The notes under the pieces: model-generated
Seen by the model: the letters and a program-made list of their open reading frames with translations, nothing else
Database searches by the model: none
Told to the model about the DNA's origin: nothing
From: Phycisphaerae bacterium
GTDB lineage: Bacteria > Planctomycetota > Phycisphaerae > UBA1845
Length of the DNA: 64,000 nucleotides
Direction of reading: 5' to 3'
NCBI GenBank assembly: GCA_963666835.2
Contig: CAXXGO010000001.1
Location: 1,856,001-1,920,000 of the forward strand
Translations under genes and position numbers: made by a program
Shown: positions 1-64,000 of the stretch, one piece after another
Numbering within the stretch: position 1 is the first letter of the stretch
How the letters are laid out: each line of letters starts with the position of its first letter

Positions 1-2
1 CC

Positions 3-269
3 TCCTGCCGAGACGACCTGCTGAGTAGTTCCTGCGTTGGTCTTGGCGGGACGTTCATCGGATCGGGCGAGGTCTGTGACGGCGATTCGGATGGCGATGG
101 GGTTGCGGATGTGTGTGACGTGTGCCCCGGCGTGAGTGACGCCGACTTCGGACCTGAGTGCCAGGAAGCCATTCCGACTGTTTCGGAGTGGGGCCTGGTG
201 GTTCTGGCGTTGCTGCTGGCCGTAGCCGGCAAGGTCTGCTTCGGCCGGCGATTCGGCCAAGTGAGCTAG
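3..269 (+). CDS. C-terminal fragment of an IPTL-CTERM sorting-domain surface protein (5' end outside the window)
   Basis: Manual translation of frame 3, absent from the ORF track: ...VCDGDSDGDGVADVCDVCPG...QEAIPTVSEWGLVVLALLLAVAGKVCFGRRFGQVS*. It shows an IPTxSEWG motif, a TM helix and a basic tail, preceded by a thrombospondin type-3-like DxDxDG..D.CD.CP repeat. Confidence 0.85.
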   Translation, partial: SCRDDLLSSSCVGLGGTFIGSGEVCDGDSDGDGVADVCDVCPGVSDADFGPECQEAIPTVSEWGLVVLALLLAVAGKVCFGRRFGQVS

Positions 270-305
270 ACGCGGCAGGCGCGCAATCGTATAGGAAGCG
301 AGAGA

Positions 306-341
306 GCGGCGGCAACGGGAACGTATCCCCGTTGCCGCCGC
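306..341. terminator. GC-rich hairpin, probable terminator after the IPTL-CTERM gene
   Basis: Perfect 14-bp inverted repeat GCGGCGGCAACGGG/CCCGTTGCCGCCGC; no strong U-tract. Confidence 0.5.
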
Positions 342-727
342 GTTGCGCGCGCTGGCGTACCGGCATCCGGGACGCAACGTACGGCGAACCGAAAGACACA
401 GTTGCCTGTCGAATTCGTCGCGTCTGAGTTTATCCCCGGAACGGACCGCGTATGCTGACCGGGCGACGCGTCGTCCGACATAAATAGACAAACCTAAGGG
501 CCGAATGAGGTTCTATTGATGGAGAACCTAGGCGCGTTCTTTGAATGGCGTCGCTGATACCGTCGTCGTCGCCATGGTTGAGAATGCGAGGAGACTTAAG
601 GTCAATCGTCGCCTTCTCGCGATGGTGCCCATGACGCTGCCCTTTCCTGGCTAAGTGCAGCGTTCCGTTTTGGGACCGCCGCGGCCAGCCATCTGACCAA
701 CGGGAAATACCGGTGAAGGAGGTTTGT

Positions 728-1822
728 ATGAACCGTAGGAGCGTAATCTCAGGCGCCCGACCGGGCATGCGGATGTCCTGCTGGTCGCTGATCGGTCTGA
801 CGCTTTTCTGTTGCGTCACCTCCGTGGCTCGGGCATGTACCTCGTTTGCCATGGAATGCAAGGACGGCCTGCGCTTCGGGACCAACTTCGACAACAACTT
901 CAGGCCAGGGCTGTTATTCGTGAACAAGAGAGGAGTCAGCAAGAGCGGTGCCCCGCTGGATGAGCGTGAAACACCGGCCACTTGGACGTCGAAGTACGGC
1001 AGCGTCACGATCAACACGGCCCCGTATCAGTTTCCTTGGGCCGGTATGAACGAGGTCGGACTGGTGATCAGCACCATGGCGCTGAACGAAACCAAAGTGC
1101 CCATTCCGGACAGCCGTCCTTCCCTGCTTTCGGCGGCCTGGGTTCAGTACGTTCTCGATACGTGCAGGACTGTTGATGACATCATCGAGGCTGAACGGCA
1201 GGTGCGTCTAAACTACGGGATAGACCACTACCTGGCGTGTGACGCCACTGGTCAGTGCGTGGCCGTCGAGTTTCTCGAAGGCAAGCCCGTCTACCACCGT
1301 GGCGAAGACCTGCCCCTCAAGGCGATGATGTTCGGTGGGCCGTACGCTAAGTACTTCAAGCAGAAGCGGCGTGGGGCGGCTTCTGACGCCAAGCCTGCCA
1401 TCGCGGCGGGCACGCTGGCGCGCATCGATGCGATGCTGCGGTCCTACCAACCGGCGGAGGCGAAGGCCGACGTGGACTACGCATTTCGCATTCTGAAAGA
1501 GGTCTCAGCACCGAATACGACGTGGAGTCTTGTGTTTGACGTGCCGAAAAGGACGGTGTTCATCCGTACCTACAAGAACGCGCGCGTGCGCTATATCGAC
1601 CTCAAGGACCTGGACTTTTCTTGTCGTACTCCGGTGATGATGCTCGATGTACATGCGAAACTCGCGGGCGACCTCGTTGGTCACCTGGTGGAATACTCAC
1701 ACAGTATGACGCTGCAACACGCTCTTCAGGCCGTGTCGTACCACCGGCCGGACATCCTGGAGGAGGACGTGAAGAAGATGCTGCAACATCTGGAGAGCTT
1801 TGCGTGTACTGAGACCGATTAG
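728..1822 (+). CDS. Secreted Ntn-hydrolase, choloylglycine hydrolase / penicillin V acylase (linear amide C-N hydrolase) family
   Basis: Signal peptide ending ARA followed by the catalytic Cys (CTSF), G.NFD, WTSKYGSV, GMNEVGL, TTWSLVFD. GGAGG RBS at 718-722. Confidence 0.85.
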   Translation: MNRRSVISGARPGMRMSCWSLIGLTLFCCVTSVARACTSFAMECKDGLRFGTNFDNNFRPGLLFVNKRGVSKSGAPLDERETPATWTSKYGSVTINTAPYQFPWAGMNEVGLVISTMALNETKVPIPDSRPSLLSAAWVQYVLDTCRTVDDIIEAERQVRLNYGIDHYLACDATGQCVAVEFLEGKPVYHRGEDLPLKAMMFGGPYAKYFKQKRRGAASDAKPAIAAGTLARIDAMLRSYQPAEAKADVDYAFRILKEVSAPNTTWSLVFDVPKRTVFIRTYKNARVRYIDLKDLDFSCRTPVMMLDVHAKLAGDLVGHLVEYSHSMTLQHALQAVSYHRPDILEEDVKKMLQHLESFACTETD

Positions 1823-1837
1823 GAACGGGGTCATTCA

Positions 1838-1857
1838 GGGGTCTGTCCGCAGACCCC
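1838..1857. terminator. Hairpin between convergent genes
   Basis: GGGGTCTG-TCCG-CAGACCCC followed by AAA (short U-tract on the minus strand). Confidence 0.45.
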
Positions 1858-1919
1858 AAAGCCGAAGGGCGCACAGGCCGCACGCGGTTGGCGGCGTCCT
1901 TCGCTGACTGACGCTTGGG

Positions 1920-4412
1920 TCAGCCGACCATGCGCACAACGTCGTTATACGTTACGAAAATGAACGCCCCGATAATCAGGACCAAGCCGATCAGTTGGGT
2001 GGCGACCTGGACGCGGAGGCTCACCGGGCTTCCTTTAATCTTCTCGATGATCAGGAAGATCATCAACCCGCCGTCCACGATGGGCAGGGGAAGGAAGTTG
2101 ATCACGGCCAGGTTGGCCGAGATGATCGCCAGGAAGAACAGGAACTCGACGGTGCCGGCCCGGGCGATCTTGCCGCCGATCGACACGATCCCGAGCGGGC
2201 CGGAGAGGTTCTCCACTCCGACACTGCGCGAGAAGATCATCCGGTCCATGATCGTATAGACCTGCAGGATGAAGGCATAGGTCTTGTGCAAGCCGATTCG
2301 CAAGGCGTCGAAGGCGTTCTCGCCTTTGAGCAGCGTGGTCTCATGGTTAACTCCGACGTTCGCGGAAAATGCGATTCTCCCGAGCCAGGGGTCCACCATA
2401 TCTGCGGTGATGGCAACCTCTGCCGTTTCGACCGGTGAGAGCGGCGTGCGTCGGAACTCCACACGTACGGTCCGACCAATCAGCTCCGTCAGAAGGCTGC
2501 GCAGACCCTCGTGGTAGCCGACCTGGACTTCCTCTAGTCCGCGGTTAGTGTCGACCTCAACACTGGTCTGGTCATCGACCGAAACGATTCGAGCCGCGGA
2601 GCCGACCCCAAGCATGGTTCGCAACGAATGCGGAACGCCGAAGGGGACCGTCTGGGACTCGTTGGCCTTGTCCACGTATACTAGATCCACACTTCGACCC
2701 GCTGAGGCACGAAACACGTCAATCAACTCACGCCAGGTTGTTACCGGCTGATCATCCACCGAAGTGATTCGAACGCCTGGAGGAATACCGGCCTTTGCGG
2801 CCGGGCTGGGTTGCCCTGCAATGCGCGGGACAATGTTGCCGATCTGCAGCCAATCATCCGCGACGTTGGCAAAGCTGACGTCGATGGCCCCGGGAGCCTC
2901 CGGTCTCAATACGGTAGCGAGCAATCTGCCGTCATGTTTCTGGACCGTAATGCGCACATGCTTGCCGACACCGTTACGGATTGCTTTGGAGACCTCGCGA
3001 GCGGACGGGTTTTCTTTGTTCTCGATATAGCGTACCAGATCCCCGGTTTCGATGTCGGCCGCCGCGGCTCTGCCACCCGCCTTGACCTCCACAAAACGGG
3101 CCTGCGCCCCGCCTTCCTTGCGCTCATCCTCGGGAATGGCCAGGCATTGGGCCTGCACGGTGCCTCCACCCTGGCGGTGCTGTTTGGGGCGCACGAAGCC
3201 TTCCGCGATCCGGCCGTCGGCCGTGCGAACGGTGTAATGAACGTCATGTTCCGGATTGTCGCGGTAAGCTCGCGTGATGGTTGCCAGGTTCGGGTAGGGG
3301 ATATCATCCCATTCGATAACCGTGTCGCCCTCCCGCAGACCGCCGAGGAAGCCTCGCCCTTCGAGATCGGCGGCGGCGACGCGCACCAAGGGTGCGAGGC
3401 CGAGCACGTTTATGGAATCCTGATCGTCACTGTCGCTGGGAAAGACCGTCAGTTGAGGGGGGATGTTGACGCGAACCCGTTGTGGAGCGGCGTCCGGGTT
3501 GTTGGGGTCCGGGCGTTCCACGTAAATCTCCTTGGCGTACGCCAACATGTTCTGCATGGCGCTGGCGTTGTCGTCGGTGATGGCAACGCCGTCCGCTTCG
3601 ACCAGAAGGTCCCCTACGTGGGGCGAATCCGGTTTGGACGTGTCGATAAAGGGGCCGACGCCTATGATTTCTCGGGTGTAGCCAGTGCTGATGCCGATGG
3701 CCTGGCGGCGAATCTCGCGGGTGCTCTCCGGCCTGCGATAGTCCGGCATGACCATCAGTGGTGGTATCTGACGGCCATTTCGCTCAACGACGAACTCCAC
3801 CGGCTCCCGCGGATGGGCGAGCAGAATGGCCATACTAATATCATTGAATTCAAGGGTCTTCTCCCCGTTGACCTCCATGACGGTGTCTCCGGGGAGCAAG
3901 CCTGCCTTATCGGCCGGACTGTCCGGCTCAACATAGCCGATCCGGGGGCTGGCCGCCTGCATGCCGACCATGAACACGATCATGAACAGGAAACACGCGA
4001 ATATGATGTTCATCACCACGCCGGCCGAGACGATCGCCATACGCCGACCGACCGGTTTGTTGATGAACGACCGCGGATCGTCCTTAAACAACAGTTCTTG
4101 AGTCTTGTCCTCGAAGTCCTCCTGGCCCAGCATTTTTACGTAACCGCCGAACGGGAGGATGTTAAATGAATAACGGGTCTCACCTCGGGTGACTCCGACG
4201 ACCTCCCGGCCGAACCCGATGGCGAACTGCTCGACACGCACGTCGGCCCACTTGGCCACAAGGAAGTGTCCGAGTTCGTGAACGAAGATGATCGCCGAGA
4301 ACCCGAGGATCATCATCGCATAGGGCCAGATCGCGTCCCAGATCGTGGATATCGCAGACTGGGCCATCAGCAGGGTGTCAGGTTGAGAACACTGAGCAAT
4401 TAAACCGTGCAT
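1920..4412 (-). CDS. rseP: RIP zinc metalloprotease RseP (M50) with multiple PDZ domains
   Basis: HELGH, FAIGFG, GGYVKMLG, NFLPLPIVDGG and repeated SPAxxAG(L/I)xxGD PDZ motifs. Lies directly downstream of dxr (conserved synteny). Confidence 0.93.
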   Translation of the reverse strand: MHGLIAQCSQPDTLLMAQSAISTIWDAIWPYAMMILGFSAIIFVHELGHFLVAKWADVRVEQFAIGFGREVVGVTRGETRYSFNILPFGGYVKMLGQEDFEDKTQELLFKDDPRSFINKPVGRRMAIVSAGVVMNIIFACFLFMIVFMVGMQAASPRIGYVEPDSPADKAGLLPGDTVMEVNGEKTLEFNDISMAILLAHPREPVEFVVERNGRQIPPLMVMPDYRRPESTREIRRQAIGISTGYTREIIGVGPFIDTSKPDSPHVGDLLVEADGVAITDDNASAMQNMLAYAKEIYVERPDPNNPDAAPQRVRVNIPPQLTVFPSDSDDQDSINVLGLAPLVRVAAADLEGRGFLGGLREGDTVIEWDDIPYPNLATITRAYRDNPEHDVHYTVRTADGRIAEGFVRPKQHRQGGGTVQAQCLAIPEDERKEGGAQARFVEVKAGGRAAAADIETGDLVRYIENKENPSAREVSKAIRNGVGKHVRITVQKHDGRLLATVLRPEAPGAIDVSFANVADDWLQIGNIVPRIAGQPSPAAKAGIPPGVRITSVDDQPVTTWRELIDVFRASAGRSVDLVYVDKANESQTVPFGVPHSLRTMLGVGSAARIVSVDDQTSVEVDTNRGLEEVQVGYHEGLRSLLTELIGRTVRVEFRRTPLSPVETAEVAITADMVDPWLGRIAFSANVGVNHETTLLKGENAFDALRIGLHKTYAFILQVYTIMDRMIFSRSVGVENLSGPLGIVSIGGKIARAGTVEFLFFLAIISANLAVINFLPLPIVDGGLMIFLIIEKIKGSPVSLRVQVATQLIGLVLIIGAFIFVTYNDVVRMVG

Positions 4413-5548
4413 CGAGTAACCTCTTGGCGCGCCCACCGGTCTGCAGCGAACAGATCGTCCAGGCCGGGGGACGCCATGAATTCATGTTGGGCCAAAGCCC
4501 GCTCCGTGTACCGGGCTATGTCGTGGTATTGGATCACGCCGTCTCGGAACAACCGCACCGCCGCCTCGTTGGCGGCGTTAAGTACCGCTCCGGAGGTGCC
4601 GCCGCGCTCGGCGACCTCGTGCCCGAGCCGCAATGCCGGGAACCGTTCCGGATCCGGCGGATGCAGGCTGAGCTGCTTCAGCTCGATGAGGTTCAGTCGT
4701 TCCGACGGACACGGGTAACGCTCCGGGTACGTCAGCGCGTACTGAATCGGAGTACGCATATCGGGCGTGCCCAATTGAGCCATCAGTGATCCATCGCAAA
4801 ACTCTACTAGAGAGTGTATGACTGATTCCGGGTGGATGACCACTTCGATCCGGTCCGGACGTAGGCCAAACAGCCACTTGGCCTCCACGATCTCCAGGGC
4901 CTTGTTCATCATTGTTGCAGAATCGATCGTGATCTTCGGCCCCATATCCCACGTAGGATGGCGAAGGGAGTCCTCCAACGTGATGTCGACCATGTCCTTC
5001 TCGGTCCAGGTCCGGAAAGGACCGCCCGAGGCCGTTAAGTACACCTTCGCAACGTCCACCGCGCGCCCGGCCTGCATTGCCTGGAAGATCGCCGAGTGCT
5101 CGCTATCAACCGGGATGATCACCGCGCCGTTACGTTCTGCCAGCGGCATCAGGATCGAGCCGGCCATGACCATCGCTTCCTTATTGGCCAAGGCGATCCT
5201 GCGACCCAGCTCGACCGCCCGTACGGTGGCGGGCAGACCGTCGGCACCGACGACCGCGCAGACGACGCAATCGCACTCGATCGACTCCACCAAGCGCACC
5301 AGAGCATTCGGGCCGGTGAATACCTCCGGTGAGTAGTCCAGGGAGCCGCGCAGCTCGGCATTCCCGTCTGAACTGGCAAGAGCCACGGCTTCCGGGCGAA
5401 ACCGGTTTGCCTGACCGCCGAGCCGGGCGGCGCGCGATCCGGCCGCCAGCCCGACAACGTCCCACGTGTCCGCCATCGCGGCCAGCACGTCGAGCGTATT
5501 CCGGCCGATGGATCCGGTTGACCCAAGGACGATGGCTCGTTGCTTCAT
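4400..5548 (-). CDS. dxr: 1-deoxy-D-xylulose 5-phosphate reductoisomerase
   Basis: LGSTGSIG, LANKE, PVDSEHSAIFQ, LTASGGPFR, HPTWDMGPKITIDSATMMNK, NAANE. Confidence 0.98.
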   Translation of the reverse strand: MKQRAIVLGSTGSIGRNTLDVLAAMADTWDVVGLAAGSRAARLGGQANRFRPEAVALASSDGNAELRGSLDYSPEVFTGPNALVRLVESIECDCVVCAVVGADGLPATVRAVELGRRIALANKEAMVMAGSILMPLAERNGAVIIPVDSEHSAIFQAMQAGRAVDVAKVYLTASGGPFRTWTEKDMVDITLEDSLRHPTWDMGPKITIDSATMMNKALEIVEAKWLFGLRPDRIEVVIHPESVIHSLVEFCDGSLMAQLGTPDMRTPIQYALTYPERYPCPSERLNLIELKQLSLHPPDPERFPALRLGHEVAERGGTSGAVLNAANEAAVRLFRDGVIQYHDIARYTERALAQHEFMASPGLDDLFAADRWARQEVTRCTV

Positions 5549-5747
5549 CCAACTCAAATCCTAACGCGGAGACGCATAGTCGCTGTTGTTTTCGGACATA
5601 ATGATAGATTCGACGGCCTCGGCGGACAAGACGTGCGTAGTTCTGCGTACAATCTGTTGGTTGTAGCTGTTTGCCGCTCCATTTCGGACGACCTATAATC
5701 GTGTCGCGCGGTGCTGTGATATCATTGATAATTCTGCTCGGTTCGGC

Positions 5748-6260
5748 ATGCGGAAACGCCTCTTGTCAACGCGGTTGTTTGCCGTTGAACATAGAGAGTA
5801 TCCGCGCGCCGACGGCCCACCGGTGGCCCGCGACGTGGTAATCCACCCCGGGGCGGTCGTGGTTCTTCCCGTGCTCGATGCCGAGCGGATCGTGATGATC
5901 CGGAACTACCGGTACACGGTGGAATCGGAACTCTGGGAGCTTCCGGCCGGTACGAGAGAGCCGGATGAGGCTCCGATCAAGACTGCCCGGCGTGAACTTG
6001 AGGAGGAGGCAGGGTATCGGGCGGGGACGATGACGCCGCTGACTGAGTTCTTCGCTTCACCCGGGTTTGTGACCGAGCGAATGCACTCGTTTGTGGCCAC
6101 CGATCTGACGCATGTCGGGCAGCGGCTCGAGGGGACGGAGCAGATCGTGGTCGAGGTGGTGCCGGCGGAGCAGGTCCGCCGTCGCCTGATCGCGGGCGAG
6201 TTTCTGGATGGCAAAACCGTAGCCGTCCTCGGATTGTACTTCCTGCGCGCTGGCGCTTAA
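5748..6260 (+). CDS. NUDIX hydrolase (ADP-ribose pyrophosphatase-like)
   Basis: Nudix box WELPAGTREPDEAPIKTARRELEEEAG, plus HPGAV, SPG and DGKT. Confidence 0.92.
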   Translation: MRKRLLSTRLFAVEHREYPRADGPPVARDVVIHPGAVVVLPVLDAERIVMIRNYRYTVESELWELPAGTREPDEAPIKTARRELEEEAGYRAGTMTPLTEFFASPGFVTERMHSFVATDLTHVGQRLEGTEQIVVEVVPAEQVRRRLIAGEFLDGKTVAVLGLYFLRAGA

Positions 6261-6277
6261 CCGGCTGGTACTTACAG

Positions 6278-7201
6278 ATGGGTTGGCAGGATCGGGAATA
6301 CGCTAAACATGCCGGGCCTTACCGCCCGGTGGGCTATGTAGGCCGCCCCGGCATGTCCGGCAACCGCAGCATCGTGACCACGTTGATAATCATCAACGTC
6401 GCGATCTTCGTCGTGCAGTCGTTCAGCGACCCGGCGGGGGAGTTCCTATTCGACTTCGGGGCGATGCAGGGTAAGGCGGTCTTGCACGGGCAGGTTTGGC
6501 GGTTGATTACCGCTCAGTACCTGCACGCGGGAACCTGGCATCTGGTCTTCAATATGATCGGTCTGCACTTTCTCGGTAGGCCGATCGAACGGATGTGGTC
6601 CACGCGGAAGTTTCTGACCATCTACACGTTGTCCGGTCTTTGCGGGAATCTCTTTTTCACCCTATTGGCCGCGCGCGAGGTGATTAACCCCAACACCCCT
6701 GCGGTAGGGGCGTCCGGGTGTATACTGGGTTTGCTCGGCATCATGGCCGTGCTGTTCCCTAACGCGACCGTGTTCATCTTCCCGATCCCGTTCCCGCTGA
6801 AGATTCGCACGGTTGCCATGATCCTCGCCGCAGTAGCCTTCATGGCGATTATCCAACGCAGCAACAACTACGGTGGTGAGGCCTGTCACCTGGCCGGGCT
6901 GGCGTTTGGGGTTTGGTGGGCGATGAAAGGGGATGCTTGGTGGCGGACGACCGATTGGAGCTGGCGTCGTAGACCGCGAATCACCCGCCCCGGGCGTTCG
7001 GCACGCCCGGCGGCTTCGGGAGGCTTTGCAGGCCGGGTTGCCCAACGCCGGGAGGATACCGAGACCATCGATCGGATTCTCAAGAAAGTGTACGAGGGCG
7101 GCATCCAGAGTTTGTCAGAGTCTGAGAAGCGGGCGTTGCAGGATGCTACCGAGCGGCAACGCCGCCGGGAGCAAGAGGCGGGACGCGTGGATCGAATCTA
7201 A
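6278..7201 (+). CDS. Rhomboid-family intramembrane serine protease with a C-terminal DUF6576-like tail
   Basis: WRLIT..YLH...HLVFNM, catalytic GASG, HLAGLAFG; tail IDRILKKVYEGGIQSLSESEK. Confidence 0.93.
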   Translation: MGWQDREYAKHAGPYRPVGYVGRPGMSGNRSIVTTLIIINVAIFVVQSFSDPAGEFLFDFGAMQGKAVLHGQVWRLITAQYLHAGTWHLVFNMIGLHFLGRPIERMWSTRKFLTIYTLSGLCGNLFFTLLAAREVINPNTPAVGASGCILGLLGIMAVLFPNATVFIFPIPFPLKIRTVAMILAAVAFMAIIQRSNNYGGEACHLAGLAFGVWWAMKGDAWWRTTDWSWRRRPRITRPGRSARPAASGGFAGRVAQRREDTETIDRILKKVYEGGIQSLSESEKRALQDATERQRRREQEAGRVDRI

Positions 7202-7324
7202 GCCGTTGAAAGAGGGGACCGGGCTCCGAGCCGATTCTTGCTCACAGCCGGTGTGCCACTGCTCTCGAGCAGTGCAGTAACGGGGCATGGGTCAGTACAG
7301 GAACTCGCCGAATGGGATTCCGGG

Positions 7325-8401
7325 ATGTCTTACGATGACAAGCCCTTAGACAATCCGCTCAACTGGTCGTTCAAAGTCGGCCGGCTCTTCGCGATCGATA
7401 TTCGGGTGCATATCGTGTTTGTGCTATGCGCGGTGCTGCTGGTTTGGCTGGAGATTCCGCGGGCGGATTCCGGAGTGAGCTGGTCGCTCGGATCGGTGCT
7501 GCTCAAGGTTCTCGGAATGTACGGGGCTTTGTTTCTGATCGTGTTGTTGCACGAGTTTGGGCACTGTTACGGAGCACGCCGGACCGGCGGCGAAGCGCAC
7601 GAGATCCTCATGTGGCCGCTCGGCGGGTTGGCAATGGTAATGCCGCCGCACCGGGCGAATGCGCACCTGATTACCACGATCGCCGGGCCTATGGTTAACG
7701 TATTGATCTGCCTGCTGTGCGCCGTGGTGTTGGTGTTCTGGGTCGGCGGGTTCGGGGCCGTGCCGTGGAATCCGCTTCATCCGTTCACGCCGGTAAGCTC
7801 CGCGACCGCCCTTACGAGTGGGCAGAGTTGGCTCGCGACCACTTTTGGGTTGAGCTACTTCATCTTTCTGATCAACCTTGCGCCGGTGTTCCCGTTCGAC
7901 GGGGGCCGGATAGTCCAGGCGACGCTCTGGCGGAAGATGGGATTCGAGCGATCGATGGCGATTGCCACCGGTACCGGGATGGTTGGGGCGATAGTAATCG
8001 GCCTGATAGCGCTTTTCATCGAGGAGAGCTTCATTTTGTTGGGCATAGCCGTGTTCGGCTATGCCACATGCTGGCAGCAACGCCGAATTCTGCGCGAGGT
8101 CGGCCCGGCTGCGTTCGGTGACGAGGGCGGGGGCATGTTCGGGGGCTATCGGTTTGGATCCGGGGGAGATGAGGCGGAGGCTGAGCCGGGCTTCTTCGAA
8201 CGTCGCCGCCGGCAGAAGGCCGAGCGCAAGGCGGACCGCGAGCGGCTGGAGCTTGAACGTCATTGCCGTACGGTGGAGGAGATTCTCCGTAAAGTGTCAG
8301 CCACCGGGATCGACTCTCTGACGCCGCAGGAACGCAGGACCTTGGAAGAAGAGACCCGCCGCCAACGCACCGTCTCTGCCGAGTCTCACACGTCCGATTA
8401 G
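7325..8401 (+). CDS. Site-2 protease (M50) family metalloprotease with a DUF6576-like tail
   Basis: LLHEFGH, WPLGG, AGPMVN, NLAPVFPFDGG; tail VEEILRKVSATGIDSLTPQER. Confidence 0.9.
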   Translation: MSYDDKPLDNPLNWSFKVGRLFAIDIRVHIVFVLCAVLLVWLEIPRADSGVSWSLGSVLLKVLGMYGALFLIVLLHEFGHCYGARRTGGEAHEILMWPLGGLAMVMPPHRANAHLITTIAGPMVNVLICLLCAVVLVFWVGGFGAVPWNPLHPFTPVSSATALTSGQSWLATTFGLSYFIFLINLAPVFPFDGGRIVQATLWRKMGFERSMAIATGTGMVGAIVIGLIALFIEESFILLGIAVFGYATCWQQRRILREVGPAAFGDEGGGMFGGYRFGSGGDEAEAEPGFFERRRRQKAERKADRERLELERHCRTVEEILRKVSATGIDSLTPQERRTLEEETRRQRTVSAESHTSD

Positions 8402-8870
8402 AGATAGGGTTGGATCCATGCGTAGCGAGGGAGCGGGGTATCAAACCGCTCCCTGATTGCCCAGCGGAAGCCAATTCCTCGCAACGCATCGAAAAGGCCT
8501 GCGAAGTTGAGCAGGTCTTCGACCAGCACCCTCCAGACCGGTAATCGGCAAACGAAGCCCGGTCTGTCCGGTAATAGAATCCCCGTCATGCTGTTGTAGA
8601 AAGTTGTCGCGGATCGCGCAGGGATTCGCCGGCAGATTGCGGATTATCCCTGTGAGGAACGAGTCTTGCGCCTTCGCTTGGGGAGTAAAGACGTGGACGC
8701 GTTCTCGCGACAGGGTGCCGGCTTGCCGGAAGGAGGTTGGCTGGTAGCATAGGGGTTATGTTTGATCCGACGACGGATCCAGAGCACGAAGATGAGTCCC
8801 GCTTGCCAAAACCGAGACCCACGCGGGGGACAGGGGATACGCGAGAGGCGTAGCAGAGAGCTGGAACAAA

Positions 8871-9230
8871 ATGAACGAATCAACACGCGTTCTGTTCTGC
8901 AACTGCACGTACTCGAACGTAGTTCCTCCGCAGGTCAAGCAACGGGTACTTGAGAGCCTTTGTGCCTCCGGCGTGGCGTTCGACGCCGTGCCGGACTTGT
9001 GTGAAATGTCGGCCCGGAAAGACCCCTTATTACGGCAAGTGGCGGAATCGGCTGACGTGAGAATCGCCGCCTGTTTTCCAAGGGCGGTGCGTTGGCTGTT
9101 TCAAGCCGGGGAGGCACCCTTAAGCGATGGGCAGGTGCGTGTGCTGAACATGCGGGAGCAGGACGCCGGTGCGGTGGTCGCCGGCCTGTTCCCTGAGCCG
9201 CCACCTCCCGGGAGGCGCCGCGATGAGTGA
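8871..9230 (+). CDS. Small Cys-rich protein resembling the HdrA N-terminal Fe-S domain
   Basis: FCNC...DLC...IAACFPR...LNMREQ parallels the HdrA N-terminal pattern CxC..C..AACSPR..NIREQ. First gene of the terpenoid operon. Confidence 0.7.
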   Translation: MNESTRVLFCNCTYSNVVPPQVKQRVLESLCASGVAFDAVPDLCEMSARKDPLLRQVAESADVRIAACFPRAVRWLFQAGEAPLSDGQVRVLNMREQDAGAVVAGLFPEPPPPGRRRDE

Positions 9231-10110
9231 CGCGTGCGCCGGTGATCTCCGTGTCGTCCTGCACGGAAGTTTTGGGAGCGGCCCTCTGGGGGCTGAGGGC
9301 CGCCGCCGGGTCATTGTTGCCTTGTTGGAGTCCGGGGTTGCCGTAAGTTGCAATGACGGCAGCTTGTCACCAAGGGACGTTAATTCGGAAGCCGTCTTGG
9401 TCTTGGGGAATTTCGGCGAGTGCCCGCCATCTGAGATGGTGGGACACGGTCATGGATCGCGGCTTCATTACGATGACGTTTCCGGACTGGATTCCGACGG
9501 GGTTGTGACGCTGGTCCATAAGAGAAGGCAGAGGCTGGGGGCACCCGAGCCGGGTGCATGGCTGCCGTGGTTCCCGGTGATCGACTACGATCGCTGCACG
9601 AGCTGCAAGCAGTGCCTCAGCTTCTGCCTTTTCGGCGTTTTCGGGGTGGATGATTCCGATCGCGTCGTTGTCGCGAATGCCGCCAAGTGCAAGACCGGCT
9701 GTCCCGCCTGCTCGCGCGTGTGCCCCAACACGGCCATAATGTTCCCGAAATTCGAAGGCTCGCCGGTAAACGGGGCGGTGGTTGATGACACCGGTAGGAT
9801 ACGCGAGCCCGTGAAGGTCAATCTTGACGACCTTCTGGGTGGAGACGTCAACGCCGCTCTGCGAGAGCGTAGTCGACGCGCCGGGCAACGCTTCTCCGTG
9901 GAGCCGGCTGGGATGAGCTCACGGCTGGACAAGCTCAAGGAAATGCAGGACGAGCTGGGCATCCCCGATGAAGTGCTGGCGGGTCTGAAGCCCATGTGCG
10001 CTTGCCAACGTCGGGCCGCCGAGCAAGCCGCGGCCCAGCGCAATGCTACCTCCGGGACAACAGAGGAGTCGCCCGCACCGTCGAAGTCGACGCAGGAGTG
10101 GGACATCTAG
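9223..10110 (+). CDS. 2x[4Fe-4S] ferredoxin-domain protein
   Basis: CTSCKQCLSFC and CKTGCPACSRVCP. The ATG overlaps the end of the previous gene. Confidence 0.88.
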   Translation: MSDACAGDLRVVLHGSFGSGPLGAEGRRRVIVALLESGVAVSCNDGSLSPRDVNSEAVLVLGNFGECPPSEMVGHGHGSRLHYDDVSGLDSDGVVTLVHKRRQRLGAPEPGAWLPWFPVIDYDRCTSCKQCLSFCLFGVFGVDDSDRVVVANAAKCKTGCPACSRVCPNTAIMFPKFEGSPVNGAVVDDTGRIREPVKVNLDDLLGGDVNAALRERSRRAGQRFSVEPAGMSSRLDKLKEMQDELGIPDEVLAGLKPMCACQRRAAEQAAAQRNATSGTTEESPAPSKSTQEWDI

Positions 10111-10137
10111 CCGAGACTCCAGCTCGAGGGCGCCGGA

Positions 10138-11334
10138 ATGATCTTCGCAACTTCCCGTCGGATGTGGCGCACTACCGATGCTCGCCTCTTCTGGAAGTTC
10201 GTCTATAACTTCGCTTACAAGGGAATGCGTTCCGTTCAGCGTTTCAAGAAGCGGCTCAGGAAGGGGCTGTATTTCCCGCCGTTTATGTTCATCTCCATTA
10301 TTAACACCTGTAATCTCCGCTGTCGGGGGTGTTGGGTGGACGTGGATGCCCCGCCGACTTTGATCTCGCTGCCCGACTTGGATCGGCTTATCAAACGCGC
10401 CAAGGTGCACGGCAATCGCTTCTTCGGATTGCTCGGAGGCGAGCCGTTTCTCCACCCGGATCTCATTCCGTTGCTTGAGAAGCACCCCGATTGTTACTTC
10501 CAGATATTCACGAACGGTCATTTCATCACGGATGAAGTGGCTGCCCGACTTCACCAGGTGGGCAACGCGACCCCGTTGGTCAGTATCGAGGGCTCGGAGG
10601 TGGTCAGCGACGAGCGACGCGGACGCTCGGGCGTCTACAACAAAAGCCTCGCCGGGCTCGAGGCCTGTATTCGCCATCGGTTGATTACCGGGGTGACGAC
10701 AAGCGTTTGTCAGAACAACTACGACGATCTGGTCAGCGAGCGTTGGGTGGACGAGCTTATCCGACGCGGTGTGCATTATGTATGGTATACGACCTATCGG
10801 CCGGTCGGACCCGACCCGGCGCGCGAGCTGGCCTTGCGCCCCGAGCAGCTTCTGGGCGTGCGGCGGTTTGCCATGAAGACGCGTAATACCAAGCCGATTG
10901 CGGTGGTGGATGCGTACTGGGATGATAAAGGTCGGGCGTTGTGCCCGGCGGCCGTGGGGATAAGCCACCACATTAGCCCGTCCGGAGATGTCGAACCCTG
11001 TCCGATCGTCCAGTTCGCCAAAGACACAATACACGACAACGGCGGTGACATTTTTCAGACAATCACGCAGTCTTCGTTCCTGCGGGCGTTTCGGGAGGCT
11101 GCCATCGACGCGACGCGGGGCTGCATTCTGCTGGAACGACCGGAGATGCTCAAAGCGGTCGTAGAAAGTCAACATGCTCGGGATACGACGGCGCGGGCAA
11201 CGGCATTGGCGGAGCTGACCGTGATGACGCCGCTCGACAGCCAGCATCAGCCCGGGTGGGAAGTTCCGGAGGAGAATTGGGTGTACCGGCTTACGAAGAA
11301 GTACTGGTTCTTCGGTTTCGGGGCGTATACATAG
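10138..11334 (+). CDS. Radical SAM enzyme with a SPASM/twitch-like C-terminus
   Basis: CNLRCRGC, GGEP, FTNG, SIEG; C-terminal CPAA...SPSGDVEPC...GC. Confidence 0.93.
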   Translation: MIFATSRRMWRTTDARLFWKFVYNFAYKGMRSVQRFKKRLRKGLYFPPFMFISIINTCNLRCRGCWVDVDAPPTLISLPDLDRLIKRAKVHGNRFFGLLGGEPFLHPDLIPLLEKHPDCYFQIFTNGHFITDEVAARLHQVGNATPLVSIEGSEVVSDERRGRSGVYNKSLAGLEACIRHRLITGVTTSVCQNNYDDLVSERWVDELIRRGVHYVWYTTYRPVGPDPARELALRPEQLLGVRRFAMKTRNTKPIAVVDAYWDDKGRALCPAAVGISHHISPSGDVEPCPIVQFAKDTIHDNGGDIFQTITQSSFLRAFREAAIDATRGCILLERPEMLKAVVESQHARDTTARATALAELTVMTPLDSQHQPGWEVPEENWVYRLTKKYWFFGFGAYT

Positions 11335-11374
11335 ACGCTCCGGTGGCGAGCGGCTTGGAGAGGTTCGGTAGGCG

Positions 11375-13207
11375 ATGATTCGACGACTAGACTCTGCCGA
11401 AGAGGCAACAAAGAAACCGCCGGATGGGATGCGCGGTTCATCCGCGGATGGCGAGGTTGCATCCAATGACCGGAGTGCCGCCCGCCTGGAAGTCCCACCG
11501 AGAGTTCTCCGACAGGTATCCCGGCCGGCTCAAACCGGGGTTCCGGGCGACAAGTCGGCGCGGGATCGTCTGCGTTACTTCGCCCGGCGCCGGGTGGAAC
11601 AAGAGAACCTGGTGCCGCCGCTGACATTGGAAGAGCTCCGCGAGCATGCCGGATTAGTGTGCGCGGCGGCGGGAGTGACCGAGGATTGCGCGGATTACGC
11701 CGTGATCGTTGTGAACAACGAAGCCTGGCGTGACACCCTGGCCGGGATACCATTCGATCGCCGGTTGCTCCTGCTTCCGAAGTGCTTGCGGGCGGACGGT
11801 CGGTGCCCGGCTCCCATCGACGAGTTCGGACTGGTGTGCCAATCGTGTGGCTCTTGCCTGATCAGTGAGCTACAGAGCGAGGCCGAGCAGCTCGGGTATG
11901 CGGTTCTGGTTGCCGAAGGCTCCGCGGTGGTGACCAAGATGATCGAGGCCGGGCGGATCGAAGCCGTGGTGGGCGTGAGCTGTATGAGCGTGCTGGAGAA
12001 GTGCTTCCCGCACATGGAGGCCCGCGCGGTTCCCGGAGTTGCCGTCCCGCTGCTGCAGGACGGTTGCGCGAATACTACGGTTGATGTGGACTGGATCCGA
12101 GACGCGATGCATCTAACAAAAGACGATCGCACCTACCGCCTGGATCTTGATGCGCTCAAGACCGATGTGCAGAACTGGTTCGCTCCGGAAAGCCTGACCA
12201 AGTTGCTCGGTACTCCGCTGGGGGAGACCGAAGCGATTGCTCGCGATTGGCTGGCCCGCGCCGGAAAACGATGGCGACCCTATCTGGCGGCTTGCGTCTA
12301 CGTTTCTCTGCAAGGCGACGGCGCAGTTAGCCCGCACGGTCTGCCGGACGATCTGAAGAAGCTGGCCATAGCGGTGGAGTGCTTTCACAAGGCGTCGTTG
12401 GTTCACGACGACATCGAGGATGGCGATGAGCAGCGGTACGGGTTCAAGGCGCTGCACGTTGAATGTGGCACACCGGTGGCACTAAATGTCGGGGACTTCC
12501 TGCTGGGTGAGGGGTACCGGCTGGTCGGGGAGCTGGACGTCGACGATGGTGTTAAGGTGGCCATGCTGCAGACCGCCGCGGGGGGGCACCTCACTCTAAG
12601 CCGCGGGCAGGGGGCGGAGCTGTGCTGGACGAGGCATCCGCAGCCGATGTCGACGCTGGAGGTGTTGGACATATTCCGCCAGAAGACGGCACCCGCCTTC
12701 GAGGTCGCGTTGCGTCTGGGGGCGTTCTACGGAGGGGCCGACGCGGGCGTCCACGACGTGCTGGTACGATACAGCGAGGCTTTGGGCATTGCTTATCAGA
12801 TCCGGGACGACCTGGAGGACTTCGCCGGGGTGGGCGACTCGAACGACCTCCGCGACTTACGCCCGTCGGTGGTGCTCGCTATTGCCCACAAGCGCGCGGC
12901 GGAAGGAGCGGATCGCGGTTTGACCACGGCGCTGTGGCGCCGGGAATGCGACTACGAGAAGGTCGCGGGGGACGTCAGGCGTTTGACCGATCGGTGCGGC
13001 GTGATCGAAACGGTGGAGAATCTTCTCGAAGCCTACACGGCTCAAGCGAATCGGTCGCTGCATCCTCTGAGAAGTCCCACTCTCAAGGGGCTTCTACGCC
13101 GCGTGATCGGTAGGATCTTCGGGAACGAGCAGATTCCGGGGTATTGCGATGAGTTTGAGGCTCGACATGCTGGACGCCGCCCGGGCGGCGCCGAACCTGC
13201 TGTGTGA
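11375..13207 (+). CDS. Cys-rich DUF116-like domain fused to a trans-polyprenyl diphosphate synthase
   Basis: N-terminal RRLLLLPKCLR..CPA..CQSCGSC..GVSC..DGC; C-terminal GKRWRP, FARM ASLVHDDIED, GQ, KT, SARM YQIRDDLED. Start codon uncertain. Confidence 0.9.
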   Translation: MIRRLDSAEEATKKPPDGMRGSSADGEVASNDRSAARLEVPPRVLRQVSRPAQTGVPGDKSARDRLRYFARRRVEQENLVPPLTLEELREHAGLVCAAAGVTEDCADYAVIVVNNEAWRDTLAGIPFDRRLLLLPKCLRADGRCPAPIDEFGLVCQSCGSCLISELQSEAEQLGYAVLVAEGSAVVTKMIEAGRIEAVVGVSCMSVLEKCFPHMEARAVPGVAVPLLQDGCANTTVDVDWIRDAMHLTKDDRTYRLDLDALKTDVQNWFAPESLTKLLGTPLGETEAIARDWLARAGKRWRPYLAACVYVSLQGDGAVSPHGLPDDLKKLAIAVECFHKASLVHDDIEDGDEQRYGFKALHVECGTPVALNVGDFLLGEGYRLVGELDVDDGVKVAMLQTAAGGHLTLSRGQGAELCWTRHPQPMSTLEVLDIFRQKTAPAFEVALRLGAFYGGADAGVHDVLVRYSEALGIAYQIRDDLEDFAGVGDSNDLRDLRPSVVLAIAHKRAAEGADRGLTTALWRRECDYEKVAGDVRRLTDRCGVIETVENLLEAYTAQANRSLHPLRSPTLKGLLRRVIGRIFGNEQIPGYCDEFEARHAGRRPGGAEPAV

Positions 13208-14036
13208 GGCCGGCGACCGCATTGTCGAGTTTCTCCACGGGCAACTCAATAGTGACGGTGGCGGAAAGGACCGCGCGGGCGATAGCGATCTGTACTATAC
13301 GGTGTTCGTGCTGGACGGTCTGACCGCAATGGGAGAGGCCTTCCCCGTCGATGCGACTGCGGAGTATCTTCGCCGCTTCGGAGACGGGACCGGACTCGAT
13401 TTCGTGCACCGGGCGTGTTTGGCGCGGTGTTGGGCGGCTTTACCGGGTTGCCCGGTTTCCGAAGAGGTGGGGGAGTCTCTTCTTCGCGGGCTCGAGGATT
13501 GCCGCACGGACGATGGGGGCTACGGCCCGACTTCCGATAGTGAATCCGGGACCGTGTATGACTCTTTTCTGGCGTTTGGGGCGTACGAGGATCTCGGGCG
13601 ACCGCTGCCCCGTCCTGCGGATCTCGGTGTGTGCCTGGACGGCCTTCGAACTGACGACGGCGCTTACGCCAATGAGCAAGGAGTGAAGATCGGGACTACT
13701 CCGGCGACCGCGGCCGCGGCGATCCTGGCCCATCGCTTGAGCTCGAAGCCGGACGACCGAGTGGGCGAGTGGTTGCTTGCTCGGGCGCGGCCAGGCGGTG
13801 GGTTTCTGGCGTTTCCCGAGGCCCCGATTCCCGATCTTCTGTCAACGGCGACGGCGTTGCACGCGCTCGCTCAGCTTGGCGTACCTTTCACGCGCAACAA
13901 AGATCGCTGTCTGGACTTCGTGGACAGCTTGTGGACCGGGCAGGCGTTCTGTGGACATTGGGCTGATGAAGTGGTCGACAGTGAATACACTTACTATGCG
14001 CTATTGGCCCTCGGGCATCTGGGGGCGGCAGCATGA
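13149..14036 (+). CDS. Prenyltransferase/squalene-oxidase-repeat (alpha/alpha barrel) protein
   Basis: Repeated (Q/R)xxDGG(Y/F) motifs: QLNSDGG, RTDDGGY, RTDDGAY, ARPGGGF; DLYYT and DSEYTYYAL. Overlaps the upstream gene by 59 bp. Confidence 0.85.
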   Translation: MSLRLDMLDAARAAPNLLCEAGDRIVEFLHGQLNSDGGGKDRAGDSDLYYTVFVLDGLTAMGEAFPVDATAEYLRRFGDGTGLDFVHRACLARCWAALPGCPVSEEVGESLLRGLEDCRTDDGGYGPTSDSESGTVYDSFLAFGAYEDLGRPLPRPADLGVCLDGLRTDDGAYANEQGVKIGTTPATAAAAILAHRLSSKPDDRVGEWLLARARPGGGFLAFPEAPIPDLLSTATALHALAQLGVPFTRNKDRCLDFVDSLWTGQAFCGHWADEVVDSEYTYYALLALGHLGAAA

Positions 14037-15958
14037 CCGACGTTCCCGATACGCTCGACCTTGAAAGCGTGGAACAGGTTCTCCTCGCCGCTCGCCGCGA
14101 GTTGCTTGATCGACGTACTGCGGGAGGAGTCTGGGAGGGGGAGCTGTCGAGCAGCGCTCTGTCCACAGCAACGGCCGTGTGCGCACTAGCCTTGTTGGAC
14201 AATGCCGATCATTCGGACGATCTGGTCGAACTAGTGCGGCAAGGTGTCGCCTGGTTGGCAGAGCACCAGAACATTGATGGCGGCTGGGGTGACACCGTTA
14301 ACAGCCCCAGCAACATCAGTACGACCACGCTCTGCTGGGCGGCGCTGGGCGCCGGCTGGCGGTTGGTTGAGGATCGCCGAGCTGTTGCGGAGCGGGCCGA
14401 AGCGTGGCTGCGACGCCGAGCGAAAGACCTTTCTCCGGCGGGGCTGGCCCGGGCGATCACCGCAGTCTACGGGCGAGATCGCACATTCTCCATTCCGATC
14501 TTGACAATGTGCGCGCTCTCCGGAAGGTTCGGAACGGGTCGCGACGCATGGCGGTCGATCCCGGCGTTACCGTTCGAGCTGGCCGCCCTGCCCCACACCT
14601 GGTTCTCCCGGATCGGCTTGCCGGTGGTTAGCTATGCTCTGCCCGCTTTGATCGCCGTGGGGCAGGTCCGCCACCATCACCGGGCGACCCGTAACCCCGT
14701 CACGCGGTTGCTTCGCCGGTTGGCTCGCCCCAAGACCCTGCGCGTGTTACAGGCCATCCAGCCGGAATCCGGGGGCTTTCTGGAAGCAACGCCGCTGACC
14801 AGCTTCGTAATGATGAGCCTCGTCTCGGCGGGAGAGTGGACGCACCCCGTGGTCCAGCGCGGGCGGGCATTCCTGGCTGAATCCGTTCGAACGGACGGAA
14901 GCTGGCCGATCGACACGAACCTCTCTACCTGGCTCACCACCCTATCGGTAAACGCCTTGCACGGCGGGAGCGGTCCGACGGACACGTTGTCGACCGACGA
15001 GCTGGCCGGCCTGCGTCGCTGGCTGCTGGGGCAACAGCACCGCCGTGAACATCCGTACACGCACGCGGCAGGGGGGGGCTGGGCCTGGACGGACCTGAGC
15101 GGTGGCGTACCGGACGCGGACGACACGGCCGGGGTTCTGTTGGCCCTGCGGAATCTGACCGGCGGCTGCGGGGATGGCGGAAGTGCTATGGGAGAAGTCC
15201 GAGATGCGGTTACGTCCGGGGTTCGCTGGCTCGTGGGGTTGCAGAATCGTGACGGAGGAATGCCGACATTCTGTCGGGGCTGGGGCAAGCTGCCGTTTGA
15301 TCGAAGTACTGCTGATCTGACCGCCCATGCCTTACGGGCTTGGTGTGCCTGGCGCGATACCTTGCCCTATGAACTGCGCGAACAGGTGCGGCGAGCGATG
15401 CACCGGGCCGTAGAGTATCTTGTCCGCACGCAACGCCGGGATGGGGCGTGGGTGCCGCTGTGGTTCGGTAACCAGAAGAGTCCGAAGCAAGAGAGTCCGC
15501 TTTACGGCACCTCGCGTGTTCTGCGGGCGGGCAACATTGTGCCGACCGATGGAACTTTGGCGCAGGCTTGGACAGCCGCCGGCCGCCGGGCGGTGGATTG
15601 GGTGCTCTCGGCCCAGAACAAGGACGGTGGCTGGGGCGGGGCGGCCGCGGTGGCGTCGTCAGTTGAGGAAACGGCGCTTGCGGTGGAGGCGCTGGCGGGA
15701 GTGGCCGCAGAAGGAAACGGCAAGATCGCCGGAGCCATTGGTCGCGGGTGTGCATACCTCGTAAATCGCACTGAGGGCGGCACCCGTTTCGAACCGGCGC
15801 CCATCGGGCTGTACTTCGCGAGACTGTGGTATTACGAGAGCCTGTACCCGCTCGTGTATACCGTCAGTGCTTTGGAACATGTGCTCGGCTGTGGCGACGT
15901 TGTGGGCAGAGGCGTCAATCGGAGCAAGACATCCGTTCCATCCGATCCGGGCCGGTGA
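14033..15958 (+). CDS. Squalene-hopene-cyclase-like class II terpene cyclase
   Basis: Catalytic PDADDTA; QW repeats QNIDGGWG, QNRDGG, QRRDGAW, QNKDGGWG; WEGEL start. ATGA overlap with the upstream gene. Confidence 0.92.
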   Translation: MTDVPDTLDLESVEQVLLAARRELLDRRTAGGVWEGELSSSALSTATAVCALALLDNADHSDDLVELVRQGVAWLAEHQNIDGGWGDTVNSPSNISTTTLCWAALGAGWRLVEDRRAVAERAEAWLRRRAKDLSPAGLARAITAVYGRDRTFSIPILTMCALSGRFGTGRDAWRSIPALPFELAALPHTWFSRIGLPVVSYALPALIAVGQVRHHHRATRNPVTRLLRRLARPKTLRVLQAIQPESGGFLEATPLTSFVMMSLVSAGEWTHPVVQRGRAFLAESVRTDGSWPIDTNLSTWLTTLSVNALHGGSGPTDTLSTDELAGLRRWLLGQQHRREHPYTHAAGGGWAWTDLSGGVPDADDTAGVLLALRNLTGGCGDGGSAMGEVRDAVTSGVRWLVGLQNRDGGMPTFCRGWGKLPFDRSTADLTAHALRAWCAWRDTLPYELREQVRRAMHRAVEYLVRTQRRDGAWVPLWFGNQKSPKQESPLYGTSRVLRAGNIVPTDGTLAQAWTAAGRRAVDWVLSAQNKDGGWGGAAAVASSVEETALAVEALAGVAAEGNGKIAGAIGRGCAYLVNRTEGGTRFEPAPIGLYFARLWYYESLYPLVYTVSALEHVLGCGDVVGRGVNRSKTSVPSDPGR

Positions 15959-15966
15959 ATTCGCCG

Positions 15967-16114
15967 GGGTGCCATGGCCACGTGTGAAAGAACTCCGGGA
16001 TCTTGACCCGGTTCTGCGTGGCCATGTTCACGTGTCACTGGAGACCTGTTCTGGGTGCTATGGCCACGTGTGAAGGAACTCCGGGATCTTGACCCCGTCC
16101 TGCGTGGCCATGTT
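15967..16114. repeat. Two tandem 62-bp REP-like palindromic units (86-bp period)
   Basis: GGGTGCYATGGCCACGTGTGAARGAACTCCGGGATCTTGACCCSGTYCTGCGTGGCCATGTT at 15967-16028 and 16053-16114. Each unit contains the inverted repeat ATGGCCACG/CGTGGCCAT. Confidence 0.85.
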
Positions 16115-16433
16115 TACGCGGACAACGTCGGCGACCGGGCACATTCCCAGGCCTCTGTAGGGGGTGGCCGGATCAGTTGGCGCGGGCGCGCCACCCATCA
16201 GCCGCGCTGCTTGCGTTGGCAAAATAGGCAGAGTACTAAGTCAGGGTCGTGCGCAAGTGGCTGGACTGTGTCTAAGGTACCCTTTGAAAGGCGGCGCGCG
16301 GGTTCCCGTCGGCTTCATCTGCCCTTTTCTTTGACCTCTCAAGATGGTACGCTGACCGTTCCGACCGGTGGTCCTTCCGGCGGCGCGTGGTGGGGCCAGT
16401 GGCGTTTTCAGTATTAATAGCGAGGAATTTAGC

Positions 16434-19142
16434 ATGGCTGAGCCGCAAGATCAGTTCAAGTTTCCGGAAAACGCGTATCGTGAGCTAAAACCGGGCGAGA
16501 CCTTTGTTCCGATGGTGCCGCCGGACAAGACTGTGCCGGAGATCACCGGGCGAGCTTTGATGTTCGGCTTGGCCATGAACATCATCTTCTCGGTGGCGGC
16601 CACGTTCCTGGCCCTGAAGGCTGGGCAGGGGATCGAAACCGCCATCCCGATCTCGATTCTCGCAGTCGGTTTGTCGGGGTTCCTGCTGAAGGCGGGAATG
16701 CGCGGCAGCTCGATCCTCGAGAATATATATGTCCTGGCGATCAGTACGACGTCGGGTTACGTGGCCGGGGGGACGTGTTTCACCATGCCGGCCATCTACC
16801 TTCTGCACCTCGACACGAATCTGGGGATGGGCAAACTGTCGCTCTTCCTTCAGATTGCGTTGGTACCGTTTCTCGGGGCGATTCTGGGGATCATCTTCCT
16901 GATTCCGTTCCGGCGATATTTCGTCAAAGAGATGCACGGGAAGCTTCCCTTCCCGGAGGCAACGGCGACGAACGAGATCCTGGTCACGGGAGCTTCCGGA
17001 AGCACGTCGCAGGCGTGGATTCTGATCTACTCGTTTTTCCTTTCGGCGGTCTACACGTTTGCGGCCACCGGGCTGAAGCTGTTTGCGGACACGTTTACGA
17101 CCGGAATGGCGAAGCTCGAGGCGCTCGGCAAGGAGGGCGTCGAGACGCTGGCGTTTCGAACCGACCTGTTCGAGATGCTAACGAACAAGGTCAAGGCGGT
17201 GTTTGCGATGGGGGCCGGGGCGTACTACTTGGGCCTCGGGTTCATCATCGGGCTGCGTTACGCGTCGATCATCTGTGCGGGGTCGTTCCTCTCGTGTTTT
17301 GTGATTATCCCGCTGCTGGCGCAACTCGACCTGAACGATCTTCAGCGGTTGAACTCGGCATGCAAGGCTATCCATGGCCCGGAGGAGGCTGCCCCACGGT
17401 TTATGTTGGCGGGCTCGTTCGGTGAGAAGTTGGACGAGTTCAGCGGTGAGGCTTTGACCCGTGCACTACCGGCCAACTTGACGGCCGTCCACGGGGAGAT
17501 CCGCGATGCCTTCAGTGGCAACAACGTTGCTTTGGCGGAGAACGCGAGGATCGCCACGGAGACAACCGGAGAAGAATGGCAGATTCGGAGCGAGGAACTC
17601 ACCTTTATCCTTAAAGTGGAGGAAGGTGCCATCGCCGTAAAGGAGGAAGAGGAGAAGGCTCCGGCGTTTACGATCGCGGCGAGTTTTGCGGAGAAACTCG
17701 ACCGGTTTGATCCGCGCCCCGGGATTCGGGAAGAGATTGGCGCGGCGTTCGTCAGCAATGAGCACGCTTTCCTTAAGGACAAAGTTACGATCAAGGTCAA
17801 GAGGCCCGGGGCGGTCTGGGATGTCGTGGATAAGGAGCAGGCTTACGTTCTGCGGGCGGATCCCGAGTCGAATCAGATTGCGGTTTTCGCCAGAGAAGCT
17901 TCCGCAACGGACATCTTCGGTGAGATTCCCAAGAACATGGGCATCGGAGCCATCTTCACGGCGGGGCTGCTGTCCATCATGAAAATGGCCGGCGTGATCG
18001 TTACCGCGTTGCGGCAGGGGCTGGGCAGCCTTTTCCGGAAGGGCGATGGGGTGGTCGCCACGGTCGACCGCAATGACGAGGACCTCAGCTATCCAACGAT
18101 GCTGATTCTCGGGCTCGTGGCGATCGTTGTTATGGTGGTCTTCTTCCGGCTCGTCGTTCTCAACGGCATGGATAGCCCCGGTTGGCTTACTTTCGTCTCG
18201 ATTATCTTGATCCTGATCGTCGCGTTCCTGTTTACTACCGTGTCGGCGTGGGCAATTGCGATGATCTCGGTGACGCCCATCTCCGGCATGACGGTGACCA
18301 CGATCATTATCACGGCCGTGGTCCTCTCTCTGGCAGGTTTGCCCAAGGGCGACGGCGGGATGCTCGCGACATTGCTGGTCGGCGGGGTGGTTTGCACGGC
18401 CCTGTCATTGGCGGGCGGTTTGGTAACGAACTTCAAGATGGGTTACTGGCTGGGGGCCAGCCCCAAGAAGATCACCTGGTGTGCCATCGCGGGGTCAGTA
18501 GTGTCGGCGATTTGCGTCTGCGGGACGATCATGGTCCTGGCTTACAAGCCCGGGTACGACAGCGGGGCTCTGCCCGCGCCGCAGGCCAATATGATGAAGA
18601 GTGCTTTGGAGAGCTTCCTCGGTACCGGCGAGGTGCCGTGGCTGTTGTACGGGGTCGGCGTTGTTATCGCGCTGACTGTAGAGCTGATCGGAATATCCGC
18701 GTTGGCGTTCGGGCTTGGTATGTACCTGCCCATGTATATCAACACCCCGATTCTGATCGGGGCGTTCGTCGCCTACCTCGTCAAGCGAAGTGCCAAGGAC
18801 GAGTCTCTCGGCAAGGCCCGCAGCAACAAGGGTATTCTGATTGCGTCGGGGCTTATCGCCGGCGGCGCTATAATGGAGGTGCTGGTCAACTTTACGGCTG
18901 CGTTCGACGATCTGCTCTTGGGCGCTAAGAAGATGGTCGGCGGCGCCGAAGAGACGGTCGGTGTGATCATGCCGTTTTTGGACATGAGCGGTCGCATGAT
19001 TGACGGCGGCATGGATCCGGAGGCGCTGGCCCGCGTTCAGAACTGGCTCGGGCTGGTTCTGTTCCTGGCGCTCTGTGCGTTCGTCTACTGGGATTGCTTG
19101 AGGGCGAAGCCGGATGCCGATGCCCCGGAAATCCACATGTAG
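16434..19142 (+). CDS. OPT-family oligopeptide transporter with a large duplicated soluble insertion
   Basis: ENAYRELKPGE, EITGRA, LKAGQGIETAIP, LPFPEATA, PISGMT, APQANMM, GMYLP, ASGLIAG. GAGGA RBS upstream. Confidence 0.92.
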   Translation: MAEPQDQFKFPENAYRELKPGETFVPMVPPDKTVPEITGRALMFGLAMNIIFSVAATFLALKAGQGIETAIPISILAVGLSGFLLKAGMRGSSILENIYVLAISTTSGYVAGGTCFTMPAIYLLHLDTNLGMGKLSLFLQIALVPFLGAILGIIFLIPFRRYFVKEMHGKLPFPEATATNEILVTGASGSTSQAWILIYSFFLSAVYTFAATGLKLFADTFTTGMAKLEALGKEGVETLAFRTDLFEMLTNKVKAVFAMGAGAYYLGLGFIIGLRYASIICAGSFLSCFVIIPLLAQLDLNDLQRLNSACKAIHGPEEAAPRFMLAGSFGEKLDEFSGEALTRALPANLTAVHGEIRDAFSGNNVALAENARIATETTGEEWQIRSEELTFILKVEEGAIAVKEEEEKAPAFTIAASFAEKLDRFDPRPGIREEIGAAFVSNEHAFLKDKVTIKVKRPGAVWDVVDKEQAYVLRADPESNQIAVFAREASATDIFGEIPKNMGIGAIFTAGLLSIMKMAGVIVTALRQGLGSLFRKGDGVVATVDRNDEDLSYPTMLILGLVAIVVMVVFFRLVVLNGMDSPGWLTFVSIILILIVAFLFTTVSAWAIAMISVTPISGMTVTTIIITAVVLSLAGLPKGDGGMLATLLVGGVVCTALSLAGGLVTNFKMGYWLGASPKKITWCAIAGSVVSAICVCGTIMVLAYKPGYDSGALPAPQANMMKSALESFLGTGEVPWLLYGVGVVIALTVELIGISALAFGLGMYLPMYINTPILIGAFVAYLVKRSAKDESLGKARSNKGILIASGLIAGGAIMEVLVNFTAAFDDLLLGAKKMVGGAEETVGVIMPFLDMSGRMIDGGMDPEALARVQNWLGLVLFLALCAFVYWDCLRAKPDADAPEIHM

Positions 19143-19194
19143 CCTGATGACCGGGTAGCCTCTGACGGGCGGCCTGCGTTCGATGATGTTCGAC

Positions 19195-19231
19195 AAGCCC
19201 CGGCACGGCAACTACTGCTGTGCCGGGGCTT
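19195..19231. terminator. Hairpin between the convergent OPT and ftsK genes
   Basis: AAGCCCCGGCACGGCA/TGCTGTGCCGGGGCTT, a 16-bp stem with one G-U pair. Confidence 0.6.
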
Positions 19232-19318
19232 CTGCACACGAGCGGTGAAGCTGCTTATGGCATCGAACGCGGAACCGATGGTGCGTAGGCGGCCGAGCTA
19301 CTAAGCCGCACGGCGAGC

Positions 19319-21793
19319 CTACTCGAAGTCGTCGTCGTAAGCGGCCGACACGGTTTCTTCCGCCTCTTCTTCGAGATCTTCTTCTTCCGTCTCCTCGTAT
19401 TCGTCCTCGTCCTGGTCGGCCTCGTAACCTTCATCGAGGTCTTGATCGACCTGGCGGCACATGGCGCCCCACTCCTTGAGGGTTACGAGCACCTCGCGAG
19501 CTTGAGAGCCCTTGTATTCACCGACGATACCGGCGTCGGCCATCTGGTCGATCAGCCGGGAAGCGCGGGAGTAACCAATCGTCAGCCGTCTTTGAAGCAG
19601 GCTGACGCTGCCTCGTTTCGATTCCAGAATAATGCGCACCGCATCATCAAAGAGCGGGTCGCGCATCGTGGCCGCGCCATCCGTATCCGGCGCCTTGATC
19701 TTGACGAGTTCCGGGTGGAACTCCGGCTTAGCCCGGGAGGCCAGGTCTTCGAGAACCGCGTGGATCTCGTCGTCGTCCATGTACGTGCCCTGAGACCGAA
19801 CGAGCTTGTGCGAACCGGGTGGCAGGAACAGCATGTCGCCTTGCCCCAGCAGTACTTCGCCGCCGTTCTGGTCGAGCACGATCCGCGAGTCCATTCGCGA
19901 CGCGACGCGGAAGCACACCCGGGAAGGCAGGTTGGATTTAATCAAACCGGTGACCACCTTGGCCTCCGGGCGCTGCGTAGCGACGATGATGTGAATGCCG
20001 ACGGCGCGAGATTTCTGGGCTAATCGCGAAAGGTGGTGTTCGACCTCCTTGGCGGAAGTCATCATCAGATCCGCCAACTCGTCGATCACGACCACGATAT
20101 ACGGGATGTGGGTGGAGATCAGGGCCTTCTCCGCCTCGGAGCTGGGGTTTAGACGCTTGTAGAGCTTTTCCGCTCCAAGGGCGTTGTACCCGGCGATGTT
20201 CTTGACGCGGGCTTCGGCGAGCAGTTCGTAACGCTCTTCCATCTTGGTGACGGCCCATTCGAGGATTTTCTCCGCCCGAGCCATATCCGTGACGATCGGG
20301 CACATAAGGTGCGGAACGTCTTTGAACTGGCTCATTTCGACCATCTTCGGGTCCACGAGGATCATCTTCACGTGGTCCGGACGTTTGGTCATGAGCAGAC
20401 TCAGGATGATCGCATTAAGGCAGACACTTTTTCCTGAACCGGTCGTTCCGGCCATGAGCATGTGCGGCATCTTGGTCAAGTCGGCCACCAGCGCGGCACC
20501 GCTGGCATCCTTGCCCAGAAAGAGCGGCAGTCCCATTCCGGTGGCGGCCTCACCGGCCAGCATCATCAGCTCCTTGAGCCGGACGGTTTCCTTGCGGGTA
20601 TTGGGTACTTCGATCCCGACGGTGTTCTTACCGGAGATCGGGGCGACTACGCGGATGGCGTGGGCTTTGAGGGCCCGGGCGATGTCGTTTGACAGCGAGG
20701 CAATCTGCGAGACTTTGATCCCGGCGCCGAGCCGCAGCTCGAACATGGTAATCACCGGTCCGGTGTCAATCTCGACTACGCGGGCGTCAAGTCGGAACTC
20801 GGTGAGGGTCCGCTCGAGAATCTTGGCCTGCTCGCGCACGAACACTTCTTGCTGGGCACTGAATCCATAAGTAGGTTCGGTGAGAAGGGAGATCGGTGGC
20901 AAACGCCAGTTCTCAATCTGTCGTGGATAGGCGCTTTTGCGCGTCTGGCGCCGGGGCACCGAGAAGTTGACCTTGAGGGCCTTTTCCGCCTTTCGAGACT
21001 TGGGCGGCAGGGCCTCCTCCTCGCCCTCATCGTCTACCTCTTCCACGGCATCTTCTTCGTCCGGTTCCTCTACTTCGTCCGCCGCACGCTTCTCATCGAA
21101 GAGGGTCTCCTCGGAATCATCCTCGATCTTCTTACTGTTGCGGGGCCGGTTGGTGTTGATCCTCGGAGTGCTTCGACCCGCCGGCGCTGCTGCGGCCACC
21201 GGCCGCGGAATCGTGCCTGCCACCGCGGCTGCCAGCCGCCCGGAGGTCTCGCCGGCGGTTCTCAGCATGGTTGGAAGTTGCAGAACCCAGCCGTGAGTCG
21301 TGAAGACCAAGCCGACGAACAGGCTTGATGCAAGCACCAGCAGCGTTCCAAGGTGTGAGAGATTGCCGGTGAGCAGTTCGCCGAGCGCGTATCCGGCGAG
21401 TCCGCCTGGTCCGACCGGCAAGGTGGAGGCGGATCCCGAAGATAGCAGATGACTCGACGCGGCGGTGCAAAGCACGACCAACGTCAGACCGAAAACACGT
21501 TCCGGAGTATGCCCGAGACGCCCCCGGAGCACCCGAAGGAATGCCGCAAGAGTGGCAAACAGCAGCAGCGGATACGCACCGTCGCCGAGCAGGTATCGAA
21601 GTTCGTACGCGCACCACGCCCCCACGAGACCGCAGGCGTTGGCCGCGGGCACATTGTGGGGATATTGATTGGGGCTGGGCCAATCTCCGGCATCAAACGT
21701 CACCAGCGCCGGCCAGAGAAAGACGGTAAGCGCCACGGCGGCCAGAGAAACCAGCACGGACCGTGTAGGAACTGTCTCATCCGCAAGGGTCAT
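19319..21793 (-). CDS. ftsK: DNA translocase FtsK/SpoIIIE (4TM N-terminus, RecA motor, gamma domain)
   Basis: PHMLMAGTTGSGKS, VDPKMVE, IDELADLMM, ATQRP, SLLQRRLTIGYSRASRLIDQM. Confidence 0.97.
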   Translation of the reverse strand: MTLADETVPTRSVLVSLAAVALTVFLWPALVTFDAGDWPSPNQYPHNVPAANACGLVGAWCAYELRYLLGDGAYPLLLFATLAAFLRVLRGRLGHTPERVFGLTLVVLCTAASSHLLSSGSASTLPVGPGGLAGYALGELLTGNLSHLGTLLVLASSLFVGLVFTTHGWVLQLPTMLRTAGETSGRLAAAVAGTIPRPVAAAAPAGRSTPRINTNRPRNSKKIEDDSEETLFDEKRAADEVEEPDEEDAVEEVDDEGEEEALPPKSRKAEKALKVNFSVPRRQTRKSAYPRQIENWRLPPISLLTEPTYGFSAQQEVFVREQAKILERTLTEFRLDARVVEIDTGPVITMFELRLGAGIKVSQIASLSNDIARALKAHAIRVVAPISGKNTVGIEVPNTRKETVRLKELMMLAGEAATGMGLPLFLGKDASGAALVADLTKMPHMLMAGTTGSGKSVCLNAIILSLLMTKRPDHVKMILVDPKMVEMSQFKDVPHLMCPIVTDMARAEKILEWAVTKMEERYELLAEARVKNIAGYNALGAEKLYKRLNPSSEAEKALISTHIPYIVVVIDELADLMMTSAKEVEHHLSRLAQKSRAVGIHIIVATQRPEAKVVTGLIKSNLPSRVCFRVASRMDSRIVLDQNGGEVLLGQGDMLFLPPGSHKLVRSQGTYMDDDEIHAVLEDLASRAKPEFHPELVKIKAPDTDGAATMRDPLFDDAVRIILESKRGSVSLLQRRLTIGYSRASRLIDQMADAGIVGEYKGSQAREVLVTLKEWGAMCRQVDQDLDEGYEADQDEDEYEETEEEDLEEEAEETVSAAYDDDFE

Positions 21794-22057
21794 ATACTTG
21801 TCACTTCCATGTCCGCCGCGCAGGCCTCATTCTGTCATGCCGAACCAATCGCGCACTCGTCCCGAGTCTGCGCATACCCCATCCGCGGGGCTGATAACCG
21901 CACTTTTTAAGCTATCGGCGTTGAAGCTGAAAATGCTGGAACGAAAACGGCTGCGCCAAGCGCACCAAAAACCGTCACCGGGCGGCCAAGATCGCCGGAT
22001 TGGTTTCAAGATCAGATCCGCCGCCGTCGATGGCGGTTGAGTGCCCGATACCGCCGG

Positions 22058-22978
22058 CTAATTGACATCCTTGAGGGTGAACCAAGCGGCGTCGGCCCGC
22101 TCGATCCACTTATTGGGGTCGGCGTCGAATTCCTTCTTTCCGCTGTCACTGGCGAACAGGTAGGTCTTGCCGTTGAACACCGTGAACAGGTCCGGCCGGG
22201 CCGGCTTCAGCATGTGCTTCGACACGGCTTCCGTGCAATGCCCCATGTACTGGGGCACGTACCTGGCGGGATTCTCGAGGAACTTACGCTTCGCTTCGGG
22301 GGACGCCATCCAGTGTACATATCCGTGGAAGGCGACCTTCTGCTTCGGATCGCCCTTAACCGCTACGTTCTTTGTCTGATAGGAGACCGGGCAGAAGCCT
22401 TGATTGTGGGGCTGTTCGAAGTTCTTGCGGGCTTTCTCGATGACACCGCGCGGGTTTGCGACAAACGCCGTCTGCCTCTCGTACGATTCGAAAAGGTAGA
22501 TCTTCCCGCCGAGGTTCATGAAGCATTTGGGATCACCGAGAATGCGGCTCCTGGGCGATTTCGACATAGATAGCAGACAGCAACCGTCCAGTTCGGGCAG
22601 GTAGGCCGTGGGGTCCTGCTCAAACAGCTTCTTCGCGTGCGCGCTGGAGAGCATGTACCGCCGCCCGGCGAACACGTACTGATGGTTCTTCTCACCCCTT
22701 ACGGCTTTGCGAAGCCCGTCCGGCGAGTCCGCTTCGGCAAGTCTGTACGAGACCGGGCAGTATCCGTGCAGGGCGAGTTCCGGGATCGCCGGTGCGGGTG
22801 CTGCGGGTTTGGGCGATGCTGCAGGTGAGGCTTGCGCCGGCTCCGCCTGCGCCGGCTCCGTTTGCGCCTGTTTGGGCTCCTTGCCACCGGCCGAGACCGC
22901 TCCGGCAATCGCCAGGGTCAATACTATGGCCGCAGATACGAGCCCGGATGTACGAGAGTGCCAGCTTCGCGAACGCAT
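22058..22978 (-). CDS. Exported protein with tandem YHS-like domains
   Basis: Signal peptide, Pro/Ala linker, two copies of G(Y/F)CPVSY...F..(D/N)P..Y.P...G.C...G..YLF...F.A(N/D)P. GGAGG RBS before the ATG at 22978. Confidence 0.8.
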   Translation of the reverse strand: MRSRSWHSRTSGLVSAAIVLTLAIAGAVSAGGKEPKQAQTEPAQAEPAQASPAASPKPAAPAPAIPELALHGYCPVSYRLAEADSPDGLRKAVRGEKNHQYVFAGRRYMLSSAHAKKLFEQDPTAYLPELDGCCLLSMSKSPRSRILGDPKCFMNLGGKIYLFESYERQTAFVANPRGVIEKARKNFEQPHNQGFCPVSYQTKNVAVKGDPKQKVAFHGYVHWMASPEAKRKFLENPARYVPQYMGHCTEAVSKHMLKPARPDLFTVFNGKTYLFASDSGKKEFDADPNKWIERADAAWFTLKDVN

Positions 22979-23177
22979 TCGGTGAACCTCCATCAAGCAG
23001 TAAACTAACGCCAGTTTCTCGACCATCCGAGCCAAGCCGGTCCTGATGACCCGGGTATAATGCCGCCTGTCGAGAGTTAACCCCGCCAGATTATCACGCT
23101 TCAGATGCGTGTTGGCAATGATCTTTCGGTCTTCTGCGGACCGGCCTTCACCCGAGCTGCTCGGCCGTGCGCCTGCG

Positions 23178-23969
23178 TTATGGGGCCTTAGAGACCTCGT
23201 GCAGCGGTAGATCAGGAGTCCCTCGTAACAGAGGCAGCAGGTGGCGGCGCAGAAGGGGAGAGCTGACCCAGCCGGTATGGCCGCCGGTGTGTCCGTCGGC
23301 CTGCAGCTCCGGGGTCCATCGAACCTCCCGGAGCTTGCGGTATTCGTCGACATCATCGGCAGAGGCACTTTCGGGGATGCTGAAGCTGGTCATGCCTGCC
23401 GCCGCAGAGTGTTTGCGGTCGGTCGTTCCGAAAATGCGCGTGCCAAGTCCCAAAATACCGCGGTCCCGTCGGCTGACGAGAGCGAAGCACCGTTTCGCGG
23501 AACGCAATGCCGGACCGAGATTATACTGTGGCGACAACGCCGGGCAGGCCAGGATCAGCGTGTCGACCAGTTGCCGCCCGCGCAATCGTTCCAAAGCAAA
23601 AACGGCGATGCCCGCGCCACCGCTGTAGGCAAGAACGTGAATCACCGTGCGAGGATGGGCTCGCCGGAACGCGAGGAGCTTGCGGGCGAGCTTGCCGGCC
23701 ATAAGGCGATTACGCCGCAACCACATCAGGTCCGTCCAAATCTCGCCCGGGACGCCGAACTGCCAGTTGAACACGATGGTGCCCAGCTCGATACCCTCCT
23801 GCCGAAAAGCTCGGCGGACCAGCAGCGGAGCGAACTGGCATCCGCCGACCCCGTCCAGAATGAACACGACCTCTTCGTCAAGCGACCCGCAATGCTCCGG
23901 GACGCCGCGACGGGTAAGCTCGGCAAGATAGGCCGAAATCGCGGCAACTCTGGTTAACAAGAATCCCAT
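23178..23969 (-). CDS. Putative alpha/beta-hydrolase-fold protein
   Basis: ILDGVGG oxyanion-type loop, AYSGG nucleophile elbow, C-terminal GHTGW. Co-oriented directly after addB. Confidence 0.65.
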   Translation of the reverse strand: MGFLLTRVAAISAYLAELTRRGVPEHCGSLDEEVVFILDGVGGCQFAPLLVRRAFRQEGIELGTIVFNWQFGVPGEIWTDLMWLRRNRLMAGKLARKLLAFRRAHPRTVIHVLAYSGGAGIAVFALERLRGRQLVDTLILACPALSPQYNLGPALRSAKRCFALVSRRDRGILGLGTRIFGTTDRKHSAAAGMTSFSIPESASADDVDEYRKLREVRWTPELQADGHTGGHTGWVSSPLLRRHLLPLLRGTPDLPLHEVSKAP

Positions 23970-23988
23970 GGTTTAGTGGTCCGTGCGG

Positions 23989-26900
23989 CTAAGCCGGATT
24001 GCCGTTCGGTTTCTTCTTGGTCTTCCCTGGTTCACGGGTCAGGATCCTGAAGATCTCGGATCGCTTCAATGACTCCAGGAAACGCACGTCGCTCAGCCCC
24101 ATCTCGAAGTGGCAGACTCCGGACATCGTACACCACGAGCACGGCGAGAACGTGCCGAGGCGGTACGGCTTCACCGTGATGCAACCGTCCAGAATGCCGT
24201 CGGCCAACTCTCCAAGCTTCAACCGGGTGTGGTCGAGCACGGCTTGGAACGACTCGGCGTCCGCCCCGTCGCCCGAGTCCACATGTCCGAGCGATCCGTC
24301 CTTTTTCACGTAGACGCTGAAGAACTCCGACCGTCCCGTACCGGCGGACGAGTCCAGCGCGGAAAGACCGTCAATATTAACGAGCCCGCGCGGGCGAGCG
24401 ACGCCGGACAACAGCGCGTCGGGCGAATCGGTTGATTCAGGCCCGTCGACCACGTCGTACGTCGGAGTCAGGCTCACGTACAACGCGGCAATCGGACGGA
24501 TCGGGCGACCGGCGAGCGTCTCCCCGCGCTCCGCCAGGGCGAGCAGGTAGGCCGGTAGTTGAAGCGATAGCCCGTGATATACCTCGGCCAGCTTGAGTCT
24601 CTTATCCACCGTGCGTTTGTAATCGATAACCACGCCGAGCAACTCGTCCCCGACTTCGGCCAGGTCTACCCGATCGATATAGCCGCGCAAGAACACCCGC
24701 CGTCCGGCCGGGGTTGACAGCTCGACGGCTGGGAGGCTCCCCGGAGCCTCTACTCCGAACGGCAACTCTGCGGATCGCGGCTTACTAACCCCCGCGCGGG
24801 AGATGTCGCGTTGCGCGCGCAGAATCCGGCCGATCCGCGCCGCACTCCGGCGCAGCTCGTAGGTTTGCCGGGCATTGGAGAGCACCCCCCGATCGGGAAG
24901 ACGAAGGGCAACTCTGTGACAACTCTCTGTCAGGTTCGAGAGCAGTTCCTCCTCGCTGAGTCCGCCCAGGGCCTGGTGACGCCCCGTCAGATTCCTAACC
25001 AGATCCTCCAGAATCGCGTGGTGCACCTGCCCGACATCCACCGGGGCGAGCACCGCTTCGGCGCGTTCGCGAAGCCGTAGCATGTACTTGGCGAAGTACT
25101 GGAAGGGGCATGTCGCGTAGGTCTCTAATTGGGAAACACTGGTTCGGAAAGGCCCGGCCAGTAGACGCTCAATTGACCGCGGCGACAGCGCCGCGCCACT
25201 GGGTTGCCCCAGCGAGCTCAAGGCCCGGCAGAACCCCGGTTCCTCTGAGATACGACCCCGGACCCGGTCGTACAGCCCGTTCCAACGGGTCCTCGTGTCG
25301 GGGGCGTCCATGTCTCGGCTCGGTCTGGAGCGGAACTCCGAGACAAGCCGGCCGGCCAGGTCTCGCATCGTCAGAATGTCCCACATCTCTCGACTTTGAT
25401 CTCCAGTCGAGACCGCCTTCGACGATAGCCCCGGTAGGGCCTCTCGAAGCGTGGCGACATAAGGGGACGGCCGCAGTTCCTTACCGTCGGAGTCGGTGGT
25501 CGAGTAAGTCAACACGCAGGTCTCGGCGGCGCGGGTGACGGCGACATAAGCCAGCAGCGTTTCGTCGAGCAACCGCTCACGAGTGGGCCCGGTCACCCGT
25601 ACACCGTTGCCGCGCAGCAACGTCCGGTCATCATCATTGAGGATGGGCCCTTCCGTAGCGGATCTGGGGAACACGCCGTCGTTGAACCCGATGATGAGCG
25701 CCGCCCGAATCTCGGGATGACGGCTTCGCTCAATTGAACCGATCAGAACCTGGTCAATCATCGGTGGGGCCAAGCCGAGAGTCAGCCCGGCCAATCCCGT
25801 GTCCAAAACTCGGGCCAGTTCTTGCGTCGAAAGGAGCGTCTCGGAGAACGCGAACGCCAAGTCATCCAGGAAGGAAGCGACATCCCGAAGGACCTGCTCA
25901 TGCTCGTTGGCCTGGTCGACATCACCGTCACTTTCGGCCAGCTCGGCCCACTCTTTCAACAAACCTGCCACGTTAAGGCGATCGAGCCAACTGCGGATTG
26001 CGTTTGCCCACGCAGGACCGTCGTGTTTCTCTGGTCGGCTGGCAAAATCGAGCCACGGGTTGAGAGATTGGAGCAACTTCCGGCGGGTTTCGTTCACTCG
26101 TTGAAGATAGGCGGTTTCGGTTTCGCTGAGTTCCTCCTTCTTGTCTTCTGCCGTGAAGGATGAGCGCGTGAGAAACGTCCAATCCCCCCGCCAGGCCTCG
26201 AGCCCTTCGATACCGTGGGCGACCAGGTAATTCTCGAGTTCATCGGCGGCGTCGGGCGCCAGGTCGACAAGAGAAGTCTTTAATGCGATTCGTACCGAGT
26301 CGAGTGACAGATCATGCTCGGCCATGGCTCCTGCCGCTCGGAGCAACTCCACCAGGGGGTGATGGGCAATAGGGCGCCGCTGGTCCACAAAGCACGGGAT
26401 GTTCCGCGATTCAAACGCCTCACGCAGCAGATCATGGTAGTTGCCCAGGTCGCGCACTATCACGGCGACGTCGCGATACCGCATCTTGCCTCGGCGAACC
26501 CAGTCGTGGACCCGGGCAACCGCGTAATTTGCCTCGGCGCGCTGGTTCGGTAGCTCGACAAGCTCGACACCGTCCGCCGGGCCGGCTGGATGAGCCGGGC
26601 GTGCTCCGGCTAGGTAGTCCTCCAGACGCGCGAGTCCCTTCGAAGCCGTGAATCGCGGTGGGGCGGGTGGTTCCAGGATCCGGGGCTCTTCGACCTGCAC
26701 GCCCGCGGCGGTTAACGTCCGGTGGAGATCGCGGTAAGTTCGACCGGTCTTCCGGAAAAGCGCTCCGGGTTGACCTGCGGATCCTGGTGCCCGGGTCGCC
26801 GACAATGACGCCCGATCTGCCAGGAGCGTTATGTCAATATCCCGGCAGTAGGCGGCAAGGGCGACCAGAGTCCGCATCTCCTGGCCGCTGAACGACGCGA

Positions 26901-27519
26901 AACCGTCCACCCAGACTTGCGAATCCTGCAGCCGGCCGGCGCGGGGCAGGTGCTCCCGGGCCACTTCGAGTTGCTGGGACGGATCCAGACGACTGTCCCC
27001 GAGGTACTTCAGATACGCCGCGTAGATCAACCGGAGATCGTGCAGCTTGGCCGCCTGCGCGTTGTTCGTTCCTTCGACGGAGCTTGCCGGGACCGCCAGT
27101 TGCTCCGGCTCGATTGCCTCCTGGATAAGTTCGGCTATCGTCACCCCAAGCTGACCGATCAGCCCGCCGAACCTCTCCACCCGCCGGTAGTATTTAAGAC
27201 GCCCGGCCAGCCCGGCCGCCAAGTGGTGCAGGACCATCACGCGGGCCGATTCGGAAAGGGCCTGCCGTGGGGGGGCACCGGCCGCCTCCAGGATCTTCAA
27301 GGACAAGCGGCGGAACGAGAGCACCTCCGCGCGGTGGGCCGCGGCGATGTCCGGCGTCTGCAGGATCGCCCGTTCCATCTGCAACGCGGCCTGCTCGGGG
27401 ACCAGCAGGACCAGTCGGGGACCGTTGATCGGGTCTTCCCGCAACCGCTGCCGGATCCGCTCGAGACAGTGATGCGTCTTCCCCGTGCCTGCCCGACCGA
27501 TAATGAACCGCACTGCCAT
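23989..27519 (-). CDS. addB: ATP-dependent helicase/nuclease subunit AddB
   Basis: GRAGTGKT, LVPEQ, VDGF..F, SVSQLETYATCPFQYF, RGYIDRVD, IDYK, LQLPAY, and the Fe-S motif CSWC....VC. Confidence 0.93.
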   Translation of the reverse strand: MAVRFIIGRAGTGKTHHCLERIRQRLREDPINGPRLVLLVPEQAALQMERAILQTPDIAAAHRAEVLSFRRLSLKILEAAGAPPRQALSESARVMVLHHLAAGLAGRLKYYRRVERFGGLIGQLGVTIAELIQEAIEPEQLAVPASSVEGTNNAQAAKLHDLRLIYAAYLKYLGDSRLDPSQQLEVAREHLPRAGRLQDSQVWVDGFASFSGQEMRTLVALAAYCRDIDITLLADRASLSATRAPGSAGQPGALFRKTGRTYRDLHRTLTAAGVQVEEPRILEPPAPPRFTASKGLARLEDYLAGARPAHPAGPADGVELVELPNQRAEANYAVARVHDWVRRGKMRYRDVAVIVRDLGNYHDLLREAFESRNIPCFVDQRRPIAHHPLVELLRAAGAMAEHDLSLDSVRIALKTSLVDLAPDAADELENYLVAHGIEGLEAWRGDWTFLTRSSFTAEDKKEELSETETAYLQRVNETRRKLLQSLNPWLDFASRPEKHDGPAWANAIRSWLDRLNVAGLLKEWAELAESDGDVDQANEHEQVLRDVASFLDDLAFAFSETLLSTQELARVLDTGLAGLTLGLAPPMIDQVLIGSIERSRHPEIRAALIIGFNDGVFPRSATEGPILNDDDRTLLRGNGVRVTGPTRERLLDETLLAYVAVTRAAETCVLTYSTTDSDGKELRPSPYVATLREALPGLSSKAVSTGDQSREMWDILTMRDLAGRLVSEFRSRPSRDMDAPDTRTRWNGLYDRVRGRISEEPGFCRALSSLGQPSGAALSPRSIERLLAGPFRTSVSQLETYATCPFQYFAKYMLRLRERAEAVLAPVDVGQVHHAILEDLVRNLTGRHQALGGLSEEELLSNLTESCHRVALRLPDRGVLSNARQTYELRRSAARIGRILRAQRDISRAGVSKPRSAELPFGVEAPGSLPAVELSTPAGRRVFLRGYIDRVDLAEVGDELLGVVIDYKRTVDKRLKLAEVYHGLSLQLPAYLLALAERGETLAGRPIRPIAALYVSLTPTYDVVDGPESTDSPDALLSGVARPRGLVNIDGLSALDSSAGTGRSEFFSVYVKKDGSLGHVDSGDGADAESFQAVLDHTRLKLGELADGILDGCITVKPYRLGTFSPCSWCTMSGVCHFEMGLSDVRFLESLKRSEIFRILTREPGKTKKKPNGNPA

Positions 27520-27786
27520 GACCGACGGTTGATATCACACGGAAAGCTGCTGGTCAATCAGGATCCCGATCCGACATCCGCCTGATCGGGTTTCAAGCGG
27601 TCCTTGCTGAAGCCCACTGACGATACAAAGCACCCCGCGATCACATCTCTCGCCGCAGGTGTCGACCGGTGAAGATGGGCTCATGAGACGAAGGAAGCGA
27701 CCCGGTCAGGCGTTTGCAAAGCGTTCGGCGAGCGTATAAAAGCTGTGCTCTTGACGCACAATCGGACAAGGTAGCGGGAGACTCGC

Positions 27787-29337
27787 ATGGAGAAGATCGC
27801 GGGGAAGAAGTCGTTCGGGCAGCAGGTGGCCAGTCTGCCCGCCAACTTCTGGTATGCGAACCTGATGGAGACGTTCGAGCGCCTCGCGTTCTACGCGGTG
27901 CGGGCAATTACACCGTTGTACCTTGTGGCCTCAGCGGGCCAGGGCGGCCTCGGGCTCGATTACGAACAGAAGGCGATCATCTACGGCGTTTGGGCGCTTC
28001 TGCAGTGTATCATTCCGATGGTCTCCGGGGGGTACACTGAGCGGTACGGGTATCGAAGTAGCTTGGCCGTCGCGTTCATTATCAACACTCTGGGCTACCT
28101 GTGCATGGCCCAGTCCAAGCCCATTGCTGATTCTCTCATTGGACGCGGGTGGGAAGGGGCCAACTTCTGGGTTTTCATGGCGGCCGCTTGTCTGATTGCC
28201 ACGGGTACGGCGATCTTCAAACCGCCGGTCCACGGGACCATCGCCAAGACTACCGACGAAGAGACCTCGTCATTGGGTTGGGGGATCTTCTATGAAGTGG
28301 TCAATATCGGCGGGGCTTTCGGGCCGATTGCGGCGGCGATGCTCCGCGTGGAGATCGACTGGGACAACGTGTTCTACTTCGCGGCGATTGTGACTGCCGC
28401 CAATTTCCTTCCGGCCTTTCTCCTTTACAGGGAGCCGGCGAAGACGCCCCCCGAGGAGGGCTCGCTCGAGCAGGCGGGGCCCTTCGGCGTATTCGTCTCG
28501 TCGATCGCAACGATTGCCCAGGACCTCCGTCTGGTCGTCTTTCTTGGGATATTCTCATGCTTCTGGCTGATGTTCATGCAGCTTTGGGACCTGTTGCCGA
28601 ACTTCATCGACGAGTGGGTGGATACGTCGGCGGTTGCGTCCTACTTCTCTTGGTTCAGCGACGGATGGGTGCTGGCCAGCGGGCAGGTGAAGCCCGAGAT
28701 GATCATCAACATCGACGCGATCTCGATCATCATCCTAGTCATTCCGATTTCCTGGCTGATCGGCCGAATCAACAAGGTTGCGGCGATGATCATCGGCATG
28801 TTGATATCGCTGGTCGGCTTCGTTGGAGCTGGGGCGACGAGCGTCGGATTGTTCTGCTGCCTGATGGTCTTCGTCTTTTCCATCGGCGAGATGGTATGTA
28901 GTCCAACGTTCAGTGCGTACGTCGGCTTGATAGCGCCAAAGGACAAGAAGGCGCTCTATATGGGCTACTCCAACATCCCGTACGCAATCGGCTGGACCGT
29001 CGGCGGAATACTTGGTGGATACATCTACGAGGAGATTGGCAACAAGACGAGGTTGGCCAGGCAGTACATGGTTGACCACTTGCAGATGGACCCGGCCGTC
29101 GTGCTTGACGAAGCGCAACTTCCTAAAGAGCAGGTCATGGAGACGATGGCCCAGGCGATGAATGGCGGCGCCGGCGTGACGGTAAATGAAGCGACGAAGG
29201 TGCTCTGGGATCTGCATAATCCGCAAATGGTCTGGTATTACCTCGGTGCCGTTGGATTAGCCGGGACGATTGGGATGATCCTGTTCTACTTCGTAACGGC
29301 GCGCGGGCGGGCGAGGGGATTGGAACCTGAGGAATAG
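27787..29337 (+). CDS. MFS transporter, POT/PTR-like
   Basis: METFERLAFY (ExxER), GTAIFKP, FYEVVNIGG, GEMVCSP, YMGYSN; about 12-13 TM segments. Confidence 0.88.
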   Translation: MEKIAGKKSFGQQVASLPANFWYANLMETFERLAFYAVRAITPLYLVASAGQGGLGLDYEQKAIIYGVWALLQCIIPMVSGGYTERYGYRSSLAVAFIINTLGYLCMAQSKPIADSLIGRGWEGANFWVFMAAACLIATGTAIFKPPVHGTIAKTTDEETSSLGWGIFYEVVNIGGAFGPIAAAMLRVEIDWDNVFYFAAIVTAANFLPAFLLYREPAKTPPEEGSLEQAGPFGVFVSSIATIAQDLRLVVFLGIFSCFWLMFMQLWDLLPNFIDEWVDTSAVASYFSWFSDGWVLASGQVKPEMIINIDAISIIILVIPISWLIGRINKVAAMIIGMLISLVGFVGAGATSVGLFCCLMVFVFSIGEMVCSPTFSAYVGLIAPKDKKALYMGYSNIPYAIGWTVGGILGGYIYEEIGNKTRLARQYMVDHLQMDPAVVLDEAQLPKEQVMETMAQAMNGGAGVTVNEATKVLWDLHNPQMVWYYLGAVGLAGTIGMILFYFVTARGRARGLEPEE

Positions 29338-29475
29338 AGTCTGCGCGGCGGCAAAGCGTTGGAGTGGTATCTCGCGCGCAGCCGGTATCTGCTGAAGCTA
29401 CGACCGCGACGGATGAGTGCGAGACGACGGTGAGAGGACCCGATGCGGGCACGCCGCACTTGGCGTGACCGCCTG

Positions 29476-31497
29476 ATGGAGATTCGACCTGTGGCGAGTT
29501 TACCAAACGATGAGCTGTTGAGTCCGGGGCTGGGCGACTTTGGCCGAAACGGGCGGTCCGGGGAGATTCTCGGGCATCCGACGTGCCTCTTTACGCTGTT
29601 CTTTGCCGAGATGTGGGAGCGGTTCAGCTTCTACGGCATGAAGGCACTGCTCATCTTGTATATGGTCAATTACTTGTTCTGGCGGCAGGCGGACGCGTCG
29701 CACGTTTTCGCCTGGTACGCCGGTTTGGTCTACGCCACACCCGTGCTCGGCGGCATGATCGCCGACCGGTGGCTCGGCGCTCGGTGGTCCGTCGTGATCG
29801 GCGGAGTGATCATCGCCATCGGGCACTTCCTTCTGGCGTTCGAGCCGATGCCGTTCTTCTATTCCGGGCTCGGTTGCCTGATCGTTGGAACGGGGTTTCT
29901 CAAGCCTAACATCTCTACGCAAGTCGGGGCGCTCTATCGCCAGAGTGACGAACGTCGCGATAGCGCGTTTACGATTTTCTACATGGGCATCAACTTAGGG
30001 GCGCTGGCCGGCCCGATTGTCTGCGGCTGGCTCCAACTCTCTTACGGATATCATTACGGCTTCGCGGCCGCCGGCGTAGGCATGGTGGCCGGGCTGATAG
30101 TCTATATCGCCGGGATGGGTTCGGTCGTCCGCCGGTCGGATCAGATTGTCGCCGAGGACGAGGCTGGCGAGTCGGATCCCCAAGAGCCTGCGGCGCCGGC
30201 CGTGTCGCACAAGGTCGTCGTTGATCGTTGCGTCGTTCTGGTGGTTATCTGCGTGTTCGCAATCCTGTTCTGGGTTGGCTTCGAGCAGGCCGCCAACGTC
30301 ATGAACCTCTGGGCGGACCAGCACACGAACATGCACATCTTCCACGGCGAAGCACCGGCCACGGTCGTGCCGGACGCCAATGCGGCCGTCAGCGATCTGG
30401 CCGTCGGTCCGACAACGCCCACGGGCGATACGTGGAAGGACTGGCGGATGGGCGCCGCGATGACACAGTCGATCAATCCGCTGTTCATCGTTACGCTGGC
30501 GGCGGTTTTCGCCTGGTTCTGGCAATACCTCGAGCGACGTAAGTGCCAGCCGTCTACGCCGTTCAAAATGGCGTTCGGTTTCTTCTTCTTGTCGGTGGCG
30601 TATGGGATTCTGCTGCTGGCCGTACAGGCGGAAGGTCGCGGGACCAGCGCGCCGCTGGCGGTGATGCCGGCCGGGATAAGCGTCGACGAGGACGGAACGG
30701 TCCACAGCATGATCCCGACCGCCGGCGGTGGGTTGGAGCGCGAGGATTACGGCGCGACTCGCCTGAAGTGGGCGGATGGTACGTTGAAGATGAACGGCGT
30801 GCTCAGTGATCTCGATTGGATGCGGGCGTTGGGGCAGTCGGCGACGGCCATCCATAAGGACACGATCGACGAGCTCGCCAAGCTGGCCGAGGAGCGCCTT
30901 GAAGAAGTCAAGGCCGCCAAACGCGCCGGGGAGATGGCCCGCGACGCTACGTGGGAGGTGCAGATTACCGTCCCGGACGAAGCGGGTGAGATTCGCCCGA
31001 CGACGGGCCTGCCGAAGCACGTGTTCGGTCGCGAGGAGAAGTACGTGGTCGATTGGGATCCCGACACGCGGGTGCTGACGGTGACTGATACGTTGACGGA
31101 CCGGGACAAGGCCCAGTTGCTCGCGGCCGGTGCCGATCCGCACTTCCGCGACGCCTTAACCAAGATCTTCGAAGAGTCGTCGGTTCTCAAGGTCTCGATC
31201 ATCTGGCTGTTGGCGTTCTACATGGTGCTGACCATTGGTGAGCTTTGTCTGTCGCCGGTCGGACTTTCGCTGGTGACCAAGGCCGCGCCGCCCAAGTATG
31301 TAGGTCTGTTCATGGGTCTGTGGTTCTTCACTACCGGTTTCATCGCCAACTACGCCGCCCATACCGTCGGCGGCATGTGGGGCACGATGACCCCGAGCGC
31401 CTACTTCATGATCTTTGGAATCGTCGGGATCTTCGCCACAGTGCTGATGCTGCTGCTCCTTCGCGTCCTCAAGCCGATGCTGCACGGCGTGCATTGA
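29476..31497 (+). CDS. Proton-dependent oligopeptide (POT/PTR) transporter with a large extramembrane insertion
   Basis: GHP, EMWERFSFYGM, GFLKPNIS, FTIFYMGINLG, FEQA, QSINP, GELCLSPVGLS. The start may be the GTG at 29491. Confidence 0.93.
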   Translation: MEIRPVASLPNDELLSPGLGDFGRNGRSGEILGHPTCLFTLFFAEMWERFSFYGMKALLILYMVNYLFWRQADASHVFAWYAGLVYATPVLGGMIADRWLGARWSVVIGGVIIAIGHFLLAFEPMPFFYSGLGCLIVGTGFLKPNISTQVGALYRQSDERRDSAFTIFYMGINLGALAGPIVCGWLQLSYGYHYGFAAAGVGMVAGLIVYIAGMGSVVRRSDQIVAEDEAGESDPQEPAAPAVSHKVVVDRCVVLVVICVFAILFWVGFEQAANVMNLWADQHTNMHIFHGEAPATVVPDANAAVSDLAVGPTTPTGDTWKDWRMGAAMTQSINPLFIVTLAAVFAWFWQYLERRKCQPSTPFKMAFGFFFLSVAYGILLLAVQAEGRGTSAPLAVMPAGISVDEDGTVHSMIPTAGGGLEREDYGATRLKWADGTLKMNGVLSDLDWMRALGQSATAIHKDTIDELAKLAEERLEEVKAAKRAGEMARDATWEVQITVPDEAGEIRPTTGLPKHVFGREEKYVVDWDPDTRVLTVTDTLTDRDKAQLLAAGADPHFRDALTKIFEESSVLKVSIIWLLAFYMVLTIGELCLSPVGLSLVTKAAPPKYVGLFMGLWFFTTGFIANYAAHTVGGMWGTMTPSAYFMIFGIVGIFATVLMLLLLRVLKPMLHGVH

Positions 31498-31541
31498 CGG
31501 CGCCGGCCTGTTGAAGCAGGGCGGAACTGCGGTGTGCGACG

Positions 31542-31665
31542 AGTTCCGTAGGGCAGGTCGAGGTACGAGACCTGCCGCGAAGGGTGTGGTATGCAATCAG
31601 TACCGCAAGCGTCAGCGACCGGCCGTCATCAGTTCCGTAGGGCAGGTCGAGGTACGAGACCTGCC
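31542..31665 (+). repeat. Two exact 35-bp GTAG-type REP-like palindromes (89-bp period)
   Basis: AGTTCCGTAGGGCAGGTCGAGGTACGAGACCTGCC at 31542-31576 and 31631-31665, with stem GGCAGGTC/GACCTGCC. Confidence 0.88.
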
Positions 31666-31731
31666 ACGATGGGGCATGTCATACAAAGGCGTGAGAGACG
31701 CGGCATTTGAGAAGTAGGTGGGTGTAGACCC

Positions 31732-32349
31732 ATGCTCAGAATCACCGATATGTGCGAACAGTGCGACGTGTTGATCGAGCACAGCTTCCACCTTTGGCTT
31801 ACGATTAGATACGAAGAGCCGGGTTGTTCAGATGCGGTCTATTGGGTGGCCGGTGACAGACACCGGACATTGCTCGAGGTAGTGATCGACGCTTCGTCAA
31901 GACGCATTAATAGGATTGTTTTGGTGTTGGTGGAGGATGTGCGCCCGTTGGCGGATGGCGAGTGGCTCACTGCGACTCGGCATGGCCCCCCGGCATGTCC
32001 CGTGTGCGATATGAGCTGCTGGCCGCCCAGCAGCGTGAGAGAAGATTGGGAAGCAGACATCGTCCTGCTCTTGGGTGCGGACAGGCTGGTTCTGGGCGTC
32101 CCGGATCGCATGGCAAATGGAGAATGGCACCAGTACGACAGAGTTGGCTATTGCCTCGGCGGCGACGGGGAGTTCTTCGGGATTCGCGTGGACGGAATAG
32201 GCAAAGACGAAATGAACGAGATCCAAGAGGCAGTGTCACGCATGCGGATCCAGAGAGACGAGACCGAAGAGGGCGATTCGGCGGATGAAACCCACCGTGG
32301 CGCGCTCGGCCGGATGGCCCATATCCTCCGGAGATGGAGGAGACGATAA
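31732..32349 (+). CDS. Hypothetical protein flanked by REP-like repeats
   Basis: 205-aa ATG-initiated ORF filling an intergenic gap; no recognisable motif. Confidence 0.6.
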   Translation: MLRITDMCEQCDVLIEHSFHLWLTIRYEEPGCSDAVYWVAGDRHRTLLEVVIDASSRRINRIVLVLVEDVRPLADGEWLTATRHGPPACPVCDMSCWPPSSVREDWEADIVLLLGADRLVLGVPDRMANGEWHQYDRVGYCLGGDGEFFGIRVDGIGKDEMNEIQEAVSRMRIQRDETEEGDSADETHRGALGRMAHILRRWRRR

Positions 32350-32370
32350 CCATCGTATTCAGCTTCGCAC

Positions 32371-32432
32371 GGTCGAGGCACGAGACCTGCCGCAACGGCG
32401 CGCGAAGACATGCCTACATGCCGGGGCAGGTC
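32371..32432 (+). repeat. Degenerate copies of the 31542 REP-like unit
   Basis: GGTCGAGGCACGAGACCTGCC at 32371-32391 and GGGGCAGGTC at 32423-32432. Confidence 0.65.
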
Positions 32433-32451
32433 ACTGTTACCTTCTCCTGTA

Positions 32452-35400
32452 TCAGTACGGACCCTCGCCGGGGCGCCGGTCATCGTGGTCTTCCGCGCCG
32501 GTCTCCTCGTCGTCGTCAAGCCCGGCAGGTCCGTTCGGTGGTGACGACGGTGTGTCTTCGGGGTCAGTGATGCAGCCGTTTTCGTCTTCCGGTGTCGGGG
32601 TTTCTTCGTATGGCGACAGAGAGTCCGTCGGCGGATGGAGGCGGAACATTCCCTGGTCAGGCGCCTCGGGCTCGGGTTCGGGAGCGACGTTGTCCGATCG
32701 ATCTTCGCTGCGCGGCGGAAGAGTCGGAATCTCAGGGAGCTTGTGCAAGACGGACGGCGGGGCGGGTGAGCCATCATCCATCGGCGCCAATAGCTCCTCG
32801 ATGTCCCGGCGATCATCGTCATCCGTTGTTTCAAAGCTCTCGGCCTCGGCAGAGTCGAGCGATTCACTGCTCTGCGAATTCGAAGGCGGCTCCTGATCAT
32901 CGGGCTTAAGGCTAATGTCCGACCCGTCCCGGTGGTCTTTCATATCATCCGGGGGCGGATAGGCGTCTTCCTGTTCGTCGCTTGGTGGCGCCGGCTCGGC
33001 GCTGGAGTCTCCCACAGTCACAGTTGGTGCGGACTCTTCCGTACCTGCGTCCTGCTCAACCGGTGCCGCGGGTTCGGCATCTGCCTCGGCGTCGCCGTCG
33101 GTGGTAGGAACTTCGGCGATAGTGGGCCTGCCCCATTTCTCCTCATCGGAGAGGTCTTCGTTCGGACTGGCCGGTTCCGCTTCGGTTGGTTCGTGGGATT
33201 CTATGGCAGAGTCTTCTCCGAGCGCGTGTTCCTCTTCCGTTGCCGTAACGCCGCCGGCGAACGTGCCGTCCGCAGCAGGCTCGTTCGCATCAACGTGACC
33301 CGGTTTGCGGACCTGCCACGCGTAGGGGGCGTCGCCACCTTCGTCGAATGTACCGGCCGTGCCGTCGGCGGAGGGCTCATCCGCCTCACTTGGCCGGCTC
33401 GACTCGTCGGACTCCTCCGGCTCAACCGGGTCGGACGCCTCGTACTGATCGCGATCCAACATCGCGCCGTCCGCGGGCGGACCGTCATCGGTCTCTGCGT
33501 CGGGCGGCGGCTCCGGCGGCAAAGTGGGAACAACGGGTACCACAGGAACTACGGCGACATCGCCTTCCGGTGGCAGGGTGATCGGCGGTTGCCTGCGCGC
33601 ACACCACCAGAGCCAGATGGCCAGTGGGATAAACGGCAGCATGGGCAGAGCGTCCCACCATGCGTCGCCGAGGCCCCACTTCTCGGGCACCGCATCGAAG
33701 CGGGCCATGATCCACGGGCCGAGGTGGGCCGGCGACACGGGTTCCTCCACGCCGCCTTCGAGCGGGTTGGCCCATCTCGGGCTACTCCACCACCATGAGA
33801 TAAACGCGGTGATTCCGGCTAATGCAACTCCGATCAGTCCCTGGCCCGCCACGAGACCGGATGCCGTCAGCACTCCGGGGTCATGCTCGGTTTGGCTCTT
33901 CTTCCGGCGGTCGATCAGCCAGCGGATAAGCCCGCCGACCATGATCGGAGTAGAGAGGCCCAACGGTAGGTACATACCGACGGCGAACGGCAACGCCGGC
34001 AGGCCGAGCATCTCGACGATGACCGCTGCGGCTCCGCCGATCATGATGAGAGTCCACGGAACCTGTCCGCCCAGGACCCCGTCGACCAGGATCTTCATGA
34101 TGTTAGCTTGATAGGCGGGCAAGGGGTGGGGGTGGTCGGGGGTTTCGACGAAGCCGTGGGTGTTGTTCAGGAGCAACAGAAGTCCGGCGATTGCTACCAC
34201 TGAGGTAAGCACCCCGATCATCTCTCCGCCTTGCTGCTTGTAGGGGGTGGCTTTCACCAGGAAACCGGTCTTGAGGTCTTGTGATGTATCTCCGGCGATC
34301 GACAGGGCGATGCACACAATCGCCCCTACCGACAGGCAGGTCAGCTTAAGTGCCAGAAGATCGGCATCCGCCATCTCGCCGGCCTTGTCCAATACAAAGA
34401 ACTTGAACACCAACGCCGTACCCAGTAAGGTGGCGATGGTCATCCCGGAGATCGGGTTCGACGAGCTGCCCACGATTCCGACCAGCCGGGCCGAGACTGT
34501 GACGAAGAAGAAACTGAACACCAGCACCGCAATCACGCCGACGGAGTTGAGCCCGATCTCGTCGAAGTGCCACATGGCGTAACCGAGCCCGGCAATAATG
34601 AGCACCAAGAGCGGGAAGGGAAAGTCCCTCTCCGTCCGGGCACGTTTACCCCGCCCGAAGGTGAATACGCCGACAATCACATGCCAGAGCGACGCCCCGA
34701 TGGTGCCGAAGCTCTTGAACAAGGAGATCAGTCCACCGATTGCCACCGCTCCGGCACCAATGTAGCGCACGTAGCTTTCATAGATGTCGTCCGGCGTCAT
34801 GCTCGCAATCGGCGCGGTGGTTTCCGGGAACACGGGCTGCTCGGCTCCGGCGCCGAAGAACCCGATAGCGGGGATGACAATGAACCAAGAGAGCAACGCC
34901 CCGCCCAGCATGTAGGCCGCCACCCGGACTCCGAGGATGTACCCAACACCCAGCAGCGCCGGGGAAGCGTCAAGCTGCGCTTCAGTGCGAAAACGCGCGA
35001 GGGAGACTCTTCCCGTTTCCTTCCAGACGCCCAGCAGCGCGAACAGATAATACACTCCGCCGACCACTGCACCGGCGATCACGGACTTGGCTCCGGTTCC
35101 ACCCCTTTCGCCGGATTGCAGAACCTCGGCGCAGGCAACGCCTTCGGGGAAGGGTAGGGTGCCGTGTTCCTTGACGATGAGCACCTGGCGCAACGGCACC
35201 ATGAAACACACCCCGAGCAGACCGCCAATCGCCCCCCACAAAACCATCTCCAGGTATGCCGGACTGCTGCCCATGATAAACAGTGCGGGAAGCGTGAAGA
35301 TCATCCCGGCCGCTACGCACTCGCCGGCCGAGCCGACGGTCTGCACCATGTTGCTCTCGAGCAGCGTGCCCCCGTGGAGGACTTTCCGCATGACCAGAAG

Positions 35401-35532
35401 CGCCACCACGGCCGCAGGGATGGAAGCGCTGATCGTCATACCGACTTTCAGCCCGACGAAGGCGTTTGCGGCGGCGAGCAGAGCTCCGATCAGCACGCCG
35501 AGAAGGACGGCTCGAAAAGAGAATTCGCGCAT
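32452..35532 (-). CDS. OPT-family oligopeptide transporter with a ~380-aa acidic/Pro-rich C-terminal tail
   Basis: REFSFRA, GLKVGMTISASIP, ESNMVQT, LPFPEG, NPISGMTIAT, SQDLKTG, PAYQAN, GMYLP. Confidence 0.93.
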   Translation of the reverse strand: MREFSFRAVLLGVLIGALLAAANAFVGLKVGMTISASIPAAVVALLVMRKVLHGGTLLESNMVQTVGSAGECVAAGMIFTLPALFIMGSSPAYLEMVLWGAIGGLLGVCFMVPLRQVLIVKEHGTLPFPEGVACAEVLQSGERGGTGAKSVIAGAVVGGVYYLFALLGVWKETGRVSLARFRTEAQLDASPALLGVGYILGVRVAAYMLGGALLSWFIVIPAIGFFGAGAEQPVFPETTAPIASMTPDDIYESYVRYIGAGAVAIGGLISLFKSFGTIGASLWHVIVGVFTFGRGKRARTERDFPFPLLVLIIAGLGYAMWHFDEIGLNSVGVIAVLVFSFFFVTVSARLVGIVGSSSNPISGMTIATLLGTALVFKFFVLDKAGEMADADLLALKLTCLSVGAIVCIALSIAGDTSQDLKTGFLVKATPYKQQGGEMIGVLTSVVAIAGLLLLLNNTHGFVETPDHPHPLPAYQANIMKILVDGVLGGQVPWTLIMIGGAAAVIVEMLGLPALPFAVGMYLPLGLSTPIMVGGLIRWLIDRRKKSQTEHDPGVLTASGLVAGQGLIGVALAGITAFISWWWSSPRWANPLEGGVEEPVSPAHLGPWIMARFDAVPEKWGLGDAWWDALPMLPFIPLAIWLWWCARRQPPITLPPEGDVAVVPVVPVVPTLPPEPPPDAETDDGPPADGAMLDRDQYEASDPVEPEESDESSRPSEADEPSADGTAGTFDEGGDAPYAWQVRKPGHVDANEPAADGTFAGGVTATEEEHALGEDSAIESHEPTEAEPASPNEDLSDEEKWGRPTIAEVPTTDGDAEADAEPAAPVEQDAGTEESAPTVTVGDSSAEPAPPSDEQEDAYPPPDDMKDHRDGSDISLKPDDQEPPSNSQSSESLDSAEAESFETTDDDDRRDIEELLAPMDDGSPAPPSVLHKLPEIPTLPPRSEDRSDNVAPEPEPEAPDQGMFRLHPPTDSLSPYEETPTPEDENGCITDPEDTPSSPPNGPAGLDDDEETGAEDHDDRRPGEGPY

Positions 35533-35650
35533 CGTAGTCCTTTCCTGCACTTGGGACCGGCGGTTCAGCCGGGAAGCGGGATTGCATCCGATCGCACCCG
35601 CCGTCACATTATACCAGAATTCACCTGGTAAGGAGTGTAAGGTCTTGTGC

Positions 35651-36385
35651 ATGAACGGTGATTGCGGTGGCACTGCGGATGAGGATAGGGACGGGTCGTC
35701 GGGGCTCTTCGAGTGGCGTGGGAAGGCGGCGTACTATCGGGGTCTGCCGGCCGAGCGGCGCGTCGTTCAGGTGGGCGACCGAATCTATGAGTTGTACGCG
35801 CTGGAGGACGCCGCCGACCTGTTGGACGAGCCTGATTTCGCCGCACACTTCTTGGAAGAGGACCGTGCCCCCTACGGTCTGGAGCTGTGGCCCGCGGCGA
35901 CCATGCTGGCCGAGTATCTCCAAAGCGGGGATCCGGGCGCCGGGCGGACTGCGATAGAGCTGGGCTGCGGAGTGGGGTTGGTCGCGATGGCCGCTACGGA
36001 CGCCGGCTGGCGCGTGCTGGCCACCGACCACGAGCCCACTTCCCTCCGTTTCGCTCGCTACAACGCCGAGGTGAATGCCGCGGGGGTCGAAGCGTGGGAA
36101 CTGCTGGATTGGAACGCTCCCCCGGAAGGTCGCCGATTCGATCTGGTCCTTGCCGCGGACGTGCTCTATCAGACAATCGATCACGCGCCGCTCTTGAGGT
36201 GTTTTGAGCGGCTTTTGGCCCCTGGGGGCACAGTGTTGGTAGCCGATCCGCGTCGCCGGCTTGCGGACGGGTTCGCGGCGAAGGCCGAGGCCGCCGGATT
36301 CACGGTTGAGATTCTCCCAACCGAAGCGCCCGGTTCTCAAGGACGCACGGTCCGGGGTCGGATCTTCCGCATGAAACGCATCTGA
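35651..36385 (+). CDS. Class I SAM-dependent methyltransferase (Methyltransf_16-like)
   Basis: PYGLELWPAA, ELGCGVG, ATD, LDW, DLVLAADVLY. Confidence 0.88.
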   Translation: MNGDCGGTADEDRDGSSGLFEWRGKAAYYRGLPAERRVVQVGDRIYELYALEDAADLLDEPDFAAHFLEEDRAPYGLELWPAATMLAEYLQSGDPGAGRTAIELGCGVGLVAMAATDAGWRVLATDHEPTSLRFARYNAEVNAAGVEAWELLDWNAPPEGRRFDLVLAADVLYQTIDHAPLLRCFERLLAPGGTVLVADPRRRLADGFAAKAEAAGFTVEILPTEAPGSQGRTVRGRIFRMKRI

Positions 36386-36532
36386 GCCTATCCATTCAGG
36401 GTGTGCTTGCAGGCGCGGGCTTGGCGGGCTTCGTCAAGGCGGGTCATTCAAGTACCGATAATACAGTGATTGGGCGCCTTGCCGCATCGAGAGCGGGCGC
36501 TGGTCCTTATGTCTCTGAGGAGCACCCCAATA

Positions 36533-37141
36533 GTGAGCACCATCCACGAACCGACCGCGGCCGTGTTTGTACATCCCAGCGCGCTTTGTGAAGCCCAGGG
36601 AGTCGGCGAGGGAACCCGAGTCTGGGCGTTTGCCCATGTGATGGACGGAGCCCGGGTGGGGCGTGACTGCAACATCTGCGACGGGGCGTTTATTGAAAGC
36701 GGAGCTGGCATCGGCGACCGCGTAACGGTCAAGAACGGGGCGATGGTCTGGGACGGGGTCACCGTTGAGGACGACGTTTTCCTGGGTCCGGGCATGCTGT
36801 TCACGAATGACCGCTACCCGCGAAGTGGACGAATGCTAGAGGCTAGCAAGAGATATCGTGACGCCGCCAATTGGTTGACGCCCACTACGGTTCGCCGCGG
36901 GGCTTCCATCGGCGCAGGGGCGGTCATCGTCTGCGGAGTTACCATCGGGCGGTTCGCGGTCGTCGGGGCGGGCGCCTTGGTGACTCGCGATGTGCCGGAC
37001 TACCGACTGGTAGTGGGTCGCCCGGCCACGCCAGCGGGATGGATGTGCGCGTGTGGACTGCCTCTGGATGATAATCTGACATGCGCAGAGTGCCGGCGGG
37101 GCTACCGACTCGAATCCGATACTCTGATCCCGGCCGATTAG
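36533..37141 (+). CDS. Hexapeptide-repeat sugar N-acetyltransferase (WbpD/WlbB-like)
   Basis: VHPSA, GTRVWAFAHV, FTNDRYPRS, GASIGAGA, VGRPA; C-terminal CxC..CxxC. GAGGAG RBS before the GTG. Confidence 0.9.
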   Translation: MSTIHEPTAAVFVHPSALCEAQGVGEGTRVWAFAHVMDGARVGRDCNICDGAFIESGAGIGDRVTVKNGAMVWDGVTVEDDVFLGPGMLFTNDRYPRSGRMLEASKRYRDAANWLTPTTVRRGASIGAGAVIVCGVTIGRFAVVGAGALVTRDVPDYRLVVGRPATPAGWMCACGLPLDDNLTCAECRRGYRLESDTLIPAD

Positions 37142-37385
37142 GCTGGGCCAATCCGACCTGGTGTTGCGGCTGGCGATGGGCGATCGGCATCGGTGGTTGG
37201 CGGACCGCTCGCGGTGCATTTCACATGTGATTTGTTGCGGCTCGTTCCGATGGGTGGGGCTTAGAGCACTATCCGGAGGATTTCGTCTTACACGGCAGAC
37301 TCAGTCGGTCTATACTGGGCGGTGTCCGGACGGCAGGACGGGATACTGTCAGAGGGGAGGACCTGCCGTCGGTTAAGGAGAACCG

Positions 37386-38387
37386 ATGCGACGAATCGCC
37401 GTAATCAACCAGAAGGGCGGCGTGGGGAAGACGACCACGACGGCGAATCTCGGGGGGGCTCTGGCTCAGGCCGGTAAGCGCGTGCTGCTGGCGGACCTTG
37501 ATCCCCAGGCCCACCTTACGCTGCACTTCGGAGTGGAGCTGACGGACGGGCAGCATAGCGCGTACGATCTTCTGACGGGATCGGCGCCCGTTGCGGACGT
37601 CAGTCTTGCGGCGCGCGAGAACATCACGCTCATTCCCGCCGACATCGATCTCGCGGCCGCCGAGGTGGAGCTGATCAGTGTTACGGGGCGTGAGGTCATT
37701 CTTCGCGAGGCCCTTCAGAAGGTCGAGGACGATTTCGATGTTCTGCTAATCGACTGTCCGCCATCGCTGGGGGTCCTGACGGTCAATGCGTTGGTGGCCG
37801 CACGGGAGGTCGTCATTCCCCTGCAGGCCCAGTTCTTTGCGTTGCAGGGGTTGGGCAAGCTGTTGGATACGGTGACCCTGGTTCGACAGCGGATCAATCC
37901 GGACCTGGTAGTTGCTGGATTGGTTCTGTGCATGCACGAGTCGGCGACGCGGCTGGCGGGTGAAGTTGTCGAGGATGTCATTCGGTTCCTGCAAGGTACG
38001 CGGGGGACTGACTGTGCCTGGTCCACGGCGAGGTTGTTTGACGCCCGGATCCGTCGGAACATCAAGTTGGCCGAGGCATCCAGTTTCGGCAAGACGATCT
38101 TCGAGTACGCGCCGCGAAGCAACGGCTTCGCGGATTACTCGGCGCTGGCGACCGAGATGTTTGGCATTGCGTCCGTGGTTGATCTCGCACCCGCCGGGGT
38201 AGATGGGAAAGCGGCCTCGATGGCACTCGGTCCGACAGCCGCCCGCCCAATGCGGCAAAAGAGCACGGCTGCGGAACCGGCGACGATGCCCCGGCCCGCA
38301 CCCAACGGCGCTGAAGAACCCTCCGGTAGCTTCGCAACCTGCAATCGTTCTCGGTGGATAAGCAACCATGACGCCTGGCGTTGGTAA
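37386..38387 (+). CDS. ParA/Soj-family ATPase
   Basis: NQKGGVGKTTT, DLDPQAH, IDCPPSLG, LAEASSFG. Confidence 0.93.
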   Translation: MRRIAVINQKGGVGKTTTTANLGGALAQAGKRVLLADLDPQAHLTLHFGVELTDGQHSAYDLLTGSAPVADVSLAARENITLIPADIDLAAAEVELISVTGREVILREALQKVEDDFDVLLIDCPPSLGVLTVNALVAAREVVIPLQAQFFALQGLGKLLDTVTLVRQRINPDLVVAGLVLCMHESATRLAGEVVEDVIRFLQGTRGTDCAWSTARLFDARIRRNIKLAEASSFGKTIFEYAPRSNGFADYSALATEMFGIASVVDLAPAGVDGKAASMALGPTAARPMRQKSTAAEPATMPRPAPNGAEEPSGSFATCNRSRWISNHDAWRW

Positions 38388-38781
38388 TCGCCCGGGGCGG
38401 TCTGTAAGGCTGGGGGTCTGGATCGTTTACTGGGTTGTCCTCTTTGTGGTGAATCACCGCCCGCTCCCCGGTTCGATCGGACTGCCCGGTGTATGGGCGG
38501 ACAAGGCCGTACACTTCGGGCTATACCTCGTCTTGACCCTGCTTGCCGGATGGTATTTGAGTTCGGCGGGGCGCCGGCCTTCCGTTCGATCGCTGCTGAT
38601 GTGGGCGGCGGTCTTTCTTGTGTATGCCGGGTTTGACGAGTGGCTGCAGCAATACGTGGGGCGGACGATGAGTTTAGCGGACTTTATCGCAGACGCTGCA
38701 GGGATCGCCGCAGGGACGTTGGTGGTGGCGAATCGCCGGCGCAAACCTCAGCCGGCGATGCCCGCTGCAGGATCACCGTAG
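38368..38781 (+). CDS. VanZ-family membrane protein
   Basis: DKAVHFGLY, DEWLQQYVGRTMSLADFIAD. Confidence 0.88.
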   Translation: MTPGVGNRPGRSVRLGVWIVYWVVLFVVNHRPLPGSIGLPGVWADKAVHFGLYLVLTLLAGWYLSSAGRRPSVRSLLMWAAVFLVYAGFDEWLQQYVGRTMSLADFIADAAGIAAGTLVVANRRRKPQPAMPAAGSP

Positions 38782-38790
38782 CCCGGCCCA

Positions 38791-38809
38791 TGTAACATTA
38801 CGTTAACAT
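38791..38809 (+). promoter_or_regulatory. Candidate OmpR/PhoB-type direct-repeat binding box
   Basis: TGTAACAT-TAC-GTTAACAT: TAACAT repeated at an 11-bp period, about 90 bp upstream of the response regulator. Confidence 0.4.
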
Positions 38810-38896
38810 GTGGCGGGGCGCAGGGCGTGAGCGGGTAGAATTCCCCGGGCTTAATGTTGTTGGGTGACGTCGGCGTCCGAGAAGGGTTGACGAGTA

Positions 38897-39634
38897 ATGG
38901 CCAAGAGAAGAACCGTCGTGGTTGTCGAGGATGAGAGTGCAATTCGGCGTGGTATCGTTGATATGCTCAAGGTGGCCGGGTTTGATCCGGTCGAAGCGGC
39001 CGACGGAGAGACCGGCCTGAAGGAAGCACAACGAACGGGCGTGGAACTGGTCCTGCTTGATTTGCTCCTCCCGAAGATGGATGGGTTCAGTGTATTGGAG
39101 AAACTGCGCGTAACACGCCCTTCTCTGCCGGTCATTATTCTAACGGCGCGGGGATCCGAGGATGATCGGGTCCGGGGTTTGCGCGGCGGCGCGGATGACT
39201 ATGTGATGAAGCCGTTTTCCGCGCGCGAGCTGTTGGCCCGGATAGATGCGGTGCTCCGCCGGAGCCCTGAACGACCCGCTCCGGTTACGCTGATTCGTGG
39301 GGCGGGAGTGTTGGTGGATTGCGGACGCCGGGAGATCTCGCACGCCGATGGGACCCGCGTGGCTTTGTCCGAGATGGAGGCCGGGATCATGCAACGCCTC
39401 GCCGCTCTGGGCGGGCGGGCGGTGTCGCGGGAGGAGTTGCTCTCCAGTGTCTGGGGGATTCGCGACGGCGTGGTCGAGACCCGGGCGATTGACATGCACA
39501 TTACGAGGCTCAGGCAGAAGCTGGCCGGGGAGTCCACCGAGACTGGGTTGGAGTGGATTGTCACCGTGCGGGGGAAGGGCTATATGCTCGGTTCGGATCT
39601 TGAGGTTACGACGGTGGGCCAGGACGAGGGGTAG
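38897..39634 (+). CDS. OmpR/PhoB-family response regulator
   Basis: VVED, LLDLLLP, ILTA, GADDYVMKPF; winged helix HITRLRQKL..IVTVRGKGY. Confidence 0.96.
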   Translation: MAKRRTVVVVEDESAIRRGIVDMLKVAGFDPVEAADGETGLKEAQRTGVELVLLDLLLPKMDGFSVLEKLRVTRPSLPVIILTARGSEDDRVRGLRGGADDYVMKPFSARELLARIDAVLRRSPERPAPVTLIRGAGVLVDCGRREISHADGTRVALSEMEAGIMQRLAALGGRAVSREELLSSVWGIRDGVVETRAIDMHITRLRQKLAGESTETGLEWIVTVRGKGYMLGSDLEVTTVGQDEG

Positions 39635-39639
39635 CTGCC

Positions 39640-41523
39640 ATGACCGGCTCGCAGAAGAACAAGCTGGCGTCGCTGGTCGGCTTTGTGCTCATCGCCGTGC
39701 TGGTTGTGGGGGGGATGGCCTGGGCGACGGTGGCGACGTTCGATCTCGAGAAGGAGAACGTCCGCCGAGAACATCTCAAGAACGTCTTGCTTGCCGTTTC
39801 GGAGATCGACAGTCACATTCGTGGGGTGCTTAAGTCGGAGACGTCTCGACCGTTCACGGACTACCTGAAGTTGCACACTGCCGAGCCGGTTGCGGGTTGG
39901 AGCGAGGGTGGAGCCACGGAGGACGTGGATCTGGTGGTCTTACGCTCTCCCATAAGGGAGTCCGGACCGGCGTACGAATGGGTGGATTTGTATTTCCAGG
40001 CCGTCGAGGACGGCACCTGGTCGACCCCGCAGGTTGCGGCGGACGGACGGGACCCCGAGATGCTCGAGTGGCTCCAGGCGGTGCTTCCTATCCGAGAATT
40101 GGAGAAGCGGGTAAGGCAGGCCACGAAAAGAGACGAGGCCGTAGCGGATAGTGTCGACGGTTTGTCATCGGTACGGCGGAATGCTCAGGCAGCGCGCGGT
40201 GGGCACTCTCATAGGCGCCCTCATGAGCATTTTCCGCCTCCGGCTTGGCGAGATTACCAACGGCGCCGGGAGAGTAGGATCGCGGCGCAACGTGAGTCCC
40301 TTCCCGGTGACCAATGTGTGCCGGTGCGTCTGGTGGAGGAGTTTTTGGCAGGGTCACCGTCAGACCCTTTGGCGCCGGATCGCCACCTTTACGTTTGCAC
40401 TCCGCCGGTTGCGGTGGGGCTTTCGCTCGATCCGATGGCCACGTTCTGGATCGAACCTTCGGATGAGATCGGGCGCAAACTGGCATTCGTGCGAACGGGA
40501 TACGAGGACGACAAGCTCGTTCGGCAGGGGTTCATCGCAGATTGGGAGAAGCTCAAAAACGAACTGCTCAGCATGATCAAGCCATGGTTCCCCGAGGCGG
40601 ACCTGGAGCCTCTGCCGGATGAGTTGGCGGTGGACCTGGCGACAAGCGAGACGGCCATCGCGTCGATAAACGTCCGGTTGCAGGTTCCCGAGTCCCCCGG
40701 TGAGACGTCGGCGGCGGCTTGGCGGAATATCCGCGGAGTCATGTACACGACGTGGGGGGTTGCCGTGGCGGTGTTAGTGCTGGCAGCGTGGGGCGTACGC
40801 AACTTGGTGGCACTTACGGAACGACGAATGCAATTCGCCTATGCGGTTACGCATGAACTGCGTACGCCGTTGACCACTTTCCGGCTCTATGCGGATATGC
40901 TCTCGGCAGGGTTGGTGCCGGAGGATGCCAAGGAAGAGTATCTCGACACGCTCAACCGGGAGTCCATGCGGCTGTCGAGTTTGGTGGAGGGTGTCCTCGA
41001 ATATGCCCGGATCGAGAACCAGAAGGTCAGGTTGAAGCCCGTAGAGACCGATGCGGATGCCCTGATGGCGTCCGTGGCTGATACCCTCAACAAACGTTGC
41101 GACAGCAGCGGGGTGGAGCCGCGGAGCGAGAGCAAGGTGGACGGGAGCAGGCAGCTCCGCATCGATGTGGACGCGGTCAATCAGATCCTCGGCGTACTTA
41201 TTGCCAACGCCTGCCGGCATGCGCGCGATTCCGACAGTCCCGCCGTTCTGGTTCGCCTGACCGGGGATGAGGGAAGACTGTATCTGGACGTTATTGATAG
41301 CGGTCCGGGGATCGACCGCGCCGATGCCCGGACCATATTCAAACCCTTCCGGCGGGGGCGGAGGGCTGCAGTTGCAGCCCACGGAGGAATCGGTCTTGGG
41401 CTGGCCCTCGCTCGTGACTGGGCCCAACTGGTGGGGGGGCGGTTGGATCTTATCGCGCGACATCACTCGCAATACGGCGGCGCCCATTTCCGCCTGACCA
41501 TCCCGGCCCGGATCCCCGAGTAA
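39640..41523 (+). CDS. Membrane sensor histidine kinase
   Basis: Two TM helices, H-box THELRTPL, N-box LIANA, DSGPGI, F-box IFKPF, GIGLGL. Confidence 0.95.
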   Translation: MTGSQKNKLASLVGFVLIAVLVVGGMAWATVATFDLEKENVRREHLKNVLLAVSEIDSHIRGVLKSETSRPFTDYLKLHTAEPVAGWSEGGATEDVDLVVLRSPIRESGPAYEWVDLYFQAVEDGTWSTPQVAADGRDPEMLEWLQAVLPIRELEKRVRQATKRDEAVADSVDGLSSVRRNAQAARGGHSHRRPHEHFPPPAWRDYQRRRESRIAAQRESLPGDQCVPVRLVEEFLAGSPSDPLAPDRHLYVCTPPVAVGLSLDPMATFWIEPSDEIGRKLAFVRTGYEDDKLVRQGFIADWEKLKNELLSMIKPWFPEADLEPLPDELAVDLATSETAIASINVRLQVPESPGETSAAAWRNIRGVMYTTWGVAVAVLVLAAWGVRNLVALTERRMQFAYAVTHELRTPLTTFRLYADMLSAGLVPEDAKEEYLDTLNRESMRLSSLVEGVLEYARIENQKVRLKPVETDADALMASVADTLNKRCDSSGVEPRSESKVDGSRQLRIDVDAVNQILGVLIANACRHARDSDSPAVLVRLTGDEGRLYLDVIDSGPGIDRADARTIFKPFRRGRRAAVAAHGGIGLGLALARDWAQLVGGRLDLIARHHSQYGGAHFRLTIPARIPE

Positions 41524-41567
41524 TCCGTGCCCGCCGATTCGCGGGCCAAAAAAAGTGCCCCATCCTC

Positions 41568-41612
41568 TTGACGGCATACTATGGGCATAGTAGGATTGCT
41601 ACCTGTCTAGTA
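41568..41612 (+). promoter_or_regulatory. Sigma70-type promoter overlapped by two BlaI-type operators
   Basis: TTGACG (41568-41573), 17-bp spacer, TAGGAT (41591-41596). Palindrome TACTATGGGCATAGTA (41577-41592) and near-copy TGCTACCTGTCTAGTA (41597-41612). Confidence 0.75.
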
Positions 41613-41624
41613 GGGAGGTCGGCG

Positions 41625-42023
41625 ATGGCTGAGCGAATGCCTCATGTAACGGCCGCAGAGCTGCGGATCATGAAGGTGCTGTGGCAGTTCGGGTCGGGGA
41701 CTGTCCGGCAGGTACTCGAGGTTCTGTCGGCTGAGAAGGGTGATCCCCCGGCGTACACGACGGTGATGACCATGATGAAGCAGCTTGCGGAAAAGGGGGC
41801 TCTCAAGGTTGATCGGGCGCGCCAGCCATACTTGTACACGCCGTTGATCCGCCGCGAGAACGTGCTCGGTGAGCGGGTGGCCCAGTTTGTTCAGACGGTC
41901 TTTGATGGGCAGGCGGCGGACCTCGTGTTGCACCTGGCGGAGGAGGCCCCGCTTTCTATGGAGGACCTCCGGCGGATCGAGGCCAAGATCAGGCAACGCG
42001 AACAGGCGGAGGGCGAAGCGTAG
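41625..42023 (+). CDS. BlaI/MecI/CopY-family transcriptional repressor
   Basis: TAAELRIMKVLW, AYTTVMTMMKQLAEKG, YLYTP, FDG. GGAGG RBS. Confidence 0.95.
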   Translation: MAERMPHVTAAELRIMKVLWQFGSGTVRQVLEVLSAEKGDPPAYTTVMTMMKQLAEKGALKVDRARQPYLYTPLIRRENVLGERVAQFVQTVFDGQAADLVLHLAEEAPLSMEDLRRIEAKIRQREQAEGEA

Positions 42024-42064
42024 CCCTCTGATCCTCGATGAACGGATTCTGAAGAGGAGACGTT

Positions 42065-43855
42065 ATGGACACTCCACTGGCTATGCCGGGTGATCCGGCA
42101 ACCGTGATCTTGGTCTGGATAGCGCACGGTTTGGTCCTGGGAACCGTTCTGGCCGGTTTCACCTGGTTGTCACTTCGAATCCTTCGGAATCGAGTTCGGC
42201 CTGCTCTGGAGATGGTGCTCTGGCTGGTGGTGCTGTTGAAGTTCCTGGTGCCGGCCGGGCCGATCTGCTCGACGGTACTCAGTGCTTTCGTCACGCAACC
42301 TGTACGCGACGCGGCGGCGGACTTCTGTCTTACTGAAGCGGCCCGCGAGGGAGTCGGGGAGACCGGGGCGATGAGCGGCTCGGTAATAGCGACGCCGCCG
42401 CGGCACCGCGAGGCTCGTAAGAAAGGTCTCGCGTCAGCTTTGGGGTTTTACGGGCGACAGATTGTCGCGTTGTATTCCGTAGCGTTTACCGCTTTGGTGC
42501 TCCTTCGGCTCTGGACGCACCACCGGTTTGCCGCCCGCTGCCGACTGCTCCCGCAGGCCGATGAGCGGACCGGCAAGCTGGTTTCAGATGTGTGCCGGCG
42601 GCTTGGAATGCGCCGGATTCCCTCTATTCGGATCGGTGAAGATCTCCCGGCGCCCTTCGTGATGGGGATCCTTCACCCGATGCTCGTTCTGACGCGTCGT
42701 CAACTCGTTCGGCCGGACGAATTGGAGACGGTGGTCGCGCACGAACTTGCTCATTTCCGGCGGGGCGACTTTTTTGTGCGTTATTTTCAATGGTTTGCCG
42801 GATCCGTGTTGTTCTTCTGGCCGGTCATTGCTTGGGTCAATCGGCGTCTTGACGCGGCCCGCGAGTGTGCTTGCGACGAATGGGCCCTTCGTTGCGGCAA
42901 ACTCACGGCGCCTCAGTATGCCAGGTGCCTGTTGCAGGCGGCGAGTCCGCGGCGTTTGCGCGGCATAGCCTACTGCCCGCAGAGCATGGCCGGCAACTTG
43001 ACTGTGATCGAAAGGAGAATCGATATGATTCTGGAGAAGCAGGGATGCCAATCTCCACGATACCGTTGGGGCCTTCTGACTCTGGCGGTACTTGCGGCTT
43101 GGAGTGGTCTCGCCCTTACCGGGGCCGCAGATGTTGAATCCGCCGCTTATTCACCTGGTGGTGTTCGACCGGCGACGGTTGAGGCGGTGACTGATCATGC
43201 CGTCGAGTTGTACGAGCTGGTCTCCGAGCGGGGGCCGGCGGATTTCGATGGTGACGGAACTGTGACATACCTGGAGAAGGACGTCTATCTGGTGGCGGTG
43301 GCCATGGGGTTGCAGGAGGCGTTCATGGACCAGTACCCGTTTGCGGATCGTAACCACAGTGGGATTCTGGATTTCCTCGAGGCGTACGGGGTGATCCGGG
43401 GGATCACGCGAATAGCGTATCTCGATCGGGTGATCGGAGCAGAAATGGAATCTGTGGCGGAGCCGGAGACTGACGCCGGACGAGAGGCGCTCCGGGCTAT
43501 CGAAGCCAAGTACGCTCCCGATGCCCTGGCACTTCTGCATGAGTCGCTTGAGGCCCAGCGTTGGTTGCTGGATAACCTGGAATCCGAGCCGAGCCGAGCG
43601 GACCTCGACAACATCTGGTCGGTGCTTCGCCGAGTCTCCGGCTCACCGGAGTCTTATAGTCAGCGGATGTTGAATCACGGCGCTCCGCCGAGCGAACGGA
43701 AATGTGGAGAAGGAGGCCGGTTCCAGGAGATTGAGGGTAGCATCGCCCAGATTGAGGCTCAGCTTGCCGTTGAGGGAGACCCGGCGCACGTGGCGAAGCT
43801 CAAAACGAAGCTAACCAAGCTGGAGACGATTCTGGCAGATCTGCGGAGCCGTTGA
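42065..43855 (+). CDS. BlaR1-like M56 metallopeptidase with a C-terminal EF-hand-like domain
   Basis: PFVMG, AHELAHFRRGD, FFWP, ARECACDE, YARCL, ERRIDMI; loops DFDGDGTVTYLE and DRNHSGILDFLE. Confidence 0.93.
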   Translation: MDTPLAMPGDPATVILVWIAHGLVLGTVLAGFTWLSLRILRNRVRPALEMVLWLVVLLKFLVPAGPICSTVLSAFVTQPVRDAAADFCLTEAAREGVGETGAMSGSVIATPPRHREARKKGLASALGFYGRQIVALYSVAFTALVLLRLWTHHRFAARCRLLPQADERTGKLVSDVCRRLGMRRIPSIRIGEDLPAPFVMGILHPMLVLTRRQLVRPDELETVVAHELAHFRRGDFFVRYFQWFAGSVLFFWPVIAWVNRRLDAARECACDEWALRCGKLTAPQYARCLLQAASPRRLRGIAYCPQSMAGNLTVIERRIDMILEKQGCQSPRYRWGLLTLAVLAAWSGLALTGAADVESAAYSPGGVRPATVEAVTDHAVELYELVSERGPADFDGDGTVTYLEKDVYLVAVAMGLQEAFMDQYPFADRNHSGILDFLEAYGVIRGITRIAYLDRVIGAEMESVAEPETDAGREALRAIEAKYAPDALALLHESLEAQRWLLDNLESEPSRADLDNIWSVLRRVSGSPESYSQRMLNHGAPPSERKCGEGGRFQEIEGSIAQIEAQLAVEGDPAHVAKLKTKLTKLETILADLRSR

Positions 43856-43933
43856 GCCAGGCAGTTCTTTACCAGTTCGGAGCTGGGGTGCCCAGGCCGG
43901 CATTGCTCCGGTTAGGTACGGACAGACCCTAAC

Positions 43934-43971
43934 CGCCCCGCGCAGCTACCGCCGCTGTGCGGGGCGTGTTT
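43934..43971 (+). terminator. Intrinsic terminator after the M56 gene
   Basis: CGCCCCGCGCAGC-N7-GCTGTGCGGGGCG followed by TGTTT. Confidence 0.65.
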
Positions 43972-44103
43972 CAGGCAGATCCGCTACGCGGCAGGTCGCG
44001 GACGATCTTTTGTGATTTGACGATGCCCCCGGGTCAGCCCTAGTATTGTCGCTGTGAACACGACCCCGCATGTGGTGTGCGGGTTGAAGAAAGAGGGTTT
44101 GCG

Positions 44104-45591
44104 GTGGCTGAAGAACTTGCCCGGCAGGTTCGGTCGTTTCGGGGGCGGCGGGTGTTGCTTGTGGGGGATCTGATCCTCGATCGGTACCTGTACGGAGACG
44201 CCGAGCGGATTAGTCCGGAGGCTCCGGTTCCCGTATTGCGCACGGTAGAAACGCGAGAGGCTGTCGGCGGCAGCGCCAATGTGGCGGCGTGCCTGCAGGC
44301 TCTTGGCTGTGAAGTGGTCGTGTGCGGCACGATCGGCCAGGACCAGCACGGGGAGACGCTCAGTTGCCTTCTTGACGAGCTGAGGGTGAACACTGCGGGC
44401 GTGCTTTCCCTGGCAAACCGACCCACGACCACCAAGACCCGGTTGGTCGGGTTGGCACAGCATCGCCACCGGCAGCAACTGCTGCGCGTGGACGAAGAGG
44501 AAACCGGTCCGCTTCCGGAAGAGTCGTCGGCGCGGCTGGCGGGGCTCGCGTGTGATTTGGTGGGCGATGCCGATGTTGTGTGCCTTGAGGATTACGACAA
44601 GGGCGTCATCTCGGATTCCCTGGTGTCGATGATTGTGGAGGAGGCGCGTCGCCACGGATGCCGCGTTCTGGTGGATCCGGCACGCTTGCGCTCGTACGAT
44701 CGCTACCGCGGGACGGACATTCTCACGCCGAACCGGGACGAACTGTCGATTGCCGCCGGTGCTAAGCTCACCACCCTTGATGAGGTTGCGAAAGCGGCGA
44801 CGGCCGTGGTGGATTCGTGCAACGTCGGGGCGATCGTGGCGACGCTCGACCGGGAGGGCGCTTTGGTGGTTGAACGGGGGAGCGTTTGGCATCATCTGCC
44901 GACGGTGCCTCGAAGCGTTTACGACAACACTGGGGCGGGTGATGCCGTTCTGGCGATGCTTGCCGCGGCGGTGGCTGGCGGGGCCGACCTGAAAGCCGCA
45001 GCGCGGCTGGCCAACATTGCGGGAGGCCTCGAGGTCGAGAAGTTCGGGTGTGTGCCTATCACGGCGGACGAAGTGCTGGCGGAGCTGCGGCTCGAGGACC
45101 GAAATCACAATGGCAAGCTCCGATCGGTTGAGGAGCTGGTGGCTGAGCTGACCCTGCGGCGCGATCGCGGCGAGAATGTGGTGTTCACTAACGGGTGTTT
45201 CGACATTCTTCACGCCGGTCATGTGGATTTGTTGAAGCGTTGTCGGCGGGAGGGGGCGCTGCTGGTTGTCGGGCTCAATACGGATGGATCGATCCGCTCG
45301 CTCGATAAGGGATCGGATCGACCCGTTTGCGGGTTTGCCGACCGGGCTGCGGTCCTCGGTGCTTTGGAGTGTGTGGATTACGTGGTGGGTTTTGAGGAGT
45401 CCACGCCCGAGGCGCTGATTCGCAAGATCCGTCCGGATGTGCTGGTCAAGGGGCAAGACTGGGCGGGCAAGACCGTGGTGGGGCAGGAATTCGTGGAGTC
45501 GACCGGCGGGAAGGTTGTTTTACTTCCGTTGGTCGAAGGGCTGAGTACGACGAACTTGATCGAACGCATCCGAAGCGGAAGGCAGAGTTAG
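44104..45591 (+). CDS. hldE: Bifunctional heptose-7-phosphate kinase / heptose-1-phosphate adenylyltransferase
   Basis: RISPEAPVPV, DYDKG, TPN, DNTGAGD; FTNGCFDILHAGH, GLNTD, PDVLVKG, STT. Confidence 0.97.
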   Translation: MAEELARQVRSFRGRRVLLVGDLILDRYLYGDAERISPEAPVPVLRTVETREAVGGSANVAACLQALGCEVVVCGTIGQDQHGETLSCLLDELRVNTAGVLSLANRPTTTKTRLVGLAQHRHRQQLLRVDEEETGPLPEESSARLAGLACDLVGDADVVCLEDYDKGVISDSLVSMIVEEARRHGCRVLVDPARLRSYDRYRGTDILTPNRDELSIAAGAKLTTLDEVAKAATAVVDSCNVGAIVATLDREGALVVERGSVWHHLPTVPRSVYDNTGAGDAVLAMLAAAVAGGADLKAAARLANIAGGLEVEKFGCVPITADEVLAELRLEDRNHNGKLRSVEELVAELTLRRDRGENVVFTNGCFDILHAGHVDLLKRCRREGALLVVGLNTDGSIRSLDKGSDRPVCGFADRAAVLGALECVDYVVGFEESTPEALIRKIRPDVLVKGQDWAGKTVVGQEFVESTGGKVVLLPLVEGLSTTNLIERIRSGRQS

Positions 45592-46157
45592 TGGCCGACA
45601 GTTTTGCAGGTCAGTTCGATGAGCACCAGCGCGTTGTGGATGCCGCCAAGGCCCACGCGGGACTTCTCGAGAGAGTTGCAGATCTCATTACGAGTTGTTT
45701 CAAAGAGGGGGGGCGTCTGTACGTGCTGGGTAATGGTGGGAGCGCGGCCGATGCTCAGCACATCGCCGCGGAACTCGTCGGTCGGTTCAAGCACGATCGG
45801 CAGGCGCTGCCGGCCGTGGCATTGACGACGGACACATCGATCCTCACGGCGGTCAGCAACGATTACGGAGGCGAGGTGTGCTTCCAGCGGCAGGTCGAGG
45901 CGCTGGTTACCAGTAATGACATCGTGTGGGCATTGAGTGTCTCCGGGACGTCGCCCAACGTGGTTAGAGCTCTGGAGAGCGCCAAGAAGATCGGAGCTTC
46001 ATTGATAGGTTTTACCGGGCAGTCCGGCGGCAGGTTCGAAGATATCTGCGACGTGTGTTTCCGCGTGGATCACGAGGACAGCGACCGGGTTCAGGAGGTA
46101 CATGGGCTTGCGTATCACCTGGTTTGCGGCCGGGTCGAGAGTCGTTTTCTGAAATAG
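45591..46157 (+). CDS. gmhA: Phosphoheptose isomerase (SIS domain)
   Basis: GNGGSAADAQH, LTTDTS, NDYG, SGTSPNV, VQEVH. Confidence 0.96.
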   Translation: MADSFAGQFDEHQRVVDAAKAHAGLLERVADLITSCFKEGGRLYVLGNGGSAADAQHIAAELVGRFKHDRQALPAVALTTDTSILTAVSNDYGGEVCFQRQVEALVTSNDIVWALSVSGTSPNVVRALESAKKIGASLIGFTGQSGGRFEDICDVCFRVDHEDSDRVQEVHGLAYHLVCGRVESRFLK

Positions 46158-46184
46158 CAGCTTGCTTGCGGAAAGGTAGCTGGC

Positions 46185-47111
46185 ATGAACATACTCATAA
46201 CCGGTTCGAGCGGGCAGATCGGTACTAACACGGCTTTGGCATTGCTGGAGCGCGGCGACACGGTTGTCGGAGTGGATTGCCGAGAGAACACCTGGGTCGA
46301 CCGGTTCGAGACGATCAAGCTCAATCTGATCGACGGGGCGCCCGCTGGACTACCCGACGGAAGCCGGTTCGACGCGGTTCTTCATCTGGCGGCGAATGCG
46401 AAGGTCTTCGAATTGGTCGAGCATCCCGAGCGGGCCATGGACAACATCAAGAGCCTCTTCGGTGTGCTAGAGTACTGCCGGCTCAACAAGCTGCCGATCA
46501 TCTTCGCCAGCTCGCGCGAAGTGTACGGCGATATTCACCGCCACGTGACCGACGAAGCATCTGCGGATTTCGTCGTGGCTGAGAGCCCGTATAGTGCCAG
46601 CAAGATCGCCGGGGAGGCGCTCATTTACTCGTATGCTCAATGCTATGGGCTGCCGTTCTTGGTCTTTCGATTCAGCAACGTGTACGGCCGGTACGACAAC
46701 GACATCGAGCGGCTCGAGCGCGTGATCCCGCTGTTCATCGATCGTATCGCCCGCGAGCGGCCCATAGTAGTGTACGGGAAGGAGAAGGTGCTGGATTTCA
46801 CGTACGTGGACGATGCGGTGGCAGGGGTCCTGGCCGGAATAGACGCCCTCGTCTCCGGGCGAGTCGTGGGTCAGACGGTCAACTTAGCGTGCGGGCAGGG
46901 CAGCACCCTGGTTGATGTGGTCAACATAGTTTCATTGGCTTTGCAGAAGAAGCCGCGGGTGACCTACGAACCGTCGCGGGCGGGTGAAGTCACTCGGTAC
47001 GTCGCGGACATTACCAAGGCTCGTGAGCTGCTGGCGTACGAACCGCAAGTCCCATTCAGCACCGGTCTCATTCTAGCCGTGGAGTGGGGGGCGAAGTCAA
47101 ATCGCAAGTGA
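46185..47111 (+). CDS. NAD-dependent epimerase/dehydratase (extended SDR)
   Basis: ITGSSGQIG, HLAA, ASSREVYG, YSASK, RFSNVYG, DFTYVDD. Confidence 0.93.
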   Translation: MNILITGSSGQIGTNTALALLERGDTVVGVDCRENTWVDRFETIKLNLIDGAPAGLPDGSRFDAVLHLAANAKVFELVEHPERAMDNIKSLFGVLEYCRLNKLPIIFASSREVYGDIHRHVTDEASADFVVAESPYSASKIAGEALIYSYAQCYGLPFLVFRFSNVYGRYDNDIERLERVIPLFIDRIARERPIVVYGKEKVLDFTYVDDAVAGVLAGIDALVSGRVVGQTVNLACGQGSTLVDVVNIVSLALQKKPRVTYEPSRAGEVTRYVADITKARELLAYEPQVPFSTGLILAVEWGAKSNRK

Positions 47112-47151
47112 ACCCCCCCCCCTTTCGGCGCAGCGATGTGCTGTGGAAAGG

Positions 47152-47940
47152 TCACTCGTTCCGCGATTCGCGTACTCGGATCAGTACGTCATCGGGGTCG
47201 ATCCGATCCTGAATGCGGCTGGAGATGTACTTCCAGACGATCCTGCCTTGCCGGTCGATCAGCACGTGTGCGGGAATGGCGATGTCGCTGTCGTCCAGGG
47301 CGCCGCCTTTGTGTAACAGGCCGAACGCCCGGATGACTTCACGCTCGGTATCACAAATAACGGAGAAGTTCAGGTTGTTGCGCTCGACCATGCGGCGGGC
47401 GTCGGACGGGGCATCCGCGGCAATGGCCAACAACCTGCCACCCTGAGATCGCAGTTCCTCAGCTACGGCTCCGAGACCTCGGAGTTCAGCTACGCACCAG
47501 GGTCACCAATGCCCGCGATAGAATACCAGCAAGACCGGACCACGCGCATGCGCTTCTCGGAGCGAAATCGGAGTACCCGTATGATCCGCAACGGTGAAGT
47601 CAGGGGCAGTTTCCACCGTGACAGCAGCGGAAGGGGCCGGAAGGGACGCGCCGATATAGAACGCATATACGAAGGCGGCCAGCAGAGCCAAGTTAAACGC
47701 GCCGAGAATGCGAACCGCGGTTCGACGATCGCGCCACAACGCCGACAGAGTGAGTACTCCGCCGGCCGCCATTATACCTACGGCCACAGCGCCGCTTGAA
47801 CGCATCGCAGGGTTATCGATAAGCAGAGCGTATGCCAGGGGGCCGGCAAACATCAAACCCAGCCCGGCCACCACTGACCCCGTTGCGTGCACCTCGTCCG
47901 GTGGTTTGTCCATCGTGAAGCTCTCCAGTTCGAAGCCCAT
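47152..47940 (-). CDS. Membrane-anchored AhpC/TSA (peroxiredoxin-like) selenoprotein with a UxxC active site
   Basis: ORFs 47503-47940 and 47152-47433 share a frame and are joined through the TGA at 47503-47505: APDFT...GPVLLVFYRGHW-U-PWCVAEL...PAHVLIDRQGRIVW. Three N-terminal TM helices. The start may be 47913. Confidence 0.9.
47461..47491 (-). promoter_or_regulatory. Bacterial SECIS element
   Basis: mRNA downstream of the UGA reads AGCUGAA-CUCCG-AGGUCU-CGGAG-CCGUAGCU, with the apical AGGUCU loop 23 nt after the UGA. Confidence 0.8.
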
Positions 47941-47949
47941 GCGCGACCG

Positions 47950-49027
47950 CTATGCTTCGGGGGCGACCGCGGGGCGTTGCCATTCCGTCGCCGACGCACA
48001 CTTGGCGAGTTGGCAGGCCAAGTGAATCGCTTCTTTCATGCTCCCGGCGTCCGCCGCGTCGGTTCCGGCAATGTCGAAGGCGGTGCCGTGATCGACGCTC
48101 GTACGAATGATGGGCAGACCCAGGGTGACGTTTACCGCAGTGTCAAACGCGAGCATTTTGACCGGGATCAAGGCCTGGTCCATGGTACATTGCCACGATG
48201 CCATCGAACCGAGAGCGCATCCGCGGTGTGAACAGAGTGTCCGCGGGGAACGGTCCGTCGACGTCTATGCCCGCGTTGCGGGCCATCTGCATGGCGGGTC
48301 GAATCACCCGTTCTTCTTCGTCACCGAATTGCTGATCCTCACCCGCGTGAGGGTTCAACGCCGCTACCGCTATGCGGGGATCGGTTATTCCAAACCACTT
48401 CGTTAAGGCAGTGTGGAGCAGGTCGATAGGCTGAAACACGAGCCCGATAGTGAACTTGTTGCGGAGTTCGAAAAGCCCCAAGTGAGTGCTGGCAAGGGCG
48501 ACTCGCAGCCCGCCTCCGACGAAGGCCATCGTTACCCGCTTAGCCTTGAAGGCGTCGGCAAGCTTGTCAGTATGTCCGGCAAACCGGCAGCCGGCGAGCT
48601 TCCAACTGACCTTCTGGATTGGGGCGGTAACTATGGCGTCGATCGCGCCGTCTCGGGCGGCTTCGATGGCGTCATCGAAGAACCGCAGGCTGGCGTGTCC
48701 TCCTTCTGCGGTAGGCCGGGCGACCACCCAGCTCCCCGCCTTGTATTCGTCGTAATTACGAACGACGACGCCGGAGTCGATCCGCATCGGTTCATCCGGG
48801 CGGATCGTGAACCAGAACGGCCGAATCGCTGCGGTGTCCGCCGCCGCCGTTAGCACGTCGTCGACACCGTAAATGACGAATCTGCCCAGCGCGCGGATGT
48901 CGGGATCGGCCAGGGCCTTGACAATCACCTCGGCCCCAATGCCGGCCGGGTCGCCCATTGTGATTCCGACGAGCGGCAGCCTGGCGTCGGGGAGTCTCTG
49001 GTTGTGCGTCATGAAGTCGGCCGTCAT
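47950..49027 (-). pseudogene. pdxA: 4-hydroxythreonine-4-phosphate dehydrogenase PdxA, frameshifted (possibly a sequencing error)
   Basis: GDPAGIGAE, GHT, LNPHAGE, GPFPADT, AMYH, then an extra G at about 48180-48181; continues in another frame as [31 protein letters not shown]. Confidence 0.9.
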
Positions 49028-49668
49028 GCGAATCCTGATTCCCGCAAGGTCTCGAACGACAGAGACTTCCCCGGCGATACGTTAGAAAGCCGGTGCATGA
49101 TCGTACGCACGATCAGGTCCGACTCGATGTTCACCTTATCTCCCGTCCGCAGCGTTTCCATAGTAGTCTCGTTCAAAGTTGTCGGGATGAGTGCCACCGA
49201 GAACTCGCCGTTTCCGACGTGGGCGATGGTTAACGAGACCCCGTCAATCGCGACCGAGCCCTTCGGGACGAGCAGGGGCAACAAGTGCGGTTGGGGTCTG
49301 ACCCAGCAGACCCACTCGCGCGCGGTTGATTGGATGCGGGCGATCGTGCCGCTTCCGTCGACGTGCCCTTGCACGAAGTGACCGTCCAGCCGCCCGTCCG
49401 CGCGCAACGCCCGTTCGATGTTCACGCGGCTGCCCAGCGGTTTCGTTCCCAGAGTGCTCGTGTCCAAGGTCTGCGAGACTACGTCGAATTCGACAGAGTC
49501 GGCAGCGACGTTCGAGACGGTCAGGCAAACGCCGTGTACTGCGATGCTCGCCCCGAGGGAGGTTTCGGCCGCAATGACCGAGCCCACTGCGACGCGCAAG
49601 CGACGTCCTCCCGGCACAGCCGAGCTGCCGGTGATGGTGCCGATAGTCTCAATGATACCTGTAAACAT
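49024..49668 (-). CDS. ribE: Riboflavin synthase (alpha chain)
   Basis: MFTGII, GVCLTV, VNIERAL, GHFVQGHVD, KGSVAIDGVSLT. Confidence 0.97.
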   Translation of the reverse strand: MFTGIIETIGTITGSSAVPGGRRLRVAVGSVIAAETSLGASIAVHGVCLTVSNVAADSVEFDVVSQTLDTSTLGTKPLGSRVNIERALRADGRLDGHFVQGHVDGSGTIARIQSTAREWVCWVRPQPHLLPLLVPKGSVAIDGVSLTIAHVGNGEFSVALIPTTLNETTMETLRTGDKVNIESDLIVRTIMHRLSNVSPGKSLSFETLRESGFA

Positions 49669-49932
49669 GGACTCTGTGTCCTTACTGCCGGATGAACGCT
49701 CCGTGCCCCATCCTCTCGGAGGGCAGGAGAACCTACTGACGGTTATCCTTCGGCGAAACGGAGTCTCCGACCACTCTGCTGAACCGAGCGCTTTTCCAAC
49801 TGCCGATGACCGACGGACTGGCCAGCGGGTCAGATGCTACGATGGCGCCATCTGATGTCAAGAAAGTCACAGGACCGGGCAGGCAGGCTCTGTCCGCGGA
49901 CGGACGAGTGCGGGGGGAGTAGATTCAGGACC

Positions 49933-50172
49933 TCAAAGGTCCAGCAGAGCATTGATCAGCTCTTCGTCCTCGATACCGAGATCGCGGAACTCCTGACGTT
50001 TCCCATCCTCGCTAAGGTCGGCATCCTCGGCTATGTTGGTCAGATCCTCCACAGAGAAGAGCTGGCCGTCCGTGCCGACAAGGCGGTTGGAGAACTCGAC
50101 ATCGATGAGGCTTCCACATCCGGCGAGGGCGGCCGTCGCCACCGCGGCCGACCATATTGCAGCGTGTTTCAT
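49933..50172 (-). CDS. Small acidic lipoprotein (79 aa)
   Basis: MKHAAIWSAAVATAALAGC lipobox. It is hidden at the tail of the 554-aa ORF produced by the upstream frameshift. Confidence 0.75.
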   Translation of the reverse strand: MKHAAIWSAAVATAALAGCGSLIDVEFSNRLVGTDGQLFSVEDLTNIAEDADLSEDGKRQEFRDLGIEDEELINALLDL

Positions 50173-50267
50173 AGTCAAGTCCCTCAGACGACGTTGGGTC
50201 GTACAGGTTCCACACTTCACGTATTCTACGCGAGCCGAAGCGGCACGCAATCGGGGGGATCGGCCGG

Positions 50268-51510
50268 CTACCGGGGTACGCGTACGGAACTGCGGGCGAG
50301 TTGGGCCGCCGGAAGGACCTGACTGGTCGGCATCGAGGCCACCCGCGCCGATGATCGGATTCGCGTTTCGATCATCTCGGAGAGGCGTTCGACCTTGGGT
50401 AGCCACGATTCCTTTTCCACGACCTTGCTTATTTCCTGCCGGCGTCCCGGGTAATCGGTGGCCAGCGCCTGGTCGCACGCCTCGGCGAAACGCTGGGCGG
50501 TGTCCGCGATAGTAATCGGTCCCAGGAAGGGCTCCGCCTCCGGCAGCGGGGTGGATACGATCGGCAATCCGGCGGCCAAGTACTCGTGCATCTTGATCGG
50601 GTTGACCGTTCGTGTCAGCGGGCTGTCCACGAAGGGGAGCAGTCCGGCGTCGAAGCCCGCGCAGTACTGGGGGGAGTACGTCGATCGAACGCCGGCCCAG
50701 CAGAAAGACGTTGGGCAGACGTTCCAGGGTGGACACGTCACGTTTGCAGTCGCCGATTAAAACGAACGAGTATTCCGGGCGAAGGCGGGCGACCCGGGCG
50801 ATCAGCGCGCAGTCGATCCAAAAGTGAATCAGCCCGAAGAACCCGAAGATTGGGCGAGGCACCGACGCCAGATCCGCGGGACACGTCAGCGGCTTCCGCC
50901 AAGCGGCGGCGAAGTGGTCGAAGTCCACGCCGTGCCGCACAAGGCTGACGTCGGGGCGGCGGACGCTTTTGGCTTTCCGTAATGCCTCGGAGGTTGTGAC
51001 CACGATATCTGCGCGGTCGATAAGCTCGTTCTCGGCGCGCAGGATGGCCTGCTCGTCGACCCCTTCAAACTGGCTGTGTTCGTCGACGCAGTAATAGAGG
51101 AAACACTCCTCGTTGAATTTCCCAGCGAGGTAGGGTACATCCGGAGCGAAAGACCACACCTGACGGGGTTTGTTTCGGGCGTTGGGAACGGAACGGATTG
51201 CTCGTCTGATCTGGGCGATGAGCATTCGCTGGTGGACGCGGCTCAGAATCGGGCCGGTTGCTCCCGGGATTACCAAGGGCGTTATCTGGGTCATCGTCGG
51301 GGTGACGCGGGTGATACCCCCCAGAAAGCGGCGTAACACCGAGCAACTGGCCTGAAAGTCGGCCCTACTGAACGTGGGGCGGCGAGTTCCATGATAGTTA
51401 ACCCAGACGACATCATTATGTCGTGCGAGGATCTTCATGATCTGGTGCTTGCTCGTCGGGTCGTAGTCCCACGAACTGGCCAGACAGATGATGATACGTC
51501 CCTCGATCAC
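50268..51510 (-). pseudogene. GT4-type glycosyltransferase, +1 frameshift in a G6 tract (possibly a sequencing error)
   Basis: N-part WDYDPTSKHQ..YYCVDEH..HGVD..GFFG..LLGRR; C-part in another frame YCAGFDAGLLPF..NPIKMHEYLAAGLPIVST. The junction is at G6, 50669-50674. Confidence 0.85.
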
Positions 51511-51640
51511 AGCAACCCCTCTACGCTGACGATGGTTGTAACGCCTACGCGAGCCCCGCGAGTCTCTGCGGCCGCAGAGGCTTGTCGGTTGGAGCACATT
51601 GGACTTGTGCTCACTCGTTCACTCGGTTGGGATCCGTACG

Positions 51641-52552
51641 TCACGCTTCGTCCACCGTCTTCTTATAGTAGTCGTAGTACCTGTAGTAGTTGTATCCGTA
51701 CCCGTAATTGAAACCGTAGTGTCCGCCGGGGGCGTCGCGGCCGACCAACAGGCAACCCGTTATCGGGATGTTGTTGACCTGCAGCAGGCGAACAGCTCGT
51801 TTGGCGGCTCCCTCGTCCGTGCGATGGAGCCGCACGACAACAATGACGCCGTCGCACATCTGGCCGATGACGCCTACGTCGGAGACCGTAGTAGCCGGCG
51901 GCGTGTCGATCAATGTGTAGTGGAACTCGGTCTGAAGCTGATGGCAGACGGCCCGCGCAGTCGGGGAAGTCAGCAGTTGCGTGGCGGAATGCTGCCGGGT
52001 GTTGCCTGCCGGGACAAACATCAGGTTGGGAATCGGGGTGCTCCGGACCACCTCTTGGAGGCCGGCCTCTCCGCATAGTACATCTGCCAGGCCGGGCTTG
52101 TCCGGCTGATTGAGCATCCGGGCCAACGATCCGCGGCGGAAGTCGCAATCGACGACCACGACCTTCATGTGGCGGATCTCCGCCAGGCTACAACCGAGGT
52201 TGAGAGTCGTAACGCTTTTGCCCTCCTTCGGAACCGCGCTGGTTATTGCGTGTACGCGATGTTCGAAGTGTGGGTTCTGGCTGAGCAGCCGGGTACGCAA
52301 CGAGCGGTACTGTTCGGTGATCAACGATGATCGTTCATAGTAGGGCACGAGAGACTCAGACAGCCCCTGGACCAGCGTGATCGGCTCGTCGGACTCGTGG
52401 GCACCTTCCTCGACGGAGGCGACGCCCGACGTTTGGGCGTGCGGAGGCGGCTCGACCAACAGACCCGTCCCGCCGCTGTTGGAGGCTGGCGAGGATCGAG
52501 CCATTCGTCGCTCGTGTTCCGCTCGTTTGAGTGCGTCTGCGATTCTGCCCAT
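51641..52552 (-). CDS. CpsD/CapB-family bacterial tyrosine kinase (stand-alone)
   Basis: EQYRSLRT, ITSAVPKEGKS, VDCDFRR, IDTPP; C-terminal Tyr cluster. Confidence 0.94.
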   Translation of the reverse strand: MGRIADALKRAEHERRMARSSPASNSGGTGLLVEPPPHAQTSGVASVEEGAHESDEPITLVQGLSESLVPYYERSSLITEQYRSLRTRLLSQNPHFEHRVHAITSAVPKEGKSVTTLNLGCSLAEIRHMKVVVVDCDFRRGSLARMLNQPDKPGLADVLCGEAGLQEVVRSTPIPNLMFVPAGNTRQHSATQLLTSPTARAVCHQLQTEFHYTLIDTPPATTVSDVGVIGQMCDGVIVVVRLHRTDEGAAKRAVRLLQVNNIPITGCLLVGRDAPGGHYGFNYGYGYNYYRYYDYYKKTVDEA

Positions 52553-52606
52553 TAACAATAATCTCGCAGGCTGATCTTCCCGACCTCGTGCCGGGTCGGA
52601 TGCTCC

Positions 52607-53368
52607 CTAGTACCCTTGGGTGTACGTCCCGTGTATTCCGCGGCGGTTGCCGTCGTAGGCACCTTCCATGGAGTAGTAGGCGTTCGCCGGTCCGGTATAG
52701 GCGCGGACGACCGGTCCCACTGGGTAGAGAATCTCTTGAACACGTTGCCCCAACCAGGCGGACGGCGTCGGTGGGATGTAGACGATGTCATCCGGCTCCA
52801 GAAGGATGTTCTTACTCCAATCTCCGGTCTTGATCATCTTGTCGACGTCCACGACTATCGTACGCACCGGGTGTTCCCCGTGCGCCGGTCGGATCACCTT
52901 CACCCGGCTGGTCCATGACAGGAAGTTGACGCCGGAGCTGAGCACGGCGTCCAGAAGAGTGTCACGTCCGGTATACGGGCGAGGGCCCACCGATCCCTGA
53001 CCACACACGTAGTACTTCTTGCTGGCGAAGCCGACGCGTACGCTGACCTTCGGGTCGACGTAGTAGCGACTGAGCAGCACTTCCAGCTTGGCCGCGATCT
53101 CCTTGGCCGTCATTCCCACGACCTTTACCGGGCCCAGCAGCCGTAGTCCGATTTTCCCGTCGGGTTGAATCTGCTGGGAGTCGCCGTCGATTTCGAGGAT
53201 CCGCGGGGCGCTGATGGCGATTGTGTCGGGAATGCCTACGCGGTATTCCATCGCGGAGACCTGGTGTTCATGCTCACGGAGGAAATGGAGCATGTCCGTG
53301 TTGTCTACCGAGCAACCCGTGGCGCAGACCAGGAGGGTCGGAATGATCCACTGGCGAATGGTTGTCAT
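52607..53368 (-). CDS. Polysaccharide export (Wza/OPX-like) lipoprotein
   Basis: Lipobox ATGC, YRVGIPD, IQPDGKI, PKVSV, LEPDDIVYIP. Confidence 0.88.
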   Translation of the reverse strand: MTTIRQWIIPTLLVCATGCSVDNTDMLHFLREHEHQVSAMEYRVGIPDTIAISAPRILEIDGDSQQIQPDGKIGLRLLGPVKVVGMTAKEIAAKLEVLLSRYYVDPKVSVRVGFASKKYYVCGQGSVGPRPYTGRDTLLDAVLSSGVNFLSWTSRVKVIRPAHGEHPVRTIVVDVDKMIKTGDWSKNILLEPDDIVYIPPTPSAWLGQRVQEILYPVGPVVRAYTGPANAYYSMEGAYDGNRRGIHGTYTQGY

Positions 53369-53693
53369 TGGACATCTCCACACGCTCAGGAAACGGGCTT
53401 CATCGCCGCATCCCGATAATCGTCCCTGAGCCGTCCGCGTAGCGCATCCATTCGCTCCCATGCGGACTTATCGGGTTCTCTATTGCTTATCTGAACCTTG
53501 ATCGCTCCTAATCCGCACCGCGAAAAAATGCCATTACCGGCCCTATAAGCGGTGAAAACCGGCGTTTTTATAGGCTGGTCCGGAAACATCGCCGGATGGT
53601 CCTCAAGGGCCTGGTTTCAAGGGCCGATATTCCAAGGCGCGACCATGGTCCTCCATTGAATGGAGAAGGCTCCACCCACGCAGAGAGAGTCAC

Positions 53694-55457
53694 ATGTACG
53701 CCGATTTTTTCGGGTTCCGTGAACTCCCGTTCAACAACACGCCGGACCCGCGCTTCTTCTACTCGACGCCAGACCATGAGGAGGCTCTGGCGTCTCTGGT
53801 TTACGCGGTGCAGGAGCGGAAGGGCTTTGTGCTCCTTACGGGCGAGGTGGGGGCGGGGAAGACCCTGGTTTCACGGATGATGCTGCGTCATTTTGGTCAG
53901 CGTGTCGTTTTCGCCAACGTCCACCATGCCGTGCAGGGGACCGGTGACCTGATGGAGTCGCTCTGTGCCGAGTTTGAGCTGGCGGTGGAATCCGGCGCGA
54001 GCCCGACCAGGCTCGTACATGCGCTGCACGACTACCTTTTGGGACAGTTCAGCAAGGACCTGCCGGTTGTTCTGGTATTGGACGAGGCCCAGCGGCTTCC
54101 GGCCGAAGCGTTTGAACAGCTTCGGATGATCGGAAACCTCGAGGCGGACGACGCCAAGCTGCTGCAGATTGTGATTCTCGGACAGCCGGAGCTTCAGCAC
54201 CGCTTTGCGACTCCGGAGTTCCGCCAGCTTCGGCAACGCATCTTCAGGACCTTTCATCTACCGGCGCTCAGCAGAGAAGCTACCTGCGCGTATATCCGGC
54301 ACCGTTTGGGGGTGGCCGGCTCTCCGACTCTGGACATCTTTGATGAATCCGCCGTCGATCGAATCTGGGAGAAGTCTCAGGGATTGCCTCGACTGATCAA
54401 CACCATCTGCGACAACGCTTTGCTGAGCGGCTACTCGGCCGATCGCAGGCAGATCGACGGCGAGTTCGTCGATTCCGTTGTCGCGCAGATGATGACATTA
54501 GGGCCTACAGAGGGACCCGCGCCGTCGACCGGGGCCGCAGCCGCGCCGAACGGCTCCGGCACCGTTGCCGGTGGGCTGGGAACGCCCGTGACTCCGGCAT
54601 CACCCGAGTTTGTCGAGATGTTGGCGCGAAGAATGGGCGAGCTCGAGGCCCGCATGTACGGATTGCCGGTATTTGCGGGGATGGCCGGGCAGGCCGCCAA
54701 CGCGCCGAGCCCCTCGAACAACGCCAGCCGGGAAGTGGGTCAGATTCGGGATGAGCTGGCGTTCAAGTTGAACGAAGCAAACCAGCGTCTTGCCGAGCTG
54801 GACGGCAAACTCTGCAACACGCCGGTGGTTCTGGCCGAGGCCCGCGAAGTGCACGGTAAGATCGAGCCGCTGGTGCGTGATGCGAACCGATTGGTTGCCC
54901 AGACCGAAGGCGGTTATCGCGTATTGGCCCGCCAGGAGGCGCGGGTGCAGCGGATGGCGAACAAGGTCAAAGCGGTTGTTGATGAGGTGCGGGGGATCTT
55001 CGACGGTCTCAAGCAAGCTTCCATAAAGACCCGCCGGGCGGAACGCGATGCTCAGCGGATGCACGAGCGGCTAATCTCGCAAACGGAACAATCCCGGAAG
55101 ATCGCTGACGAGATCGTTCGAGCTTCCAGCCTTATCGGGTCTGCCAAACTCACCGAGGCGCCGCGGGCGATCTCCCTGAAGGAAGTGACCCGCCCGGTAG
55201 CATGTGAGCCTGAGAGTATTCGCCGCCTGTTCGCCGACAGCCACGCAAGTCTGACGGAGCTCCGTACACTCGTGCGACAGGCTACCGGCAGGCGAGCACC
55301 GGCCGCAACGTCCGCAAATGACGATCCTCTTGGGTCGGACGATTCGGGCGCCAATGATTCGGCGACGCGCCTGGCGCACCAGGTTGAGAGCTTGCTCGAT
55401 ATGGTAAGCCCGGCCGGCGCGGCGGGGTCTGCCGACGTTGAACCTGCCAATGTCTGA
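53694..55457 (+). CDS. ExeA/GspA-like AAA ATPase with a coiled-coil C-terminus
   Basis: MYADFFGFRELPFNNTPDPRFF, LTGEVGAGKT, LDEAQ, GQPEL, GLPRLIN.ICD. Confidence 0.92.
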   Translation: MYADFFGFRELPFNNTPDPRFFYSTPDHEEALASLVYAVQERKGFVLLTGEVGAGKTLVSRMMLRHFGQRVVFANVHHAVQGTGDLMESLCAEFELAVESGASPTRLVHALHDYLLGQFSKDLPVVLVLDEAQRLPAEAFEQLRMIGNLEADDAKLLQIVILGQPELQHRFATPEFRQLRQRIFRTFHLPALSREATCAYIRHRLGVAGSPTLDIFDESAVDRIWEKSQGLPRLINTICDNALLSGYSADRRQIDGEFVDSVVAQMMTLGPTEGPAPSTGAAAAPNGSGTVAGGLGTPVTPASPEFVEMLARRMGELEARMYGLPVFAGMAGQAANAPSPSNNASREVGQIRDELAFKLNEANQRLAELDGKLCNTPVVLAEAREVHGKIEPLVRDANRLVAQTEGGYRVLARQEARVQRMANKVKAVVDEVRGIFDGLKQASIKTRRAERDAQRMHERLISQTEQSRKIADEIVRASSLIGSAKLTEAPRAISLKEVTRPVACEPESIRRLFADSHASLTELRTLVRQATGRRAPAATSANDDPLGSDDSGANDSATRLAHQVESLLDMVSPAGAAGSADVEPANV

Positions 55458-55673
55458 CCCGACAGCGGTCGTTACTTCCCATAACCCCTCCTAATGTAAT
55501 GACGCCAGCGTGGCACGTTCCTAAAAAACGTCAGTCTGCGCGGCCTGGTGCCGCAAAGGCGCATGTTGGGCAAGCCGCGCGCAATTCATTCGCCCCGAAC
55601 CGCAACCCTAGCTATACTGAGATAGAGCTGCAGCATGCCGGTATAGGGGGCGACGCGCAGCAGGGGGGGGACG

Positions 55674-55958
55674 ATGACAAAGGAAGTATTCGAAGAGCAT
55701 ATTCGCAAGATAGCGGCGATGGTCGACACGCTGCCCGAGCCGCAGCGTGGGCAACTTAACGAGATGATTGAAGAGACGCGGCGGCGGTTCGCCAACATCT
55801 CGGGTTCGATGAGCCGGGCGCGCGACGCCTTGGATGATCTGCGTCTATATCAGACGTACGCGATCTTCGATGCCGAGGCGCGGCTTCGCGAGACTCAGGC
55901 GCAACGCCGGAATCTCGACGAGGGTAATTCGGCACAGGAATGGGACGCACCGGAGTAG
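55674..55958 (+). CDS. Hypothetical small helical protein
   Basis: 94-aa ORF with a G-rich RBS, followed by a terminator. Confidence 0.7.
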   Translation: MTKEVFEEHIRKIAAMVDTLPEPQRGQLNEMIEETRRRFANISGSMSRARDALDDLRLYQTYAIFDAEARLRETQAQRRNLDEGNSAQEWDAPE

Positions 55959-56012
55959 GCTCCGGCAACCGGCCCGCTCGGGTCGCAACGACATACGATC
56001 GAATCAAAGAAG

Positions 56013-56049
56013 AAGGGCTCGCGGTCATTCGGCTGCGAGCCCTTTTTCT
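56013..56049 (+). terminator. Intrinsic terminator
   Basis: AAGGGCTCGCGGTC-ATTC-GGCTGCGAGCCCTT followed by TTTCT. Confidence 0.8.
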
Positions 56050-56127
56050 GCGCGCCGGACATGGAATGGACTTGGTCTTCAGCCGAATCTGATCACCTCC
56101 GACCAGAGGTATCTTTCGAGCTAGGGC

Positions 56128-56494
56128 GGGTGGCCATCTCTTCAGACGTAGCGTACTCGGAGCACCCGGTGGGTGGCCCATCTCTTTAGAGGTGGCGTAC
56201 TGAGAACCGGATGGGTGGCCCACCTCCTCAGAGGTGGGGGACTCGAACCGTTGAGTGCTTGACACGAACCGTTCGATGCTTGGCATCCCCCACGGCTAAA
56301 GCCATGGGGCACCCGGCTTTCGAGCGCGGACGTCGAGAGTGCATTGCGTTATAGCGCCAGGATGGCGTAAGATGCTTGAGCCGGTCAAGGATCGGAAGAA
56401 TGGCAGGTCCGGCGCGTGGTGGGTGGCCCACCTCTTTAGGGGTGGGGGACTCGAACGGTTCGAGGCTTGGTATGCCCCACGGTGAAAGCCATGG
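56128..56494. repeat. Cluster of REP/REPIN-like palindromic units
   Basis: GGGTGGCCCAYCTCTTTAGAGGTGG-type units at about 56128, 56171, 56213 and 56421. Partner palindrome CCCCACGGCTRAAGCCATGGGGCACCC at about 56288-56314, with a degenerate copy at about 56475. Confidence 0.85.
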
Positions 56495-56513
56495 AATACG
56501 CGGTGAGCCGTTC

Positions 56514-56882
56514 ATGGGGATCCTACTGATTGTCACGAGAGGACGAGGTCTTGCAGCATCGGGGCAGGGGATTGCGCGGGAGGAATGGCTGCAGCTTGTT
56601 GAGGAGGACTCCACGCTGAGATTGAGGAGCGAACCGTTCTCTGCTCTCGATCCCGAAACCGGAGAGACGATTCTGGTTCCTTCGGGGGATGCTCAGGCCG
56701 AATTCAAGAATGATGGTGGGTCCGTGCCGTTCCTGGCGTATAGGCGGGGCGAGTTGGTTATGAACTATGCCTCTAAGTTCGAGGACCCGGATGATCCCGT
56801 GCGGATCAAGATTGCGGAGATTGCCGAGCGACTGTGCGCCGTGATTACCCATGACGCCGGTGATGAGATTCTCGAATGGTAG
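56514..56882 (+). CDS. Hypothetical protein embedded between REPIN-like elements
   Basis: 122-aa acidic ORF (IVTR...IAREEWLQLVEED...IAERLCA...DAGDE). Confidence 0.7.
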   Translation: MGILLIVTRGRGLAASGQGIAREEWLQLVEEDSTLRLRSEPFSALDPETGETILVPSGDAQAEFKNDGGSVPFLAYRRGELVMNYASKFEDPDDPVRIKIAEIAERLCAVITHDAGDEILEW

Positions 56883-56912
56883 AAGGCGGGGGGCTTCTTA
56901 GATGTGGGCGGT

Positions 56913-57028
56913 GGGTGGCCCGTCTCTTTAGAGGTGGCGTACTCGAACCGTTGGATGCTTGGCATCCCCCACGGCTGAAGCCATGGGGCACCCGTTATTG
57001 GGTACCTGGCCTGAAGCCATGGGGCATC
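56913..57028. repeat. REPIN-like element plus a partial extra unit
   Basis: GGGTGGCCCGTCTCTTTAGAGGTGG...CCCCACGGCTGAAGCCATGGGGCACCC (56913-56993), then CTGAAGCCATGGGGCATCC. Confidence 0.85.
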
Positions 57029-57065
57029 CGGCCGCTCGGCAATCCGAACATGGATGGAATATGGA

Positions 57066-57953
57066 ATGAGCAAAGCGCGAATCGGTATCATCGGCGGAAC
57101 GGGGCTTGGGGACATGCTGCAGAAGGAGGCCGGCGGGCATGCCGTCGACGTGACGACGCCGTTCGGTGCGCCGAGCGCAGCGCCGATCCTGGCCAACTGG
57201 GAAGGGGTCGAAGTTGCCTTCCTCTCGCGTCACGGAGAGGGGCATCTGCTCAATCCGTCCAGTGTGCCATATCGAGCCAATATCTGGGCTCTCAAGGAAC
57301 TGGGGGTCTCCGCCCTTATCGCCAGCGGGGCGACCGGCAGTTTGCGTGAAGAAATCGCCCCGGGAGATCTCGTGCTTTGCGATCAGGTGATTGACAAGAC
57401 GTTTCGGCGCCCCGGTACCTTCTTCGATGAGGGGCTGGTTGCTCATGTGGAGTTCGCCGATCCGTTTTGCCCGCGACTTCGCGAGCTTCTGATCGACGCC
57501 GGTACGCGAGTCGACACCGTGGTCCATCCGTCGGGAACGTACGTCTGTATGGAAGGCCCGCAGTTCTCCACGCGGGCCGAATCGAACATGCATCGGCAAT
57601 GGGGCGGTGATCTGATCGGCATGACGTGCATGCCCGAAGCCAAGCTGGCGCGGGAGGCGGAGATCTGCTACGCGCTGGTGGCTTTGCCTACCGACTACGA
57701 TTGCTGGCGACCCGCGGACCCTGCGCGCGGACAAGATGAGCTTCTGCGAGAGATTCTCGGCAACTTGCGGCACGCTACGAACACCGCCCTGAAGCTCGTC
57801 AGAGAGGCCGTGAGGATCATCGGGACCGATCGTAGAGGTTGCCGTTGTGGCCAGGCCCTCCGGTTGGCGCTCTGGTCGGACAAGGGACGCGTTGACGCTG
57901 CCACGGCGGAGAGACTCCACTTATTGATTGGCCGCCATCTGACCGATCAATGA
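57066..57953 (+). CDS. mtnP: S-methyl-5'-thioadenosine phosphorylase
   Basis: IGIIGGTG, TPFG, RHG..H, YRANIWAL, EGPQFSTRAES, GMT..PEAKLAREA, TDYDCW. Confidence 0.96.
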   Translation: MSKARIGIIGGTGLGDMLQKEAGGHAVDVTTPFGAPSAAPILANWEGVEVAFLSRHGEGHLLNPSSVPYRANIWALKELGVSALIASGATGSLREEIAPGDLVLCDQVIDKTFRRPGTFFDEGLVAHVEFADPFCPRLRELLIDAGTRVDTVVHPSGTYVCMEGPQFSTRAESNMHRQWGGDLIGMTCMPEAKLAREAEICYALVALPTDYDCWRPADPARGQDELLREILGNLRHATNTALKLVREAVRIIGTDRRGCRCGQALRLALWSDKGRVDAATAERLHLLIGRHLTDQ

Positions 57954-57957
57954 CAAG

Positions 57958-60900
57958 GTGGATTCCGGTGACTGGTTGACGAGGTCTCTGATGATTAGAC
58001 GGCGCCGTCTGTTGTCTGTCATATCCGTCGGGTTACTCTGCGGTTGGGGTGAGAACTGGGGCTCGACCTGCGCCGCCTATGGTGAAGAACCGGCGGAGTC
58101 GGCGCGGGCCGTCTACCTCGATGACAGTTTCGAGGCGACGGATGCCCTCGCTAAGGGACGGCGGTTGGCTCAAGCCGGGAAGTGGTCCGAGGCGGCTGAG
58201 CTTCTCCAACGGCTGGCGGAGACGCAAGGTGATAAGCTTATTCGCGTCTCAAAAGACTACTACGTCGGTCTGCGCGGGCATGTGAACGGGGTAATCGCGG
58301 GATGGCCCGAAGCCGGCATCGCCGCCTATCGAGTGCTCTACGAGCACGATCTGGCGCGCGCTCTCGCAACGGCCTCGAAGTCGCGTTCGGTAGATGAGTT
58401 CCTGGGGCTCTTCGACCGGTACTTTTGCGCGGCGGGTGCGGCGGATCTGGCCGACGCGATCGGCCAGCTTGCCATAGAGTCCGGCGACTTCGCCCTGGCC
58501 GAGCGCGTCTATCGACGCGTATTGGATACCCATCCGGATTCCGATCTTCACGCTGACCGGTATTGTGGGTTGCTCGCTCTGACCCGCGTTTTGCGCGGCG
58601 CAAGCCCGGCAGATATATCCGGCGCGGAAGCGGCGCTGAGCATTCGATGGATGGGGGAGGATCTTCCGGTTGGGGACGTGGCCGCTCGGATCTCGACGGA
58701 GTTTTCGGGTTTGCTCGGCCGTTCGCGGCCCGACGATTGGCCGATGTTCGGTGGCGATGAGGGGCGGAATCGTCCCGCGCCGACGAGCGTGGATGAACTT
58801 GGGGTGCTCTGGCGTTTCGCGCCTTCTTCGGGACAACCGTCTGGCTCGGAAGATGTTGGGCGTCCGCAGCGTAAGACTCGGGAGCGTCCCGCACGTTACT
58901 CGGTGTTCCCCGTGGTTGCTGAGGATGTCGTCTACGTACAGCGCGGACGGGAGATTGTCGCATTGCGCCGTGGGACCGGGAATGTCATCTGGCGATACCA
59001 CGCAGATGCGGATGAACTGGGCGGGCTGGCGGGCGTTGACGCTTATGCCGGCGGCTGGGACTCGGTTACCGTTGACGACGGCCGGGTCTTTGCGTCGTTC
59101 CGGGGCGATCCCGCGGACTTCTACGAATACGACGGCGCGATCGCTCCGTCGCTGCTCACCAGTCTGGATGCCGGTACCGGTGAGCTGATCTGGCCGAAGA
59201 ACCGGGACGCCTTTGTCGAGCAGTTCAGCGATGTGACGTTTGATTCGACGCCGCTTGTTCGGCGCGGGCGCGTCTACGTAGTCGGCAGGCGTCGCCGTTC
59301 GTTCGGGTTTGAAGACTGTTACCTATACCGCTTCAACGCCGCTGACGGCACGGTGGTATTCAAGACACATCTGGGCAGCGCCTCCACAGGGTCGTTTGAC
59401 TCGCAGCACCTTACGAATGCGGCGGTTGCTTGCGGGGGGGATACGATTTACGTCGGCACGAACCTGGGTGCGGTAGCGGCCGTGTCGGCCCACAGCGGGG
59501 CTGTGCGCTGGCTGCGCACGTACGAGCGTGATCTCGGCGAAGAGCTGCGCGACCTCGGTTTCGGCGGCAAGCGGGTGTATCCGTGGGCGGTTAACCCGGT
59601 TTTCTGGGCGGGCGGGCGCCTGGTCTGCCTGCCGACGGACGCTTGCGCTGTAATGGTGCTGGCGGCGGATGACGGGCGGACCCTTCACTCGATTCCAGTG
59701 GCAGACCTGGGCGACGTGGCGACGTTGTTGGGAGTGTCGGGAGACTTGGTGTGCGGAGTCGGCTTGGAACTGGTGACGTGTATCGACCTTGCCGCGGATG
59801 CTCCGCGGTGGTCCGCCCATCTGCCGGTGGGCGCTCGAGTGCTGGGACGGGGAGTATGGGCTGACGAGCACCTCCTCGTTCCGACGAGTGACGGGCTGTG
59901 CAGTTTCCGGTTGACTGATGGTGACCGCGAGGATCTGCCGTGGGATTCCGGTGGGCATCCGGGGAATCTGCTCGCCCTGTCAGATCAGTTGCTCGTGGCC
60001 GGGACCGACACCGTCTCTCTGTACATTCGCAAAGCGGAGCTGTGGGGGGGGCTGCGTTCACGAATGGCGGCGGCGCCGACGGACCCGCTGCCGGCGTTGG
60101 AGCTGGCGGAAGTGGCATTGAGGGGCGGGGAGACGGATGAAGCCGTATCGATGTTGAAAGAGGCCGTTCAGCGGGCGGGCGGGTTCGTGCAGCCGCTGGA
60201 GACTTCACTCCGGCGACGGTTCCTTGACGATCTGGTGATGTTCGTTGAGGTGCTCTCCTCGCGTTCGACTCTCAACGATGATCTGCTCGACGAATTGCGG
60301 ACCTACGCCTCGTTGTGTGCGTCGGACCCGTCCGATCAAGTGACGTTCCGCCTGCGGTTCGGGAGTTTCTACGAAGGGCAAGGCCGCTTTGATCAAGCCG
60401 TACAGTTGTACCAGCAGATTCTGCGTGACCGCTCCTTGCGCGAGTATCGAGTCTCCGGTGCGGTCTTGGGGGGAGACACTGCCGGTGCCGTTGCAGAGAC
60501 ACGGATTGCCCGAACGATAGAATGCGCCGGCCCTCAACCGTATGCCCCCTTCGAGGCGGAGGCCCAACGTTGGCTCGCGGCCGCCCGCCGAACCGGCGAC
60601 GGTCGCCGGCTGGAACGCTTGGTGACTACTTTCCCAAACAGTACGGTGGCTGCCGAGGCGCTGTTGGCTTGGGCCGATTCGCTGGCGAGCAGTGGTCGAG
60701 CGGAAGAGGCCGCTGCGCAGTTGGTTCGAGCGTACCAGCGATACCCACAACGGGTGGATCGGCCGAGACTAATCCGCCGGATTGCAGACACCTACGAACA
60801 GGCCGGGCGAACGGATTATGCCTATCTCTGGCTCAGCAAAGGAGCCGGGGACTTTCCGGGTGTCAAACTGGAGGATCGCGGACAACGGTTGAGCTTTGCG

Positions 60901-62163
60901 GAGTATCGCGATCGCCTGACCGGTGCGGTTGCCGGCCTGGAACCTTCACGTCCTCTTCTACGTCTGCCGCTGAAGCAGAGGTTCACGCGTAAGTACGACA
61001 ACCCGATGGCACTGCTAGTGCCGTGGTTCGGAGATGAACCGGGCGCGGATTGGTCGCGCTATTATGTTTCTACCCCTGAAGGTGTTCGGGCTTTTGCGGC
61101 GGGGGGTGATCGGGAGATCTGGAATGCGCCGGCGGCGGTGCGGCTTGGTCCGGAACTGCTTTTTGCCTCGAAGGATGTAGCGGTGCTGGCTACCGAGTAC
61201 ACCGTGTTCGGGTTGGATCCCGCCACTGGGCAACGCCTTTGGACACAAGGGGAGTATCCGGCGCGCTTCGGCATGCCGGATACCGACTGGGAGGACGAAA
61301 GGGGGTTTCGAACGCATGTGATCGGGGCGGGGCGGCTGCTTAGTCTTCGTGAAGACGGCGCTATGATCTGTGTTGCGCTTGATACCGGCGCACAACTCTG
61401 GTCCAGGAGCCCGGATCGGGTAGCGGTGGACGGACTGCGGATCACTCGTGACTGGGCCATCTGCCAGAGCCCTCGTGAAACCGGGGCGCTGGTCAGCACG
61501 TTTGATGCAGCGACCGGGGAGCCCGGTAGCCGAATCCCGACTGCGGAGACGGGCGCGATCGATGACTTGATCTTGACACTGGACGGCCGGTTGATTGTCG
61601 TGGCGGCGCAGTCGATCTCCTCCTACGATGTCGACACCGCGTCGCGGCGGTGGCACGTGACTTTGGACGCTGCGCTCCAGGCAACGTCGCTTCATGTCGG
61701 TCTCGACGCCGTGTACTACTCTGACGACGGGCGGACCGTCTGCAAACTGAGCCTCGAAGATGGGCGGCGTTTGTGGACGTCCGAAGAGGTCGGTAGAGGC
61801 AGTGATAGCGGACTCGCCGTGTGGTGGCAGGCCGGTAAGCTCCTGGTGGGCACCAGTTCCGGGGTGGCGGCGTTGGAGGATCTGACCGGAATGTTGCTCT
61901 GGCGAGAGACCCTGCCGCGGTTCCCGCAGGTAGCGGGTCGGGCAATCACTCAAACGAATGTGGTCCTGGTGGATCTGGGCCATGAACTGCCCGGCACCGG
62001 CGCAGTTGCGTATTTCTTCGACCACCGTTCGAGCAAGGGCCGACTGTCCGCGGAGGAGGATACGCTCAATCTGGGGCCGCTGGACGATGTTCGGTCCGTG
62101 CTGATCGTAGATGACACCCTGTTGATCCAGAACGGCTCAACGGTATGCGGGTGGGCCCCGTAG
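57958..62163 (+). CDS. Large exported protein with PQQ-like beta-propeller repeats and TPR-like helices
   Basis: DWPMFGG...RN, many (L)DxxTGxxxW blades in two blocks separated by TPR-like helices (AVQLYQQIL, FPNS..A.EA). Confidence 0.85.
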   Translation: MDSGDWLTRSLMIRRRRLLSVISVGLLCGWGENWGSTCAAYGEEPAESARAVYLDDSFEATDALAKGRRLAQAGKWSEAAELLQRLAETQGDKLIRVSKDYYVGLRGHVNGVIAGWPEAGIAAYRVLYEHDLARALATASKSRSVDEFLGLFDRYFCAAGAADLADAIGQLAIESGDFALAERVYRRVLDTHPDSDLHADRYCGLLALTRVLRGASPADISGAEAALSIRWMGEDLPVGDVAARISTEFSGLLGRSRPDDWPMFGGDEGRNRPAPTSVDELGVLWRFAPSSGQPSGSEDVGRPQRKTRERPARYSVFPVVAEDVVYVQRGREIVALRRGTGNVIWRYHADADELGGLAGVDAYAGGWDSVTVDDGRVFASFRGDPADFYEYDGAIAPSLLTSLDAGTGELIWPKNRDAFVEQFSDVTFDSTPLVRRGRVYVVGRRRRSFGFEDCYLYRFNAADGTVVFKTHLGSASTGSFDSQHLTNAAVACGGDTIYVGTNLGAVAAVSAHSGAVRWLRTYERDLGEELRDLGFGGKRVYPWAVNPVFWAGGRLVCLPTDACAVMVLAADDGRTLHSIPVADLGDVATLLGVSGDLVCGVGLELVTCIDLAADAPRWSAHLPVGARVLGRGVWADEHLLVPTSDGLCSFRLTDGDREDLPWDSGGHPGNLLALSDQLLVAGTDTVSLYIRKAELWGGLRSRMAAAPTDPLPALELAEVALRGGETDEAVSMLKEAVQRAGGFVQPLETSLRRRFLDDLVMFVEVLSSRSTLNDDLLDELRTYASLCASDPSDQVTFRLRFGSFYEGQGRFDQAVQLYQQILRDRSLREYRVSGAVLGGDTAGAVAETRIARTIECAGPQPYAPFEAEAQRWLAAARRTGDGRRLERLVTTFPNSTVAAEALLAWADSLASSGRAEEAAAQLVRAYQRYPQRVDRPRLIRRIADTYEQAGRTDYAYLWLSKGAGDFPGVKLEDRGQRLSFAEYRDRLTGAVAGLEPSRPLLRLPLKQRFTRKYDNPMALLVPWFGDEPGADWSRYYVSTPEGVRAFAAGGDREIWNAPAAVRLGPELLFASKDVAVLATEYTVFGLDPATGQRLWTQGEYPARFGMPDTDWEDERGFRTHVIGAGRLLSLREDGAMICVALDTGAQLWSRSPDRVAVDGLRITRDWAICQSPRETGALVSTFDAATGEPGSRIPTAETGAIDDLILTLDGRLIVVAAQSISSYDVDTASRRWHVTLDAALQATSLHVGLDAVYYSDDGRTVCKLSLEDGRRLWTSEEVGRGSDSGLAVWWQAGKLLVGTSSGVAALEDLTGMLLWRETLPRFPQVAGRAITQTNVVLVDLGHELPGTGAVAYFFDHRSSKGRLSAEEDTLNLGPLDDVRSVLIVDDTLLIQNGSTVCGWAP

Positions 62164-62177
62164 CGACCGGGTTGCGG

Positions 62178-62999
62178 TCAGATCGCCGGCTGGCAACGCG
62201 GGCAGATGAACGTTGATCGTCCGGCGGCACTCAGACGCTCGATCGGTGTGCCACAGGTCTGACAGGGCGCGCCGTCGCGTTGATAAACGCGCAGGTGCTC
62301 GAGGAACATCCCCGTGCTCCCGTCCGCGCGCCGGTAGCTCATGAACGTGGTTCCCTTGAATCTGATCGCTTTTCGAAGCGTGGTCTTGATGGCCCGAAGC
62401 AACGTGCGGGCCTCATCCTGGTCGAGCATGTCGGCGCGGGTCAGCGGGTGGATTCCCGCGGCGTGCAGCGACTCATCGACGTAGATATTGCCCAGCCCGG
62501 CGATCGTGCGTTGGTCCAGCAAGAGCGCCTTGACCTGACGCGACCGGTTCAGTAGATCGGCGAAGCGTCGCGTCGTAAGCGCGAGAGGCTCGGGGCCGAG
62601 CTCACTGAGGCGCCGCCCTCGGCTCTTGCCATCGGGGGTGAAACACCAGACGCCGCCGAAGCGGCGCGGGTCGCGGAAGCGCAACTCCGCTCCCGTCTCC
62701 CGCAGCCCAAGGCGCACATGGGTGTGCTTAGGTGCGGGTTCTTCAGCCTTAGCTAAGTCCAGCCGGCCGCTCATGCCCAGATGAAAGACCAGTTCTGCGG
62801 GCGGATTCAGGTCGAGAATAATCCGCTTAGCTCGTCGCCGGATCCGCTCGATCTTGCGGCCGGGCACGATTCGGCCCAGCGGCCGGGGATCACCGTGGAT
62901 GATGTCCCGGCGGCTCACGCGAACCGCGTCGATGGTCTGTCCGGCGACCTCGCGGGCCAGCTCTCGCACTATGGTCTCGACTTCCGGTAGTTCCGGCAT
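62178..62999 (-). CDS. mutM: Formamidopyrimidine-DNA glycosylase
   Basis: MPELPEVET, HLGMSG, DPRRFG, LGPEP, GLGNIY.DE, zinc finger CQTC..CPRCQ. Confidence 0.98.
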   Translation of the reverse strand: MPELPEVETIVRELAREVAGQTIDAVRVSRRDIIHGDPRPLGRIVPGRKIERIRRRAKRIILDLNPPAELVFHLGMSGRLDLAKAEEPAPKHTHVRLGLRETGAELRFRDPRRFGGVWCFTPDGKSRGRRLSELGPEPLALTTRRFADLLNRSRQVKALLLDQRTIAGLGNIYVDESLHAAGIHPLTRADMLDQDEARTLLRAIKTTLRKAIRFKGTTFMSYRRADGSTGMFLEHLRVYQRDGAPCQTCGTPIERLSAAGRSTFICPRCQPAI

Positions 63000-63020
63000 A
63001 TCAGCACTTCGCAACCCGAC

Positions 63021-64000
63021 TTAGACGCCGCCGCTCGTCTTCTCGAACGTGAAAACGTCACCCGAGGTGTCGACCGTAATCCGATCTCCGGCGGCGAAAT
63101 CGCCTTTCAAAATCCGCTTAGCCAGGGGATTCTCGATCTCCTGTTGAATTAGCCGTTTCAGAGGACGAGCCCCATACATCGGGTCGAACCCGTCGGTGGC
63201 CAGCCGGTCTCGCGCCGCATCCGTCAGAGTGAGCGTCATATCTCGGTCAGCCAGGCGCGCCCGCAGGTGTTTGATTTGGATCTCGGCGATCCGGCCCAGA
63301 TGGTCGCGCGTAAGCTGCTGAAAGATGATCGTATCATCGATCCGATTGAGAAACTCCGGCCGGAAGCTCTGTTTGAGGGTCTCCTTGATCTTCATCTCGA
63401 TCTCGATGTCGGCCGCCGGCGAATCCTCGCTACCACCTTCAATCATACGCTGGATATGCTCGCTGCCCAAGTTGCTGGTCATGATGATGATCGTGTTCTT
63501 GAAGTCCACCGTGCGGCCGTGTCCGTCGGTCAGCCGCCCGTCGTCGAGCACCTGCAACAGCACATTGAAAACGTCCGGATGAGCTTTCTCGATCTCATCG
63601 AACAGCACGACACAATAGGGCTTGCGATGCACCGCTTCGGTGAGTCTTCCGCCCTCCTCGAACCCGACGTATCCGGGCGGGGCGCCGATGAGCCGGGCGA
63701 CACTATGTTGCTCCATGAACTCGCTCATATCGATGCGGACGAACGCGGCTTCTTCGTCGAACAGAAACACCGCCAAGGCCTTGCAGAGTTCGGTCTTGCC
63801 TACTCCGGTGGGGCCGAGGAAGAGGAACGAACCGATGGGCCGGTCCGGGTCCCCGAGCCCGGCGCGGGAACGCCGAACCGCATCCGAGACGGCCCTAACC
63901 GCTTCGTCTTGTCCGACCACGCGCTCGTGGAGCCCTTCTTCCATTCTCATGAGTTTGTCCCGTTCACCCTCAAGCATCCGGGAGACGGGCACGCCGGTCC
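63021..64000 (-). CDS. clpB: ATP-dependent chaperone ClpB, C-terminal part (5' end outside the window)
   Basis: [67 protein letters not shown]. Confidence 0.93.

What the first reader, a model, noticed from the sequence alone, without database searches (positions are those of the whole stretch)
43011..43855. Probable nested in-frame gene in the M56 sensor: internal Shine-Dalgarno plus signal peptide
Seen: the ERRIDM segment is encoded GAA AGG AGA ATC GAT ATG. Two consecutive Arg codons that are rare in GC-rich genomes create AAAGGAGA, with AGGAG 7 nt before the in-frame ATG at 43025. Translation from there gives MILEKQGCQSPRYRWGLLTLAVLAAWSGLALTGAAD, which has n/h/c signal-peptide structure, and a 276-aa protein. 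Inference: one gene yields both the membrane sensor-protease and a free secreted copy of its sensor domain (effector, decoy or ligand buffer). This could be a general design of M56 fusions.
Basis: partly seen in the sequence, partly recalled or inferred. Interest (0 to 1): 0.7.

Follow-up and report, generated by a model that had tools for sequence, protein, structure and literature searches.

The report
Conserved internal start inside M56 sensor-protease gene
A BlaR1-type membrane sensor-protease gene carries, just before its last membrane helix, an in-frame ribosome-binding site plus start codon whose "silent" bases are kept almost unchanged in over a hundred distant relatives, so the gene likely also makes a second, shorter protein consisting of a membrane anchor and the calcium-binding-type sensor domain.

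Summary
In detail: GAA AGG AGA ATC GAT ATG sits at 43010-43027, AGGAG 7 nt before an in-frame ATG (M321) of the M56 gene 42065-43855. In one genome this is not beyond chance (36 of 22,563 internal in-frame ATGs have AAGGAG nearby). Comparison makes it significant: in 119 non-identical homologous genes (35-55% protein identity; Planctomycetota, Acidobacteriota MAGs, metagenomes) the two Arg codons are AGG (118/119) and AGA (118/119) against 4.3% and 2.4% elsewhere in the same genes; codon 321 is ATG (95) or GTG (24), never another Val codon; these are the two most synonymously constrained of 489 codon columns; local RNA structure is minimal there. In more distant M56 paralogs, GGAG co-occurs with the start codon, and paralogs without Met mostly use CGN CGN. 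The best reading is a conserved internal translation start giving a 276-aa isoform. The "signal peptide" is the fourth transmembrane helix of the M56 fold, so the product is more likely membrane-anchored than freely secreted. The design is common but not universal in M56 (S. aureus BlaR1 has Asn there). No expression or protein data exist; the isoform's function is inferred only. New member of the known class of in-frame internal start sites.

The parts
41568..41596 (+). promoter-like site (TTGACG-17-TAGGAT) upstream of the blaI-like gene, overlapping palindromes (ACTATGGGCATAGT); the only promoter-like match before the internal start
   Evidence: consensus scan only; palindromes read
41625..42023 (+). 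BlaI/MecI/CopY-type repressor gene (132 aa), first gene of the pair
   Evidence: Pfam Penicillinase_R 3.1e-29; a homologue lies directly upstream on the same strand in 78 of 80 related loci
42065..43855 (+). M56 (BlaR1-type) sensor-protease gene, 596 aa, long isoform
   Evidence: Pfam Peptidase_M56 6.8e-32, residues 27-322; 350 homologues
42740..42754 (+). HEXXH zinc motif (H226 E227 ... H230)
   Evidence: invariant in 114/114
42873..42895 (+). second nucleotide-conserved element: inverted repeat GCGACGAA-TGGGCCC-TTCGTTGC inside codons 270-277 (CDEWALRC); possible RNA hairpin, role unknown
   Evidence: codon 276 CGT 57/62, third most biased column; 81.9% of cells paired, 20 double changes vs 7.7 in shuffles, slid controls 15-53%
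43010..43017 (+). internal Shine-Dalgarno GAAAGGAG (codons E316 R317 R318), 8 nt complementary to the 16S tail
   Evidence: AGG 118/119, AGA 118/119, GAA 99/119; top two of 489 columns for synonymous bias
43025..43027 (+). internal in-frame start codon ATG (Met321)
   Evidence: ATG 95, GTG 24, nothing else in 119
43025..43855 (+). predicted nested ORF, 276-aa short isoform (stop included)
   Evidence: inferred product, not shown
43067..43129 (+). hydrophobic segment residues 335-355: TM4 of the long isoform, predicted signal-anchor (or signal peptide) of the short one
   Evidence: hydropathy 337-355; column conservation
43241..43276 (+). EF-hand-type loop 1, DFDGDGTVTYLE (D393-E404)
   Evidence: sequence; D393, E404 invariant; profile hits to EF-hand Ca-binding proteins 7.2e-8
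43346..43381 (+). EF-hand-type loop 2, DRNHSGILDFLE (D428-E439)
   Evidence: sequence; E439 invariant, D428 at least 90%

Best explanation
The M56 sensor-protease gene contains a deeply conserved in-frame Shine-Dalgarno sequence and start codon at Met321, which likely serve as an internal translation start, so that one mRNA would give both the 596-aa sensor-protease and a 276-aa isoform. Shown: the sequence, its complementarity to the 16S tail, the conservation of its synonymous bases and of ATG/GTG, the dip in RNA structure, and the absence of a stand-alone gene for the sensor part in the search made. Inferred: that ribosomes initiate there. The short isoform would start three residues after the Arg-Arg pair that aligns with BlaR1 Arg293/Arg294 (Arg294 completes the partner's active site in the S. 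aureus dimer, PMC9834060), so it would lack every protease element and keep a short positively charged tail, the last transmembrane helix and the extracytoplasmic EF-hand-type domain. It is predicted to insert N-in/C-out as a membrane-anchored sensor-only protein. Its role is speculative: the most likely is tuning of signalling, either by binding ligand without output or by pairing with the long form.
For: (1) Synonymous constraint: 119 non-identical contexts (of 127 sites in window + 80 genome loci + 51 metagenome loci): codon 317 AGG 118, codon 318 AGA 118, codon 316 GAA 99/GAG 15 (first seen). Background in the same genes: AGG 4.3%, AGA 2.4% of 3,773 Arg codons, GAA 36%. (2) Internal controls: two other conserved Arg-Arg pairs use mixed CGN codons, 0/73 and 0/66 AGG-AGA. 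(3) Codons 317 and 318 score 300 and 342 bits, the top two of 489 columns; median 21.6, 95th percentile 44.8. (4) Start codon: ATG 95, GTG 24; all 24 Val are GTG against 40.7% GTG among 4,217 Val codons. (5) Other in-frame ATGs of the same 77 genes: 35 of 925 have GGAG 5-13 nt upstream, 3 of 925 AGGAG. (6) Least RNA structure (-5.2 to -6.2 vs mean -10.8 kcal/mol, sd 1.95) and GC 0.44 vs about 0.65 at -24..+12, the deepest trough within +-420 nt, 73 genes; codon 322 ATT 67/119 vs 21% background. (7) Canonical anti-SD in this genome; AGGAG upstream of 230/3,249 first starts vs 95/22,563 internal ATGs; duplex -11.8 kcal/mol. (8) Distant paralogs: 63 Planctomycetota M56 genes: start at 321 with GGAG 15, start without GGAG 2, GGAG without start 3, neither 43; Arg-Arg without Met: 10 of 14 CGN-CGN. 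L093 has SD and ATG both moved one codon upstream, spacing kept at 7 nt. In a second phylum 7/7 RRxxM use AGG AGR and two KER-x-x-M genes keep the SD as AAG GAG AGA, i.e. with other amino acids. CGG AGA variants (L004, L212, L216, L221) keep GGAG. (9) No promoter-like site between the gene start and the internal start; no stand-alone homologue of the 276-aa part among proteins of 151-483 aa, only 3 truncated fused forms. (10) Precedent: arcB internal GUG with SD gives ArcB-C, abolished by synonymous mutations (10.1101/520783, passages read).
Against: No expression, ribosome-profiling or protein evidence: no RNA run holds the stretch. Kin are not independent: on a tree of 120 paralogs the start trait changes at least 11 times but only 6 independent pairs on supported branches were available; SD went the same way in about 4.4, the other way in 0, sign test median p 0.125, so the co-occurrence test is underpowered. 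One of 114 homologous proteins has Ile at 321 (P0112; no DNA seen). AGA rather than AGG at codon 318 (118/119) weakens rather than maximises pairing to the anti-SD, which a pure 'strong SD' model does not predict. The Arg-Arg pair and Met/Val are also under protein-level constraint (E316, R317, R318 invariant 114/114). ATG/GTG followed by A also creates a +1-frame TGA in 116 of 119, so GTG-only is not uniquely explained by a start codon. Initiation inside an actively translated ORF may be inefficient. The structure job had not finished after repeated collection, so topology rests on hydropathy and the BlaR1 alignment.
Confidence: 0.7

Rival explanations
1. The SD-like sequence acts on elongating ribosomes, not initiating ones: anti-SD pairing or the two rare Arg codons slow translation just before the last transmembrane helix emerges, helping folding of the protease domain or membrane insertion. 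Met/Val321 would then be conserved for protein reasons only.
For: The element lies about 15 codons before TM4; AGG and AGA are rare; synonymous conservation alone does not tell pausing from initiation; AGA instead of the better-pairing AGG is easier to accept if the aim is not maximal initiation.
Against: Does not explain Val always as GTG (24/24), the fixed 7-nt spacing, the joint one-codon shift of SD and ATG in L093, the use of CGN CGN in 10 of 14 paralogs that keep Arg-Arg but lack Met, or the structure-poor, AT-rich stretch that extends past the start codon. CGG AGA variants keep GGAG but drop the rare AGG. That SD-like pausing is disputed is recalled, not checked here.
Confidence: 0.12
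2. Programmed or error-trapping +1 frameshift: slow decoding of AGG/AGA lets ribosomes slip to the +1 frame, where a TGA (from ATG-A or GTG-A) ends translation after 4 codons, giving a truncated protease-only product, or the TGA merely catches accidental shifts.
For: A +1-frame stop lies within 6 codons in 116 of 119 sites; both ATG-A and GTG-A create it, which would also explain GTG-only. That rare AGG codons promote +1 shifts (yeast Ty1, tandem AGG in E. coli) is recalled, not checked.
Against: The codon before AGG varies (GAA, GAG, CAA, AAA, CAG, ATG, GGT, GCC, ACC), so there is no conserved slippery P-site codon; three sites (L004, L023, L069) lack the near stop (25-84 codons) yet keep SD and ATG; L093 keeps SD and ATG without a TGA; the product would lack the Arg pair aligned with the BlaR1 active-site Arg294; no in-frame stop as in prfB and no slippery heptamer as in dnaX (recalled models).
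Confidence: 0.04
3. The conserved bases are a binding site for an RNA-binding protein or small RNA, or part of an RNA structure with the upstream hairpin (mRNA processing or stability), without producing a second protein.
For: A second nucleotide-conserved palindrome lies 130 nt upstream; GGA in a purine-rich single-stranded stretch resembles CsrA-type sites (recalled).
Against: RNAalifold found no conserved long-range pairing between the two elements; the short UCGA stem round the SD has no covariation support (28 of 119 outer pairs, below the shuffle mean of 41); the hairpin motif CDEWALRH is absent from distant paralogs that still have SD plus ATG; no Rfam family matches. A regulator bound at an SD would usually act on initiation, which merges with the main explanation.
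Confidence: 0.08

Closest known systems
arcB internal start site giving ArcB-C in E. coli (Meydan et al., bioRxiv 10.1101/520783; passages read)
   Same: In-frame internal start with an SD-like sequence inside the gene of a membrane sensor, placed at a domain boundary, conserved among species, giving the C-terminal domain as a separate protein.
   Different: ArcB-C is cytosolic and diffusible and was shown by tagging and synonymous mutations; here the product would begin with a transmembrane helix and carry the extracytoplasmic input domain, nothing is shown experimentally, and conservation spans many paralog families and at least two phyla.
S. aureus BlaR1 (PDB 8EXP; PMC9834060, passages read; B. 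licheniformis BlaR1, PMC3356374)
   Same: M56 zinc protease with HEXXH, four transmembrane helices, extracellular C-terminal sensor, partner repressor gene next door; R317/R318 align with Arg293/Arg294 and D271 with Asp246 (E 9.5e-6).
   Different: The sensor here is EF-hand-type, not a class-D beta-lactamase-like domain; NCBIfam blaR1_generic 42.5 bits against a cut-off of 400; S. aureus BlaR1 has Asn297 where this family has Met321, so no start codon at that place in the solved sequence.
Classical bacterial in-frame isoform pairs (IF2 forms named in 10.1101/520783; ClpB, CheA and the phage lambda S holin/antiholin dual start are recalled, not checked here)
   Same: Two proteins from one reading frame through a second SD and start codon; in lambda S the choice of start changes the behaviour of a membrane protein.
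   Different: None of these is an M56 protease, and none known to me turns an internal transmembrane helix into an N-terminal anchor of a sensor domain.
Connexin43 truncated isoform from internal translation (PMC11687303; search listing and start of abstract only)
   Same: A membrane-protein mRNA also encodes a C-terminal truncated isoform that acts on the full-length protein.
   Different: Eukaryotic, different initiation mechanism, unrelated protein.

Membership tests
Peptidase M56 (BlaR1/MecR1-type sensor-proteases) | Match to the Pfam Peptidase_M56 model above its cut-off | tested here: met
   111.3 bits vs cut-off 31, residues 27-322, profile 11-296 of 296
Peptidase M56 (BlaR1/MecR1-type sensor-proteases) | HEXXH zinc motif and the Asp/Arg pair of the active site (BlaR1 Asp246, Arg294) | tested here: met
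   H226, E227, H230, D271, R317, R318 invariant in 114/114; aligned with BlaR1 residues
Peptidase M56 (BlaR1/MecR1-type sensor-proteases) | Four transmembrane helices with the sensor after the last one | tested here: inconclusive
   Four hydrophobic segments by hydropathy, about 14-40, 44-68, 133-151, 337-355; no topology predictor on hand and the structure job did not finish
Peptidase M56 (BlaR1/MecR1-type sensor-proteases) | Adjacent BlaI/MecI-type repressor gene | tested here: met
   Penicillinase_R 3.1e-29; upstream in 78 of 80 related loci
BlaR1 beta-lactam sensor (NCBIfam blaR1_generic) | Full-length match including the penicillin-binding sensor domain | tested here: not met
   42.5 bits vs cut-off 400, match limited to residues 165-323; C-terminal part matches EF-hand proteins instead
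In-frame internal translation initiation site | SD complementary to the organism's anti-SD at working distance from an in-frame ATG/GTG/TTG | tested here: met
   GAAAGGAG vs 16S tail CUCCUUUC, 7-nt spacer after AGGAG; -11.8 kcal/mol
In-frame internal translation initiation site | Conservation of SD and start codon beyond what the protein sequence requires | tested here: met
In-frame internal translation initiation site | Initiating ribosomes and a protein product from the site | not testable with these tools
   No RNA run listed; no ribosome profiling or proteomics on hand
Sec-type cleavable signal peptide (for the short isoform) | Positive n-region | tested here: met
   3 basic and 1 acidic residue in the first 14
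Sec-type cleavable signal peptide (for the short isoform) | Short h-region (about 7-15 residues; figure recalled) and a conserved small-x-small cleavage site | tested here: inconclusive
   Hydrophobic stretch about 19-21 residues, with W346, F349, L351, G353 conserved as in a packed helix; residue 354 is A 56, V 28, T 11, P 7 and residue 355 A 73, V 16 of 114; no SignalP on hand
EF-hand calcium-binding domain (sensor part) | 12-residue loops DxDxDG...E / DxNxSG...E in a pair | tested here: met
   DFDGDGTVTYLE and DRNHSGILDFLE; family profile hits EF-hand Ca-binding proteins at 7.2e-8. The window's own protein is below Pfam's cut-off (EF-hand_1 13.7 vs 25.4 bits); 39 of 45 scanned relatives of the main clade (proteins 1-45) list EF-hand families at E up to 0.001, most above cut-off. 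Calcium binding itself not testable.

The most novel reading that the evidence does not exclude
A large part of the M56 sensor-protease family, in at least two phyla and with many different sensor domains (EF-hand, TonB_C plus STN, HEAT, others), is built as a two-isoform system: the same mRNA yields the sensor-protease and a protease-less, membrane-anchored copy of its sensor. Because the short form starts just after the arginine that in BlaR1 reaches across the domain-swapped dimer into the partner's active site, a long-short heterodimer would lack that arginine, so the ratio of the two starts would set the gain or threshold of an irreversible proteolytic switch.
Probability: 0.2. Interest if true: 0.85.

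Novelty: new member of a known kind. Interest (0 to 1): 0.66.

Why it matters
M56 proteins are abundant one-step signalling proteases (up to 14 matches per genome in the Planctomycetota sampled), yet only the beta-lactam sensors BlaR1 and MecR1 have been studied. If a second isoform is made, models of how these irreversible switches are set, buffered or reset would need a new component, and annotation pipelines miss a protein in many genomes. The case also shows that codon-level conservation can expose internal start sites in uncultured lineages where ribosome profiling is not possible. Searches of the held literature for BlaR1, MecR1 or peptidase M56 together with internal or alternative starts listed no paper joining the two topics (0 papers; none among the 15 listed of 340), and none on an M56 EF-hand sensor.

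Tried and rejected
Structure prediction of the full protein with alignment A1: not finished after 22 collecting calls, so no model, no fold search. Long-range pairing between the upstream hairpin and the SD: RNAalifold gave none. A 4-5 bp stem (G)UCGA/UCGA(C) presenting the SD in a loop: outer pair forms in 28 of 119, below the shuffle mean of 41, rejected. Frameshift reading: see rivals. Internal promoter: none by the sigma-70 consensus scan, which may not fit this phylum. Rfam: no family at the site; three weak matches elsewhere, all far below gathering scores. Stand-alone sensor gene: none among proteins of 151-483 aa (only the 8,000 candidates sharing most words were scored; shorter and longer classes not searched). 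Earlier findings of this scan: three look-ups, nothing. Complex prediction was not used: a long-short pairing is only my speculative case and the two chains share sequence. phmmer of the single protein against PDB found nothing; profiles were needed. Llarrull et al. 2011 (PMC3207446) is not held. My first regex missed four loci with Q/K before Arg-Arg; they also carry AGG AGA. Three extra regex matches (L038, L116, L123, a downstream SRRIW motif) are false sites and were left out of the 119.
Full report
WHAT IS THERE. Window 42065..43855 (+) is a 596-aa ORF matching Pfam Peptidase_M56 over residues 27-322 (6.8e-32). It is preceded by a 132-aa BlaI/MecI/CopY-type repressor gene at 41625..42023 (Penicillinase_R 3.1e-29). 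The sequence at 43010-43027 reads GAA AGG AGA ATC GAT ATG. AGGAG is at 43013-43017, seven bases follow, and ATG 43025 is in frame (Met321).

IS IT MORE THAN CHANCE? Within this genome alone, no. Among 22,563 internal in-frame ATGs of long ORFs, 95 have AGGAG and 36 have AAGGAG 4-10 nt upstream. The site is strong all the same. The 16S tail is ...CACCUCCUUUCU, so GAAAGGAG pairs over 8 nt. The duplex energy is -11.8 kcal/mol, against -9.4 for the gene's own start and -12.0 for blaI. Only 0.27% of 6,000 sampled internal ATGs and 2.5% of 3,249 first-start candidates are as strong. AGGAG is about 17-fold enriched before first starts (230/3,249) over internal ATGs (95/22,563), so this organism uses SD-led initiation.

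THE COMPARATIVE TEST. A protein search gave 350 homologues, and I aligned 114 of the 120 listed. E316, R317 and R318 are invariant (114/114); position 321 is Met 77, Val 36, Ile 1. DNA of relatives came from two searches whose peptide patterns lie away from the site. One kept the best 80 of 170 genome loci, the other the best 80 of 172 metagenome stretches, 79 loci. Pooled with the window, 127 sites gave 119 non-identical 300-nt contexts. Codon 317 is AGG in 118 (one CGG) and codon 318 is AGA in 118 (one AGG). Codon 316 is GAA 99, GAG 15. Codon 321 is ATG 95, GTG 24 and nothing else. In the rest of the same genes AGG is 4.3% and AGA 2.4% of 3,773 Arg codons, GTG 40.7% of 4,217 Val codons, and GAA 36% of Glu codons. 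These proteins are only 35-55% identical, and their other synonymous sites are scrambled: two further conserved Arg-Arg pairs (HExxHxRR, WxNRR) use 16 and 20 different codon pairs, with AGG-AGA in 0/73 and 0/66. A per-column measure of synonymous bias over 489 aligned codons puts 318 and 317 first and second (342 and 300 bits; median 21.6; 95th percentile 44.8). Other in-frame ATGs of these 77 genes have GGAG 5-13 nt upstream in 35 of 925 and AGGAG in 3 of 925. Sliding 40-nt folds over 73 genes show the weakest structure (-5.2 to -6.2 vs mean -10.8 kcal/mol) and the lowest GC (0.44 vs about 0.65) from -24 to +12 of the internal start. This is the deepest trough within 420 nt either side. Codon 322 is ATT in 67/119 against 21% background.

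MORE DISTANT M56 GENES. I aligned 71 Planctomycetota M56 loci to a profile of the family: the window genome's own paralog, 30 chosen by the tool, and 40 that I picked from the listing because their Pfam match reached the end of the model. Of these, 63 aligned without gaps at the site. A start codon at column 321 together with GGAG across codons 317-318 occurs in 15. Two have a start without GGAG; one of them is a TTG Leu codon that my rule counted as a start. Three have GGAG without a start, and 43 have neither (Fisher 8e-10, but kin are not independent). Of 14 paralogs that keep Arg-Arg without ATG/GTG at 321, 10 use CGN CGN. Three carry GGAG, and two of those have GTG or ATG one codon away. 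L093 has the SD and ATG both displaced by exactly one codon (CGG AGA CGA TTC ATG), which keeps the 7-nt spacing. The window genome's own second M56 gene (L082, GRRLTM) reads GGT AGG AGA CTT ACG ATG.

In a second phylum (that of G151, the genome of L020, whose record title says Acidobacteriota), 32 of 38 loci aligned. All 7 RRxxM genes use AGG AGR. Two KER-x-x-M genes keep the SD as AAG GAG AGA, that is, with different amino acids. The 4 genes with GGAG but no start at 321 have ATG at column 322 or 323. A 25-member soil clade (DARVAAVL) has neither Arg-Arg, Met nor SD. A phylogenetic check on 120 paralogs (FastTree, site columns excluded) shows at least 11 changes of the start trait. Only 6 independent pairs lay on supported branches; the SD went the same way in about 4.4 and the opposite way in 0 (sign test median p 0.125). 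The direction is consistent but the test is underpowered.

WHAT THE PIECES ARE. A profile of the M56 part hits S. aureus BlaR1 (8EXP, E 9.5e-6) and aligns vERRIdmiL with LKRRLINIK. R317/R318 therefore correspond to Arg293/Arg294, D271 to Asp246, and M321 to Asn297. [quoted passage not shown] Mutating the Arg pair in B. licheniformis lowers induction (PMC3356374). This explains why the two arginines are invariant as amino acids, but not why their codons are. Within it W346 (113/114), L351 (111) and G353 (114) are conserved, as expected for a packed helix of the M56 fold rather than a disposable leader. The C-terminal part has two canonical EF-hand loops (D393-E404, D428-E439). The family profile hits EF-hand calcium-binding proteins (7.2e-8). 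EF-hand families are listed for 39 of the 45 predicted short isoforms of the main clade that I scanned. In paralogs with the internal start the C-terminal parts differ: TonB_C plus STN (L267), HEAT repeats (L258), a prenyltransferase-like repeat (L093), or no Pfam match. The blaI-like gene lies directly upstream in 78 of 80 loci.

MECHANISM. Shown: sequence, complementarity, conservation, low structure, no promoter-like site inside the gene, and no stand-alone gene for the sensor part in the length class searched. Inferred: 30S subunits bind GAAAGGAG and start at Met321 on the same mRNA, giving a 276-aa protein. It would have a 14-residue basic cytoplasmic tail, one transmembrane helix as signal-anchor (less likely a cleaved leader), and the EF-hand domain outside. 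It would lack HEXXH, Asp271 and the Arg pair. Speculative: it binds ligand without output, or pairs with the long form and thereby withholds the trans-acting arginine, setting the threshold of an irreversible switch.

RIVALS. Elongation pausing, a +1 frameshift (a TGA follows in the +1 frame within 6 codons in 116 of 119 sites) and an RNA-binding site are weighed in their own sections. Each leaves the start-codon pattern, the spacing or the paralog pattern unexplained.

UNEXPLAINED. It is not clear why AGA, and not the better-pairing AGG, is fixed at codon 318 (118/119). Codon 315 ends in a pyrimidine in 108/119 (GTG 4 of 46 Val there). A palindrome at codons 270-277 is also conserved at synonymous sites. 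One homologue has Ile at 321.

NOVELTY AND LIMITS. In-frame internal starts are a known kind (IF2 and ArcB-C in 10.1101/520783). I found no report of one in M56/BlaR1-type genes, nor of an EF-hand M56 sensor. These searches cover only the held library. All evidence here is comparative: there are no RNA, ribosome or protein data, and no structure model (unfinished).

Noticed in passing
window 42873-42895 (codons 270-277): Inverted repeat GYGACGAA-TGGGCCC-TTCGTYRC coding the motif CDEWALR(H/C), conserved at synonymous sites (GCC 72/77, CGT 57/62, TGT 59/77). 81.9% of cells pair, with compensatory U-A to C-G changes (9 sequences, the window among them). Possible RNA hairpin or DNA palindrome about 130 nt before the internal start; absent from distant paralogs that have the start.
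   Followed up: partly
window 43241-43381: The sensor domain of this M56 protease is an EF-hand pair followed by a helical, coiled-coil-like tail, so the BlaI/M56 pair may be a calcium- or metal-responsive proteolytic switch; I found no description of this in the searched literature.
   Followed up: partly
window 43016-43018 (codon 318) and 43007-43009 (codon 315): AGA is fixed (118/119) although AGG would pair one base further with the anti-SD. Codon 315 ends in C or T in 108/119, with GTG strongly avoided. Neither is explained.
   Followed up: no
window 41568-41625: Promoter-like TTGACG-17-TAGGAT overlapped by the palindromes TACTATGGGCATAGTA and CTAC-N7-GTAG just before blaI: likely operators of the repressor.
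   Followed up: no
L267 (G157:C37), L258, L093: M56 paralogs with the same internal SD and ATG carry other C-terminal modules. In L267 the predicted 237-aa short isoform is anchor plus STN plus TonB_C, that is, the architecture of a TonB-like protein.
   Followed up: partly
L082 (own genome, G000:C1 about 396,400): Second M56 gene of the same genome (ORF over 969 aa, Pro-rich and Lys-rich C-terminal part) also has AGG AGA ... ATG at the equivalent place (GRRLTM).
   Followed up: partly
P0112 (homologue, no DNA seen): The only one of 114 aligned homologues with Ile instead of Met/Val at position 321 (IERRINIIL): a possible exception or a non-canonical start.
   Followed up: no
window 38897-41523 and 44077-47111: Neighbours are a response regulator and histidine kinase pair upstream, and hldE-like, gmhA-like and epimerase-like ORFs downstream (named by eye from the translations, not tested). 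No obvious target gene of the repressor lies in the operon.
   Followed up: no

Follow-up and report, generated by a model that had tools for sequence, protein, structure and literature searches.

A predicted selenocysteine-containing PRX_like2 protein with a three-helix membrane anchor in a Phycisphaerae bacterium

The minus strand of a 64,000 nt stretch of a Phycisphaerae genome (contig CAXXGO010000001.1, positions 1,856,001 to 1,920,000; hereafter the window) carries a Prx-like gene (47940/47913-47152) that is almost certainly one gene whose in-frame UGA is read as selenocysteine (Sec). The product is predicted to be a thioredoxin-type PRX_like2 protein with a U-x-x-C motif, held behind three transmembrane (TM) helices. 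A first-pass annotation made from the DNA letters had proposed a hidden selenoprotein at this place, and that reading is upheld by the Sec machinery of the genome, by the alignment of the TGA with the Cys of homologs, by a SECIS that appears to be under purifying selection, and by databases that split the gene at this codon. The enzyme class is known as a prediction; only the anchored form, which is common to dozens of related bacteria, appears to be undescribed.

Reading frame, Sec machinery and conservation of the TGA

From ATG 47940, 145 codons are open before a TGA at 47505-47503 (codon 146, context FYRGHW-TGA-PWC), which is the predicted U146 of U-P-W-C, and 116 sense codons follow 3′ of it, ending at TGA 47154-47152. 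Cys149 (47494-47496, minus strand), the predicted resolving cysteine of the UxxC motif, is invariant in 41/41 Sec and 26/26 Cys rows of the alignment. The true start is probably ATG 47913 rather than 47940, because an SD-like GGAGAG lies at 47926-47921, 7 nt upstream of ATG 47913, and a 93%-identical database protein (P0040, 136 aa) begins at the equivalent Met and stops at the TGA. The gene would then occupy 47152-47913 on the minus strand and encode 253 aa, compared with 262 aa from ATG 47940; the additional nine codons (47914-47940) are an alternative N-terminal extension that is probably untranslated. The frame of the first-pass annotation, which had given 47152-47940 and left the strand unstated, is thus retained, whereas its start probably gives way to the later ATG (residue numbers here count from ATG 47940). 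The read-through protein matched Pfam AhpC-TSA (PF00578) over residues 111-236 with 93.6 bits (E 1.2e-26; cut-off 26), whereas the two halves taken separately scored 19.6 and 54 bits. The TGA therefore lies at the first Cys of the FYRGxW-C-PxC motif, as had been claimed, and the codons beyond it complete the AhpC-TSA domain.

The first-pass annotation had implied that this organism should decode Sec, and the genome (92% complete) holds all four genes that it had named for a search. selA was found with E 1e-143, selB adjoins it and scores above its cut-off, and tRNA-Sec (selC) was called by ARAGORN and by Rfam (68.4 bits, cut-off 47). Two selD genes are present (G000:C6:1524365-1525294, plus strand; G000:C1:1328296-1329225, minus strand), one with an in-frame TGA of its own (AG-U-AAK) and the other with CACK behind a cysteine-desulfurase-like domain, a combination that can be read from its sequence as a NifS-SelD fusion. 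TGA is not reassigned genome-wide, since this gene and other genes of the genome end at TGA.

Other AhpC-TSA genes were seen in the same genome. One (G000:C1:294536-294934, minus strand) has TFV-TGA-PTE with an 8-bp hairpin after the TGA, and is likely another selenoprotein, a TxxU peroxiredoxin; a second (G000:C1:392333-394708, plus strand) is a 1232-aa open frame with five AhpC-TSA domains in tandem. An identical sequence context recurs six times (G000 C1:155791, 1319635, 1311851 and 64797; C6:1036776; C7:63757) and is probably a multicopy insertion element.

The TGA is widely conserved. Among 60 relatives, 17 full-length orthologs were found at E<1e-40, of which 16 share this TGA position and one has TGC there. 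Across the phylum, 39 of 400 genomes gave a match at E<=1e-35; 29 of these matches were inspected, and showed TGA at the motif in 27 and Cys in two, with only one hydrophobic segment in two of the 27, and the remaining 10 of the 39 were listed with an internal TGA and were counted by that listing rather than by position. A further 89 metagenome loci, retrieved with a pattern that left synonymous positions free, were all homologs by tblastn. The same TGA occurs in over 40 independent genomes and at 89 loci from metagenomes. In the alignment of homologs that had been proposed as a check, the column that is TGA in 41 rows is C in the 26 Cys rows. selA was present in 16/16 TGA-bearing relatives and 35/37 TGA-bearing phylum genomes, the two exceptions being 84% and 67% complete, and in 3 of 20 listed same-class genomes lacking the gene, controls that are a non-random sample. 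No full-length ortholog occurred in the eight relatives without selA, and selA is common in the order anyway (52/60 relatives).

Public protein sets store the gene as a "hypothetical membrane protein" of ~140 aa and a fragment of ~113 aa, and the prediction that gene callers would split it proved correct: 29/29 N-terminal-half hits end at FxRxxW, and the best 150 profile hits include 39 that stop right before the TGA and 19 that are fragments of the C-terminal part. Atlas clusters of the split halves are named "hypothetical protein" and are commonest in Planctomycetota. Because the Sec forms are stored split, the read-through protein used as a query returned one full-length homolog only. A search for related loci with the single protein as query found none, and the same search with an alignment reached only Cys forms, its best named match being a Planctomycetales Cys ortholog, because its pattern required WCxxC. 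Some other loci were seen alongside. The PRX_like2 gene L036 (G026:C7:77726-78034) is soluble and carries a pair of in-frame TGAs (UxxU, GHW-U-RY-U), and its relatives L034 and L035 are UxxC. In L039 and L040 (G015, G025) a domain with CxxCH, the c-type heme motif, precedes the UxxC Prx-like domain in one fused protein.

These data bear on the alternative in which the TGA is a genuine stop or was introduced in assembly, leaving a pseudogene, two proteins (a 3-TM protein and a C-terminal fragment) or a codon read through as Cys or Trp. The neighbouring pdxA does carry a frameshift in this assembly, and databases do call two fragments. However, the same TGA recurs in many independent genomes and metagenome loci, the 93%-identical relative stops at that very codon, a split would cut the thioredoxin fold at its active site, TGA serves as a stop elsewhere in the genome and at the end of this gene, and synonymous sites in the downstream hairpin are constrained (see below). 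A stop or artefact is consequently regarded as extremely improbable, and Sec recoding is the reading followed here.

The SECIS hairpin

The upper stem-loop of a bacterial SECIS, CUCCGA-GGUC-UCGGAG, was identified at 47469-47484 (minus strand), spanning +19 to +34 after the UGA, with 6 bp, a loop 24 nt after the UGA and a coding content of Leu-Arg-Gly-Leu-Gly. The apical AGGUCU that the first-pass annotation had likened to E. coli fdhF is identical to the hexamer of that gene (NC_000913), but the two elements differ in that the hexamer lies at +24 here and at +18 in fdhF, the 6-bp stem is perfect and has no bulged U, and the lower stem is different. The published bSECIS consensus is a loop of 3-9 nt, a stem of 4-16 bp, G in the first two loop positions, a distance of 16-37 nt from the UGA and an MFE <= -7.5 (PMC13188914, Fig. 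2 legend). A simplified implementation of these rules, used in place of the bSECISearch run that had been suggested, accepted the element (4-nt GGUC loop, 6 bp, 24 nt, -12.5 kcal/mol), and passed 40/44 Sec genes, 3/6 Cys orthologs of the 3-TM family and 12/77 distant Cys genes. The folding energy of the hairpin was not significant alone when compared with shuffles (z -0.3 to -1.45). Among 39,459 genomic TGAs that are preceded by 8 or more open codons and followed by 40 or more, a GGNY loop on a stem of at least 5 bp follows 394, and an AGGUCU loop on a stem of at least 6 bp follows one, which is this TGA.

Codon usage within the hairpin was compared with that of the rest of the same genes. In 17 Sec genes (that of the window included), the hairpin codons are Leu CTC in 17/17, Leu CTC in 16/16 and Gly GGA in 15/16, whereas elsewhere in these genes Leu is encoded by CTC in 26% and Gly by GGA in 12% of cases. 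Codon identity averages 0.38 over the 58 other conserved degenerate columns and stays below 0.8 in every one of them; at the two loop codons, where two alleles occur, it is 0.47. The exact 15-mer of the window was present in 41 of 83 distinct metagenome sequences. Across 42 genome-derived sequences the named stem was 75% paired, and double-sided changes were found in 5/7 stem pairs (for example G-C to A-U in six rows), with a covariation score of 0.240 that none of 500 shuffles reached and that compares with at most 0.202 in the slid controls, figures that are inflated by relatedness. RNAalifold gave no consensus structure for the 42 Sec sequences, probably due to the presence of at least two loop registers (GGUC at +25 and three-base loops at +22). 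Taken from the frozen synonymous sites and the compensatory changes, the SECIS is evidently under purifying selection. An apparent A:U/C:G covariation inside the loop (7 vs 9 of 17) was rejected, the commonest alternative in the metagenomes being C-C (16/83).

Catalytic domain, predicted membrane anchor and proposed mechanism

AlphaFold2 (AF2) modelling of 18 sequences (pLDDT 96) predicted a thioredoxin fold preceded by three long helices at the N-terminus, the first and second of which are separated by a short one. For the AhpC-TSA/thioredoxin-fold catalytic domain (residues 111-236; 47233-47610, minus strand), the nearest solved structures are those of AhpE (5id2, Z 23.3) and BCP/PrxQ (2cx3, Z 21.8), the range for this group being Z 21-23 with an rmsd of 1.6-2.1 A, and ResA/TlpA match more weakly (Z 14-18). 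In the alignment to BCP 2cx3, R-G-H-W-U-P-W-C is set against P-A-A-F-S-P-V-C, so that U146 takes the place of the Thr/Ser in the Prx motif and R142 that of its Pro, while C149 coincides with the peroxidatic Cys; P223 occupies the position of the catalytic Arg, the residue numbered Arg127 in PrxII (PMC3514251). The PxxxT/SxxC(U) motif of a true peroxiredoxin is therefore absent, R142 occurring in 41/41 Sec rows, and the catalytic Arg position holds Pro223 in 38/41 and Ala in three; the motif is UxxC (U146-P-W-C149) and not TxxU. Near-invariant residues in the 41 Sec rows are R142, G143, C149, L153 and R246 (41), W145 and H210 (40), and R47, P101 and P223 (38).

The FYRGxW stretch ahead of the UxxC is a motif shared with cd02970 PRX_like2. 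PMC3514251 characterises CDD cd02970 PRX_like2 by a CxxC in which the second Cys falls at the peroxidatic position of Prx and by the loss of the other triad residues. The protein of the window fits this description and differs in having Sec for the first Cys and a 3-TM anchor. Because the Prx Pro/Thr/Arg triad is missing, its residues identify the protein as a thioredoxin-type PRX_like2 and not a true peroxiredoxin. The label "peroxiredoxin-like" in the first-pass annotation accordingly holds for the fold only. The PRX_like2 pattern points to thioredoxin-type dithiol rather than classical peroxidase chemistry; the authors of PMC3514251, as far as that text goes, guessed against a disulfide-oxidoreductase function for Prx-like proteins, without data.

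The best NCBIfam match was NF040769 (SelL-related redox protein; E 5.7e-19), which shares the fold and the motif region, but the protein scores 68.4 bits where the cut-off is 120 and is not a member, and no NCBIfam model covers the three-TM subfamily. The extracytoplasmic Trx-like proteins ResA, TlpA, CcmG and StoA, which have a single membrane anchor, resemble the protein in their CxxC, a conserved Pro at the cis-Pro position, membrane anchoring and a likely supply of electrons from DsbD/ScsB; it differs from them in its three helices, in Sec for Cys, and in NCBIfam scores far below the cut-offs of the ResA (NF002854, 55.7/170), TlpA (NF047696, 22.6/230) and a third ResA/TlpA-type model (NF041202, 17.8/210). 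True peroxiredoxins (BCP/PrxQ, AhpE, the periplasmic PprX of PMC3322552 and Sec-Prx with TxxU) include the closest solved folds; here, in contrast, the triad Pro, Thr and Arg are lacking and Sec stands at the Thr position, and the genome has its likely TxxU Prx as a separate gene.

The three-TM anchor noted in the first-pass annotation was recovered in the AF2 models as helices at residues 19-39, 51-70 and 74-97 (47650-47886, minus strand), with a short helix at 44-49 that bears the conserved P44 and R47. The three-helix domain had no match in Pfam, NCBIfam or PDB, no Foldseek hit at E<=0.001, and no paralog in the genome, its only matches being unnamed Atlas clusters; this lack of matches does not show a new fold. 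The membrane part is without a conserved cysteine. Two three-TM homologs nested among Sec forms, P0011 (FYPSTRDLTS) and P0050 (FHRGQRDVSS), have lost both redox residues and are possibly non-catalytic, a hint that the scaffold may have a function of its own.

In 18 sequences, mean K/R counts were 2.3 for the N-terminus, 1.2 for loop 1-2, 3.7 for loop 2-3 and 0.9 after TM3. On these charge counts the arrangement is probably N-in/C-out, and the Sec domain would therefore face the periplasm. In the opposite arrangement, a Sec oxidoreductase with a cytoplasm-facing domain would draw its electrons from thioredoxin reductase or from a low-molecular-weight thiol. In favour of it, helix 1 might be a signal anchor or re-entrant, and Sec is prone to oxidation, but a cytoplasmic domain runs against the positive-inside pattern, in which loop 2-3 is inside and the segment after TM3 outside, and is judged quite improbable.

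For the periplasm-facing form, the following mechanism is, as a whole, somewhat more likely than not. SelB with Sec-tRNA(Sec) would bind the GGUC loop and insert Sec146, and the three helices would hold the thioredoxin-type U-x-x-C oxidoreductase in the inner membrane, facing the periplasm. Envelope proteins with disulfides or oxidised thiols would be attacked by the selenolate of Sec146. The mixed bond would then be resolved by Cys149, leaving an internal selenenylsulfide for the ScsB/DsbD-type membrane electron transporter of the genome to reduce again. The candidate donor is an 822-aa DsbD_TM protein of ScsB/DsbD type with a C-terminal CTEC motif (L267:277-2745, G000:C6) that could supply electrons to the Sec protein. 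It apparently has two N-terminal periplasmic domains. ScsB of Caulobacter has been reported to feed periplasmic Trx-fold proteins (PMC3322552).

The same selenoprotein could instead act as a membrane-tethered selenium peroxidase, in which H2O2 or lipid hydroperoxides oxidise the Sec, Cys149 resolves, and the helices present the Sec to membrane peroxides. BCP/PrxQ and AhpE are the best matches in both sequence and structure, R246 (41/41) and H210 (40/41) could stand in for the missing triad, and a selenolate may do without activation by Arg; a periplasmic peroxiredoxin fed by ScsB, PprX, is also on record (PMC3322552). Against a peroxidase stand the replacement of the triad Pro, Thr and Arg, the placing of Sec at the N-terminal position of the Trx motif and not at the peroxidatic one, and the repeated replacement of Sec by Cys in forms that keep CxxC. 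Peroxidase activity is for these reasons considered unlikely, and thiol-disulfide exchange is retained as the preferred function.

Evolution, genomic context and significance

In quick trees with SH-aLRT support, Cys forms fell in several spots among the Sec forms. In a 39-row subset, chosen after the first tree, five Sec/Cys changes are needed, of which starred branches force three, and the grouping of all Cys forms in one clade was rejected (p-AU 1.4e-6). The nested Cys forms mostly retain ELRGL or a similar peptide, which suggests repeated Sec-to-Cys reversion, a direction inferred from trees that were midpoint-rooted only. SECIS remnants after a Sec-to-Cys change have been described (PMC1794560). 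A Cys ortholog from Rokuibacteriota (L051, Cys codon at 4184) retains a perfect 9-bp SECIS-like hairpin with a GGUC loop at +24. It is conceivable, if unlikely on present evidence, that these proteins form an undescribed, ancestrally Sec-containing family of envelope-facing selenoenzymes (mainly Planctomycetota) whose cysteine-poor three-helix domain, more than a passive anchor, brings lipid hydroperoxides or disulfides of membrane proteins to the Sec site as membrane substrates, and that the SECIS has fixed ELRGLG so firmly that repeated Sec-to-Cys revertants keep the peptide and sometimes the hairpin.

The gene follows ribE-pdxA, 10-37 nt from pdxA, as the first-pass annotation had remarked. 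That position is nevertheless incidental, because 74 neighbour ORFs (up to two per side at 19 ortholog loci) include no match to PdxA or Lum_binding at E 1e-8, and no Pfam family recurs among them at the same threshold; no substrate or partner is indicated by these neighbours, and a functional link to ribE-pdxA was rejected. pdxA itself (window 47950-49027, minus strand) is split between two frames near 48180, the parts covering PF04166 positions 6-237 and 232-286, and three of four relatives span the break point in one frame; the break is probably an assembly indel. A glycosyltransferase-like ORF (49933-51597, minus strand) has an apparent frame shift near 50600-50700, with its C-terminal part in ORF 50268-50741 (minus strand), a possible second indel.

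That Prx-like UxxC selenoproteins exist, as stated in the first-pass annotation, agrees with the family "Prx-like thiol:disulfide oxidoreductase" (PF00578, UxxC/UxxU; "Prx-like 1" of the GOS study), which Table 1 of PMC13188914 rates as "predicted with high confidence" among selenoproteins and which PMC2398784 also lists. The gene of the window shares with them PF00578, UxxC, a UGA with a downstream bSECIS and Cys homologs, and differs in its three-helix N-terminal membrane domain and likely extracytoplasmic location. An architecture with a three-helix anchor is not described in the text of either paper that was consulted, where Table 1 gives domain IDs and motifs only and could count members silently; nor did the literature listings searched show any account of the 3-TM form or of selenoproteins from Planctomycetota, although the GOS sequence datasets could contain members.

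The three-helix-anchored selenoprotein reveals no new recoding mechanism or chemistry. It does correct a systematic mis-annotation, in that about 10% of the sampled phylum genomes (39/400) carry a gene that is stored split, and with selA in 52 of 60 relatives it belongs to a lineage that uses Sec widely. The natural series of Sec and Cys orthologs could be used to test what Sec adds in an envelope oxidoreductase.
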